NCBI GenBank assembly: GCA_965603825.1
Contig: CBFDEM010000011.1
Coordinates: forward strand, 248,001 to 312,000
DNA from: Blepharisma stoltei ATCC 30299
Taxonomy: Eukaryota > Protista > Ciliophora
Direction of reading: 5' to 3'
Length of the DNA stretch: 64,000 nucleotides
The notes below the pieces were generated by a model, which made no database searches, had not been told where the DNA came from, and saw nothing but the letters and a program-made list of their open reading frames with translations. The position numbers were made by a program, and so were the translations under genes. Positions 1 through 64,000 of this stretch are shown piece after piece (position 1 is the stretch's first letter; every line of letters starts with the position of its first letter).

Positions 1-436
1 ATAAGCAGCAATCCATATACATCCAAAAATAACTCAATGGAACTATCACAAAAATCACTAACGAGATGACCATCTGGAAATTTTGCGGAATATTATTTTT
101 TTAAAGTTATTGTTCGTATAGACTTATAGCTGAAGCTGCTCTGCTATTCTGAAAGTCTATTCTAATTCAGCAGTAAACTTGAAAAATACTAAAAGCAATG
201 AAATAGATTGGAGATTGAGGGATTAATCATTGACAAGCCGAAAATTCACAGCGAAAAGTTTTCCTAAGGGAGCCTAGGCTACTCTTATAAATATTACCCA
301 CCAAGAACACTAGGGCTTTTCCAACTAATAAATCCAAACTTATTTCTATCTGCTCTTCCACATCTTTGGTCACCCCTCAGCTTTTAATTATTTTCCGCTT
401 AAAATGCAATTCTCGAAACCCTTTTCGCCATTTATA

Positions 437-1450
437 ATGTTTAGTGAGACAGTCAAGTCCAAGATCAAAAAGTTCGATGTCTATCGAAAGCTTCCTCAAG
501 ATCTAACTGAGCCTACTTTATCAGGAGCTTTTGTATCAATTATAGCCTGCGCCTTTATGACCTTACTTTTCTTAACTGAGCTCGCTGAATATCTCAAAGT
601 TAGCACTAACACAGAAATGTTCGTTGATATTAACCGAGGTGGCGAAAAATTGGTCATAAACATAAATATAGCATTCCCAAGGTATCCTTGTGGCCTTATT
701 TCTTTGGATGCTCAGGATATTATGGGTTCACATGTAGTTGATGTAGGAGGATCGATGAAAAAAATTAGGCTAAGCTCGGATGGGAAATTTATTGAGGAAG
801 AGGATTTGTTTGAAAAAGAACACAAAGAAGAATCAGGGGTGAATTTACAAGAAATTAAAAAGCAGCTAGATAATAAGGAAGGGTGCCAATTAATAGGACA
901 CATTTTGGTGAATAAAGTACCTGGAAATTTCCACGTGTCAAGTCATGCTTTTCATAATCAAATGCATTCAATTATTATCGGCGACAATTCAAAATTGGAT
1001 TTATCACATGTTATTAACCATTTATCATTTGGAAGCAATAAAGATCTTGAGTTTATTAAAACCCATTTTGAAGAAGGAGTTTTAAACCCTCTTGATGAGC
1101 TAAAAAGAATAAGACCAGATGGAGTCAGAGATGCGTTGTCATATGAATATTACATTAAAGTCGTACCAACCACTTATCAGACCTTAGAAGGCGAAGAGTT
1201 CTTCGTACATCAATTTACTGCTAATACCAATGAATATTCCGCTCAAGGAATGCCAGCTGTCTTTTTCAGGTACGATTTAAGTCCAGTTACAGTAAAATTC
1301 TCTCAAACCAAAGAAAGCTTTTTCCATTTCATTGTTCAAGTCTGTGCCATAGTTGGAGGCGTATTCACTGTTGCTGGACTTATTGATAATTTACTCCACA
1401 CTTCAATATCAAAAATTCTTAGAAAAAGAGATGCAGGCAAACTAGGATAA
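437..1450 (+). CDS. ERGIC3: ER-Golgi intermediate compartment protein (ERGIC3/Erv46 family)
   Basis: N-terminal FDVYRKLP..LTEPT.SGA plus TM helix, EGC..G...VNKVPGNFH, YEYYIKVVPT, P.VFFRYDLSPV and a C-terminal TM followed by GKLG. ATG 437 in AT-rich context is preferred over 404. Confidence 0.9.
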   Translation: MFSETVKSKIKKFDVYRKLPQDLTEPTLSGAFVSIIACAFMTLLFLTELAEYLKVSTNTEMFVDINRGGEKLVININIAFPRYPCGLISLDAQDIMGSHVVDVGGSMKKIRLSSDGKFIEEEDLFEKEHKEESGVNLQEIKKQLDNKEGCQLIGHILVNKVPGNFHVSSHAFHNQMHSIIIGDNSKLDLSHVINHLSFGSNKDLEFIKTHFEEGVLNPLDELKRIRPDGVRDALSYEYYIKVVPTTYQTLEGEEFFVHQFTANTNEYSAQGMPAVFFRYDLSPVTVKFSQTKESFFHFIVQVCAIVGGVFTVAGLIDNLLHTSISKILRKRDAGKLG

Positions 1451-1487
1451 TCTAAATTTAATATTGAATTATGAAATAAATTATATC

Positions 1488-3068
1488 TTAACCTGAAAAG
1501 CTCATATCAAGTCTATTAAATGACTTTTTTGATGGTGCTTTACTATTTCCCATATTTCGCTCGTTTTGCTCTGTATTCACAACACACGACAAAAATTTGC
1601 TTGGCTGGGTCCAATGCATCATATTCGTAATTTTTCCCATCCAAGTTTTTCCGTTATCTAAAATTAAACTCGGGTTTTCTGCTGCTTCATGGACATCCAT
1701 TACAATTTTATTTAAATCTTTTTCAAACGTAGAAAATGATTCAGCTGCGATTTGGTATTTTATTACATTAGTGACCGTATCCCTTACGCTCTGAGATTCC
1801 ATCATTAGCGTCATAAGGGATTTATACAGTATATCCATTTGATATTTGAGCAAATTTAATACACGATTTTCTTCTGACATTTGAGAAAGCCCTTTTCAAT
1901 CTATAGGAGCAGCTGGATTAGATCTTCCAGATAAATTTGGCTGCTTAGACTCTACAGAAGCTTGTTCAAGCTTTTGGTTTAGCCTTAGAACTTCTGCTCT
2001 TGCAAGCTGTCTTTTTTTTTGAGCTTCTTCTAAGGTTTCATTAAGCTGATTTATTGTAATTTGGTTTTCTTTTAATGTCGCATTTAATTGAGATTGTGCA
2101 TTTAACAGTTGAGACTTTTCAGATTCAAGCTCAGACACTTTTAGTTTATAGTCGTCCAATTCTTTCTGAAGATGTGCTGTACTTTGAGAGACTTCGAGTT
2201 GGATTTCTGATAGTATTTTAGTTTCAAGCTGCATTATTTTGGCATTTTTTTCTTTAATTTCTTTTTCGAAGTTTTCTTTCAGCGTGTTAAATTCTTTTTG
2301 TAAAGCATCGTATACGGATACTTTATCGCTGATTGAAGCTGATGAGTTTTTTAATCCTTCTTCAAGTTCTTGAATTCTTTGCTGCTTTCCTTTAACTTGA
2401 GCTTCTAAATCTTTTATTTTCTGAACATTTTCTCTATCACTTTGTCTTAAGGTTTTTGATTTCTTTTTGCTTTTATCATACTCTTCTTGTACTTTTTTTA
2501 GCGATAATTCCGCTTCTCCTTTTTTCTTGTTAGAAGTTTCTAATAATTCTAATACCAAATTGTAATCTTCTTCAAGTTTCTTTTTACATTTATTTAGTAT
2601 TTCAACATCTTCTTGAAGTTTTGAATTTTTCTCTTCAGAAAGTCTTAGCTTGTTTTGAGTTTCTTCTAGGACTTGAAGTGTTTTGCTCGCTTCTTCGAAA
2701 GCTTTGGACTGTTTTTCAAGTTCATTGTTTCTTTCTCTGAAGTATTTAATTTCTTGTGCACGGCTCTCCAGTAAGGTTTTAAAATCTTCAGCTTCTCCTG
2801 ATAGCTTCTTAGCGAGGTTTTGAAGCTCTTCGCAATGGGTTTTATATAATTTAAGCTCTTCTTCGATTCTTGAACAATCGCGCTTAGCCTGTTTTTTGCT
2901 TTCGTCAAGACTTTCAACTTCTCGAAGCTTTTCTTTTAATTCTGTATCTAATTTTATTACTATTTGAATCAGGTCAGACTGTGGAACTCCTGATAGGGCA
3001 TGAGCATCAAGGACGTCTCCTTCTTCTTTCTTTTTGAAAAATTTTTCAATAGACTTTTTCATCATCAT
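1488..3068 (-). CDS. Long coiled-coil protein (526 aa), unknown function
   Basis: ORFs 1896-3068 and 1488-1880 are in frame and joined by one TGA(Trp) followed by KGLSQ. E/K/Q/L-rich heptad pattern. Confidence 0.75.
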
Positions 3069-3642
3069 TTAGATTATTAATGTAATTTGAAGTTCTACTT
3101 GGAAAATTAAATAAACGTAAGAATTATATAATTTTATTTACATAATGGCATATATTAAATTACATGATTTTTTTAAATCTATATCTCAACTTTTTCATAT
3201 TAAGGATTCCTCATATTAAATTTAGCTGGCAATGCCACATAAGTTCAGCAATAATTTAGAGTGGAGTATTATCTTACACAATTATGTAAAAAAGAACCCA
3301 TATAATAAAATTGTAATATGGGATGGTTTAAGGACCAATATAATCGCCAAAAAAAACATTTATTATCATGATGTTTTAAAATCAAAAGGACATTACCATT
3401 ATTCCTTTACTCATATTTCTGAATAATTTCTATTTATTATGAAAGCGAAAAAGACTTAATTTTATTGTGAAATTTATAAATTTTAATTTTAAAACAATTA
3501 CTAGTCTACTGTGTGTAGGAGCCATTTTAACTTAGTTATTGCAAATATTTTGCTTAAATAAAAAAAAATTCTAATTTAATTAAATATGTTACGTCAGCAT
3601 CAATTTCACTTTGGTGTTGACATTAATTATAAAAAACTTATA

Positions 3643-4800
3643 ATGAATAAAATCATAGCCATTGCAGCGCCTCTCATTTTGTCAGTTCTTCTTCACATAT
3701 ACATTTTAAACCAAGAATTAATTCCAGAAGCCTATTATAACATTGAAGATTTGATAACATCTAAGGGCTATAATTTCACATATCACTATGTAATTACTGA
3801 TGATGGGTATATACTAAAAGCATTTCGTATATTTAAAAGCTCTCCAAACGGAAAACCAATTCTTTTCATGCATGGATTAGCTGGTAATGCTGATTGCTTT
3901 TTAATAAATATCAACTCAAAAGCGCCTGCGTTTCGACTGGTAGATGAAGGTTTTGATGTTTGGGTACTTAATAGTAGAGGAAATAATTATAGTAGAAATC
4001 ATACAATTTATGATGTCGAATCAAAGGAATTTTGGGCATATACAGCTTCTGATATCACATTTTATGACATTCCAACTTATATAAAATATATCAAAGGTAT
4101 AACTGGATATGATAAGCTTTCTTATATAGGCCATTCGCATGGAGCATCCCTTATGATTGCTTATCTTGCTCTGAATTCCGATTTTTCAGAGGATATATCT
4201 GTGGTCATATCAATAGCTGGAAATGGTCCTCAAGTTAATCTAAGGTCGTATATGGTTAAACTAGCTTTATCTAATTTTTTTTTGGACTTTGCAGATTGAA
4301 TTGGAATTAAAGTGGTTATGGATTCTCCGTCATATTGGGTTGCTAAGCTTATTCAAGTATTTCCTATGGGCGCTTATTATCTTAGTAGAGATATTTATGA
4401 TTACACAATTCATAAAGACAAGCCTGAAGGAATAGCTTATTATGCCTTAAAATTTCAAGGTGGGGTGGGCATAAATTCTCTAAGATATTGCAAATCGCTT
4501 ATAGAGAGCCATGGGTTGATCCAGCTATACGATCATGGGCCAATTAAGAATATGGAATTATATGGAAGTATTGAGCCTCCTATAGCAGATTACTCTAAAG
4601 TCAAAAGTAAAATTGCAATTATTGGAGGAAAGTATGACAAGTTAATACATCCTGATGATACTTTTTCTCTATATAAATCTTTGCCCAAAGAAATTGTTAT
4701 TCACTATAAAATTTATGAGCATGACCATGGAACTTTTTTGTTATCCAAAAATATGGACTATCTAGAAGATGTTATTAGGATTCTTAACTCAAATAAATAA
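3643..4800 (+). CDS. Acid/lysosomal lipase-like alpha/beta hydrolase, copy 1
   Basis: N-terminal hydrophobic segment, TDDGYIL, HGL, GFDVW..NSRGN.YSR.H, GHSHG nucleophile elbow. One in-frame TGA at 4297 joins the two track ORFs. Confidence 0.9.
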
Positions 4801-4903
4801 ATATTATTACAAAATTTAATTAAATATACTAATTTAGTTTATGAAATTTGTTAAATTAGCTAAATTTCGCATTGCTGTGGACATTAATTATAAGAAGATT
4901 AAG

Positions 4904-6061
4904 ATGAATTTAATCATAATTATTGGAGTTCCTGTGATTTTATCTCTTCTCCTTCATATCTATATATCAAGCCAAGAATTAATCCCAGAAGCCTATTATA
5001 CCATTGAAGAACTTATTAAATCTAAGGGCTACAATCGCACAGATCACTATGTAATTACGGAAGATGGATATATACTAAAAGCATTTCGTATATTCAAAAG
5101 CTCTCCAATTGGAGCACCAATCCTCCTTATGCATGGATTAGGTGGGAATTCTGATTGCTTTTTAATAAATATCAATGCAAAAGCACCTGCATTTCGACTT
5201 GTGGATGAAGGCTTTGATGTCTGGGTTCTTAATAGCAGAGGAAATACTTATAGTAGAAATCATACGAGCCTTGAAATTGATTCAAAGGAATTCTGAGCAT
5301 GAACTGCTTCTGATATTGCAACTTATGATATTCCAACCTATATAAAATATATCAAAGGCATAACCGGATATAATAAACTGGCTTATTTAGGTCACTCTCA
5401 GGGAGCAGCACTTATGATTGCATATCTTGCTTTGAATTCTGATTTTTCGAAGGATATATCTGTAGTTATATCTATTGCTGGGAATGGTCCTAAAGTTACT
5501 CCAAGATCGTATATGATTAAGCTCCTTTTATCTGATTGTTTTTTAAATTTTGCAGATTGAATTGAAATGAAAGTAATAATGGATACTCCATCATATTGAT
5601 TTGCTAAGCTTATTCAGGCTTTTCCTTTGGGTGCATATTATCTTAGCCGTGACAGATATGATTACACAATTCATAACGATAAGCCTGAAGGCATGGTTTA
5701 TTATGCCTTGAAATTTCCTGGTGGAGTGAGTATAAACTCTCTGAGATATTGCAAAGCAACCCTGGAGAAAAATAGCTTTATCCAGCTATATGATCATGGA
5801 CCTATTAAAAATATGAAATTATATGGAAATGCTATTCCCCCAATAGCAGATTACTCTAAAGTCAAAAGTAAAATTGCAATTATTGGAGGAAAGCATGATC
5901 AGGTTATACATCCTGATGATACATTTTCTCTTTATAAATCTTTGCCTAAAGAAATCGTTATTCACTATAAAATTTATGAGCATGACCATGGAACATTTTT
6001 GTTATCCAAAAATATGGACTATCTAGAAGACACTATTAAAGTTCTAAGTAATTACTTATAA
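4904..6061 (+). CDS. Acid/lysosomal lipase-like alpha/beta hydrolase, copy 2 (tandem paralog)
   Basis: Colinear with copy 1 at an offset of 1261 nt; GHSQG motif. Four in-frame TGA (5294, 5300, 5558, 5597), two of which align with TGG in copy 1. Confidence 0.9.
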
Positions 6062-6319
6062 TAAATTTTTATTGATCTTTCATGGAGCAACTATAAGTGC
6101 TACAGAAATGAAGTTAATTTCAATTAAAAATAAAATAAAAATTACATATATTTGCTCTCATAAATTAAAATAAATAACTAATGTAATTTATTGCTGCGAA
6201 TTTTAATAATATAGTAATAAAATTTTTATATTCAATCAAATTAAAGCAAAAGTTTTTAATTTAAATATCACTGCAATATCTAAAAATAACCAAATATGCT
6301 GGGACATTTTGATTTTGCT

Positions 6320-7294
6320 TTAAAACTGCTTAGGTTCATATTTTCCAATCAACTTCTTACACCTTCTACATCTATGATGTATTTCCTGATACTTTTCCCA
6401 ATTATCTATTTTCGTGCAGCACTTAATAAAATCCCCAACACAACATATAACTTTTCAAATAGGTAAAGTCGGCATTTTAAGAGAAACCAGCGTTGAAGTT
6501 TCCAACTCACAATATTTACAGTATAGCTTTGTAGGGAGAATTCCAAGGTCGTTACTGCCATTGTTTATTACATTATTTTCATAAATAAACTCATTGTCTT
6601 GAAAAAGCTCATTGTCATCTATTTCTATCCCTTGAGTTGCCAAAACTATTGTTGTAGCATTTCCTTCAGTTTTTGTAAAATGCTGAGGGTCTATGCATTC
6701 CGTTAATTCAGTGTCTTGGCTTTGAGCTTCTCTGCGAACTTCTATTTCAGACGCAAATAAAGAAGAAGTTCTTATTTCTGAATTATAAAGAGAAGATCTT
6801 GGCTCAATTGTAGAAGCAAACATAGAATTTTTAGATAAATTTGTTGACCTATGACTTGCTTTGTATTTTCCTGTTGAGTATTCTTCACTTACACTAGAAT
6901 CTGGGTCATTTTGAACTGCAGGATGGGCAGACTTATCCATATTGATGGAAAGATGTGCCACCCGAGAGATTGAGCATTTTTTTTGAAAGGATTTTATCTT
7001 GGCTGTTTTAGTAAATTCATAGCTTTGATTTATGTCTTTTATTATTACACTTGGCTGCCTTCTATGCACTGGTGCATTCGGTGTTTCATCTTCGAATTGA
7101 AGAACTTTAAAAGCTTTCCTTGAATTTGGATTTGTGCAAACTAATGATAATTTGTCTATAGAAAATGATGGAGTTTTGGGTTTATCTTGTAGGGATAAGC
7201 CCCTATGCATTACTGCTAAAGAATGGATAGATAAGTGGCAGTCTGTAGGGATTTTTGGGGATGAGGAGATATTACCCGCGCTTGAAGTACTCAT
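6320..7294 (-). CDS. LITAF/SIMPLE zinc-ribbon domain protein with long disordered N-terminus
   Basis: Reading through TGA at 6455-6457 gives YCKYC ... hydrophobic/Cys stretch (WKVICCVGDFIKCC) ... HRCRRCKKLIGKY and TAA at 6320-6322. This is the LITAF CxxC/HxCxxC signature. Confidence 0.85.
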
Positions 7295-7522
7295 TTTTAT
7301 ATAATAATTTTAGCAGTAAATTTTATCTCTGGAAATCGCATCAATTTCATATTGAATTTAAAATTTATACAAAATTGTCATTTAATCTCGATAAAATAGC
7401 AATAATAGGCGGACCAAAAAAAAGAGATCTATATATAATATAAAATTTTTATTAATAAAAAATCCAATGATCAATAGTGCAAAATAGCATTAAACTATTT
7501 GAATTTTCTCCGTATAATAAAA

Positions 7523-7933
7523 ATGCTTAAACTGCTGAGACTTACTAGAAGATCATACCATCCCAAAGTTGTTGAATATTACGAAAATCCGAAAAACGCT
7601 GGGTCTTTTGATAAGAAAAGCAAAGAAGTTGGAACTGGGGTAGTTGGAGCTCCTGCATGCGGAGATGTAATGAAGCTCCAAATAAAAGTCGAAAACGGAA
7701 AAATAGCTGATGCAGTTTTCAAGACATTTGGATGTGCATCGGCAATAGCTAGCTCATCCTATGCAACTGAATATATTAAAGGCCTTAGCTTAGATGAAGC
7801 AATGCAGTTAAAGAACTCAGATATTGCATCTTATCTCCATTTGCCACCTATTAAGTTGCACTGCTCTATGCTAGCTGAAGATGCAGTTAAAGCTGCAGTT
7901 AAAGACTTTCAGAAAAAAAATGAAACAGAATAA
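7523..7933 (+). CDS. ISCU: Mitochondrial Fe-S cluster scaffold protein
   Basis: Arg-rich presequence, YHPKVVEYYENPKN.GS, GAPACGDVMKLQI, FKTFGC.SAIASSS, LPPIKLHCSMLAEDA. Confidence 0.97.
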   Translation: MLKLLRLTRRSYHPKVVEYYENPKNAGSFDKKSKEVGTGVVGAPACGDVMKLQIKVENGKIADAVFKTFGCASAIASSSYATEYIKGLSLDEAMQLKNSDIASYLHLPPIKLHCSMLAEDAVKAAVKDFQKKNETE

Positions 7934-8694
7934 ATAATTAGTTGTCAATAAAAATTAATTTTTATGCACCTGAAATATAAGTTTCCAATTAAATCTCATT
8001 GAACAAGATTTTTCTTTAACTTTGCGATGAAAAGAAGAGAAATTTAAATAGATAAATCTACAATTGGCTTAACCCATTCTGATTTTTTTAACGCTTGATA
8101 TAAAAAATTACTAGTTTCAAAGCAATCAATTAATTGGAAAATATGGGAAACATTCCTCATTCTCTATTTTTAAATAAGATAAAATAAAGATGATTTTTGT
8201 AAATACATGGAGATCTTAATCAAGATACACCTATTGGAAGAGCTGGTGAAGATTTCAGTGATTTAGAAGAATAGCAGAGATGAATTGCTTGAGATATCAA
8301 GAGATAAAAGAAATAATATCAGTTATGAGAGAAATTGTATGATTTCTAAACAGTTAATAAGTAACAATCTTAAAATGCAATATTTTTTCTTATTTTATTA
8401 AAAAACTCTTTAATAATAAAATCAGTCACAAGAAAAGGCCACTAAGAATTATTGGGTTTAATTTTATTATTTTTATAAAATAAAACCTCTTTAATGTAAA
8501 AAAGCCTTTAATTGTATTTATAAACATTTCTTTGCATTTTTAAGTGTTTCAGGACTATGAAAAACTTTATTTTTAGAGCATAAATTTATTTTTTTCTTAT
8601 TATTCTCATTAAAAAAACGAAAGAGGTAACTTGAAATTGCTGATATATTATTAAATTACCAACGTTGTCTTCTGTGAAATTCTCTGTTCTTTTA

Positions 8695-9060
8695 CTACAA
8701 AAAAGGAGCTTCTTCATCTTCATCTGAACTATCCCTATCAGGTGGTCTAAAAATCCTCATCTGTATTTCTTCCTGTCCTCTGATGGCATGCTCTTTTCTT
8801 CCTATTAAATAAACCATTATCCCCAGTATCATTACATATATTCCTGCAGCTCACAAGCATGTGAATCCAGCTTCATCTCTAGGGATCCCATTAATTTCAA
8901 TATATTCATAATCCCCAATCAGCAACGACCCCATAATAACCTAGCTATAAAATACCAAAATAATGCTCCCAAAAAGACTTATTCCAGTGCATATCTCTAT
9001 AAATACCATGTTGGTTTTATTCCTTTGATTTCATACTTTGGAATTATATATAAATGTCAT
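8695..9060 (-). CDS. Small two-TM protein resembling RNase kappa / V-ATPase V0 subunit f (absent from ORF track)
   Basis: With two TGA=Trp and a 15-nt intron (8941-8955) it reads MTFIYNSKVW...EICTGISLFGSIIL|VMGSLLIGDYEYIEINGIPRDEAGFTCLWAAGIYVMILGIMVYLIGRKE...APFL*. The C..[IL]S.[FW]G.I.L and C..AAG.Y pattern resembles RNASEK. Confidence 0.65.
8941..8955 (-). other. 15-nt spliceosomal intron GTATTTTATAGCTAG
   Basis: GT-AG ends, A at position 10, removes an in-frame TAG. Confidence 0.8.
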
Positions 9061-9116
9061 AACTAATGCTTTCTAATCTGAGAATTTCATTAATGTCCTA
9101 GTTGCTCTTTGTATAA

Positions 9117-10283
9117 ATGGGATTATGCTTTCCTCGGTCTAAGGATGATAGAAGTCCAAGCACAAAAAGTCTCAACTCGCCTTCTATAGACGAATATTTG
9201 CCGCGTCGGCTTTCTGTTGTTCCAATTAATAATACACCAAGTGCAGAAGACCCGTTTTGCAACTCTCCGGGGCTTTCTCCACAAGATTTTAAGGATTTTA
9301 ATAATCGACGAAGCTATCCTTCGAGATCTGTATTAAAAATCGAAGGAAAAATGGGTTCACGGCACCAAAAGAGCTTTGAAGGGAAGAGGGTGAATATTAT
9401 AGGTGACTCTGGCCCTGAAATTATGCGAAAATTAGGAATTGCAGTAACTTGTAAAAAAGGCTTGAAACTGAATTTGCCGAACCAAGATGATTTTACAATA
9501 GTGATTGATGAGAATTGTTATTATTTTGGCGTGTTTGACGGACATGGAAATGACGGCCATGAAGTATCAAATTATGTTAGGCGTTATTTGCCTATGCAGA
9601 TTATGGCTCATGATTTATTTGAAATTGATATATTGAGAGCCTTTACTGATTGCTACTTGAAAATTAATCAAACTTTAGAAACCCTTGGGAGCGGCAAAGA
9701 TGCAGAATTTGATACTTTGTTGTCAGGGACAACTGCGACCAGTATAATTGTAAAAAATAATCATCTTTATATAGGCCATGTTGGTGATTCTCGCGCTATT
9801 TTAGGGTTGAAAAGAGAGGATGGTTATGAGGCATTTAGGGTAACAATTGATCATAAACCGATGCTTCCTGAGGAGAAAAAAAGAATTGAGTCGAAAAAAG
9901 GACAAGTAAAAAGATTGGACAATGATATTCCATACAGAATATTTGTCAAAGATCAAAATTATCCAGGGTTGTCTACGTCTAGGGCCCTTGGAGATTTATT
10001 GGCTCAAAAGGTTGGAGTTATACCTGATCCTCAGATATGTGAAATGGAAATCAGCATAAATACAGAATATTTAATTATATGCAGTGATGGGGTATGGGAG
10101 TTCATAAGTGACCAAGAAGCACTTGAGACAGTGGCTTCTTTTGGGAAAAATGTAGAGCTCGCAGTTGAAGCGTTAGCAACTCTTGCATATGAGAGGTGGA
10201 TTGAAAACGAAAAAGATATCTCGGATGATATCACTGTCATTATAGTGCTGATGCCATCTCTCTTAAATTTTGGGAACGTATAA
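9117..10283 (+). CDS. PP2C/PPM family protein phosphatase with predicted N-acylation (MGLC)
   Basis: NQD, FGVFDGHG, SGTTA, HVGDSR, DHKP...E..RI, SRALGD, ICSDGVWE, DDIT motifs. Confidence 0.95.
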   Translation: MGLCFPRSKDDRSPSTKSLNSPSIDEYLPRRLSVVPINNTPSAEDPFCNSPGLSPQDFKDFNNRRSYPSRSVLKIEGKMGSRHQKSFEGKRVNIIGDSGPEIMRKLGIAVTCKKGLKLNLPNQDDFTIVIDENCYYFGVFDGHGNDGHEVSNYVRRYLPMQIMAHDLFEIDILRAFTDCYLKINQTLETLGSGKDAEFDTLLSGTTATSIIVKNNHLYIGHVGDSRAILGLKREDGYEAFRVTIDHKPMLPEEKKRIESKKGQVKRLDNDIPYRIFVKDQNYPGLSTSRALGDLLAQKVGVIPDPQICEMEISINTEYLIICSDGVWEFISDQEALETVASFGKNVELAVEALATLAYERWIENEKDISDDITVIIVLMPSLLNFGNV

Positions 10284-10947
10284 TTACCAATTAAAACTTA
10301 TTATAATGCAATTAAGATTTTGAGATTTCTCTAGATAACCGCTTTTTATTTTTGTTAATGGAATGCAATTTCTTGAGTCACAATGTGACTTTGATTGATG
10401 ATCAAAGGCTCAGCATTGAGTGAAAGCATTAATGGAGACAGTTTATTTTGTGAAGATGAGTTTTGATATGAAGCTGATGAAATTCTTGGATTAGATTCGG
10501 ATGTGCATGAAGAGACAGATGCTGAAAATGGAAGGAGAGAGCAGGAAAGCCAAAAACGCCAACAGAAAGCCAAAAGTAAAGCCTACAAAAAAGATCGAGT
10601 GAAAGGAAGAAAAAATGGCAAAGAAAAGTACGAAAGAAATACCTTTTACCCCAACGATTTGGGGAATTGGAAAGAGGCTAGAAGAGAATGGTAAATGACT
10701 GCGAGTATTAAGGCTAAGCAATACTATTAAGAACTTTCATGAGGAAATTCTCAAAGGCAGAGCAAAAAGACATCATAGGGAAAAATAGACAGAAGAGATG
10801 GAGTCTCGCATCGTGGTATTTAAAGGGACAACGTATGTTTCAAGAATTCGAAACTGAAAGACTACTGAAAAAAAAAGACCCATAAGGGCCTGCTGAGAGT
10901 TATTTGAAACTCTCTGAAAAAAGATAAGATATTAATATAACCGCTTT

Positions 10948-12339
10948 TTAAATATCTCTTTCTTTTAAGCTCACAACTTCAAAGCCTAAATACCTTATGA
11001 TATCATCTTCAGTTTTTGCCTTCACCACAGTTTTCCCATTAGAAAGCCTCCAAAGACCAGTATTTGACAATCTCAGCCCTCTTTTTTTCGCTTCTGATCT
11101 TAGCAATATGTTATAATCCATAGATCCTGTGAAATATAAGATCGCAAAAGGATATTCTTCATGGGTGCATAAAAAGATATCGAATCTTCTATGTGGCTTA
11201 TCTCCAAGCTTTACAATTCCCATATATTTGTGTTTTGCATTAGTAAAGGAATATTTTGTAAGTCCAGATCTTTCTAGCTCAACTATAAGATTAGTTAATG
11301 TATTTGTTTTGTCACTTGCAATAACGACGTCAATGTCATCTATTAATTCTCTTCCGCGTCTATATGAGCCACAGATTTCCATTTCTGCATCCTCATCTAT
11401 AGCTTTTAATTTTTCTTTGACAATGTTTGCAATTTCTTCAATTTCGTCTCTAGGAACTTTAAACTTTAATTCATCATATAGATCAATCGCTACTTTTTCA
11501 TTGTCAGTGAAATATTCAGGGTTTTCTTGATTATATCTTTTGATGTCATCAATCGTTCTGAGACCTTTTTCATATAATTCTTCAGCTTTTCTGGGTCCAA
11601 TTCCGAATATATTCTCTAATTCCCCTAAAGATTTGACATGTGTGTCTTGTTGTAATTTTTTGGTTCTTTGTAGATATCCATTTTTTAAAATTTTATCTAT
11701 TTTTCTGAGGGTTTTATCCCCAATTCCTTTAATATTTTCAAGCTGGCTTGCATCTGTAACTTTATAAGGCAGCATTTTTAATATTCTTATAATCTTATTA
11801 TATGCAATTGCTCTGCCCCTATCTCCTGATGATTCATAATATTTTTTCAACTTATTTAGTTCACTTACCAAATTTTCATTCTTATTTTCAACTTTGGTTC
11901 CAGGAGGCTCTTTTTTCTCTTTTGTTTTCCCTTTTACAGCCTTTTTTGGTGGCAAAGGCTCCATTACTTCAGCTTTCCTTTTGAATGCTTTTTTTGTGGT
12001 TTCTATTTTACTTGATAGTTCTGGGTCTTCCCATTTATATTCATCAATAGGTAGCACTCTTTTATAAATAAATGATAAATTTGCCCAGTCTGGCTTAACT
12101 ATTTTAAGTCTTCTCAAGGATTTTATATTGAGCTTTTTTTGTAATGCATCTTTTTGGATTGCGTCAGGGACAATTATATGTGTATAAGTGCTAATGTTTT
12201 GTAATGGGCTATTTTCTAAAATTTCAGCATTTCCACCATTCTTTGTAATCTGTTTTTTTATTGTATCAGCTGCTTGAGCAGTGAATCCATGCACTTTTGA
12301 AATTATTAGAGCATTGATATCTTTAAACTTTTCTGACAT
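10948..12339 (-). CDS. Family X DNA polymerase (lambda/beta-like) with N-terminal BRCT-like domain
   Basis: BRCT-like THII...VKPDW...EY, HhH motifs GIGDKT and GIGPRKA, catalytic GSYRRG...DIDV, RRFDI, YFTGS. Confidence 0.92.
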   Translation of the reverse strand: MSEKFKDINALIISKVHGFTAQAADTIKKQITKNGGNAEILENSPLQNISTYTHIIVPDAIQKDALQKKLNIKSLRRLKIVKPDWANLSFIYKRVLPIDEYKWEDPELSSKIETTKKAFKRKAEVMEPLPPKKAVKGKTKEKKEPPGTKVENKNENLVSELNKLKKYYESSGDRGRAIAYNKIIRILKMLPYKVTDASQLENIKGIGDKTLRKIDKILKNGYLQRTKKLQQDTHVKSLGELENIFGIGPRKAEELYEKGLRTIDDIKRYNQENPEYFTDNEKVAIDLYDELKFKVPRDEIEEIANIVKEKLKAIDEDAEMEICGSYRRGRELIDDIDVVIASDKTNTLTNLIVELERSGLTKYSFTNAKHKYMGIVKLGDKPHRRFDIFLCTHEEYPFAILYFTGSMDYNILLRSEAKKRGLRLSNTGLWRLSNGKTVVKAKTEDDIIRYLGFEVVSLKERDI

Positions 12340-12616
12340 TATTTTTTAATTGAAAAATAAGACTTTACGTTTAGGATTTTATTTATTTGAATGGCTATCA
12401 ATCTCCTGATACTCATTTTATTAGTTTATCTAATTTTGTTATTGCCAGAATCAATAAGTATGGCAAATATTAAAAATCATCATTTTAAGTCAAAAATTTA
12501 ATTATAATCAAGATGAGATTGAAATAATTGGTTCTATATAAATTTTTATTACACTATCTTAGGCTTCTAAAGAGCTAAATAATACTCGTTTCCTAAAAAA
12601 TAATTCTTATTTACAA

Positions 12617-14020
12617 TTAGCTATTATCTTTTGCAACTATAACTTTCCTAGACACAACAACTGGTTCTGACCCAAATGAAGATCTCCGAACTTGTTTATT
12701 ATTCACTCCATCTTTGTTAACTGGCGAAGCATCTTTAACTTCTTCATCATACAAAAAAGCAGCAGTATGGTTAACTCTAGGGATATCAGGTAGATTTCTT
12801 GATATAGCTGCTCCTTCTCTTGACCCTCTTTTGACTCTCTTGAGCCACTTGTGATTCAACGCATCCTTAGCTGACAGTCGTAAGTCAGGATCTGGCTGGC
12901 ATAATTTCAATACCAGGTCGACTGCATCTTTTGAAACTTTTTTCCAATGTTTTTGTGAAAAATACACAATCCCTTGTTTGTTGGATTTTAAAATTTCTTT
13001 TGTATTCCTACCTGGAAAAGGAGATCTCCCAGACAGAAGCATAAATAAGCACACACCGATCCCAAATAAATCAATTTTCACTCCATATGTCTGTTTTCTC
13101 AATATTTCTGGTGCTATATACCCAGGAGATCCACAGCGTAAAGTTTGATCATTTTCATTACAAATTCCAGCCAAGCCAAAGTCAATTAATTTAAATTTCG
13201 CTGGATTTTCTGAACAAATCATTATATTTTCTAATTTGATATCTCTGTGAACTATATTTTTTGAATGAAGATAATTAAGGGTCAGAAGCAGTTCAAATAG
13301 AAATTCAGATGCTTTTCTTTCAGAAAAAGATTCAACTTTAAATATTTTTTGAAGCATATTAGTCCCTGGGGCATAGTCCATTATCAGATGAATATGGGAC
13401 TTACTCTCGTAAACTTTGTATAGCTTTGTGACATTATGATGGTCAATTGTTCGCAGGATTTCTATTTCATTTGCAACAGCCCATACTGCTTTCATATTTG
13501 AGAGCGAAGATTTGTCGATTGATTTGAGGGCGTAGTTGTCATAAGAATCGAGATCGTCTACTAGGTAAACTGTTGCGTAGCTACCTTGTCCTAGAGTTTT
13601 TATTATTGCGTAGTCGTCTTCTACTTCAGTTAAAATCGATACTTTTGATAAAATGTTAACCCAACGGTCTAGCTCTTCAGTGTTTTCTGTATAAAAATCC
13701 TGAAAAATTTCATTTTGATAAAGCTTGAAGCCTGATCTAGTTTCTAATGAATTGGCTTCTAAAAAAGCTTCTAGGATTTTCCATCTGATATTTGACACTG
13801 ATTCTATCTCATTGCTGTTTACTTTATATTTATATAGTGAAGTAGTTGTCAGTATAAAATATTGGGATACTAGGTTTCCTTCAGAATTTGGCATAAGTAG
13901 GTAACCTTGATGAAGTTTGTTTGAAGATGTATCAGATAGGGATTTCTCATCTGGATTGTGCCAAAACTCTTGCGACTTGTTGGCATCTTCATCGATTTGT
14001 CTAAATATTGATAAAAACAT
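12617..14020 (-). CDS. CAMK-group Ser/Thr kinase with N-terminal PH-like domain
   Basis: LGQGSYATV, YALK, HRDIKLEN, DFG, CGSPGYIAPE. N-terminal YFIL...LY.Y and EELDRWV are PH-like. Confidence 0.93.
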   Translation of the reverse strand: MFLSIFRQIDEDANKSQEFWHNPDEKSLSDTSSNKLHQGYLLMPNSEGNLVSQYFILTTTSLYKYKVNSNEIESVSNIRWKILEAFLEANSLETRSGFKLYQNEIFQDFYTENTEELDRWVNILSKVSILTEVEDDYAIIKTLGQGSYATVYLVDDLDSYDNYALKSIDKSSLSNMKAVWAVANEIEILRTIDHHNVTKLYKVYESKSHIHLIMDYAPGTNMLQKIFKVESFSERKASEFLFELLLTLNYLHSKNIVHRDIKLENIMICSENPAKFKLIDFGLAGICNENDQTLRCGSPGYIAPEILRKQTYGVKIDLFGIGVCLFMLLSGRSPFPGRNTKEILKSNKQGIVYFSQKHWKKVSKDAVDLVLKLCQPDPDLRLSAKDALNHKWLKRVKRGSREGAAISRNLPDIPRVNHTAAFLYDEEVKDASPVNKDGVNNKQVRRSSFGSEPVVVSRKVIVAKDNS

Positions 14021-14362
14021 TGTGGTTTTATTATTTTTTGGTTTTATTTACAGTAAATATTAAAAAAGTAATTAATATTTAGAATGAAAAAAAACCTCAA
14101 AACTGGAAATTATATCATTTTAGGAATTAACCTTTGTTCTGGGCATATAAAATCTTGAAATAATAAAGGAAATCGCATTTAAATGACTTTTACTCAGTTA
14201 ATTAAACGTTAAGCAATTTTATTTTTTAGATTATATATCTTGAATTCCGTTATATTTTCAAATTTATCTGTCCAAAGCTGGATGAAACTTTTGACTACTT
14301 TCCAAATTTAATGTTGAAAACTGCATTATAAATTTTAATTTATTATTTTAAAAACAATATAA

Positions 14363-15883
14363 ATGACTAATAAAATATTAGATTCTGCTAAACTAGCCGA
14401 AATCACGAACTTAAAGAGCAAATATGACAAATTATTATGTAAAAAATACCAAACAACTACTAAAAAAGCACTGCTCAGCCTAATAAATTCACTAGCAAAA
14501 GAGCTTCAACAAGTCAAAATGTCTATGATTTCAGATACAATCAAATTAATTTCCGACTTAAATATAGCTTTATCTAAAAATTTGCAAAAAATAAACGATC
14601 AACTTAACATCTGCAAGAACTTGAGAAATGAAATTTTATCAGCTGGAGAAAAGTTCAGCTGAGAAGCCACGAATACTCAATCATTGCTATTTAAGAATCC
14701 AGGAAAAGCTGTCTATTTATTTAGTAAAGAATGAAAAGAAATTTTTGCGTTCTTACCTGAAGATTCTTTATCAAAAATAGAGTATAATCATGACACTCTA
14801 TATCCTGGCTTTCTAGTTCGTATGAGGTCGAAATTGAATGAAAATGAATTGAAAATAAAGTTCTATAGGGATCTGATTGAAAATGATAAAAAATTGGGGA
14901 ATATATGTGATGAGGATCCGAAATGAATAATCGATAAAATTACCAATGCTCAAGAGAATTTAAGCAGCTATAGCAAAAATGGAATTTACTCATATCTATG
15001 CAAATATGAATTTTCTTTTAAAGAGCGAGTTTGCTGCTTATCAAATACAGTTAATAGAATTTTTGAAAAATATGAGCCGATTGTAAAGAAAAGCCTGTCC
15101 GATAAAATTATTAATATTTCTAAATGCCTTAATTTTGGCTTATCGAAGGATATCTATACAAATTTAGTATTTTTTGATATTAAGTCTGAGATGCAGATGC
15201 ACAAAACAGTAGATATGCCCAACGCACTTGACGAATCCTCATATATAATTCAGCTTCCCAATAATAAATTACTTTGCCATAGGGAAAAGCCTAACCCTCG
15301 CAACTGATACATAATCGACACCTTGACATTTAAATACAGAATTCTACCAAACAGCTTTTTATGTTGATTTTTAGGAGGAGTTTACCATAATAATTCCATA
15401 TATATATTTGGAAAAAATGCAGCAAAATTAAATTCCGCATTAGAATTTGATATGAATGTAAATAAATGAAAGAAACTCCCAAATTTGCCTATTTCCCATT
15501 TTAGATGTTCATGCATTGCTTTTAGCAATTCTATTTTGATCTGTGGAGATATTGCAGTTTATAAGTTTGACACTAAAATTGAAAGCTATTCTACAATAGT
15601 TACTGCTGATAACCTAGAGGTTCGCCCAAGATTTCTGATGGAAGGAGGTAGAAGGGCATATTTAATTGATTTTAAGGGGATGATCTATGAAAGTAATGTA
15701 GAGGATGAATATAGCTGAAGTTTATTTTGCAGGTTTTTAGGAAAACCTAGATTGGGATTCTCATATAAATGATCAGATAATTCGGTATGGTTTGGGTTTT
15801 CAGATAAATTAGGGCTGGATTATTATAAATTGAGCATAGATAAAAAACAAGTCAAAAAGATAGAAGCAAAAGGCATAATTTAA
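14363..15883 (+). CDS. Coiled-coil plus Kelch-like beta-propeller protein (506 aa)
   Basis: Single frame with 8 TGA(Trp) and no TAA/TAG until 15881. Kelch-like YHNNSIYIFG...FDMNVNKWKKLPNLP, in which the conserved W is TGA. Confidence 0.8.
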
Positions 15884-16261
15884 AGTATTTTCATCAAATT
15901 TACTAACTGAAATTGAATATAAATTATATAAGTTAATATTTTAAAGAAACTTAATAAATATTTAACAAAGAAATGTTTAGACCTTAAATAAAAAATTTTC
16001 TAAATACAAATTGTGCAAATATATTAACTAGCAAGCTCTATATGAATAGTTTGTGCATTTTATAAAGTTTATCCATTTATGAATTTTACTATTCTTGATA
16101 GCAAAAATCATCTGGTTCCTTACTCAAAATATCTAGGCCATTCTAAAATTTCTTTATTAATTTAAAATTTACTTCCCTTTTGTCTTAATTTCTATCGCCA
16201 CATATATTTTCATTAGCTTTATTTATCTCTGTCTTCCCTATTTATTATTTAGCGGTGTGAA

Positions 16262-19200
16262 ATGGAAGGTGTGTCTGAGGCCCAAATTCAAAGCGTTCTA
16301 GTCATGCTTACAGCTGTTCTGAGCCCAAATAACGAAGTAAGAAAACAACAAGAAGCCCTTCTTATGCAGCTTCGCAACGAGCATCCTAATGAATTTGTTC
16401 TTTGTCTCTTGCATATCCTTAGACACTCTCCAGATTTCTCAATCCGCTCATTGGCATCACTTATCCTCCGTCAGCTTTTCACATCTCTCCACACAACAAC
16501 AAAGGTTTGGGACAAATTAAGCGCCCAAGTCCAAAACTCCACCAAAACCAGCCTTCTAGAATCACTCGAGCAAGAATCCTCATGGTCGATTCTTAAGAAA
16601 ATCGGCGAAGTAATTGCAGAGCTTGCAGTTTTGCTATTCGCTGAAGATGAGAACGGAAAATGGGACGAACTTCTTCCATTCCTCACCAGAAATCTTGCTG
16701 GGCAAGGAAAACAAGCAGCAGCTGCTTGCCACATTTTAGCAGGTCTCTGCACATTTTTCAATGAGGAGCTGGCTAAAGAAAAGACAAGTCTCAAGCAGAT
16801 CTTTTTAAACCATTTGTCAAGCAACGAAGTCGAGCTGAGACTTTCCGTGATTGATTTTATTGGCAATTTATTAGGAATTGCTGAAAAAGATGATATGAAA
16901 TTTTATTGGGACATTATTCCTAATATACTAATTTCAGCAGTCTGGATCATTGAAAACCACCAAACACACGCAGACGAAGTCTTGAAAAATCTCAGAGATC
17001 TCGCTGAGACAGAACCAAAATTCTTTAAAGGTCGCATACAAATTGCTTACGAATTTGTTGACAGAGTTTGTAATTTACAAACTGAGAATTTAGGGATCAA
17101 ACACTTGTCGTTGGAATTTATTGTAGCTTTGGCTGGAAGACTTCATAAGGAATTTCAAGAGAAAAAAGAAATTGCAGTAAACCTTTGCACAAAAATATTC
17201 CAGACAATGATCAGCATTGATGAAGAAGTTGACCCAGCTTGGGCTTGCCCTGCAGAAGGCTTTGAAGAGCCTGATGATGAGGAAGAAGAAGGAGTAGAAA
17301 TTGATTATGCCAAGCTTGGGAGAAAACAATTGACTAGCATGATTGAAGGGGTAGGAGAATCATTTTTGCTTCCGACTGTATTAGGATTAATTCAAACTGC
17401 GCTTACAACTCCGTCAGAAGACTGGAGAATTAAATATGCAGCTCTTATGACTATTTCAGAGCTTGGACAGTTTATTGAAGAATCTGAAAAAATTGCTGAG
17501 CTGGTACCAATTCTTCAAGCCCATACAAATCAAAGCTTGAATGCTAAAATCAGATATGCGGCTTATCATTGTTTAGGACAACTCAGTGAAGACTATGAAG
17601 AAGAATTCCAATCAGCTCACCATCAAATTGTTGTGCCACTTTTAGCAGCAGGTATCGCTGACCCAGTACCAAGAGTTGCTGCCAGTGCTGCAGATGCTTT
17701 AGGAAAATTCATGGAAAACTGTGGCCCGACCTTAGTCTCAGAGCACATAAACTCAATAATGCCAATAATCATTGAAAAACTAGGCCAACAAAACTGCTCA
17801 ATTGTCATTGAAGAACTTTTAATTGCAATTTCTGACATTGCTGACTCTGGTAAAGAATGCTTTAACCCTTACTATCAGCCACTGATGACAATTTTAATAA
17901 GACTTATAAGAGGTTATACAGCTAAAGAGTACCAAAGAATCAGAGGAAAAGCTATTGAAAGCATGACCATGATCTGCACATCAGTTGGGAAAGAGTTATT
18001 TGCCCCTTATGTAGCTGAAACAATGGGGATGCTTAAAGAAATTCAAGACTCTACTACAGATACAGACCCTCTTAAAGCTTATCTTTTAGGAGCCTGGCAA
18101 AGAATCGTTGCGACTTTGCAAGCTGACTTTGCTCCTTACTTACAAGGAATTCTTCCAGGGCTATTGAGCGCTGCTAGTGCCACTGCTATAGTATCAGTCG
18201 AATCTGAGCCTGATGCCTTAGTTGACTTAGCATCACTTGTATCTGAAGCTTCTAAGAAAGTATCAATTAATACCACAGATCTAGAAGACAAAGACTTAGC
18301 ATTACACGCATTAATTACCATTATAGATGTCCTTAAAGAGTTATACGCCCCATATGCCGAGCAAACTACATCTATTGTGCTCCCACTGGTAAACTACACT
18401 CCTAACGAGCACATCAGGCAAGCAGCTGCCACCTTATGTGGGTCACTTATAGGCTCAGTTAAAGCTTTAAACACCCCTGAAGCAGACCAAATCGTCATAA
18501 ACATGGCCAGACTGTTCTTAGGAGCTCTCTGGCAAGCTACTGCAGTTGAGCTTGATACAGAAACTATTGTAGCTCAATTAGGAGCTATCAAAGTGGTCAT
18601 TGAAGCTCCAAGGCACAAATTCATGTCTGCTGAAGAAGTCACGGCATCTGGAGAAAAACTTATAAAAATGCTAGAAAGCTCTTTAGAAAGAAGGGCCAGG
18701 AACAAAGCATTGGACTTGGGATCTGATGACAGTGAAGATGAATTAATCAAAGAAATCAATAAAAATGAAGAAGATTCATTACATACACAAATTTCTGAGG
18801 TTTTAGGGTCTTTATTCAAAACCCACAGAGAGTTTTCATTGGAGATTGTGAATTTCTTATATTCGCATGTGCTGAGCAAGTTTTTGGCTCCTGATACCAC
18901 TGATGAGGATCATAAATTCGCAATTTTTGTCATTGATGATGTTGTGGAATTTGTAGGGCAAGATTTGGCTGGAGATAAATGGAACTCTTTGGCAGAAGCG
19001 CTTGTTAGGTTTACTGCTGATGCCAATGATGCAGTTAGACAAGCAGCATCATATGGGATTGGAATTTTAGCTATTTATAGCAATTCAGCTGCGTTCGCTC
19101 CATGGACTGAACAGATACTAGTCGCATTAGATAAATCAATAAATTTCCCAATGGGAACCGGTAAAAAGTCACATGGATATGCCAAAGATAACGCTATCGC

Positions 19201-19564
19201 AGCACTCGGAAAAATCATAAAACATCAATCAGGAAGCATCAATTCAGCTGCAATTGTACCAGTTTGGATCAATTTACTGCCTTTGAGACGTGATAAAGAA
19301 GAAGCAAAAATAATGCATGATTTGTTAGCTGATGTTACAATTGGAAACATGAGCTTGGCTATTGGAGAAAATCATGAAAGACTAGAACATGTCGTAAAAA
19401 TCTTTGCAGAAATTCTTGAAACTAAGCTTGTTGCCAACGAAACAGTCCCTAAAATTAAACAAATCATTCAGATGATGCAAAGTGCAGGAATCCCAACTTT
19501 GCCACAAATCTGGGCATCTTTAACGGATATCCAAAGATCAAAATTGACTAAAATAATGGCCTAA
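16262..19564 (+). CDS. IPO5: Importin-5/Kap121-type karyopherin beta (HEAT repeats)
   Basis: 1100-aa HEAT protein with SPNNEVRKQQE, W.ELLPFL, PRVAASAADAL, RGKAIE, VRQAASYGIG, DNAIAALGKII, W...LP...D.EEA. Confidence 0.85.
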   Translation: MEGVSEAQIQSVLVMLTAVLSPNNEVRKQQEALLMQLRNEHPNEFVLCLLHILRHSPDFSIRSLASLILRQLFTSLHTTTKVWDKLSAQVQNSTKTSLLESLEQESSWSILKKIGEVIAELAVLLFAEDENGKWDELLPFLTRNLAGQGKQAAAACHILAGLCTFFNEELAKEKTSLKQIFLNHLSSNEVELRLSVIDFIGNLLGIAEKDDMKFYWDIIPNILISAVWIIENHQTHADEVLKNLRDLAETEPKFFKGRIQIAYEFVDRVCNLQTENLGIKHLSLEFIVALAGRLHKEFQEKKEIAVNLCTKIFQTMISIDEEVDPAWACPAEGFEEPDDEEEEGVEIDYAKLGRKQLTSMIEGVGESFLLPTVLGLIQTALTTPSEDWRIKYAALMTISELGQFIEESEKIAELVPILQAHTNQSLNAKIRYAAYHCLGQLSEDYEEEFQSAHHQIVVPLLAAGIADPVPRVAASAADALGKFMENCGPTLVSEHINSIMPIIIEKLGQQNCSIVIEELLIAISDIADSGKECFNPYYQPLMTILIRLIRGYTAKEYQRIRGKAIESMTMICTSVGKELFAPYVAETMGMLKEIQDSTTDTDPLKAYLLGAWQRIVATLQADFAPYLQGILPGLLSAASATAIVSVESEPDALVDLASLVSEASKKVSINTTDLEDKDLALHALITIIDVLKELYAPYAEQTTSIVLPLVNYTPNEHIRQAAATLCGSLIGSVKALNTPEADQIVINMARLFLGALWQATAVELDTETIVAQLGAIKVVIEAPRHKFMSAEEVTASGEKLIKMLESSLERRARNKALDLGSDDSEDELIKEINKNEEDSLHTQISEVLGSLFKTHREFSLEIVNFLYSHVLSKFLAPDTTDEDHKFAIFVIDDVVEFVGQDLAGDKWNSLAEALVRFTADANDAVRQAASYGIGILAIYSNSAAFAPWTEQILVALDKSINFPMGTGKKSHGYAKDNAIAALGKIIKHQSGSINSAAIVPVWINLLPLRRDKEEAKIMHDLLADVTIGNMSLAIGENHERLEHVVKIFAEILETKLVANETVPKIKQIIQMMQSAGIPTLPQIWASLTDIQRSKLTKIMA

Positions 19565-19683
19565 TCAGCCTTTTTATTAAATTCATTTTAATAGAGGTAT
19601 TAATTTATTTATTTACTCAAGCATAATTTAACGTTTTTATGTATAAAAGTTAATCGGTAAAACATATTCATGATTAAACAATA

Positions 19684-20448
19684 ATGTCTAAGCTAGATTT
19701 AAAGAGCTCGCTCAAGCTGATTTCGACGTTAAAATCTTCAAGATACAATGAAACACTCGAAAGTTCACTATGTACAGAATGCGAGAACAGTTTTCTCCAA
19801 GAAACCAGCTTTAACAGTGACATTGACATGGAAATTAGAGCAGAAATAGAATCAAAATTTAAAAAATCTCAGACAAATACAAATTATGTATTTCCAAGAG
19901 AAATCCCTTTAGGGTCTTCAAAGAAGAAGCAAACAGCCAAATCATCAACAAGGCCAAAAAGTGTCTTAAGAAATATGAGCAAGTTGACAGTTGAAAAGCC
20001 ACTGAAATCTATGTCAAGAACTAATATTTCAAGTGAAGTTTCGACTAACAGATCAACTGCACACACACTGAGTCTTCAAAAATTGTAAATTTTATATAGA
20101 AAAAAGAAGCAGTTGAATTGTGAAACTAAATCAACTGTAAAGGCATTACTAAAAGTAAGGCACATTTCAAACCCAAAACAAAGGAATAATATTTCTCATA
20201 ATAGAACTAGAAGTGATGCTGTAAGAGCAAAAACTCCTATTTATTCAAACCAAAGGGAGCTTTCACCTGAAAAGTCAACAAGAGTCTTAAAAAACAAAGC
20301 TTTTAGCATAAAAAAACTCCCTGAGAACCCTTACAATTTCCCAGTCAAAATTATCCACCAAACACCTTTAAAAGCTAGCAAGCATAAATATGCACATTCA
20401 ATGGAAAATATAGCTCCTGGGAGTTCTGGGCGCAGTTATTTTAGCTAA
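19684..20448 (+). CDS. Basic, Ser/Lys-rich low-complexity protein of unknown function (2 exons)
   Basis: ORFs 19684-20088 and 20113-20448 are joined in frame by the 15-nt intron 20085-20099. Confidence 0.7.
20085..20099 (+). other. 15-nt intron GTAAATTTTATATAG
   Basis: GT-AG ends, A10, removes in-frame TAA and TAG. Confidence 0.85.
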
Positions 20449-20517
20449 TTTGTTAAATAATGATTCAATTATGATTTATTGCTCAGTTTTACCGTCTTTT
20501 AACTTGAAATATAATAA

Positions 20518-20814
20518 ATGGCATCTGCTTCACCAGAAGAAATCCGAGCAATATTAAGAGATGAAAGAAAACTGCATGATATAGCCAAGGCTGCCTTTGA
20601 TGCAGTGGATACTGATCGTTCTGGATTTATTGACGAGCCTGAGCTCAGAACTGTAATGTGCAGCGTTGCAAACGACATTGGGATGGATACTCCTTCAGAT
20701 AGTGACGTTAGAGATGTGCTCAGAGAGCTTGATACCAATAGAGATGGAAGAATCAGCTTGGATGAATTTAAAGTCCTTATTAGACAAGTCTTGGAACTCA
20801 TGGCATCGCAATAA
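20518..20814 (+). CDS. Small two-EF-hand calcium-binding protein
   Basis: Canonical loops DTDRSGFIDEPE and DTNRDGRISLDE. Confidence 0.92.
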   Translation: MASASPEEIRAILRDERKLHDIAKAAFDAVDTDRSGFIDEPELRTVMCSVANDIGMDTPSDSDVRDVLRELDTNRDGRISLDEFKVLIRQVLELMASQ

Positions 20815-22079
20815 AGAAACTAATAAAATTAACAAGTAATGTGAAGGGTTTAAATTAAAATCTTAGGGAAATCTTTTAGATTGTAGCGTAAATAGTGAGG
20901 ATTCTACAGAAAAGACATAAAATTGGATTTTATTTTTGGGAATAGCATGAGATTAAAATGCATTTATGCGATAATATTTATAAATTATATGAATTGTGAA
21001 TGCTTGAGCTTGGAGAATTTAAATGCATAGGAGCCAAACTGATTGAGGGAAGAGCCGTACGTGATCTGGTTGCCGTAGTTCAGTTGATTATTTTTGCCTT
21101 CGTTGTCGATCCTTTTCAGTCTTCCATTAATTCTTATAAATGCTTCAATAATTGCACGGCTCTCCCTTTTTCATTGGATTGGCCTATTTCTGAAGCTCAA
21201 TTCTCTATCCATGAACACTTCCAATCATTAACATCAAAAAGGTTTGCCGATGACTTATTGTTAGGTCTGTTGTTGGTTTGCATTTCTTCAAACAGTCATT
21301 ATAGTAATAATCAATGTGCCAGTTATGAAGTCTTAAGACAACAATCGAGTGCATCGATCATCATATCTTCGCCATTTTGAAGACGAAAGGCGTTGGTATT
21401 TTGATTTCAGTATTTTTAAGATTGTACCCTTCAAAATCTGTATTATCTAAGCGAGTGACAGAGTGCATCCTTCTAAACTCATAAACTAGATTGTTCCCTT
21501 TAATGCTAAGATCATTTTTAGCTAAGAAATATACCAGAATTCAATATCAAATTAACCATGAGAACTTCTTAAATTATGCAAGCTATCGTTTCTTTTCACT
21601 TTCTCTCTTAGTTACCTTCATTGCAGTTGCCTTACTTCAAGTTGCAGGATTATTATTCCATGAAAAAAGAGCTTCGGATTTGGATCAAGAAAAAAACTCC
21701 CTCTTAACAATTAAATTTGCTTTTCAAGAATATTTTACTTTTACTTTAATTTAATTAAATATCCATTTGTAAAGGATTAATATAATTAGTGATAAAATAT
21801 TCTTATCGTAATAATAAAGCGACTTTAATTTTTTCCCATTTATCCAGCTAAAATTTTTTATGTATCTCTTTTTCATAAATTAAAGTTACTTACTACCAAA
21901 TATTAATAAAAAAACATTAAAATGTCCTAGTAATTAATGAAAATATTACAATTATCAAGGATTATACATCATTCTGTATCGAAAATAAACAGAAAATACT
22001 TGCTCATTCTTATTTAGTTAACATCATTATTTATATAAATCTTCACAAATTACCCTAATTTACACGTTGAGTGCAAATA

Positions 22080-22331
22080 TTACATAAGAGTACAAGCACA
22101 ACTCCCTTGACTATGCTTTTTCCCTGATTTTTCTTCACTTTCTAAGGCGGATGCTGGAGCTTCAGCAGGACTGAATTCTGCTATTCGTACGTTGTGATAT
22201 TTGTCGGAAATTAGCCCAGCAGAATCGTCCCATGTAAGCTTATTCATTAACGACGTTTTGCTTTCTAGTAGGGTTGTAGCTCTTTTTGGGATAGTTGCGA
22301 TAGCAGAATGAGATGCAACGCCAGTGATCAT
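22080..22331 (-). CDS. Small (83 aa) protein with C-terminal CaaX-like end (SCACTLM)
   Basis: GC-richer open frame inside AT-rich DNA, ATG in AT-rich context, basic patch followed by a terminal CTLM. Confidence 0.65.
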   Translation of the reverse strand: MITGVASHSAIATIPKRATTLLESKTSLMNKLTWDDSAGLISDKYHNVRIAEFSPAEAPASALESEEKSGKKHSQGSCACTLM

Positions 22332-23170
22332 AATTATATTTAATTAATTGTATTTTTGCATATTAGTTAAAAAAAGTTATAATTTAGACTAGAAAAGTTC
22401 ATTCATTTTACTAGATTTTTATTTCTTCCTGAAATAAATTATCTAATAGATTAGAGCCGGCCAAATTGCATACAAAAATTGCTATGCTCAATTTGGGTTG
22501 CTTTTTATAGCATTTATTATACTTGGTACTTTTGATGTTGGAGAAATGAATAATATAAAGTATCAAAAACTTATAAATATAAATACAGAGTTGGTATAGG
22601 ATCACTCGATTTAAAAACCATGAAAATAGCATGGGTTAATGATTTAAATTTACTTAGCAGAATAGCAATAAAAAAAAAGTTGGAGCAAATTTTTTTGCTT
22701 GGAAATAAATTTTTCAAAGGTATTCATAGTCGGAAAAAAATGTAAGCCAAGATTTAAATTTTCATTTGAATCTTTCGGTATCTCATATATAATTTTTGCA
22801 TTTATGCTGGTAAATAAAATTTAATAGTAGCATCAATTATAGGCAATTATTTTTATTTAATTTAGATAAACGATTATTTCATATTAATCACTTAATCTTA
22901 ATTTAAAATAGAAGTATAAAGTTGCTTAAAGAATTAATTTATTCTTTATGCCTATTAAATCGTGGTATTTTATCGTCGATAATATTTGCAACCTGTTTGC
23001 TTATACAATGATGACGAAGATATGATAAAATATTTGATTAAAATATATGAGGATCAAGCAATATTTTTGATTCGAAATTAGAAAACCTGAGCGAGCTTTG
23101 GATCTATTTAATAACTGCAACATTAATTTCAAGAAAATACCATTTTGATAATCGATATATAAGCCACCTA

Positions 23171-23776
23171 TTAACAGCAACCCTTCTTTTTGGTTCCAGC
23201 TGGTGCTTTTGTGACCTTCACGCTGTTTGCTGCTCCTGCAGCCTCTCCGAGCCTTTTATCTTTAATTTCCTTCGCAATGTGAAGGAAAGTTTCATTTACG
23301 TTGATGTTAGTTTTCGCACTCGTTTCAAAAAACTGGATGCCAAGTTCATTTGCTAAGGCTTGTCCTTGTTCTGTCGATATTTTTTTATCAGGTCTGTCGC
23401 ATTTGTTTCCTATGAGGACCTTAGCTACATTTTCGTTGGCATGCATTTTGATTTGTTGAACCCAGTTTCTGATGTTGTTGAATGACTTTTCTTCAGTACA
23501 GTCATATGCGAGAATGATCCCCATAGCTCCTTTATAGTAAGTTTGCGTGATTGTTCTAAAACGTTCTTGGCCTGCTGTGTCCCAGATTTGTAGTTTGATG
23601 GTTTTCCCTTCGATATCGATTGTTTTCAATTTGAAGTCGATTCCTATAGTGGTGAGGTGGGATGCTGTGAAATTGTCGTCTGAAAAACGAAGAAGGAAAC
23701 AGGTTTTTCCTACTCCTGAGTCACCTATGATAAGAAGCTTAATAAGGTAATCGTATTGAGTTGAACTCCTAGCCAT
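23171..23776 (-). CDS. RAB8: Rab8/Sec4-type small GTPase
   Basis: [54 protein letters not shown]-terminal CC. Confidence 0.93.
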
Positions 23777-24254
23777 TACTGAAAATTATAACTAATATAA
23801 TAGAGCGTATCAGAAATGGATTATAGAAGTCTAATTTTAAAAATCTATAGATTTTATAAGAAAGAAGAGATAAAGAGAAAACGATTTGGTGAAAGCTGAA
23901 GGCTAATTTAAATCACTTTAGAAATTTGTCTCCATATTTAAAAGTTTTTACATTTTAATAGTAAGCATAGATGTATCATAATGAATAAAGAAGATCTTTA
24001 AAATTTTTATCTAGTATTAAATCGGTCTCTTTATTCGGAATTGAAATAATATAGCCGCTATTTTGGAAAATTTTAATGAATTTTATATATAAATTAATTT
24101 ATATTTTCGAATAATTACTATTTAAAGTTTAAATTCTGCATCAAGCTTTGTGATCATAAAGTTTTAAAATGTGTTTGCATTATATAATAGAGATTCCGCC
24201 CATTTATTTAAAATTTTTGTTAAAATACTTATAGATTTAACCTTTTAATCAAAG

Positions 24255-25247
24255 TTATAGGTTAAAATATGCAGTTGCACTGTCAGGGAACTCAGTAAAG
24301 ATTCCATCCACATTTTCATATAAAAGCTTCAAGTAATACTCTTTAACTGTGAATCCCTTTGGTAAGACATCATCTCTAATTGTCCATGGATGAACGAATA
24401 AATCGTTCTGATGGGCCAAAGCCACAAATCCAGTGCTATCAAACTTCCCATTAAACAAGAACCCTAAATTAGGGCCAACTCCATGAACAATGCTTGCATA
24501 CTCTGTCATATTATAAGGTAGTCCTGCACCTGAGTCAATCAAATAAACCAATGGAAGATCTGTTACATTTGAGAAGAACTGCAAAGTTTCTAATTCAAAG
24601 CACTGCAAAATGATTGGGCATCTCTCAGAAGCACCTTTCAAGTCATCTACTCCAAATTTCTTTAATGTATCAAGCAGCATTTGCTGTACAGGGAACCCTT
24701 TAGAGTTATAATAGGCAGGATTTTTCAGCTCAATATAAGCTCCAACCAAAGGCTTTTTGTTCTTTTTTCTCTCCTCATTTTGATTTACAGCCCACTGTAA
24801 AGCTTCATCAATCGTAATTTTATCAAGCAAATAGTTGAAAGTTGCAGGGCGAAATGACAGTCTTTGTTTAGCTTTAAGCTGCTTTATTTGTTCAAGTGTA
24901 AAGTCTTCAACAAACCAGCCAGTTTCTGTAACATTTCCTGAGTAGGTTTGAACAACCTTTGTTGTATGGAGGTAGGCGAATTGAGGAAGTAACTCCACAT
25001 TTGAAGTTTCGTTGAGCAGGTTATCGTGGTTAATGACTAAGTGGAAATCTTTGGTTGGGTTAAGATCTGGCTCTATATAATCAGCTGACATATAAGCTGC
25101 GACATCATATGCTTGCAAAGTATGTTCAGGAATGTAACCACTCGCACCCCTATGCGCTATGTTCAAAGGTCTCTTTAGATTTTTTAGATAAGGAGCAAGT
25201 GTTTGTTTTGCAATAGCAACTGATATAAGAACAGTTATAAGCCACAT
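24255..25247 (-). CDS. Secreted glycerophosphodiester phosphodiesterase (GlpQ-like)
   Basis: Signal peptide, IAHRGASGYIPEHTL.AY, IEPD..TKD..LV..HD, YIELK, VHPWT.R, VDGIFTEFPD. Confidence 0.93.
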   Translation of the reverse strand: MWLITVLISVAIAKQTLAPYLKNLKRPLNIAHRGASGYIPEHTLQAYDVAAYMSADYIEPDLNPTKDFHLVINHDNLLNETSNVELLPQFAYLHTTKVVQTYSGNVTETGWFVEDFTLEQIKQLKAKQRLSFRPATFNYLLDKITIDEALQWAVNQNEERKKNKKPLVGAYIELKNPAYYNSKGFPVQQMLLDTLKKFGVDDLKGASERCPIILQCFELETLQFFSNVTDLPLVYLIDSGAGLPYNMTEYASIVHGVGPNLGFLFNGKFDSTGFVALAHQNDLFVHPWTIRDDVLPKGFTVKEYYLKLLYENVDGIFTEFPDSATAYFNL

Positions 25248-25921
25248 TGGACTATAAGCTTTAATGATATCAAATTTCAGTAGAGAAAATGTTGTAATAT
25301 AGATGTCATCAAAATATAATTAAAATCAAAATTTATAAAAATTATCTGGATTAATAGGTAGCACCTTTATTTAGAATCATATATTTTTTAATAAGATAGA
25401 AAAAATATCTAATTTTACGAAACTTATGATTTCTCTTCTGGGTTCAATATTAATGCATGAATGAGCTTATGACATCTGTGGATATTTAGGTTTTCTGATA
25501 AATGATCTTATAATGAATCACTTTAAACTGCAGTATCTATATTTGGTTCAAAAGTTATTTTAAAATTTTTCACCTACTTATTATTGATAAACATTATAAA
25601 TCTAAAACAAGATTTCTCCATTATTAATCTGCAAAGTAAACTCTTTAATCAACAGTAACAATTTCCCAATATTTATAATACTTTAATTAATGATTCTTAA
25701 TAGGTATTTTTTTGGTGATTTAATAATTTTAATAGCAAATTCTTCTATCTAGTTGCTACATTCAAAGCTTAGTCTTTAGCTTATTCCTATTTGTGGTCTA
25801 GTAAATGATAAAAAGCTCACCATTTTCTTCACTGTAATTTCAGTGCAAATATATTTACTTTACATAAAGGTCAAATGGTTTTTTAAATTTTCTTTAAATT
25901 AACTTATCACATAAACCAAAT

Positions 25922-26734
25922 ATGGGTACTTGCGTTTCTGCTAATTCAGCTAATAAAGTAGTCTCAATCAAAATAGATAACACCAATTCTAGAGAAACTG
26001 AGCACTCTCCTGCTGATAAACGGTACAGTAGTAACCCGAATAGAAAAATCCTTCTAGACTACTATGCAGCAGCCCGCAGCCAAATGCATAGAAAAATTAA
26101 ACAATTATTCGAAATCATTTTTTCAGGAGACCACTTAGACACCAAAGAAATTAATTTAAATTTCACAAAAATTGATGTAGTCAGCATTTATCATTTAAAA
26201 ACAGTTCTACAGTATTTTGAGAACTTAAAATCTCTTTGTCTGTGGAAAACTGGGATTGTATCAAGAGACTTAAAAAGACTCTCCAAATCGTTTGAGACGT
26301 TGACTAAGCTTGAAACTTTAAACATTCAAGGGAATAATATTGATACAGAAGGTGGAAAATATTTATCAGGGATTCTTCGCAAAACTAAGCAGCTTAAAGT
26401 GCTTTATTTGAGCGAAAACCAATTAGGCTATGAAGGGTGTATTAGTTTTGCACCATGCTTGAGGTCAATTTCAAATTTAGAGCAGCTAGCTTTGGATGAG
26501 AATAAAATCCAAGATGAAGGGCTAGCAGCACTTGTACCGAACTTGCTTGCTATGACGAACTTAAAATATTTGGGGTTAAGATATAATGACTTAACTGCAA
26601 ATTCTAAAAACAACTTAGAACTTTTGGTAACATCATTAGCAAACTTAAAAACTATTGGGCTGAGAGATAATGAAGTTCCTGATAGTGTGATACAGGTCAT
26701 TAAATTCCGTGCTCCAAAGATAGAGTTTCTTTAA
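25922..26734 (+). CDS. RNI-like leucine-rich-repeat protein with predicted N-acylation (MGTC)
   Basis: Repeated L..L.L..N.I...G...L units of about 28 aa. Confidence 0.88.
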   Translation: MGTCVSANSANKVVSIKIDNTNSRETEHSPADKRYSSNPNRKILLDYYAAARSQMHRKIKQLFEIIFSGDHLDTKEINLNFTKIDVVSIYHLKTVLQYFENLKSLCLWKTGIVSRDLKRLSKSFETLTKLETLNIQGNNIDTEGGKYLSGILRKTKQLKVLYLSENQLGYEGCISFAPCLRSISNLEQLALDENKIQDEGLAALVPNLLAMTNLKYLGLRYNDLTANSKNNLELLVTSLANLKTIGLRDNEVPDSVIQVIKFRAPKIEFL

Positions 26735-27072
26735 TGGCCTATAGTTAGTAACCAATAAAATTGTCTAAGATTTTAAGTAAGCACCAATTTTAATGATATA
26801 AAGTTCTTTTAATAAGAATCGCCGCACAATCTCCAAATAATAATTATAAATAACGATTCTGATATTAAACCTAGCCTGCTTAATTGTTGAAAATGTTTTA
26901 TTGATATTATTTTAAATTATTAATTTTGATTTTCTATTTTACTAGCTTTTAAGTCATAAGTTTATTTCTAATTGAAAATTGCAATATGAAGTTTTATTAT
27001 TATAAACATTAGAGAATTGTTTAAAGTAAATATTGAGCAATTTGATTAATAATAATTTGTATGTGAGATAAT

Positions 27073-28206
27073 TTAATTTATGTCAGCACTGCTCATTTCT
27101 CTGTCATTTATCGGTTTTGATTTTTGAATTTCTGATTTCAATTTGTCAATTTTTTGTTGTTGATCTTGGATAATTTCTTTAAGTTCTTTTATTTTTTGTT
27201 CCTCAATTTGTATCATAGATTGTCTTACTCCAGGTCTTTGCAGAGCAATTGGCCCAAATTCTAGTTCTTCCAGCTCATCTTGCAGATTTTGTTTTTTTAC
27301 ATCGATGCTGCTTATTTCTGTGTTTATATCTGATATCTCTTTAATAAACAATTTATTTTCATCTTGAACAGCTTTAATCTGGTCCAGTAATTCCTCTATT
27401 TCTTCTCTGAACTTTTCTTCTTTCTCTCTTCTTTTTCTTTGCTTGTTATTTTCTCCAGGGGGTGGTGCTTTTTTCTCATCAAGCTTTCTGAGGAGTCTTA
27501 CATTTTCATCTTGCTTTTCCGCGAGCAAATTTCTAAGATCTCCAATTTCATCTTTTTCGCCACACTTATTATTTTTCAAGCTAAATAACTCTTTTTCTAA
27601 CTCATCCAGGATTCTATCTTTTTCATTTCTTTCCTCTTCAGTTGTTGTTAGGCTAGATTTTAACCCCTCGAATTTTTTCGAAATTTCATCTCTTTGTGAT
27701 TTTAATGCATCAACAGACAGCTGCTGCTCTGCAATTTCCAGACTTACCTCTTTTTGCACTTGTTCTAGTTTTTCTTCAAGTTGGCCTTTTTCTTTTATTG
27801 ATTGCTGAGTTTCTCGTTTTAGGCTTTCTAGCTGCAGCTCAAGCAGGTCTTTTTCTGATCTTGCTCTATTGAGCTCTATGCTGTAACCTTCAGAAATTCT
27901 GTTTTCCTTTGATTTTTGGAAGCAAGCATTGCAGATACGCTGAGGTTTTTCAAAATCAGGATGCATTGCCCTTGCTTTTGAGCAATCCCCACATGTGCCT
28001 CTCCAGCAGAACTTGCAGCGAAATTTCTTTTCGTTTATCAGAGAAATTTTGCTTCCAAATTTTTTCTTGCAGATATGACAAACTTTGTCTTTTTTCCATT
28101 GCTGCTCATTAGGCGCAATATCGATATAAGCCTCATAGATAGACTTGCTAGCATCCCCAAATGAACCATTATTACTTGAAGTATCTGATTTATTATCTTC
28201 GTCCAT
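27073..28206 (-). CDS. FYVE zinc-finger plus coiled-coil protein
   Basis: W..D..CHICKKKF...CKFCWRGTCGDCS...RICNAC followed by a long coiled coil. Start taken at MDEDNK (28206). Confidence 0.85.
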   Translation of the reverse strand: MDEDNKSDTSSNNGSFGDASKSIYEAYIDIAPNEQQWKKDKVCHICKKKFGSKISLINEKKFRCKFCWRGTCGDCSKARAMHPDFEKPQRICNACFQKSKENRISEGYSIELNRARSEKDLLELQLESLKRETQQSIKEKGQLEEKLEQVQKEVSLEIAEQQLSVDALKSQRDEISKKFEGLKSSLTTTEEERNEKDRILDELEKELFSLKNNKCGEKDEIGDLRNLLAEKQDENVRLLRKLDEKKAPPPGENNKQRKRREKEEKFREEIEELLDQIKAVQDENKLFIKEISDINTEISSIDVKKQNLQDELEELEFGPIALQRPGVRQSMIQIEEQKIKELKEIIQDQQQKIDKLKSEIQKSKPINDREMSSADIN

Positions 28207-28320
28207 TTTGATATATTTCTCGCCAAAGCAATTTAATTTTACATTATGACGGTAATAAAAAATAATAAAAGCCATATGAAGAATTAATAAAGAATTAGAT
28301 GAGATAATATCCTTAATAAA

Positions 28321-29703
28321 ATGAAACTTGATGCCACCATCTTACGATACATAACCAAGGACGAAATCCGAGTCCTTACTGCTATCGAGATGGGCATGAA
28401 AAACCATGAAGTAGTCCCTGTTCAGCTTATAGAAAGCATTGCAAAGCTCAAGCGTGGTGGCACTTTCAAGATTATCCAAGGTCTTCTCAAATACAAATTA
28501 ATCCAGCATCTGAATAAGCAGTATAGTGGTTACTCACTGACATATCAAGGGTATGATACTCTTGCAATCCACACATTTATGAAGCGTGGGCATATAAGAG
28601 AAATAGGGAGCATGATAGGAACAGGCAAAGAAAGTGATATTTATCTTTGCGTGGATAATGATGGGAATGAAATCGTATTAAAACTAGCAAGGCTTGGAAG
28701 AATTTCATTTCGTCAAGTAAAAAATAAAAGAGACTATTTGAATGGAAGAAGCAGGCATAATTGGCTTTATTTGTCAAGATTAGGAGCTATTAAAGAATTT
28801 ACTTTTATGGAAGCTTTGCATGGCGCTGGGCTACCTGTGCCATCTCCTATAAGCCAAAATCGCCATGCAATTCTTATGTCTTTATTGCCAGCCACAACCT
28901 TATTGAATGTAAAAAGAATGGAAAGACCACAAAAAGTCCTTAATGAAGCCATTGATATTGCTATAAGAATTGCAAGACTTGGTCTTGTCCACTCAGATTT
29001 TAACCAATTTAATATATTAGCGAGTGAAGACGAAAAAATTTATGTTATTGATTTTCCACAGATGGTAAGCAGAAATCATAAAAATGCCAATGAGTTCTGG
29101 ATGAGGGATTTAGAATGTCTTAACAGTTATTTTTCAAGGAGATTTGAAGTAGAGTGCGCGGAGTTTCCAAAGCTAGAAGACATTGAAATTGAAAGAAACT
29201 TGGATGAAGAAATCAAAGCAAGCGGCTATGTGAAGCAAGGGCTCAATAAAAAAGAAATTGAAGACTTGGAACAATTAAATTTGGTCAACTTAAAGGAAGA
29301 TGCAAATTTAGAAGAAAATGAAGAAGAAGAAGGAGAGGAAGAGGAAAATGAAGAAGGATTAGAAAATAATGAAGAAAATAAAGAAAACAGTGAAGAAAGT
29401 TTAAGTGAAGAAGAAGAAGAAGAGAGCAAGCCAGAAGAAGATGAAAATAAAAGTAATGAAGAAAAAGAAAGCCAGACTATAGAAAAAGAGCAAAAAGAGC
29501 CTGAAGAAACAGAAAGCCAAACTGCAGTAAAAGAAGAAAATAAACCTGGAGAAACAGAAATAGAAAAAGAGGCTGAACGCTCAGAAAAGCTCCCAACACA
29601 AGATCAAATTAAATACAAAATCAAAAAGCAGCTCTCAAAGCAAAATAAGGTCAAGCTTCACCAAAACAAAGTCAAAGGCGCGATATCAATGAAAGAGTTT
29701 TAA
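28321..29703 (+). CDS. RIO2: Atypical kinase RIO2 (40S biogenesis)
   Basis: RVLTAIEMGMKNHEVVP, GYDTLA, IGTGKESDIY, RLGR.SFR.VKNKRDY, HSDFNQFN, IDFPQMVS, acidic tail. Confidence 0.96.
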   Translation: MKLDATILRYITKDEIRVLTAIEMGMKNHEVVPVQLIESIAKLKRGGTFKIIQGLLKYKLIQHLNKQYSGYSLTYQGYDTLAIHTFMKRGHIREIGSMIGTGKESDIYLCVDNDGNEIVLKLARLGRISFRQVKNKRDYLNGRSRHNWLYLSRLGAIKEFTFMEALHGAGLPVPSPISQNRHAILMSLLPATTLLNVKRMERPQKVLNEAIDIAIRIARLGLVHSDFNQFNILASEDEKIYVIDFPQMVSRNHKNANEFWMRDLECLNSYFSRRFEVECAEFPKLEDIEIERNLDEEIKASGYVKQGLNKKEIEDLEQLNLVNLKEDANLEENEEEEGEEEENEEGLENNEENKENSEESLSEEEEEESKPEEDENKSNEEKESQTIEKEQKEPEETESQTAVKEENKPGETEIEKEAERSEKLPTQDQIKYKIKKQLSKQNKVKLHQNKVKGAISMKEF

Positions 29704-29715
29704 TTTACAAAATTT

Positions 29716-31233
29716 TTACTGATCTTTTAGTTTTCCAATTAAATCTTCCAAATCTAAAATATTGGTTCTATACAGCTCATTTGGATAAAATTCTTTATAT
29801 TCAGATGAATGCATAGGATGAGGAATATGATCTTCTTTTCTATTAATTAAGCTCCCTGCTAATGACTTATAAGCCTGAACTAATTTAGCTATTTGATCTT
29901 CCCCTTCTTTTAAATTTTCCAGCTCTTTTATTGTTGCCAAATCCTTTTCAGTAGCATTAGCATTGATTTTGTCCGTAAAATCAATAATCCCTTGCAATGG
30001 CTTTCTAATAGATTGCGATAAGAAAAAAATCAGGACAACAATTATGATAATAATAGCTACTGAGGTAAAAATAGTAATAAGAATAAGTGTGGTTCCTGTG
30101 TTTTCTATTTCTGTTTTGCTATCTTCTTTATATTGCATTATATCTTGCTCTTTAATAAACATCATTAAGATATAATACCAATCAGATGTAGCGTTTAACG
30201 TTTCTGAAGAAATTGGATAAGTAGCAACTCTATGTATTTGATTATCATCTATCATATAATGAATACTCTCTGGATTATCCAAAACATCAGACCAAAACTC
30301 ATTATCAGAAATATTATTCATATTCGTATGTTCATTGCTTCATCACCCTGGAGCATTTGCTTTTAAAATATCTCCATTTTGATAAACTAACGCAATTTCT
30401 CCATATCCTATATAATTAAGAATTGACATTTCTTGACTTATTGACTGTATATTTATATCAGCAACAAAAATGCCTATCAGGCTTCCATCACTATGATAAA
30501 GAGGCTCAGCTAACGAAAAAATATAACTTCCATTGCCAAGCTTATCTTCATAAGCATTGGTAGCTGTGCTACTTTTATTATTTTCTATAAAAGTTGTATA
30601 TCATAATTCTGTTTGTGGGTTATAGCCATCTGGGAATTTCAAGCCAGGAAAAGCTAATATAAAATTAGCTTGCTCAAAATAAATTAAATATCTTATAGCT
30701 GTGGAGTTTGTTAGGTCATAAATTACCCATCAAAAATTGTCGAACCGCGAAACTTTTTTAAGCAGATCTTTGTCATAAATATCGCTAAAATTCATAAAAG
30801 TGCTGAAATTAAAGGAAACTGAGTTGACGCCGTATATAGCTTCTGTATATAAAGAACTTTCAGGGATTTCTTCATATGTATGATACTCCAAATAATCCAA
30901 TGAAAAGCTGTTTTCATCTCGAATCATATTAACAAGCATTTCCCTTATAAAAGAACCCATAATTGTAACTTCAGAAAAAGTTGAATACAAATAAGCCCCA
31001 CCTCCTCTTATAATAGCCATCATGCTATCTGAAGCTTCTTCACTTAAAGTCTTTTCTACCTCAAGCAAAATCTGCTCTCTTAAAATGCTCATATTTAGCA
31101 GTACAAGGCAAATAACTAAAGAAAGGACCAAAATCATAACCATCAGGTAGCATACAAGCATTTGTCGTCTCATCGATCATTTTTTGCTGACATTTGTAAT
31201 CTCTGTCCAAATATGTTTAAAGCCTAGACACAT
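29716..31233 (-). CDS. Two-TM membrane protein with extracellular dCache-like domain and cytosolic HAMP-like segment
   Basis: One frame across both track ORFs via TGA=Trp. TM1 (LVCYLMVMILVLSLVICLVLL), YNPQTELWY...AYED...LIGIFVADI, TM2, then SIRKPLQGIIDFTDKI...DQIAKLVQAYKSL. Start is 31233 or 31173. Confidence 0.75.
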
Positions 31234-31248
31234 TTAATTATTTCTAAA

Positions 31249-31887
31249 ATGGAAAGGGAATCAGTCTTTGCTCCAAGCACAGAAGTGAAAAATTATGATA
31301 TTGTATAGTTTATATAGCAAGATATTTATGACCTCGAAGACTGTTTAGATATTTTTGAATCAATAGTTCAAGATCTGAAAATTCCCAATAAGAAAAAAAG
31401 TGAGATTAGTGAAGTATTCTATATATAGCTTATGGCTAAGTATGTTTATATGGAAGACTCTGTATTAGAAGGCTTAGAGAAGCTACCAAAAGTCGCGAAA
31501 ACAGATAAAATGCAAAAAGTAAAAATAAGGTAGAGATTGCTTGATGATATGCAGAAATTCAATGAATTAAGCTGCGATTTTCAAGACTCTTGGAATAATG
31601 AATATTGGTCAGTCTATGAGTTGACAAGAGAAGGATATGACTCAAATAGCATGAAAAACCAAGAGCAAGTGCCAGGAAAAACTATAAAGCAAATTTCTCA
31701 ACAATTGTATGATTTGCAAGACATGGCTCTTGTTTTAAGCAGGATGAGTCGTGGACCTGAAGACTCCAAAGACATTCATGGCTGCCAGTCACTAGCAGCT
31801 ATAGATGAAGAAGCTCAAAAATACAAAGAGCCAACTATAAAAAAGCAAGCCAATAAGCGAAACTGTGAGCAATGCATCTTGTATTAA
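31249..31887 (+). CDS. Uncharacterised protein (3 exons) with C-terminal CaaX-like end (CEQCILY)
   Basis: ATG 31249; two phase-0 15-nt introns (31303-31317, 31414-31428) link in frame to the track ORF 31537-31887. Confidence 0.75.
31303..31317 (+). other. 15-nt intron GTATAGTTTATATAG
   Basis: GT-AG ends, A10, removes in-frame TAG stops. Confidence 0.82.
31414..31428 (+). other. 15-nt intron GTATTCTATATATAG
   Basis: GT-AG ends, A10, removes an in-frame TAG. Confidence 0.82.
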
Positions 31888-31997
31888 TGTATATATCTCT
31901 ATACATCCATTTCTACTAATATATTTAATATTTCCAAAAGAAAAATACCTTAATATTAAAGATAAACCTGGATTTTCCTTTTTTTCCACTTCCAGTC

Positions 31998-34851
31998 CTA
32001 ATTTTCATGTTCTTCTTGCAAGCTTCTTTGATGTAGTTCTGTGACAACTCTTGCTAGGTGCTCTCTTTCTCTTTCATGAATTTTCTGTCTTTCTTCTGCT
32101 CTTTGAGTCAACGCATGAGAAGTAGGCAGCATAACAGTTTTAGCTTGAACTCTTCCTCCTTTTTTGAATAATAATTTAAAATTCCCACTATTAGAAGCAT
32201 CACTAAAAACAGTAGGAATTTCTTTTTCTTTGATAATCCCCACACTTTTGGCTTCGTGGATGCTTTCTGTAATAAAATCTTCAAGCTCGTTGTCGAATTC
32301 TTTTTCTTCTTCACTTGAATTTGTGTCAAATGAAGGGATTTTCATCATTTCAGGGGTTTTTGGGTCTTTTGACTCTTCTTCAGATTCAGAGTCGTTTATG
32401 TGCTTTCTTTCTTCTTCTAGTAGCTTTCTCATGATTTCTTTATAATTTTCTCTGTTGAGTTTTGGATTCGGCTTAAAAGTCTCCAAAATATCAGTCACCA
32501 AAAATTCCATGTCTTTAGTAATAGATGGTTTTGTGATCAAAAAGTACTGGAAATGGGTTAAAAAACGGTTGATTTTTTGTCGATGCTTGTCAACTATAAA
32601 GTATTCTTTAACTGAGTCTAGAAGCGACCATATAAGTTTAGCTCGAAAAGTATCAGTGGGGTCATCATTTTCATTTTTATAATAAAGTAACGCAAATAGC
32701 ATATCATATACAAGCTCCTTGTCTATTATTTTATAGCAGTAAAGTTCGCCGAAGAATTTCACTATTAATACTCGATGCTGGCATTTTCTGAAATTATTTT
32801 CTTTTAAGTCCATTAAAATGTCTTCGCAGGTAGTGTCGATTAAGCTGTGGATGGTTTCTGAAAGAGGGGAATGTTTTCGGATCCCAGCAAGCATATTAGC
32901 AATAATGGGGATATTTTGAATTTTTCCTTTAGAAACCATTTGGATAATCGCTTTCACTATAAATTCTTCACTTTCAGGGAATGGTAGCATTTTTATGTCC
33001 TTGATTGTCTTTTCACAAGTGCTTGGCTCCAGGTTCTTTATTAACCATTTTATGTATTCATATAAAATTGGCGTTGACTTTTTCTTCTGCACTTTTTCAC
33101 GTGGGACACACGAATAGCAAGATTCATCAACCATATGCTCAGTTTCTGGCGGAAGATGCTTTTTAGTTTTCAATCTTTGCATTCTTGATACCATAAGTGT
33201 TATTCTCTCATTAGTGACTGGATGCTTATATAAATATCTTCCACAGGAATTCAGAGTATGGCAAGCAATTTCTATATTTTGCCCACTGAAACCGCTGAGA
33301 CACGACTCTAAGCAGTTTATTAGTAAACTTGGCTGGGCAATTTGGAATTTTAGTAATTCTGACATCAACTTTACTTGTCTTATACAGTTATCAGTGGATG
33401 TAGCGTCGTTTTGCTCTTGAAACTGTTTGAAGTCGCTTTCCAGCTTTTGGAGCAGCCAATTATTGACATCTTTAAACTCTCTTCCTACAATAGCTATCAG
33501 CCTTGCATAGAACGGCAATAAATGCAAGGTTGTTGTTTTAGAAGCCCCAACAAGTCCAACTAATGCTTTTCTATTAGATTTATTTGCAATATGTAAAAAT
33601 TCTTCAGCAAGTGTATCAGCTTCTTCTTTTGATACACACTGTCCGAATTTTTTCTTAAAAGTTTCGAACTCCGCCTTCAAGTCCTTATGCTCTTCTTTAT
33701 TTTTTCTTTCTTCAAATATAGGCAATTTTAAATAAAAATTTTTTTCTTCCTCACTGTCAAAAATATTTTCTATGATAACTTCTTTGATTTCTTCTACGAC
33801 TTCTATAGGCTTTTCTTCTATTAGAACAGGTGGCTCAAAGCCTGAAACATCACTCATTATCTGTAGAGCTGTAAAGCATTTATTTAGCTTATTTCTAAGC
33901 CCGACCGCTTCAGCTGAGCTTTCTTCGTCTACTACGCTGCGCTCAATTTTTATTTGGGTGTTGCGGGCTTCGACTTTTTTGCATTTATCGTGAAGGTCTA
34001 GTAGATATTTCATAGAAGATTCATAAAACTGGGTCAATATTTTATTTAATATTTTTTGCTCATTTTCATCAAGAACTTTTAGCCTGTTCATAGGAACAAT
34101 TTGACGGGTTTCTAATAAAATTTTTTCAGAAACTGGAGGAAAGCCTAATAATTCTTCAGAACGGTACCGAAATATAGAGGATAAAATTGATAAAGAGTTT
34201 TCCAGGTTTTCGCCTTGAGATGTAGCCCTATTGGTAAATTACATAGTTTTGGATTACCCTAAGATAGCCTTTTGTGTCTTCCCATAGACCATGGATGATT
34301 AATTCTGTAATAAAGCGTAGGATACTTCTTTTTCTGACGTTATCACTCTCTTTATGCTGCTTTTTGAGGCATTCTTCTAATGTTTTTGAAAAGCTTGGAT
34401 ATCTTTGGTGCAGGCCACAGCAACAATCTATTAAAAAAGGAAGCTCTTTTAACTGCATTTTGGTTTCGCTTATAGAGCCTGCTACTTCTGATACATATCT
34501 ATTTAAATTCAAGCTATCCATTTCTTGAATTATTGCTTCTGCAGATTCCTCGCTGAATGTTTTAAGCTTTTTTATGAATTTTTGGATTCTATCTACTTTG
34601 GTTATTAATCCTTTCTTTTCTGGTTGAGGAGATTTTGTGCAGATTTTGTTTAAGTATCTCATTTTGCGTTTGTGGATTTCTTGGTCTCTTGATTGGATAT
34701 ACTTTTGCTTGGCTTCTTCAGAAAATGGAGAAAGGTCAGGCATTTCTTCTATTTGCGGCTCGTAGTAATCTTTGGAGCCTTTTCCTGATTGAGCGCCTGC
34801 TGAATTGATTAATGCAAGGTCTTCTGCTGAAAAGCCTAAGTCTTCCATCAT
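31998..34851 (-). CDS. UPF2: Nonsense-mediated decay factor UPF2 (MIF4G repeats), about 945 aa
   Basis: FIKKLK, LNLNRYVSEVA..I.E, LHQRYPSF, IFDSEEEKNFY, LLPFYARLIA, NIEIACH.L.SCGRYL, KFFGELY.Y, DP.D.FR.KL. The two exons join only if 16 nt (34227-34242) are removed. Confidence 0.9.
34227..34242 (-). other. Putative non-canonical 16-nt intron GTAATTTACCAATAGG (GT-GG)
   Basis: The 15-nt GT-AG version frameshifts UPF2; the 16-nt version restores the frame. Position 10 is C and position 11 is A, which is -6 only for the 16-nt form. Confidence 0.65.
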
Positions 34852-35012
34852 TAATTATTAATTTCTTAGGAAGCATATGCAGGATAATACCGTAAATTAT
34901 CTATATCAAGCAGTATACCTGCAATTCTTTTCTACTATTTACGAAACTTCTTCATACTTACTATAAAACTATAAATTTTAAATGAAAATATTAAGAAATA
35001 AATCCAAATATT

Positions 35013-36122
35013 ATGAGTACTCCTATATCTACTCAAAAAATTCCAAAAACCCTTGCAAGAGATTCCAGCGACTCCAAGCCTAAAAAATCCTTCCAATGAC
35101 TATTAGAAAAAGACCCAAGTGAGATCATTGAAGTAAACCTCCCAGACATTCAAATCAGCAGCCCAGAAATTTTGGTAGAAAACACCAGATCTCAGCACAA
35201 CATAGATTTAAACCACGAGCTTGACCAAATTTATTCTAGGACTACTAGAAGTGCTAAAAAGAAACAGATTTCTGAAGAAATCACCAGATGTCCATCAGTA
35301 TCTGAGTTTCCTCCATGGTATAGCTTGTGCAAAGAAATTCATATAATTTCATCAATGAATTTAGAGTGGCTACAATACCCTAGCACTGAAGAAGAAAGCC
35401 TGGGTATATTTAATGCGAGCCAAGGGTTAACAAACGATAAACACGACATATATCAAGCCATGCTATACTGAACCTGCTCCAATTTAGACGAAAATGATTG
35501 GTTGATTTCTTTGAAAAGCGTATTTTACACATTTGCATTTAATAAAATTGACTGATTTTATGTAATTTTCAGAAAGATTTTGGTACTATTCAAAAAAGAT
35601 AATCAAAAGCCTACAGTTTTAATATTTAATCCCACATTACAGCTGATTTCAAATTTAAAGAAATATTCAATTGAAAATGAGGAAAATGTTGAAATCGATA
35701 ACTTGCAAGGCTACAGAAAAAATAAAAAATTATCTCCTGTAACTTTGAAAGGAAAATCAGTTTTTCGATTTTATAATTATCTTATAAATAATCATAGTGA
35801 TGCCAAGATAATTTCACCTCATTTTTTTCTCAATGGGACTTTGAAATACCTAAATTTATTATACTGTGGAGAAGTGAAATCATTAGGAATCCCTGAGCTT
35901 TCTGAAGGCTCTCAGTTCAAAATTCAGAAAAAATACAAGTTGTCAATCGAAGGACCAATCAGCCCGCAAGCAGTAAAAATCCTTTGTATGGTATTACAGA
36001 ATAGAAACACTCCGTTTACAATAAATTTGGTCCCAGATCTTTTTTCTTCCCAAGCGTTTTGTCCTCATACGATTTCCTGACTAAATGGGAGCTATTCTAT
36101 ATCATCTACTTCACTATGTTAA
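35013..36122 (+). CDS. DONSON: DONSON-like replication/CMG assembly factor
   Basis: Single frame via TGA=Trp. PPWYSLCKEIHIISSMNLEW, AMLYW, W..SLKSVF...WFYV, FYNYLIN, IISPHFFLNGTLK.L and LSIEGPISP follow the order of DONSON conserved blocks (recognised from memory). Confidence 0.7.
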
Positions 36123-36133
36123 TAATAATTTTA

Positions 36134-36991
36134 TTAATTAAAAGATGTGGTATTCGGCCTAGCAGTGCTTGCTAAATCTAAACTCATGATTTTCAGTGCT
36201 AAAGTTTTCTCATTCATACTTTGAGTTCTTTCATGGCTTGGAGGAACCCAAAGAGTAGATAGCGCAGATTGTCTCCATTTAGCTTCTGTAGTTGTTTTCC
36301 AAAATGTAGAGCAAGGATCGTCAGATTTCCTCATCTTGGTTTCATATGTTTTTTCATTAGCTTGCCTTTTGAAATTTGCATTGAATTTAGCATTTAAAGA
36401 TAAATTCTGGATTGAAATCACAGCAAAATCAAAAGGGATATGTAGCGTTCGGCCTAATTTGGCTAAATCTTTAATAGCTTTAAAAATTGCATTGTGGGTA
36501 TCCTTAACTATATTTTTGTCTAAATAGCATGCCATAGCAATAGGTACGGGGTTGCAGTAAATCATTTGAAAACCTCTCTGATAAATTGATCGCTGAGATG
36601 CTGGTTTTTCTAAATAATTTTTCCCATGATATCTTGCTAACACATACTGAAGTGTTGTATCAGGGACAAAAATTGGGAAATTTTTGTGGAGATGTTGCCT
36701 TTCTAGTCTTTGCTCATTAATGTCTCCAAGATTTGGATTTATAGAACCTATTCGAGGAAGCTCAGTCTCAATAATAAATGTAAAAGCACCAAAATTAGGG
36801 ATGTTTACCCCTTTTCCTTGTAACAGTTTTTCATGGATATATTCAACAGTAGCTTTCCAGATCAATTGCATTTGAGAAGCAGGCTCAACAGGCTTTAATG
36901 AATGGTCAGATCGTGGCTGAGATGTAGAATGAGTGCCTGGGTATCTTTGAGGGTTTCTAAGAATTCATTCGATAATTGCTTCAATATCCAT
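36134..36991 (-). CDS. CCDC81: CCDC81-like HU-domain protein
   Basis: IWKATVEYIHEKLLQGKGVNIPNFGAFTF, P.FVP. Extended 5' to ATG 36991 through one TGA. Confidence 0.7.
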
Positions 36992-37278
36992 TATAATTTT
37001 CTAATAGAGATTATTAATTTCTAGCATTTTCTTGTTGAGTTAATGATAATTAATATTAAAATGTGTTTATTCAATTTTGATTTTCTAATTATAATCTCTT
37101 GAATGCTATTTACTAAAAAAAGCACAAAAGCATTGATTATAAATTATATAAAAACATTAAATTACAATATTTCCAAAAATTTGTTTTCAAATTATAATTT
37201 TTCTTTACCTTCCATATGCTATAAATACATATTATGCAAATAAAGTTTATTAGATTATGAAAATTCTTCCTATTCAAA

Positions 37279-38289
37279 ATGGATTCATACATGAATTCTT
37301 CTTTTCATTCTCCTCGCACTATTTTACAAAAATTCATAAGCTTTACTCCAAAAAGCTCTATAGAACGAGAAGGTACAGCAGTGTCTACAAATTTTGACCA
37401 ATTAAATGCTAGCACAAAATCAGAATTATCTCCATCTTCCCAATATGAAGAATCCACGATATCAAGGCTTCATTCCTCTTACAAGCAGCATGACTATTGA
37501 ATTGAAGAACAAAAATTTAGGAAATATTTATCGGAAAAACTTGCAATGCAGCAAAAGCCAAATATTAATAAAAATTCAAAAACATTGTATGCGTCGAAAC
37601 TGAAGCCAATCTATCAAAGGATAAACGATGTGATTAAGCAAAGAGAAGTGATGCTAAATAAAATGCAAGAAGAGAGCGAAAATAAAAAGAAAGAACAGGA
37701 AGACAAAGAATGTACTTTTAGACCGAATAGCAGAAATAACACCCCTAAAAGAAATGAAAACAGAATCAATGAATCTTTTAATAGTCCAGGGAAGCTTGTT
37801 AATAGGAAAGTTGAACCAAAATTGACTGAAAACAATATAAACAAATCAAATATAGTTCAAAAGCAGCCTGATAAATTAAAGCAAGATAATAGATCAGAAA
37901 CTCCTAAAATAATAAGAAAAACACACGAAAATATAAGTATAGTAACCACAAAAACTGCTAAAAAGCTTCCTAAAACAATAAATAGATCAAAAACACCTCA
38001 AACATTCCGAACTTCACCAGAGAAGAAAATGCAAACACACAGATTAAAAGCCCAAGCTGGATACTCGCCACATCCCACTACACTTTCTTTTTCTGAAGAA
38101 TTTCAATTTTATTCCCCATCAAAGTCTCAATCTCCTTCCCCAATAAAATCCCGGCCAAAATCTCCTTCTCCAACTCCCCCAGAAAATATATTTTACAGTC
38201 TGCCTAAGTATTTGAGCAATTCTCCTTTACATTCACATGCTTATAAAATTGAAATTTCTTCTCTGAGTGCTTTAAAAAGTCCAAAATAA
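37279..38289 (+). CDS. Low-complexity basic Ser/Pro-rich protein with a KECTFRP motif
   Basis: ORFs 37279-37500 and 37546-38289 are in frame across one TGA. KPNINKNS and ECTFRPN motifs are seen in many ciliate cytoskeleton-associated proteins (inference). Confidence 0.7.
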
Positions 38290-38392
38290 AATTAATTAAT
38301 TTCCTATGTATATTATTCTTTAATTATTTTTTATTTCTATGAAATTCATTATTCAATTCTTACTTTAAACTGAACCCCAACCGTTATTATAA

Positions 38393-40921
38393 ATGGGAGA
38401 AGAAGTTTTCGAAAGGGTGCTCCAAGACCTAAGCCTGGCGCCAACTGAATATGAAGCTCTAGAAAGAGACTTCCAAATCATGCTTCAAGAAATGCAAGGC
38501 GACCAAACCCTAGAAAGGTTCAGACAAGAATATGAAAAACTCCACAGGACCCTTAAGCGTTCACATGAAATCGAAAAAAGACTCATAAAAAGATGCAGGG
38601 AGCTTAATAGAGACATACAATTAAATGCCAAAGGTGTTCAAGATGCGCTAAGGATGGCACAAAAAGATAGCGAAAACATCAAGTCACTGAAAACTGAAGT
38701 TGAAAAAGCATGGAAATTAGTGGATTCTCATAAAGAAAAAGAAGAACGTAGTAAGCAGACCATTCATAACCTGAAGCAAGAAATTAGCCAGCTAGGCAAG
38801 ATTGTGGAGCAAGGGTCAGGAATTTCTGTCAACCAGGAAAGCACGATTAAAGAGCTCATGGAAGAACGTGATAGACTTTTGTCAGAGCGAGAAGCTCAGG
38901 TTGCGAAACTTACTAACCTGCATAATGAAAATTTTACTATTACAGACAAAGTCCATAAGCTAGAAAGCGAAATACTGGGACTTGACAGTGAAAAGAAAAA
39001 CCTTAAAGACATTATTTCTCAACATAGAAGTAACACAGAAAGAGAAGAAAGAAGAAGAAAAAGACTTGAAGGTGAGCTAGAACAAGCTACAAAAAAGCGA
39101 AATGAGCTGGAATCTGATGTAAACGATAAAGAAAAACAACGAGAAGACTCCAAACAAGATCTAGATAAAATGATAGAAGAATGGGAAAACTTGAAAAAGA
39201 GTGTTATAGATATTTCTAAACAAATACAAGAATGTAGAGACAACACTAAAAAAGTGGAAGTTGAGCAGAAAACACAAAGCGAGCTGAATAAACAATTAGA
39301 GCAAAACAGAAAAGAGAATGTAAGGATCCTTGAAGAGCTTGACATGAAAATTTTAGAGCTCAGAAAACAAAACCAGCAGCTCACAAGAGACATAATCAAG
39401 CAGAAAAAAACCAATAAAAATCTCACAAATATCATAGGTGACGCCAATCTCCAAAAAGAATCAGCAAAGCAGAATATTTACAATCTTGGCAAAGTTATAG
39501 AAGCAGCCAAGCGTCAAGCTGAAGAAGACCGCAAAATCATCATTTCTTTACAAGATGACTTAAAAAAAATAGAAGACAATGTAAGAAATACAGAAGAAGA
39601 CACTAAGAAAAAACAAGAAGATATCAGCGAAAAAGCAAGAGCAGAAGAACATTTAAAGGCAGAAATTAAAGAAAAAGAAGAAGATGCTGCAAGACAATAT
39701 CAAGATATTATAAGGCTGAGTAAAATTAAAGAAAAATTTGGAATTGAGGCAAGCCAGGCCAATGCAAAATATTTCCAATGCTTAGAAGAAGTCAAGCTGA
39801 AAAATAACTTAATAGCTGAGCTGCAAAAGAAAAACTTAGAAGCAGAGTCAAGACTTAAACAGCAGCAAAACTTGTGTGAAGCGGTTAGAAGCGATAGAAA
39901 CCTTTACTCGAAAAATTTGATTGAAAGCCAAGATATGATTGCTGAGCTAAGGAGAAATTTCAAAATTTATCATCATCAAATTGAGCAGCTAAAAGAAGAA
40001 ATCGAAGCTAAAACTGCAGATTTAAAGGAAAAACAGTCAAAATCTTCAAAACTTTCTGGACAAAATGAAGGAATCAAGCTAAACACTGAAAAAATACAAA
40101 AAGTTATAGAGCAGCTTACAAATAGAAAAAAGAATTTGGTCAATGAAGCAACGAAGCTTAAAGAAATCATTATCGCTGCAGATAAAGAGCGTGAAGCCCA
40201 AAAAGAGCAGTATGAAAGGATCATCAATATGAGAGATTTGCTTGGGACTCAGCTTATAAGAAAAAATGACGAGTTAGCTCTTTTGTATGAAAAAATAAAA
40301 ATCCAGCAAAGCGCATTAGCAAAGGGTGAAGTCATGTACCAAGAAAGGAACGGTGATATAAGGCTTCTTAAATTCAAAATCGCTGATTTGAATCGTGAGC
40401 TTGCCATTATTACCAAACAAGCTGGCGAGATTGAATCTCTCAAGCAACAAGTATTTTTGCTCGAAGAAGAGCTGCTGCAAGAAAGAACCAAAGTTAAAGC
40501 TCTATCAGAAGAATTAGAAAATTCTATGAACACTAACAGATACCAAGAACTAGAAGGCAAAGACCCACCAGCTTTCGAACTAATTTCCAAAGTCGAAACC
40601 TTACAGCATCGTCTTATCTCTAAAACCGAACAAGTTGTCGAACAAGATGTCCTTATCCAAGAAAAGAAAAAACTCCTTATAGAGCTTAACGAAATTTTAG
40701 AAAAACAGCCAGGTGTAGACGTCGCAAGAGAGTTGTCCTTCTACAAGCAAAAATTAAGAGAAACCACCAGAAAAATGAAGAGCATTGCGAGTGAGCTGAA
40801 TATGTTCCACTCACAAGTAAATGAATATAAAGAAGATATTGAAAGACAGACAAAGGAGCTGCAGGAGTATAAAAGGAAATATTATGAGAAGAAAAGGGCA
40901 GAAAGGGAGATGACTCAGTAA
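38393..40921 (+). CDS. CFAP58: Cilia- and flagella-associated protein 58 (CCDC147)
   Basis: LERFRQEYEKLH..LK.SHE.EKRL..RCREL, LKQQQNL.EAVRSDRNLYSKNLIE, RD.LGTQLIR.NDELALLYEKIKIQQS.L.KGE, LEG.DP. Confidence 0.93.
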   Translation: MGEEVFERVLQDLSLAPTEYEALERDFQIMLQEMQGDQTLERFRQEYEKLHRTLKRSHEIEKRLIKRCRELNRDIQLNAKGVQDALRMAQKDSENIKSLKTEVEKAWKLVDSHKEKEERSKQTIHNLKQEISQLGKIVEQGSGISVNQESTIKELMEERDRLLSEREAQVAKLTNLHNENFTITDKVHKLESEILGLDSEKKNLKDIISQHRSNTEREERRRKRLEGELEQATKKRNELESDVNDKEKQREDSKQDLDKMIEEWENLKKSVIDISKQIQECRDNTKKVEVEQKTQSELNKQLEQNRKENVRILEELDMKILELRKQNQQLTRDIIKQKKTNKNLTNIIGDANLQKESAKQNIYNLGKVIEAAKRQAEEDRKIIISLQDDLKKIEDNVRNTEEDTKKKQEDISEKARAEEHLKAEIKEKEEDAARQYQDIIRLSKIKEKFGIEASQANAKYFQCLEEVKLKNNLIAELQKKNLEAESRLKQQQNLCEAVRSDRNLYSKNLIESQDMIAELRRNFKIYHHQIEQLKEEIEAKTADLKEKQSKSSKLSGQNEGIKLNTEKIQKVIEQLTNRKKNLVNEATKLKEIIIAADKEREAQKEQYERIINMRDLLGTQLIRKNDELALLYEKIKIQQSALAKGEVMYQERNGDIRLLKFKIADLNRELAIITKQAGEIESLKQQVFLLEEELLQERTKVKALSEELENSMNTNRYQELEGKDPPAFELISKVETLQHRLISKTEQVVEQDVLIQEKKKLLIELNEILEKQPGVDVARELSFYKQKLRETTRKMKSIASELNMFHSQVNEYKEDIERQTKELQEYKRKYYEKKRAEREMTQ

Positions 40922-40938
40922 GCTAAGATTGTTTTTAA

Positions 40939-41625
40939 TTATTTTTCGTAATGGTCGTCTTGTTCTAGCTGTGAAAGGAGGACACATTTATTTTTTTGTC
41001 GTAGGGAGGCTTTGTCTTTGAGCATGAAAGCTTCTTTCATGGCAGATTCTACGTTGTGACCTAGGAGCTGTAAAAATAAGGCTGCACATTCTAAAGTACA
41101 TAGATTTGTGTTATTAGACTGACGTTTACTCATAATAAGTGATGGCTTTGGCGCCGTTAGCTGAACTCGTGGTATCATTTTTGGGATCACCTTATTCAGC
41201 TTTTTCCCTTGAGCTCACGTAGAATCTAACAGCACTGCTTTAATGGGAAGATCCATGTCCAAGCTATTTTTCCATTCATCAAACGAAATAGATTTCTCTC
41301 CAGGATACAAAACACATGAATTTACCCCATCCTTCATTTCTTCTAATAGCCTATTTTTATCATCATCTAACCCATGAATATACAAACCTGTGTTATTTGG
41401 AAGCATTTTTTTAATTATGCATCCTGTGTTAGATGTTTTCTTGTACTCTTTGTAATGCATAAATACCTTAAGCTCAATGTTTGGAATATTCTCAAGAGGA
41501 GTAAGCTTTTTGCATATGCAATATTCATGTAAAACCCAACAATTTGGACATCACCTTTCTGCTTTTTTAGCTTCCACTGAGTCTATATACTGCCGCACAT
41601 AATAGTCGTTCCCAAGATGCTCCAT
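40939..41625 (-). CDS. DTWD2: DTW-domain tRNA-uridine aminocarboxypropyltransferase (DTWD2/TapT-like)
   Basis: RWCPNCW....CIC, MHYKE..K.SNTG, VLYPG, LLDSTWAQGKKL (the W of the D-[GS]-T-W motif is TGA), RQ....LCTLECAA. Confidence 0.88.
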
Positions 41626-41646
41626 TTATTTATAAATAATAATTAA

Positions 41647-44600
41647 CTACATATGTCTTGCAACTTCAAGGAAAATCTGTTTCAATGCTTCTTTTATTTC
41701 GGCTTCCTTCGCGGTAATAAGCTCACAGAGCTGTGGGAAGAGCTCAATTAAATGAGACTTCGGACCAGGACGTGACAAAACTCCTTGTGGAATTTCCAGC
41801 TTTTTAAGAGCTTGGAGTACTTCTAGGAGCTCAACAAGTCTTCCTTTCGGCAGTGGCATTTGCCCCATCATTCTTTCCTCATTTGCAAATCTTTTTAACA
41901 AATCTTTACATCTTGAAATTAAAACTGGAGTAATTCTTTTAGCTATTTTTAAGTTCAAAGGCTCTTCAGCGACTGATTTCTTCTCGTCTTCTTCTTGTGT
42001 GGCTGGTCTTGATCTTGATAAGTCAAATAGCCCAGACAAGCATACAGAGCTCAATGAGTTTTGGAATGATAATTCTTGAGAATGGAAAGCTCTGTAGTAG
42101 TTATCGCAGCACGCGTCTAATAAAGATACAAGCTTCCATTGAATTTGTGGCTGCAGATGCATTGAGGCTGGTATCATGCTTTTTTTGACGAATTCCATTA
42201 TTTTTATGTCTAGGGATTCACCAAGTCTGACAATTTCTTCTAAGTTTATTTTGCTGAGCTGAGAAATGGTTCTTTCGCTGGGATTAAGTAAATGTTCAAG
42301 AACGTCTAGCATTAATTCCCAACAGTCTAGTTTCATAATGAAAGGCAGCAGCTCTAAAAAGCTTTCTCCAACTACATACCAAAGTGGCTGAGCTCCTTTA
42401 CAGGTAACATTCATCAGCAGAATAGCTTCATTTGAGAAGCGCAGTGTCAATAAATTCTGATATGTCTTTAGAATTTCTACAATTACAGGAATTAGGCAAG
42501 AATATTCTTTCGCCGCAATATTTTGCAAAACCAACATAGCTTTTCTACAAACTGCGTCTGAATGGGAATCTTGGTTATCATACTTGCAGAACCTCAGTAT
42601 AAAATACAAATAAGACGTCAAAGAGATATCATTCACTATTAAAGTTTCTGATAATTTATCAATAAAATCAAAAACTTCTCGCTGCTCAGGCAGCAGCCTA
42701 CAGTTTGACAAAGTGGCTTCAAATTTGCTGGCTTCTAGTAAAGAATTTAATAAAATAAATAAATTTGTCAAGCATTTTTCTTGGAAAGGTTCTTGGCTTT
42801 TTGACGAATAAATTTGTGTTAAATCTTCAAGGATAATGGAAATTAATTTTGTAGGGATATTTATTTTAGAAACCTGAAGCCTGTTTGACAAAGTTGTAAA
42901 GATTTCTCAGCTGGAGCTTCATTTGGCGAAAAATAGTTCGCTTACTTTGCTGCAGCTTAGGAGTTCTCTTACAGCTTTTAGCACAGCTGTTATTATATTG
43001 GTTGTCCCATTATGGATTCCTTCTTTAAGCCTTAATATAAGCACGTCCCAATTTTTTTTGACGCTGGCCTGCTCTAGCACTTTTTCTTCATTTCTTTCTA
43101 AATTCGCTAGATAGGTTCTGAATAGTTTTCCAAGATTTTGGGTGAAAATATGGTAGGTTTCTTCTCATTGTTTTTCTAATGTGTCTCTTGAATGATGGAC
43201 AATGATTTTATCACCTTTTAATAACTGATTTTCACTTTTTCCTGCAAATTTAGGGGTTTCACTAACTATAGGATGGGCTAGGTCTGTAGGGATAGCAATT
43301 TGCAGCTTTTTCTTGCCAGGTCGTGAAGGCTGCTCAGCTCCATCTTTTGTGGTACCAAATGCAGGCTGTTCAAGAATAGGGACTTCTTGGGTAATTGTAG
43401 CGTGTTGAAAGTAAGTAGTAGAAATCCTTTGTAAAAGGCTTAAAATAATATCATGCATCAGCCGCTGCCATGCAGTCGACGATAGACAAGCTCCATGCGT
43501 AGTTAATGCTACATGTAAAGAATGAATAGCGGAATGCCTCACCTCAGGCCTGGAATCTTCACCAAGTACTTTAAGCTCTCCTAATATAAGCCACCACAAG
43601 TTTTCTTCGTCTCTACCAACCCTTCCTAAATAATCTGCAACATTTCAATACATCCCTACAGCAGAAATAGCTTGGTTTATATCTCCAGACTGGTATGCAA
43701 ATTTTGATATACAAGAAATAAGCTTTTCTAAGGAAGGCAGAAGATTTTCGTTCTGCAAGAAATCGTTTACAATAAGCTGCAAACATTTAAAGCCTATTGC
43801 AGCTTGGGTGTTTACATCAAGTCTTGATAGGATAAAAAGTAGCATCCCCCAGCCAGTTTTGTCAAGTTGGCCTCCACAGGACTGCAAAATACTAAAAAGG
43901 GCTTGAAAAACTGCTTCTTGGGTGTCTGCAAAACCAGAGCCTGAAAGATCATGTAAGCTGAGGAAAAGCGTTCTCTGCCAGTTTTTCCATTTTTCTAGCT
44001 CTGGCGGTGGAGGATAGTCTACGAAATGCTTAAAGACCTTTATAAGAATTCTTGATAGTGAATTAATGCCCATAACTCTAATATCAGCATACTTTGAATT
44101 GCAAATGCAGTCTAAATATGCAGCAAGATTTTCCCAAAATAAAGTAATTCTATTTAAATTTGTCTGTGCGACCACAATCATTTTTTCCAAGCCAAAAACT
44201 TTCATCCCGTTTAATTTTTTCTCAGATGTCGCTAATGTTTCCATAAACTCCAATGTCAATTGTCCAAGCGCTGAAACAAGGTCTAAAAGTGTGGAATCTG
44301 GCCAAATGTGGGTATTGGAAAACAAACTTTCTAAGGCTGAGCCTAAAATTTGTATATCACTGGTGTGGTTTGCGTCGTCTGACTTAGTGGAGGTATTTAA
44401 TATAAAGTCAAGCTTATGCAGAGTATCTAGGACTCGATGCCACGCTTTTACGTCTAAAATGCAGCCGAGGCAGTGAGTTATATTAAATAGAGTTTTGCAT
44501 GTGTAAATGTTTTTAAAAGACAGTGGGGTGTTTGGAGCTGGCAAACAAAATTGAGAAAGTGAAGCTAAAAAGGCTTCTCTAGCTTGAGAAAGGTTTAAAG

Positions 44601-45927
44601 TCCCTGAGATGTTGATAAGAGACTGATAGCTGTTAAGCATTAGCTGCAATAATGACTCATCTGTACAGTTAGAGACCATAATACTTAGTATAGGCAATAG
44701 TGGTTTTCATAATGCAGATAGCATTCCTTCTACAATGATTTGTTCAGGAAGCAAGGGAAACTGAGTCATTTCTCCTAAGGTAACCCCACTTTTTTCTGTT
44801 AGCATTGATAGGGAATCCACCCACTTATTAGTGATATCAGCAATAAGCTTTATTTTCGCTTTCAAATTTCCAGACAAATTTGGGTCATTATTTCTAGCAA
44901 AAGTTTCATGGCTGACTCTGCTCAACGTGTCAAGGATTTTTGTATACAAATTACCTTGCTCGAATATTTTTTTCAATAAACTTGCATTGCTTGTTATATT
45001 TGATAAAGCTTCTAAGCATGCTAATTGCTGCCACTCTTGAATCCTTCTGTTTTCAGCCAGCTTTGCAATAGATCCTATCATATCAAAGCCTTGCCCTGTT
45101 ATATCTACGACTAATACGGCACATCTGATACTTTTCCCTCCAATGCTTTCGTCAATATCTTCAACTAAATAATTTTGAAGCCAGCTACCTGAAACATGTT
45201 CCAAAATCTTCAAAAATTCTGGCAGTTTTTTAAATGATTCTTTAGAAAACTCCAAAACTCCGACCATCAGGCCAATTCCTTCACTTCTCATTTTTTGAGG
45301 GTCTCCATTTCAAAGTTTATGGCTTCCTCCTGCTAATTCTGTGATATTTCTGAATAACTTTAATGAGCTTTCAAATATTGATTTTGTCTCAAAGCTTTCT
45401 TTTCTTTCTTCTTGTGAGGCTGAAGCACAGAGTGTTAGCTTATCAAAGGAAACGTTGATTAATTGTCGCAATGTGGCAGATGCTGTATTTTTGACCAGGT
45501 TTGATCGGGAATTTTCTAAGACTATACAGAGTTTTCATATGTTGGAAATTAAATCTTCAGTCAAAATTATATGTTGAGGATTTAAAACAAGCATAAGGGT
45601 CTGCAAAGTTCGGAGTTGAACTGACTCATCAGAAGTCTCTTGGCCTACATTGGAGAGGAATTCTAATGCAGAGAGGATTGAGATGCTGTCAAGGATTTGA
45701 AAATTTAGCAGTCTTTGAAGGATTCCGATTGCTTGGACTTGCAACTTGGGTAAAGCTGACCCTCGTACAGATTCAATTGCTTTTAAAATTGGGTCGATTG
45801 GGACATTAGGTGATTGGCGGAGAGCTCCTATTGCACGCTCAACAGTTTCTTTTATGCCTGATTGACGCTTTTTAGCTTCATTTGCAAGAGCTCTTAAATC
45901 ATTTTCCAAGAGATCAGCTGCACTCAT
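41647..45927 (-). CDS. MON2: MON2 (Arf-GEF-like endosome/Golgi scaffold), about 1426 aa
   Basis: Five track ORFs lie in one frame separated only by TGA. DLRALANEAKKR...KE, LRTLQT, AREAFL.SL..FCLP, GFKCLQLIV.DFL, D.RPEVRHSA, HHSRDT.EKQW.ET, ELFP.LC.LI. Confidence 0.92.
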
Positions 45928-46469
45928 TTTATTAATTGAAATTGAAGAATTTAAATAATGTTGCAGCTTGAAGACAAAATTTAAATTAAATTTATAAAAG
46001 CAAAGATAATCTATTAGAGATTGATTTTTTATAATATGCAAAGAGCCACTAGTAAGAATGAGTAGAAATTATTTATTAATAAATAACACTGGCATTTTAA
46101 TATTTTTTAATAAAAAGTAAAGAGCAAATCTAAATACTTGCTCAGATCATGAATCTGCTTAATTTGTTTATCTTTATAAATATCACATTTGCATATAAGA
46201 AATAAATTTAAAATTATGATAATAATAAGTGCATAGTTATTTAAATCGTATAGCAAGTAAAAGTTTTATGCCACTAAATCTTTATTAGATTAATTTTGAT
46301 TAATTCAATTTTAATCAATTGTTACCTTTAATACACTCATAAGTTCTTAAGCACTTAAATTTGATAAATAGGCTCCAAATCTTACCAAAACCTTAATAAT
46401 TCTCATATAAAATAAAATTCATCATTTCTCTCTAAGAATTAAAAATACCTACCAAGAAATAATCATAAA

Positions 46470-47081
46470 ATGGACACTATCTTCGGGTTTGTAGGTGCAG
46501 ACTTTGCTCTATTAGGTGCTGATCGCTCAACCAATTTTTCTATAGTGAGGCTTACAGACACTGAAGACAAAATTTTTTCTCTAGACAACAACAAGCTTTT
46601 GGCAACAGCTGGGGATCCTAATCTTAGATCTGATTTCGGAAGTTTAATGCAGAAGAACGTTCATTTATATCATCTCCGAAATGGAGTCAAATTAAGCACT
46701 CATGGGACAGCAAATTTTATAAGAACAACAGTCGCAGAAGGGCTCAGAAAAAGTCCATCTTATACTGATATGCTATTAGCAGGCTTTGACGAAAGTGGAC
46801 CTTCACTTTATTATCTTGATTATTTAGGAGTAGTTCAAAAAATTCGTGTAGGATCCCACGGGCATGCTGGTTCTTTTATTCTTGGACTTTTAGATAATTG
46901 GTGGGGTCCTGTAAGTTTTATGTAGAATATCACTCTTGATGAAGCTAAAGAAATTGCGAAAAAATGCGTAAATGAAGTGAAAACTAGATTTTTAGTTGCA
47001 CAGCCAGAATTTATAATCAAAGTTGTGGATAGGGTAAGAAATATTTAGAATGGGATCACAGAATTAGATTTATCAGCTTAA
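46470..47081 (+). CDS. PSMB2: 20S proteasome beta-4 subunit (PSMB2/Pre1), 3 exons
   Basis: MDTIFG, EDKIF.L, F...QKN.HLY.LRNG..LS, LRKSP, LLAGFD..GPSLYYLDYLG. Two 15-nt introns extend it to KKCVNEVKTRF...IKVVDRNGI. Confidence 0.93.
46911..46925 (+). other. 15-nt intron GTAAGTTTTATGTAG
   Basis: GT-AG ends, A10. Removal continues the conserved proteasome sequence. Confidence 0.92.
47034..47048 (+). other. 15-nt intron GTAAGAAATATTTAG
   Basis: GT-AG ends, A10. Removal restores VVDR|NGI. Confidence 0.9.
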
Positions 47082-47221
47082 ATAAAGATATTACTTAAAA
47101 TCAAGTCTTAAAAAATATGGAAATTAAATATTGTTAAATTTAAACGACAAAAAAAATTCTGATAGAAATCTAAGAATCCTTCTAATATTTTATCTTTATA
47201 TTTGCCGCGAAAATATAAAAA

Positions 47222-49657
47222 ATGAGTGGTGATTTAGGCGCAAATTTCCAAGAGAATGATTTTATGAGCGGGCTCGAAGGGATTTCAAACATCGACCGAG
47301 AAACCCTAGACCAAGCCCAGCAGTTTTATACTTATTTTAAGCAGCATGATCCACATTGAAGCGAAACCAAAGCAAACAACGTCAAAAGGTGCTCAATTCT
47401 GGTAGCATCGAAATCTGTTATTCTTCATACAATTGATGGTGAAGAAATCAAAGGAGATATGCTAAGCCTATCTCAAATAATCCGTGCTTCTTCTAATGTT
47501 GATATGCACTCCATAGTACACCAACTCAAAGAGTTTGTTTCAATTGTAAAAATCCCTGACCCTCTGTTACAAGATATTCAAGGTCTAATGAAGAATTTTG
47601 CGATTTCTTCGTTAATTTATAAAAAATTCCAAGAAAAATGAAAGCAGCTAAATTTTCAAGGAGATGTTGATCATATTCATCAAATTTTTCAAACATCATG
47701 GCTGCTAATAATTACAGCTAGAGCTTACTTATTAAACCGAAGTGAAGATATTTTCCAATGCGGATGCTTAATTATTGGGGTATTAAACTTAGTCATTACG
47801 AATTTACCTCATTCAATAACAACAAGCTTGAACACAGAAATTTTGCCTAACCTTTGTTCGCTTTTTCAAGCACAAGTAGAGCAAGCCTTGCCGTGGCTGG
47901 AAAGCCTTAATCGATTTTTCGCAGATTTAAAGGCAAAAGGAGTTGTTAAAGCTAAAGGTGATAGCCAGACAAGGATTTTCTCAGAAAATGTGATAAACTT
48001 CAATATCACAAGCTTAGGAAACTATTATCAGAAATCAGTTCACCTCAATGATTTTGACGAAAGAGATCTATCAGGCCCTAGCACCAAAATAGCAACACCT
48101 ATGAAAAATCGAATAGGTTTGACTCCATTTACAAGGAGAGGAATCATTAAAAAAGGAATCACTGGAAGAACTCTCCACTGGGACGAAAATGAAAAAAAAA
48201 TCGACATAAATTCAAATTTGCGTGAAATTCCTGTCCCCACTTCGCCGTTTGTGATACCACCAACTCCTATGACTTCTGCTATGGAAATGAATTCCTGGCT
48301 TTCTAATGTGCTAGATGAAAACTACGAAAATGAGATGGAAGAAATTTGTGAAAGAATCAGCCCAGGACTGATTGATGAAGTTGAGTCAAGAGTGGATAGG
48401 CAAAGCCATATAATAGAAGAACTATTTGCAGAAAGAGGAGTTATTAGCATTAATGGGAATGACAGGGCTTTTATTGCGCAATATTTCGAAGCAGCTGAAG
48501 GATTATTGGCACCTACGGCCCCAAAAAGAAATCATAAAGTGCAAGAAATTAGAAAACTATATGAGTTCTTTTTATTTAAAATGGTAAAAGAGCAAGAAGA
48601 AAACAAATCAGGCCCTGAAAATGTCACAGAAATAATGAAAAATGATACATTCCACCAATCACTTTATGCATGTTGCTTAGAGTCAATTTTATACTCCTAT
48701 AATGTCACTTCTATTTCTTTCGATGAAGTTTTGCTCTATACTAATGTGCTGCCTTTTGAGTTTTGGAAGCAAATCAATAAATTTGGAACAATTGATAAAA
48801 CTATGCCACTGCAGCTGAAAAGGCACTTCAAAGAAATCGAAGTAAAAATTTTGTCCCAGCTGGCGTGGAGAGAAAATAGCCCTGTTTATAAAGTAATTAA
48901 ACAAGTAATCGCAAATGATGGGTTAGCTGATATAAAACATCAATCATTTGATATGTTTTTTAGAAGGTTTTTAAACCAAGCTGCCCAAAAGGTTTTAGAT
49001 ATAACAGCCTCACTGAATCTAGTTGAAGAAGTTAAGGAAAAAATTTGGAAAACAATAAAATTCTTGTTAAGTGAAAAAACCGAAATTTTAATAAACAGGC
49101 ATCTTGATCAGCTTATTTTGTGTACAATCTATGGGGTTTGCAAATTATCCGCATGCCCAATGGTCTTCAGAACTCTTGTAGATAAATATAGCACTATTTA
49201 TAACGAAGAAGAAGGACTGTTTAATCATGTTTATATTGATTCTGAGCATAATGAAGATATCATTAAATTTTATAACAAAATTTATTTGCCTGAAATGAAA
49301 GATTATTTAAGAACCAATTGCTTTATGGAGATACCCAGAATTGGGCAACTCTGTCCAGAAAGCCCGCTAAGAGCAAGTATCCCTACTCCTCAGTTTGTTC
49401 CGCCTACTTTAGGAGTCACTACAATGATTTCTCCTATTAGATCTCCTTATCTAACTCCCAGAACTAAAACATTGTTCGCCACACTTGAATCTCCTGCACA
49501 AGACAATAAAGGCGTCAGTCTTGTAATTCCTCAAAAATCATCAAGAGAGCTTGATTTCGACAGAAACGGGCCCACAAAGAAATTAAAAGTTTTCGCCCAA
49601 ATTTTTGATAAACCTGAAAGCGAAAGTCTTGCTATGCCTTCTTTGAAAAAAGAATAA
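47222..49657 (+). CDS. Retinoblastoma-family pocket protein (RB/p107-like), about 811 aa
   Basis: Extended 5' via two TGA. N-terminal LSLSQIIR and W.L....R; pocket A TPMTSAM...WL, FHQSLYACCLE, F.F.K.I, L.RHF..IE.KIL..LAW...SP; pocket B FFR, IW........E.L.NRHLDQLILCTIYGVCK, DIIKFYN; many S/T-P sites. Confidence 0.9.
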
Positions 49658-49782
49658 ATTAATAGCATGCAAATAGATGATATTTATAAGTTTAATTAGC
49701 AATATTATAAAACTTTCTTATGCGTATAATAAAATGGCTTTTTGAAGGCTTTTATCCAAGGTTTATTTTATAATTATTTAAT

Positions 49783-50214
49783 ATGTCATCATTTTGGGCA
49801 CAAAAATCAATCACTCTTAGAGGAAAACGAAGAGGATGCCATCTCATCACAGATGAAATTTTATCTGCAGTCAATGAAGAGCTCTCTTCTATCAGAGTAG
49901 GAATCCTCTATCTATTTTGTGCCCATACATCATGCTCCTTATCTTTAAATGAGAATTATGATCCTGACGTAAGAAAAGATTTTGAAGACGGATTAAACCG
50001 AATTGTTCCTGAAGAAGCAAAGTATAGACATACAACGGAAGGAAGAGATGACATGCCTGCACATTTGAAGACTTCTTTAGTTGGATCTTCTCATTTTATT
50101 CCTATTTCTAATGGGAGATTGATGCTAGGAACTTGGCAAGGAATTTATTTTTGTGAGCATAGAAATAGTCCATCGAACAGAGAGATTGTGATTACTATAA
50201 ATGGATCTACATAA
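49783..50214 (+). CDS. YjbQ/UPF0047 family protein
   Basis: RGCHLITDEI, HTSCSLSLNENYDPDVR.D, H..EG.DDMPAHLK.SL.G, LGTWQGIYFCEHR. Confidence 0.93.
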   Translation: MSSFWAQKSITLRGKRRGCHLITDEILSAVNEELSSIRVGILYLFCAHTSCSLSLNENYDPDVRKDFEDGLNRIVPEEAKYRHTTEGRDDMPAHLKTSLVGSSHFIPISNGRLMLGTWQGIYFCEHRNSPSNREIVITINGST

Positions 50215-50297
50215 GTAATTAAAAATTTTAAATAAAATAGATGATCTTTAGTGAATTTGCTATAGGTTATTAATTGAATAAATATTAATTATGCTAG

Positions 50298-50660
50298 TTA
50301 TGAATCAGATATTCTCTTGCCTAAATTAACTGAATCCTTTTTTAAGACATGCAATAGGGTTTGAGAGCTTTCAAGAATTTTCATATAAGCTGCTTCAGTT
50401 TCTTGAATAGTTCTATCATATTCATTCCTTGTTTGATGTTTTTTATTCAAGCTTTCTACATATTTGCTACCATTAACTTTTCCTAGTTTTTCGCTAAGCC
50501 CGGCAAGTTGCAATTCAAGTGTGCTTTTTTCTTGCCTAATTTGTTCAATTTTCAGATCCAGTTCTGATTTTTGTTCTTTTAGCTCTTCCAAATACACTGC
50601 AAGCTGATTGTTGCAGCTTTGCAAAGACGCTCCCTAATTTATTTATACCTGAGAAGTCAT
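50298..50660 (-). CDS. SSNA1: SSNA1/NA14/DIP13 microtubule-associated coiled-coil protein
   Basis: MTSQ|[11 protein letters not shown]...[33 protein letters not shown]. Introns at 50634-50648 and 50456-50470. Confidence 0.93.
50456..50470 (-). other. 15-nt stop-free in-frame intron GTAGCAAATATGTAG
   Basis: GT-AG ends, A10. Removal gives KVNESL, matching the SSNA1 coiled coil; retention inserts GSKYV. Confidence 0.8.
50634..50648 (-). other. 15-nt intron GTATAAATAAATTAG
   Basis: GT-AG ends, A10. Removes in-frame stops and restores MTSQGASLQ. Confidence 0.92.
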
Positions 50661-50688
50661 TTAATTATAATCAAATTACTATAAAAAG

Positions 50689-51626
50689 TTATACCAAAAT
50701 TGCCTAAATATTTTTTTACTTCAAAAAGCGTTTGGTGAGACTTAAAAACCATGCCATTATAGATCTCGAAGTCTTCATTTAAATACAGTCACGTTCCATT
50801 TGTGCTAGATCTTTGAGTATCTATATCTCCGTCCCCCAGTGTTCACCCAGAAATTGGATTATAGTAAATTGTGCATTGAATTTTTGATAATAAAGGATCA
50901 TCAATTTTTAAATTGCAGCTCATATGTCGCCCAATCCTGATAATTGAATCAATTTCTCTATAACTTTTTATTTCTCCTGCTACGTTCCCACCATAAACTT
51001 TTAAAATTAATCTTACTGAATGCTCTGTGTTCTGCTTAAGTAAATTTATAACTATAAAACTTTCCCCAATGTTTATCAGCATGTTGTTTTTTAATATCTA
51101 TAATAAAGTTTACAAGTGCATAATCAAGCTTTACAAATACCCCAAATCCTTTTGCAAGATCTCGAATTCAGTAAGAATCTTTATCAATTTTATAAAAAAT
51201 CACAAAATTTCTACCTCTGTTATTGTCTTCCATTTCTCTGTCTTTTAAAGGAATCACAAAATCATTGACAATCTGAGATTTTAGCTTTTTTTTGCAGCCA
51301 AAAAATGTAAATCCATCATAAGCATTTCTAAGAGATCCAACCAATCCTGTAGGCTTAAAGGTCAAAATAGATCCTTTTGTAAGATTTTCAGAATTTAAAA
51401 CCTTTAGTTGTAAAGCTTTTCCATTAGTAAGTGCTTGCAATTGGGCTTTTTTAGCATCAATATTACTCATATCAATGTCAATATTTGAAATAATTGAGGA
51501 AAATAGATCAGAAGGTCTTTGAAATGAATTCCTTGAGTTAGTTTTGTTTTTTGCTGCATATAAAGAAATTTCGCTGTTCCTGTTTGTTGAATTTGCATCA
51601 CAGCAGCCGAAGACATTATTTCCCAT
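50689..51626 (-). CDS. Tandem FHA-domain protein with predicted N-acylation (MGNNVFGCC), 3 exons
   Basis: YWIRDL.KGFGVF, IRIGR...C...IDD.LLSKIQC.I.Y....W.L.DG.....STNGTW (both W are TGA). Two 16-nt introns. Confidence 0.85.
50704..50719 (-). other. 16-nt intron GTAAAAAAATATTTAG
   Basis: GT-AG ends, T10/A11 (A at -6), phase 0, yields ...LFE|AILV*. Confidence 0.7.
51098..51113 (-). other. 16-nt intron GTAAACTTTATTATAG
   Basis: GT-AG ends. Needed to join the 51168-51626 and 50843-51082 frames. Confidence 0.85.
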
Positions 51627-51654
51627 TTAAAATTTAAGCAATTAAAGACTGTAA

Positions 51655-52149
51655 TTAAGGTAATATAAGGTAGGTTCGTAGCTGTTGCTCTCCTGTGTCT
51701 TTCAATTGTTTTCGGAAGCCAAAATTGGGGCTAACACAGCTTCTTTTTGAGGAAACTCTATCAAATGCTTGATAGAAATCTATTAAATGCTTCCCCATTA
51801 GATAGGCAATTACAATTGATGAGCTTCGGGATATCCCTGCTGCACAGTGAACAAGGACATTTTCGCCTGCTGATAAGTGCTGATGAATAAATTGGAGAGC
51901 TGATGGTAAATGTTTAGCTAAATCTTGGTAAGGATTATCCCAAATTTCAACGAAATGATAAGTTATTCAATCAAATCTTTCTGTGTATTGGCTTTCTAAG
52001 GCTTGGACTATATATTTGATATTGTGTGCCCTGAGCAGTTCCTCACACTCTGCAGCTCTCATACATCCAAGATACAAGCCTTGCTCAATTTCATGCATAG
52101 GCTCGTAATAAAACCCAAAATAGTTGTTTGCTTCATCAAGATCTACCAT
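51655..52149 (-). CDS. Atypical dual-specificity protein phosphatase
   Basis: Read through TGA 51967: GLYLG, WDNP, VLVHCAAGISRSSSIVIAYLM, R..V.PN.GF..QL. Confidence 0.93.
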
Positions 52150-52979
52150 TTTAAATGTTTTAAGAGATAAAAGTTTGAACAAATTTAAATGAATTGTTCA
52201 TATTTTTATATAAGTTTAAACATTTATTGAGTTACCTCAAAAATGGCATTTGCTTGATCACCAGTAAAGCAGGTTAATGCCTAATTTAAAATTCTGAGCA
52301 TGTGTATTATAGCTTATCCATTAAAGAGAAGCAAATTAATTCTTCTGAAAGTTTAATTTTGAATTTCATCCATAAAAATATATTTTTTATTGTAAAATAA
52401 ATTACATAAAAAAGATTAAGCACTATTTATTTATATATTTACAAATAAGAAAGCTCTAATTGTGGTAAAAGTAAACTAAAAGCTATTTCTTGGGCTTAGA
52501 TTAATCCAATCAAAAGGGAAATCATGGACATTTTTGTTCAAAATGATTGTTGATTAAATAATGATGGATCATTAAGAAATAATATGAATAAATCTAAGAA
52601 ACATTGGCAATCGTTATAGAAATCATAAAATTTTGCTTTATTATGCTAAAAGCTTTTTTATTCTCACGAAATTAAAATAAAAGATACTAATGAGTATGAT
52701 TTCGTTCTAGATTTAAATTTTTTGGTTATAAGCTAAAATTTTAAATTTTATGATAAACTGCTGCTATCAGGCTTAATGACTGTTCACATATTTAATATCT
52801 AAAAATTAAAATTTTTCAAACCCTAGCTGCAAAGCTGAAACCACTAATCTACCCTTTGAAAATTTCTCCACAATATTCCTAACGAATTTTTCTTTCTAGT
52901 TTCAGAAACTCCTATCCTTAATTAGCATTAATTATAGCTGTTCTACTCTATTGAACAGGCTTTTTATAATCACACAGCT

Positions 52980-53207
52980 TTAATTACTTGTGTTGGACCT
53001 ATCAGGAGTAGAAATGAAAGCCACTGTAATCCGATAGGTGCTACCCTTGATTTCAAAGTTGAAAGGAGGACCGTTTTCGTTTGAACTTAGCTTAAGCTCT
53101 TTGTTAATCAATGGTGAAGAAACAAAGTGCTCTTGGAGAGAGGTATCTCCTTCCTCTTCATGCATGGTTTTACTCTTGAACGTTTTGGATGGTAATCCGC
53201 AACCCAT
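52980..53207 (-). CDS. MGCG microprotein family, copy 1 (75 aa)
   Basis: MGCGLPSK...EEEGDTSL...FEIKGSTYRITV...STPDRS; paralogous to seven neighbours. Confidence 0.85.
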   Translation of the reverse strand: MGCGLPSKTFKSKTMHEEEGDTSLQEHFVSSPLINKELKLSSNENGPPFNFEIKGSTYRITVAFISTPDRSNTSN

Positions 53208-54126
53208 TATTATTGGTCAAATTATAAAATGTATGACCATTTTAATTTTCGAATATCATGTGAAAATAAATTTTCTTTTAGATAAGGCCTTATTACTAAT
53301 TTTTGCTAGTATGGAAATATTATCGTGTGAATTGAAATAATGAGAGCTTTAGGAAGGCAGTTTCAAAGTATTTTTATTACACAATTTAAATGTGATTCTT
53401 TAGGGTTCACTACCTTATACGGAATCACTGAAAGAGATTTATGAGGTTTTGACGATCGTAGAACAAAAGGAAACTATCCACTAGTTATTAGTGGTTCAAA
53501 TAGAACTCTGATTTTGACAGAAGGAAATTTAACTTCAAAAGGTCGTGAAATGAGACAATTTATTGTTGTTCAGAGCTGAGACTGCTTTAGTCTATGACAA
53601 AAATAAAACACGAAATTTAAAGTTTTAATAAGAAAAATCTAGGCTTTAACTTAAATTTTTGATATTTAATATTAGAAGAGGCTTTTATAATATTTTGCAT
53701 TTTTCACAGATAAATCAATAGAAAAAGTTGAAGCTCACTTATTTGAAATTTAACAGTTAATGTTTGAATACCTAAATCAATATTCTTAAAGAATTAATTT
53801 TCACTTAGTAAATACTTTTTAATAGCTTAATTATTTATACCCTGAATAGAGAAAGAAACAGCTAATAATACTCAAATATCTTCAAATTAACTTATAGATT
53901 ATAAATTCTCTTGCAAATTGCAAAAAATGTCTAATAATAACTAAAATAGAATTCAAATATTTTATAATTATAATTTTGAGAATTGAAACAGAATTCTCAT
54001 AAACAATAGAAATAAAAATTTCAAATTTTTTTATCTAAGTTTAAAAATCAAATTTTTATTATAATTCAGTTAATATATTAATTATAAACATACTGAATTG
54101 TTTGTGTGTAAATAATATACATCATT

Positions 54127-54351
54127 TTAGTGAAATACTTGAGATCGATCAGGTGTTTTAACCATTGCAACAACTATCCTATAAGGTGTTCCATGTATTT
54201 TGTACGTTAGGTCTGATTGTGTAAAATCTGTTATCATTTTCTTCTTATATTGATTTAAATTGATGTTTGAATAGTGAAGAAGAGACGTGTCTCCTTCCTC
54301 TTCGAGGCTTTTATTAATTCTGAACGCTTTTTGTGGAGCTCCACAACCCAT
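54127..54351 (-). CDS. MGCG microprotein family, copy 2 (74 aa)
   Basis: MGCGAPQK...EEEGDTSL...YKIHGTPYRIVV...KTPDRS. Confidence 0.85.
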   Translation of the reverse strand: MGCGAPQKAFRINKSLEEEGDTSLLHYSNINLNQYKKKMITDFTQSDLTYKIHGTPYRIVVAMVKTPDRSQVFH

Positions 54352-55664
54352 TTACGCTTTTAATAATTATAAAGTTAATATAAATCTGGCCAGATTATAC
54401 GCTGTGATTTCAAAGCCATTTTCTGGAATTCTCTTAAATTTCAAAACGTCCACCATAATCAGTAAAAAAGAAATTTTATTTTTTATATTTCTCATATATG
54501 TAACATATATATGCAATAGCTATTTAGCAAGTAAAAATCGTGTGGATCATTTTATGACATATTGGGCTGACCAAAATAATTATTATTGGAAAAATTAACT
54601 AAGACAGAACTAGCCGGGCACAAGAAGAATAATATTTATAAAGCATTAGGCGAAGTAGACTTATGCTTTTTAAATATAAATTATCATCAGGAAAATTAAG
54701 AAAACTTTTTTTATGAGCTCAATTTAATAATTAAGAATGAAAAAATTAAAATTCAAAAAAATATAGCAGCTAAATTCAGTAATATTACATAACTTACTTA
54801 ATTTGTTGATAATTCAAAATAAGCCTTACGGCTTACTCATTTAAGACATCTAACTCTAAAAGCTTTTTATTATGAAGACACTATTATTGAATTTTAATTA
54901 TTTTAACTTTATTTATTGTATTGGAAAAATAAATGGATTCATAAACTAGCCATATTTTTTGATTCTTTTATATTTAATAGCTTATGATTTATAGCTTAAA
55001 GAAAAATAAGCACTTTTTACATCTCTTTCAAAATAAATAATTAAAAAGTTCAACGGACTGTGTATAAGTTTTATTCAAGTAATTAAATTTTAAGTAAGAC
55101 TAAGATATTTCTTCTTTAAGTTTAATTTGCTCGTGATAAATCAGGCAATAAATTTAATTTCTTTTATATATAGAAAAAAATCTAATTGAAATAAATATAA
55201 ATAAGAGCACTTGGATCATTAAGCCTCTAAATTCTTAAAAAGCGCATAAGAAAGATAAAAATAAATTTTAGTATTTTTTTGACTGACATTTTTATACGAT
55301 CAATCACTTAAATTTTGATTTGGTATTCCACCATACTCACCAATTTTTATTGCAAAGCCAATTCTTCTTTCATTAAGAGAGAGGTTCCCAATAGAATAAA
55401 TCTGTGAAATTGGAGCTATATAGATTTTTAAATGAATTACCATGGTAAGGAATTTTTATTTTAAAATTCAAAGTATCTAAAATATAAATTTTTTGCCTCT
55501 GAGTAAAGAATTTTTAAAAATTAATTCAAGCTGATAGTAAAATTTTATGTTTTTTGGCAAAATTTCTCAAAAATACCTTTTTTTTATTGATGCTAACTAA
55601 TTTACATCAAAAAATTAGATTAATTGAAGTTTTGTCTAATTGACTTATATAGTGTATCACATCC

Positions 55665-55889
55665 CTAAGACATCACTAAAGATTTTTCAGGGGTGGAAAT
55701 AAGTTCCACAGTAATTCTATACTTCGCTCCGTGAACTGTATAGTTAAAAGAGCTTTCAGCGGGATGGAAAAATTTATGTTGTGTGTAAAATGATGATGAA
55801 TTGTCGGGGTGGTCTCTAAGAGATGTGTCTTCATCTTCCTCTTGCTCTTTCTTGCTATTGACTCTTTTTGATGGTAATCCGCAGCCCAT
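55665..55889 (-). CDS. MGCG microprotein family, copy 3 (74 aa)
   Basis: MGCGLPSK...EEDEDTSL...YTVHGAKYRITV...STPEKS. Confidence 0.85.
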   Translation of the reverse strand: MGCGLPSKRVNSKKEQEEDEDTSLRDHPDNSSSFYTQHKFFHPAESSFNYTVHGAKYRITVELISTPEKSLVMS

Positions 55890-56967
55890 TGTTTAATTAA
55901 TTATTGTATAAATTATTGCCATTTATTAATCGACACATTTCTGAGTTATTTTTATCCTTATCGTTGACGAAATTATAATTATTTTGCCTATTTATTATGG
56001 AATATTTTCCCTTTTATTTTATATTTATGTGATTAGCATTTTTAAACTTTTCATTAATTAGTAAAAATTAAAATAGTAAAGCTAAATTCATTCGCATATG
56101 ACTAGATAAATTAGTTTTTAAATTAATTAGGGGAAATTTTAGGCTAAAATGGATTAAAGTAATTCTTAAAATAATAGAAATATTTACTCAGACCGTTAAA
56201 TTGGGACCAAAATTCTGTTCAAATTTAAAGGGTTATCTTTTTTAAACAAATAGATTTTTTGCCTGATTTTAAATTATTATTAGTCTCTTGTAATCTATTT
56301 CATCTTTTTTCATAGGTAAATATTTTTATTGAAGTAACGCTTTAGCTTCCAGCAGGTAAAAAGTTCAAATATTTTTTTCTATTCGTATCTGGGCTTAAGG
56401 ATTATTATCATTCAATGTACATTCGTAAAGAGTTTTAACTCTTTTGGATAAATCACTATTTACTTTATTTTCTTACTTCTTCAAAGTAACTCTCAAATAA
56501 CTTTTTGCCCAAGCACAAAAATAAGCAATCTAACTATCAAGAAAATTTTGGATATTTATACTTAAACACTCAATTAAACTTCTAATTTTTTCTATTGCAA
56601 TCAATTGAAGATGGGAAATGTAACTGCTTTTTACTTTTGAATGAAAACAATTTTATAGATCCTAATAAAGTAGGTATCTAATAGAGATAGCAAAAGATAA
56701 AAAATTACAATTATGGCATTTCAAATCTTCTTGAAAATAAAATTTTTATCTAGATAAAAGCTTATCCACACATAGGAATTTGAATGAAAATGTAAGAAGA
56801 AATAAAAAATTGTACAATTTTCAATAAATATCAATAAAAATTAGCCTATTCTTGTACGTCATAAAACTAAGTATACTGAGAATGCTTTCATTTATATATA
56901 CGCCAATAATGATGTTTAGAAAAAGCTTTATAGAATATCTTAGTCAATTTATCAAAAGTTTAATTTA

Positions 56968-57216
56968 TTAGTCAAACTGTGAAGAGCAGTCATTGTACTT
57001 TACTCTGCTAATAATAATTGTGTAAGATGTCCCTTTTATATTGTATTCAAAATGGTTATCTCAGCAAGAAAACCCTGATTTTTGGTCTGCCATTGGAGAT
57101 TTTATATATATGCTAGGTATTCGAGGATTGGAATTGAAGTATTGGAGAGAAGTATCAAGTTCATCTGCTTTGTTGAGCTTTGAGGTAGCCTTTCTTTTAG
57201 GAACTCCACATCCCAT
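56968..57216 (-). CDS. MGCG microprotein family, copy 4 (82 aa; missing from ORF track because of an internal TGA)
   Basis: MGCGVPKRKATSKLNKADELDTSLQYFNSNPRIPSIYIKSPMADQKSGFSCW(TGA)DNHFEYNIKGTSYTIIISRVKYNDCSSQFD*. Confidence 0.82.
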
Positions 57217-57234
57217 TGTAATTTTTTATTAATT

Positions 57235-57340
57235 TAATTCCATAAATTTTGAATAAATGCAAAATATTTATTAAAAAAAACTAGCCATTTATCAGAGTCA
57301 AATGTAAATTAAAATTTGAAAAATATGTGCTAATCAAAAT
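57235..57340 (-). promoter_or_regulatory. Upstream block of array copy 4, repeated at about 58865-58912 and 59103-59190
   Basis: Shared + strand CCATTTAT...AATTAAAATTTGAAAA...AATCAAAA blocks. Confidence 0.45.
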
Positions 57341-58559
57341 ATTTTAATTAAAATTCCCATAATTGATATTTCAATTAATAAATTTGTTGCATATTCATTG
57401 GGATTTTTCAATTTGCTTCTTTTTTCTATTTACATGATACACCTTTTAGTCAAATCCTAAAAATTTTTAATGCTTCAAAAATTCTTAAACTGTAGCTAAA
57501 TTTATATATATTTTCTTTTTTTCAGCATTGCCTTTATTGCTTAAATATTAATAAAAATGAGCTTATTTGAGACACTGACCATAGTTCTTAGCAAATTATC
57601 TTCTTACAACTTAAATATTGCTTTTAAGATCTTGCATTTATCTATATTAGCTATTTTCAGATTATTCTCAAGAAAACTATAGAGCACTTATTAAGCTTTT
57701 TTAAGAATGCATATATTTAATGATAATAGAGAAATTTACTTAATGGCTTAAGATATTTATTGACTAAATTAATTTCGAAAAAATTTTACTTTCTTCAAAT
57801 CCTATTTAGATATATTTTATTAACATGCGAGCAATCTGAGTTACGTGCAAAGCTGAGAAAAAAGTTGTTTAAAGAGCTAAGTCGCTAGAGGATCGACTAA
57901 AATGAGTTAAATTAAGTAATTATATATGCAATTCAAATTCTTGTTTTCACCAGCCTGCGTTATTATTCTCATTAAAGAGCATTTAAATTTTAGCTCAAAG
58001 CTTATTTTATTGACAACTGGAAGTTCTTTTATATAATTACAATCTATATACTAATAGAACATTTTCTTTAATTGGCATTTTAAAAGGCAAAAGCAGAATT
58101 GATATCCATAGCAACTCAGATGTAGAATCTTGATCTTAAAGAATTTTTTTAGATAACTGCTTAAACACCCAGATTAGGTTCCTCATCCTTTTTAATTTAT
58201 CTCTGGCACACAATTTTAATGCATCAATATTTTAAGACTATTTATGCACTCAAACTTCAGCTGGGAAATAAATTTTAATAGTTAGTCTCTTAAAGATCGG
58301 AATGTTTCACAAATTTTCCCATCTCAAATTTAAAATTAAATGCACCTTATCCACACATTGGAGTTTGAATTAAAATGGAGATTGATTTAGAGATTAAATA
58401 ATTTTAGATAAGCATTATAATAATTAAGCTATCATTGCTCAAAAAGCCTTTATATATATCAATCGTGAAAAATTTACTTTTTTAAAATTTAATTTATCAG
58501 AATATTTGCTAAATAATTCTAAAAATTAAATTTTAGTGATGGCACTAAGAGAAGTTGCT

Positions 58560-58781
58560 TTAATTCATGCAGCTAATTATTATTTGATAATTAGTCCCTT
58601 TTATGTTGTACTCATAATGGTTGTTTAAGCCAAAAAACTCTAAATTTTGATCTGAAATTGGAGGTTTTATATTGATGCTCGGCATTCGTGTATTGAAATT
58701 TATACTCCGTAGAGAAGTCTCACTTTCATCACCTTTATTAAACTTTGCAGGACACTTTTCTCTAGAAATTCCACATCCCAT
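58560..58781 (-). CDS. MGCG microprotein family, copy 5 (73 aa, C-terminally short)
   Basis: MGCGISRE...DESETSL...YEYNIKGTNYQIII; closest to copy 4. Confidence 0.8.
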   Translation of the reverse strand: MGCGISREKCPAKFNKGDESETSLRSINFNTRMPSINIKPPISDQNLEFFGLNNHYEYNIKGTNYQIIISCMN

Positions 58782-60111
58782 GGTTATTAAATGTTGTATA
58801 GATTATGACATTAAAATTTAATTTCAGAATTTTTGCACATCACAAAATATAAAAAATTAAATTATCCATTTATTTGAGAATTAAAATTTGAAAATTAAGT
58901 GAAAATCAAAATAATTCCTAATTAAAGCATCTTAAGGAACAATCCATTTCCAGAAATTTTTAATGTTTCATGCTATAGAAGCTTTGTAGCAGATTAATTA
59001 AAGAGCGAGCACTCCTTTGTGTGCCTACCCACTATAAGAAAACTGTTGGAAAAAATAATATGCAAGCAATCTTTACTAGTTTATAATTTAAGAACAATAG
59101 CAAATTCCATAAATTTTTTAATCAAAACAATAAAAAATCACCATTTATCTGATTAAATTAAAATTTGAAAATTAACAGTTAATCAAAAATTTCTTAGTCT
59201 AATTTTATGTTGGCAAAAGTTAATAAGTACGGACTGATATGAAATGCTAAAATATGACTTTCAAGAAATCAGTCAAAAACTTCGCTAAGCATGTTGAGTG
59301 CAAGAACAACAGACTATTAAAAAAGATAATTATTTTAATAACTTAAAACTAAAAATAAAGGGCTTTTAATATCTTTTTTATACAGAAATTCAAATATTAT
59401 AGGATTTTGTGCTAAAAATAAATAGCAAAGTTTACCATTTATTAGAAAAATTAAAAGTTAAACTATTTGATGTATAATTTACTGATACACCAATTAAAAT
59501 AATGAAGATAACTAAATAAGTGAGGATTTATAATGATATGAAAGTGTTATATTTTAAAGTTTTATTCAATTAAATTAATAACGGCACAAAAGTATGATAG
59601 TAAGGCAATTGATTAATGACTAAAAATAATTGAGCTATTAAGGACCTTGGATTATGAATTCAGGATCTGGACAATTTATTCGCCTATTTATTGGAATAGG
59701 ATTAAAATATAAAAATTAATCTCTCATTGCTGCTTAAGTTATATTTTTTAATTAATTGTTTACTAATTTTGTGAAGAAATAAAATCTACTCTCTAATTTG
59801 CTTTAATATTCCTTCAATTAAATAGGTTTTAATTTCTGTTGAATCAATTCAGCATATCACGATAATTTATTACTTAGTTAGAAACATGGTGAAAATTCAA
59901 AAAATTGAGTTAAATTCTCATTATAACCGAATTGAAGCCCAATCTTCTCTCATAATTTTAGAAACTGTTGGTTCTACTCAATTTCAAACAAAGACCCTCA
60001 AAGAGAAAAATCATGATAAAGTCTCGTAATTTTATCTTCACTATCAAATTTATTTGTTTTGTGTTAATTGCATTATCTAATATTTTAACTTTGGAATTAC
60101 ACTTGTCCAAT

Positions 60112-60336
60112 TTAGGAAAGCACTTGGGATAATTCTGGGCTCTTTATACAGCTAATAATTATTTTATAAGCCATACCATTTACGTTATATAAGAATTGTC
60201 CGTTCTCTTGTCGCTTGACTTTCTGCTCTGTGATTGAGGAATTATGATGAATATTAATATCTTGGAGAGAGGTATCTCCTTCCTCTATTTCATTTCGCTT
60301 CACTTTAAACATCTTTTGAGTAGCTCCACATCCCAT
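60112..60336 (-). CDS. MGCG microprotein family, copy 6 (74 aa)
   Basis: MGCGATQK...EEGDTSL...YNVNGMAYKIII...KSPELS. Confidence 0.85.
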   Translation of the reverse strand: MGCGATQKMFKVKRNEIEEGDTSLQDINIHHNSSITEQKVKRQENGQFLYNVNGMAYKIIISCIKSPELSQVLS

Positions 60337-61577
60337 GATTATTTATTTTATTATCTTAAAATATTCCATGCAAGATTTGGACTTATTATAATTACTGAAC
60401 CAGTAATATCTAATCATAATCAAAAGTTTATTGTCAATCAGTAAATACAGCCATTTTTTAAAAGGACAGGAAATCCATTTTGCCAAGAGCTTGAGTTTTT
60501 TAAATTATTTTTTAGATCATATCAACTGAAAAGAATTAAAAATTTTTAGTCAACAAAACTTTGATAATTGAAAATTAACAAAATTCTAGATTATTAAGAA
60601 TAATAGTACCTAAATAACGCACTTTATATCGATTTTAATGATGTGGTATATTTATTTAGCTGAGTACAGTGCTTGCAGTTTTATAATACATTGATCTGTT
60701 CTTTTTAAAGATGAAAATTAAAAGTAAAATTCACCTTTATGAGTAAAATATTATGTGATAATAGGTTTTAATTTTATATTTTATGCTGATTTTCTAATAA
60801 TTTTCTAAATTAATTTTATTATGTTTTTAATCTCCTTCTTTCAGATTTTTAAATAATTGGAAAATGAATTATAAGCTATATGGAGTTATAATATTATTGT
60901 TTAAAATTTAAACTTTAATTATTCGAATATTTTTTTAAGAATTTATTATTGTAAAAAAGCTAATAAATAGGTAAGATTTAAACGAACTTTATTATTAGAT
61001 TAAGTTCCATTAATTTTAAATAAATGACACATTTTCCATAATGCTTAAGTTAAATAGTCTCTACTATTAGGTAATCATCATTGATGATATGCATGTATTA
61101 GGCTCTATAATCATGATATAATTTAAATAATTTGGCTTAACTGGTTTCCTCAATTTTGGATATTCTCTTGAGAAAATATTATGCATGAGAATGCTTTTAA
61201 ATTTTAATGGCTTAATAACTAAAAATTATCAAATGGAATGCATATACAATTTTAGATGTTTACACCAATTCCCATCTTAAGCATTATTAGCTTCGAAATC
61301 AGCCATTTAATAGTAATTTTTACTCTAGTTAAGTAATTAAAAAAAGCAATTATCTAAGGTTTAAGTTTATATTTATCTAAATAGAAAATGATAGCTGCAG
61401 ATAAAAATTACGTTTTTGATGATCAGCTGCTGTTCCAAAAAAATCATTTTGAGTTTCTAATTTTGTTAAGCTAATTTAGATTGTAAATTATTTAAACAAG
61501 ACACAAGAATTAAACTTTTTTAAAATAGTTTAAATATAAATAAGGCTATTTACTATGCATATGCACATATATACATT

Positions 61578-61820
61578 TTAAGCAAATACCTGTGATGCAT
61601 CTGGTGTTCTCATATTGCTGACAATTATCTGATAAGTTGCCCCTTTTACTTTATATTCAAAGCTGCCTCGAGTTTCAGGTAGCTTTGTTTTGTAGTTAGC
61701 ATTTGGAGAATTGGCTTTGGTTTTTGGTGTGTAGCAGGTGAGGTCCTGCTGAAAGGCTTCGCTATTGTCTTCAAGGATAAGTTTTGGTTTGCAAATATTT
61801 TGAGAAATTCCACAACCCAT
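61578..61820 (-). CDS. MGCG microprotein family, copy 7 (80 aa)
   Basis: True start is MGCGISQN at 61820; YKVKGATYQIIV...RTPDAS; DTSL degenerate (EAFQ). Confidence 0.82.
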   Translation of the reverse strand: MGCGISQNICKPKLILEDNSEAFQQDLTCYTPKTKANSPNANYKTKLPETRGSFEYKVKGATYQIIVSNMRTPDASQVFA

Positions 61821-63657
61821 AGTTTTTATTATATAATTATAAAGTAAATAATAATAACCCAACAGATTTTAAGAATTTTACCATAAATATTATAAACTAA
61901 GTTCAAACACCAGCTGCTTGAAATACAGGAAAAAGCCATTTATATAATAAAGTTGAGAAAAAAACTCGATATTGAAACTAAATTTTTGAAGAATTAATCT
62001 ATTTGAAATATCCTAAATATTTTTGCAGCCAAATTACAGAAAATAGATTTTAAATTGTTTTTATAATTATTTCATTTACTTTTATATACATTATAATGGC
62101 AAAGACAATATCAAAACCTCTAGGCACAAAGAATTTGCATAAAATTTATTTTCACTAATTTTCCATTGAAAAATTTCTAATCAAGGGAGGAAACATTTTT
62201 TGGATTGCTAATAATAACAATCAATTTTATGATCAATCTATAATTACCTCATACATTTTTTAGCTTATTTTATTCGCCTTTTTTAATATACATTTGCATC
62301 GCGTCTGCAAAAAAAGCAAAAGTGCAAAATAAAGCAATTTGACATTTCTGAATTTTATTTAATTTTTTTTATATGCTATAGCAACTAGATTAATGATAAA
62401 GCTTAAAGAAGAGGAATAATAAAATAATAATTTTCCTTATCTTAGCACATATCCTTCTCAACACCCTAAATCCATTTTAAAAAAATGTACTTCTTTAATC
62501 TCAAATTATTTTTATTAGAGATTTTATAGAGAATTATACTTCAATCGCTCTCCATTTTACAGATTCTTTATTTAGCTTTATATTACAGTTATTTTAAATT
62601 CAAGGTCTTAGGTGGACTCAAAATAAATAGAATCATTAGTTTTAGCAAGATACATAATAAGCAGGTTTAAAGCATATAATAGAGCAGATCAATGAGTAGA
62701 ACTAACTAGCTGGCTCCCCTAAGTGTTTTAATAAAATTTAAGAAATGAAATAACTGATAAAACAAGATGACGTAAAAAGGTAACAACTCTTTAATCATAG
62801 CATCTTTAAGATTCAAAAATTCATTTGGATATTCTTGCTTGATAAATTTGCAGACGGACATCGCTCATAAGATTTTAGGCATTATCGGAAGGTTTTTCAA
62901 GAAACTTACACAGAATGCACCTTATTTAGTGGCCACTTTAATATGAATTAAGTAAAAAGGAAGCCAGATTAACCTTCAAGAAAGCCAAGAAAATTATGCT
63001 TGCACTTGAAAATAATCAAGAAAAGTTAATCCTTACTTAAAAACACTTAAAATTTAGATGAGCAAATAAAGAACTGAAATTAAATAAAATCACAGCAAAA
63101 ATAACAAATTTCTATAAATGCTGAGCAAGTTAGGACAATATTATCCAGTATATTTCAAGAAAAGGCTTATAGATAGCTGAGTTGTCCCATTTATAAAATT
63201 GATTTGAAGGAAAGAATCCCGAAGCAATGAGTCTAAAATAGGAGGATTTATTTACGTTTTATTACTTTTCATAAGCCAAATAAAGCTTGCTTTGTGAGAT
63301 TTAAAGGCAATTATTAATTTTGACATCATTTCCTTGTATTGAAAATCCACAATTTTTATGCTTTTTAACCCTTTTTACCAAAAATTTTTGATTTCTTAAT
63401 TTGAGTTTTTAGTATTAAAGCCATGGATATTGCATATTTGATAAGAAAATGGCAAATTCTCAAAATGCTTGATAATTAAGAAGCAATAAAAATCGAACTT
63501 CCATTTTTGAGCTGTTTCTCATTGTCAATATACAAAAGTTCTGAGTTATTTGCAAAATCTCCAAATTCCTCTTAAACTTATCTAAAAGCGTTTCCATTTA
63601 AAATCTGTAACTTATAATTAAACATTTTAAGAATTAGATTATCGTGCAGCTTATAAT

Positions 63658-63882
63658 TTATTTAAATACAAGTGACTGATCTGGACTTATCACATCTTTT
63701 ACAACGATTTTATATGCCGTTCCTTTTACATCATAAGAAAACTTGCCACTTTCTTGCTGGTTTATAATGAACTTTACAGTAGAGGTAATGATAGTGTTTA
63801 CATAAATTCCATGAAAAGAAGTATCAACTTCTTCTGGACTTCGCTTTCCTTTTGAAAGTTTTTGGGAAATGTTGCAACCCAT
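63658..63882 (-). CDS. MGCG microprotein family, copy 8 (74 aa)
   Basis: MGCNISQK...EEVDTSF...YDVKGTAYKIVV...ISPDQS. Confidence 0.83.
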   Translation of the reverse strand: MGCNISQKLSKGKRSPEEVDTSFHGIYVNTIITSTVKFIINQQESGKFSYDVKGTAYKIVVKDVISPDQSLVFK

Positions 63883-64000
63883 CAAATTTTTATATTTATT
63901 ATATTAATTAATAGCTAATCAGATAATTATAATATTTAGGCTAATTAAGGTTTCAGAAGTGGAAAATTTAATCGGTTTTAGCTGTTTAATCAATTGATCA

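Follow-up and report, generated by a model that had tools for sequence, protein, structure and literature searches.

The MGC gene array and its reading

Our analysis of the window, a 64,000-nucleotide stretch of Blepharisma stoltei macronuclear DNA, finds all eight of the co-oriented M-G-C open reading frames that an initial annotation had described as sharing four blocks (an M-G-C start, an acidic block, a variable linker and a C-terminal motif). They encode proteins of 73–82 amino acids and lie on the minus strand between positions 52980 and 63882. These genes and their neighbours on one side are as follows.

50639..51626, minus strand, FHA-domain gene with an MGN start and a tiny intron; synteny anchor on the duplicated contig C32 and in a second species
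51655..52149, minus strand, dual-specificity phosphatase (DSP) gene, HCxxGxxR intact; flanks the array, outside the microprotein family
52980..53207, minus strand, copy 1, 75 aa; MGCG start; corresponds in position to gene 1 in the C32 sister array; in NCBI/UniRef
54127..54351, minus strand, copy 2, 74 aa
55665..55889, minus strand, copy 3, 74 aa
56968..57216, minus strand, copy 4, 82 aa; long linker and a tail without T-P; a single TGA codon for Trp
58560..58781, minus strand, copy 5, 73 aa; tail-less, stopping just past the hairpin; recent duplicate of copy 4
60112..60336, minus strand, copy 6, 74 aa; strand 2 is Y-K-I-I-I-S
61578..61820, minus strand, copy 7, 80 aa; acidic block weak or degenerate
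63658..63882, minus strand, copy 8, 74 aa; recently duplicated pair with copy 9 (outside the window); MGCN start

All eight frames end in TAA or TAG, and the copy said to be hidden by a TGA-Trp codon is copy 4, whose single in-frame TGA is given as W in the public annotation (P0020). Reading UGA as Trp with UAA/UAG stops is consistent with the other genes of the window, and this code has been published for B. stoltei (PMC9942806). The finer features reported for the proteins were also present as described, namely D/E at residue 21 in copies 1–6, D at residue 20 in copy 8, and a [ST]-P-[DE]-x-S tail in six of the eight window copies. Such frames averaged 0.002 in 500 dinucleotide-resampled sequences and never numbered more than 1, versus the eight observed. 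Hidden introns of 15–16 nt were considered and rejected; GT-AG candidates are few, none is required, and the aligned frames are unbroken. In copy 5 a TAA directly follows the hairpin, and the frame downstream is also closed again.

The eight open reading frames are real protein-coding genes held by selection. The purifying selection proposed for them is borne out by a pooled dN/dS of 0.31 (CI 0.24–0.39, 790 codon pairs), with values of 0.18 in the acidic block, 0.21 in the C-terminal block and 0.52 in the linker. Copies 1, 3 and 6 are 58%, 57% and 59% identical to their respective partners on C32, with dN/dS of 0.22, 0.31 and 0.26. It could be argued that these are decaying or neutral duplicates without current function, since copy 5 stops early and dN/dS is above that of the flanking conserved genes (0.05–0.18); but all 25 B. 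stoltei copies retain the open frame, the M-G-C start and the hairpin despite a pooled dS of 1.1, the upper bound of dN/dS is 0.39, and there are orthologues in a second species, so that this explanation is already largely refuted and is the least probable of those considered here.

Duplication history and distribution of the family

The array had been thought possibly to run past the window end, and two further genes (copies 9 and 10) indeed lie there. The B. stoltei genome contains 25 family members at eight loci, among them a sister array of seven genes on C32. Expansion by tandem duplication, as initially proposed, is upheld by the copy phylogeny and by DNA identity between copies; copies 4 and 5 group together at 98% bootstrap and are 69% identical in DNA sequence over 369 nt, and copies 8 and 9 likewise group at 98% bootstrap. 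A second UGA=Trp ciliate (sequences from run SRR24908292) has one syntenic copy at this locus and a second paralogue elsewhere, and the motif counts given below are on n=27 members, including both of these. A second DSP gene, its catalytic motif also intact, lies between copies 9 and 10. The microprotein gene followed by a DSP gene is an ancestral unit, which persists in the second species and, in two places, on C11, the contig of the window.

Profile, sequence and fold searches gave no significant match, in agreement with the earlier statement that no known domain is recognisable. Searches of 1.8 billion proteins, Pfam, NCBIfam, PDB and the ESM Atlas brought up no other homologues: the best E-values against Pfam, NCBIfam and PDB were 0.03–0.06, for single members only, fold searches yielded no VIA-align Z of 2 or more and no Foldseek E of 0.001 or less, and ESM Atlas match scores were all under 0.9 (the later search alignments A3 and A4 were built without the copies from 52900–62000). 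Long bacterial and archaeal matches were dismissed as generic hairpins that recur within large proteins of no relation to the family, and PDB sequence matches as designed proteins with ideal hairpins, which were not significant. Profile searches found no Stentor member, though even a true member, the most distant one, reached no better than E=5e-4 in them, and a search by synteny with the neighbouring SLX9 gene gave back the query alone. The description "unrecognised" is right as to the family and what it does, and wrong as to the genes, seven of the eight being already present as unnamed NCBI/UniRef predictions. Judged by these searches the family is narrowly distributed, and it has so far been found only in B. 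stoltei and one relative. It resembles the Blepharisma-specific families (PMC13685798), which are short, genus-restricted genes whose tandem duplicates are under weaker purifying selection and that were kept after WGD-beta; 94% of those families are single-copy, whereas the MGC family has 25 copies.

Predicted membrane anchor, hairpin and role

The M-G-C start is invariant in all 27 members, 17 of which have Ser/Thr at residue 6 or 7. Residues 5–16 carry a net charge between +2 and +5 in every one of the 17 array copies, and a zero or negative one in four of the dispersed members; several dispersed members have little or no basic patch. Myristoylation, palmitoylation and a membrane or ciliary location are plausible from the sequences: Met would be removed, Gly2 myristoylated and Cys3 S-acylated, and the acyl groups together with the nearby Lys/Arg residues would anchor each protein to the cytosolic side of the plasma, ciliary or cortical membrane. 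In kinetoplastid SMP-1/HASP and apicomplexan ISP, ARO and GAP45, which form tandem families, an M-G-x(0-4)-C anchor directs these small proteins to plasma, flagellar or cortical membranes. Those dual-acylated proteins have calpain-like, PH or armadillo folds or repeats, and the MGC family had no sequence match to them in any search.

A tether of 39–59 residues, made up of the acidic E-E-x-D-T-S block and the fast-evolving linker, precedes a hairpin of 15 residues. AlphaFold (AF2) prediction supports the proposed C-terminal β-hairpin in an otherwise disordered chain; the full chain has a pLDDT of 61 and only residues 51–70 reach 76–84, and when the C-terminal part is predicted, strands at its residues 10–15 and 18–23 have pLDDT 83–89 and the tail is coil. 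The turn Gly and strand-2 Ile are invariant, the Tyr is present in 26/27 members and [ST]P..S in 23/27. Hydrophobicity alternates such that the conserved non-polar residues (F/L, Y/F and V/I in strand 1; Y, I and V/I in strand 2) are all on one hairpin face, and the spacing from hairpin to C-terminus is fixed at 13 residues in most members. Three other interpretations of this region were discarded. AF2 gives no support to a third strand after T-P-D, a ubiquitin- or ferredoxin-type β1-β2 does not fit a Gly-to-Pro spacing of 13 with the chain ending there, and the tail is not a suitable ligand for the neighbouring FHA protein, as the residue at T+3 is variable and FHA sites have D/I/L at this position. 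The tail is missing in one clade on both duplicated contigs, and the anchor and hairpin are retained there, as expected of an accessory site.

We think it fairly probable that these genes constitute a lineage-restricted family of membrane-tethered docking microproteins, a function predicted from the features above. Because of its small size the hairpin would not fold on its own, and it most likely joins the edge strand of a partner's β-sheet. Such edge-strand addition would most likely recruit, or competitively inhibit, a soluble signalling enzyme at the membrane, so the predicted role is most likely that of an adaptor or inhibitor. The [ST]-P-x-x-S tail most likely serves to tune binding, as a proline-directed phosphosite of the GSK3-primed type. 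The copies probably differ in expression timing and affinity, as is suggested by spacers of 0.9–1.8 kb between array copies versus a median gap of 228 nt elsewhere in the window. RCAN/calcipressin is a small phosphatase regulator with an S-P-P-x-S-P-P site and an RRM domain, and is not acylated. The MGC proteins are like it in that [ST]-P-x-x-S, a pair of the primed GSK3 type, comes after hydrophobic residues, and unlike it in having no RRM domain and no Pfam match.

Candidate partners and rival explanations

Strand 2 reads Y-[KR]-I-x-[VI]-[ST], which is similar to the calcineurin PxIxIT site but without its Pro, and by this analogy calcineurin A, bound through its PxIxIT groove, is the best single candidate partner, although a tentative one. 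PxIxIT positions 3 and 5 are hydrophobic throughout (Ile in 27/27 and Val/Ile in 27/27), positions 2, 4 and 6 are neither Pro nor Gly, and K/R occupies position 2 in 17/27 members; in known sites affinity rises with K/R at position 2, and AKAP79 puts Ile in the Pro pocket (PMC6728138). The family has a common core, x-[KR]-I-x-[VI]-[ST], with the PxIxIT strands PVIVIT, A238L PKIIIT and AKAP79 IAIIIT (PMC6728138, bioRxiv 10.1101/632547); compare Y-K-I-I-I-S of copy 6 with P-K-I-I-I-T of A238L. Unlike in those partners, Pro1 is missing in 27/27 members (position 1 is Tyr in 26 and Phe in one) and the motif lies in a predicted hairpin rather than a free linear segment. The pattern P[^PG][FILV][^PG][FILV][^PG] is found at the conserved register in 0/27 members (five match out of register), an LxVP pattern occurs in 1/27, elsewhere in the chain, and Rosetta gives contradictory predictions for a Tyr in position 1 (+3.1 on PVIVIT, –1.0 on IAIIIT). 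Against calcineurin, furthermore, PxIxIT binding needs neither strand 1 nor the invariant Gly, and Y-K-I-x-V-S is equally what any amphipathic strand looks like. The B. stoltei genome has at least 14 calcineurin-A-like genes, recognised by Pfam match and adjacent pattern only, and at least ten of them have an N-I-Q-Q-F/Y docking strand.

Among known systems the nearest working analogue is human calcimembrin (C16orf74/MICT1), a disordered, myristoylated and S-acylated microprotein that has a phospho-Thr at +3 after its PxIxIT (PMC12612047). The MGC proteins are likewise disordered microproteins with a (here predicted) acylation signal at Gly2 and an N-terminal Cys, and with one β-strand-type motif having Ile at 3, Ile/Val at 5 and Thr-Pro a few residues later. 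They differ in the Tyr in place of Pro1, the lack of LxVP, T-P at +4 rather than +3, the added strand and Gly turn that make a hairpin, the added Ser at T+4, and the number of genes (25). Database searches detected no calcimembrin homology, and the composite LxVPxIxITxx(p)T motif of calcimembrin is absent. A more specific idea, which we hold with low confidence, would make the hairpin a non-canonical docking element for calcineurin that is anchored by Tyr, presents Y-K-I-x-V-S and has its phospho-switch at +4. The 25 paralogues would then form a ciliate toolkit that arose convergently with calcimembrin and brings the approximately 14 calcineurin paralogues to specific membranes at specific times.

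The hairpins of several copies might instead pair with one another, as homo- or hetero-oligomers, and build up a sheet or small barrel; the paralogues would then be subunits of a self-assembling membrane coat or scaffold. The strongly hydrophobic face must be buried, the turn Gly is invariant, the 13-residue C-terminal spacing is kept in most members, and tethering to the membrane would concentrate the monomers. In biotin-carrier subunits, N-terminal Y-x-V-x-V-N-G-x-x-Y hairpins assemble around a partner helix, but the family has no sequence or fold match to hairpin proteins of this type; with only one gene at this locus in the second species, a scaffold seems rather doubtful. Less likely again is a MAPK/CDK-DUSP circuit, in which the membrane-tethered microproteins would serve as substrates or decoys: a proline-directed kinase would phosphorylate their T-P site, and the adjoining DSP would remove the phosphate. 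The conserved gene order, with both DSPs catalytically intact by motif, agrees with such a circuit, and one 120-aa protein of another family has the hairpin and S-P-x-x-S in exact register and a tail resembling RSK/MK2 MAPK docking sites; that match, however, is at E=0.16, and paralogues of that protein do not have the pattern. Moreover, no DSP was found beside the seven-gene C32 array or the six dispersed loci, the MAPK D-motif pattern is present in only 2/27 members, and neighbouring genes in a ciliate need share no function. PP1-targeting subunits with an RVxF at the end of strand 2 are very improbable: K-V-S-F is present in the C62/C33 pair and V-x-F in seven basal-branching members (both second-species ones included), but [KR]-x(0,1)-[VI]-x-[FW] matches only 3/27, one of them out of register, and the Phe is changed to D, Q, H, C or N in most array copies.

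Lipid-anchored phosphatase-recruiting microproteins are a recent discovery in mammals, and to our knowledge nothing comparable has been described in heterotrich ciliates. If the partner of the proposed docking microproteins is calcineurin, the definition of PxIxIT would need widening; if it is not, they would be an orphan family of one ciliate lineage and mainly a case of small-gene expansion. The family provides 27 natural variants of one 30-residue module, paired copies from genome duplication and one clade without the phosphosite, which makes the partner question directly testable with short peptides.

The microprotein array and its family

Reading frames confirm that the eight co-oriented M-G-C ORFs claimed for this window (C11:248001-312000 in an assembly of 41.46 Mb and 64 contigs) by the initial annotation are present, with the four shared sequence blocks it described; the mean count in resampled sequence is 0.002. 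Long ORFs in the window are open when UGA is read as Trp and UAA/UAG as stops, which is the published B. stoltei code (PMC9942806).

Starts 53207, 54351, 55889, 57216, 58781, 60336, 61820 and 63882, minus strand: eight M-G-C ORFs of 73–82 amino acids, from ORF reading

Coding density falls from about 79% across the first 52 kb of the window to 17% within the array, whose spacers measure 919–1837 nt, where the median gap is 228 nt, and contain no convincing further genes. The array does run on past the window end, as had been suspected, and genome profile searches converged on 25 members.

Members of the family in B. stoltei
C11: 10, of which 2 (copies 9 and 10, separated by a second dual-specificity phosphatase (DSP) gene) lie beyond the window
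C32 array: 7
Elsewhere: 8 at six sites, namely a second C32 site, C44, C62, C33, C57 (two) and C36 (two)

Seven of the eight window copies (1–5, 7 and 8) are exact NCBI/UniRef records, all unnamed, so the description "unrecognised family" stands for the absence of any family or domain match but not for the genes themselves; copy 6 did not come up in the searches. A HMMER search of 1.84 billion representatives matched only B. stoltei members, two proteins of one other sample (below) and generic hairpin repeats. Disordered, lipid-anchored microproteins with a single docking element are already known as a kind of protein; within the reach of our searches, no description exists of this family, of its hairpin module or of its expansion.

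Conserved anatomy and selection

Across the 27 family sequences (25 from B. stoltei and two from a second ciliate) the M, G, C, turn Gly and strand-2 Ile are invariant, a Tyr is present in 26/27 and the C-terminal [ST]-P-x-x-S tail in 23/27. AlphaFold predicts a disordered full chain (mean pLDDT 61) containing the expected small β-hairpin, with a two-residue turn (pLDDT 83–89), and a tail that is coil. This hairpin is an amphipathic element of 15 residues on a tether of 39–59 residues; its conserved hydrophobic residues alternate and so share one face, with K, R, N, E and T on the other. No significant match was found in Pfam, NCBIfam, PDB sequence, PDB fold or Atlas, in agreement with the earlier failure to recognise a domain, and no larger protein of the genome carries the hairpin module as a domain, bar one doubtful case (E=0.16). 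Larger proteins that start M-G-x-C or M-G-C-G are common in the genome, so the M-G-C anchor alone is insufficient to define the family:

Window 9117-10283, plus strand
Window 25922-26734, plus strand
L012:4824-7019 (a compared stretch), plus strand

The purifying selection suggested initially is borne out by eleven close pairs (Nei-Gojobori, UGA=Trp table, bootstrap interval), which when pooled give dN 0.35, dS 1.11 and dN/dS 0.31 (0.24–0.39), not near 1, and by block 0.30 (residues 1–10), 0.18 (residues 11–24), 0.52 (linker) and 0.21 (C-terminal), all rough values because dS is nearly saturated. Conserved flanking genes have dN/dS of 0.05–0.18.

Duplication history

The member loci are paired and have paralogous neighbours, FHA and FYVE genes for C11/C32 and a ubiquitin protease for C62/C33. 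This pattern agrees with the recent genome duplication that PMC13685798 reports for Blepharisma. Paralogous neighbourhood pairs at dS of about 0.9–1.8 (window versus L003–L005, L007 versus L009, and L008 versus L011, all compared stretches) are the footprint of Blepharisma WGD-beta. Copies 1, 2, 3 and 10 cluster with C32 genes in conserved order in a tree with many weak inner branches, so most of the array is older than the genome duplication; the pairs 4/5 and 8/9 are younger. The proposed expansion by tandem duplication is supported. The array's neighbours include the following:

Window 50639-51626, minus strand: FHA-domain gene containing a tiny intron; the gene is conserved both on C32 and in the second ciliate
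Window 51655-52149, minus strand: DSP gene
L001:3635-4126 (C11 beyond the window), minus strand: second DSP gene

The FHA-domain product starts M-G-N-N-V-F-G-C-C and, judging from this start, is itself likely dual-acylated. The two DSP genes, which flank nine of the ten C11 array genes, have intact HCxxGxxR motifs and are 57% identical (dN/dS 0.12); none was found at the corresponding C32 positions. We infer that the doubling of one [microprotein, DSP] unit was followed by tandem multiplication of the microprotein and then by the genome duplication, and that C32 lost the DSP.

The two proteins from the other sample, P0021 and P0025, are encoded on contigs from run SRR24908292, which comes from a second ciliate that also uses UGA=Trp and whose conserved neighbour proteins are 58–77% identical to those of B. 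stoltei. At one locus FYVE and SLX9 precede a single microprotein copy and DSP and FHA follow it, which is exactly how the C11 array is framed; the second copy is close to PTEN, like the C62/C33 pair. Long microsynteny with B. stoltei is conserved (L014 and L015, stretches from this ciliate). The second ciliate is about equidistant from both B. stoltei duplicates, at a distance similar to that between them, and it seems to have diverged around the time of the genome duplication or earlier, making it a useful outgroup. Profile searches, at the limit of their sensitivity, found no member in Stentor or other ciliates.

Possible function and partners

An M-G-C start with nearby basic residues directs myristoylation, S-acylation and a cytosolic membrane position, and these are accordingly predicted for the family from sequence. 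A 15-residue hairpin on a tether cannot be an enzyme, and it needs a surface for packing. In the simplest reading the hairpin would add onto a partner's β-sheet and the tail would act as a phosphorylation switch; the tail is lost in the clade of copies 4 and 5 and their C32 relative, which retain anchor and hairpin, and this fits an accessory role for the tail. We regard a general adaptor role as somewhat favoured; it competes with three other readings, in which the proteins form a self-assembling coat, serve as a MAPK/DUSP substrate or decoy, or act in PP1 targeting.

Calcineurin is the leading single candidate for the partner, at low probability. Human calcimembrin, which works in the way proposed here, is N-terminally lipidated and disordered; it has a PxIxIT strand, and phosphorylation of a Thr three residues past that strand raises affinity about 20-fold (PMC12612047). 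Family strand 2 agrees with PxIxIT at positions 2–6, including K/R at position 2, which strengthens binding (PMC6728138). At position 1, however, the published pattern demands Pro and the family has Tyr, whose modelled effects are opposite in sign on two scaffolds; for these reasons, and because strand 1 is left unexplained, the family is not classed as a PxIxIT protein. Calcineurin-A-like genes number at least 14 in the genome (on C1, C4 (two), C5, C10, C27, C28, C33, C35, C40, C47, C48, C54 and C58), and in the ten compared the PxIxIT-docking strand reads N-I-Q, versus N-I-R in human.

A separate family of at least 10 proteins of 120–170 amino acids (compared stretches L016 and L041–L048) has the C-terminal tail D-D-C-S-x-x-P-x-x-I-x-L-x-x-P-x-x-S-x-L-x-R-R-R, which resembles RSK/MK2-type MAPK docking sites. 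One of its members and two further window genes are:

L016:2517-2879 (G000:C24:201517-201879), plus strand: member in which the hairpin followed by S-P-x-x-S also occurs, in register (E=0.16)
Window 3586-4800 and 4841-6061, plus strand: two tandem genes for products of about 405 amino acids, with similar starts, apparently lipase-like
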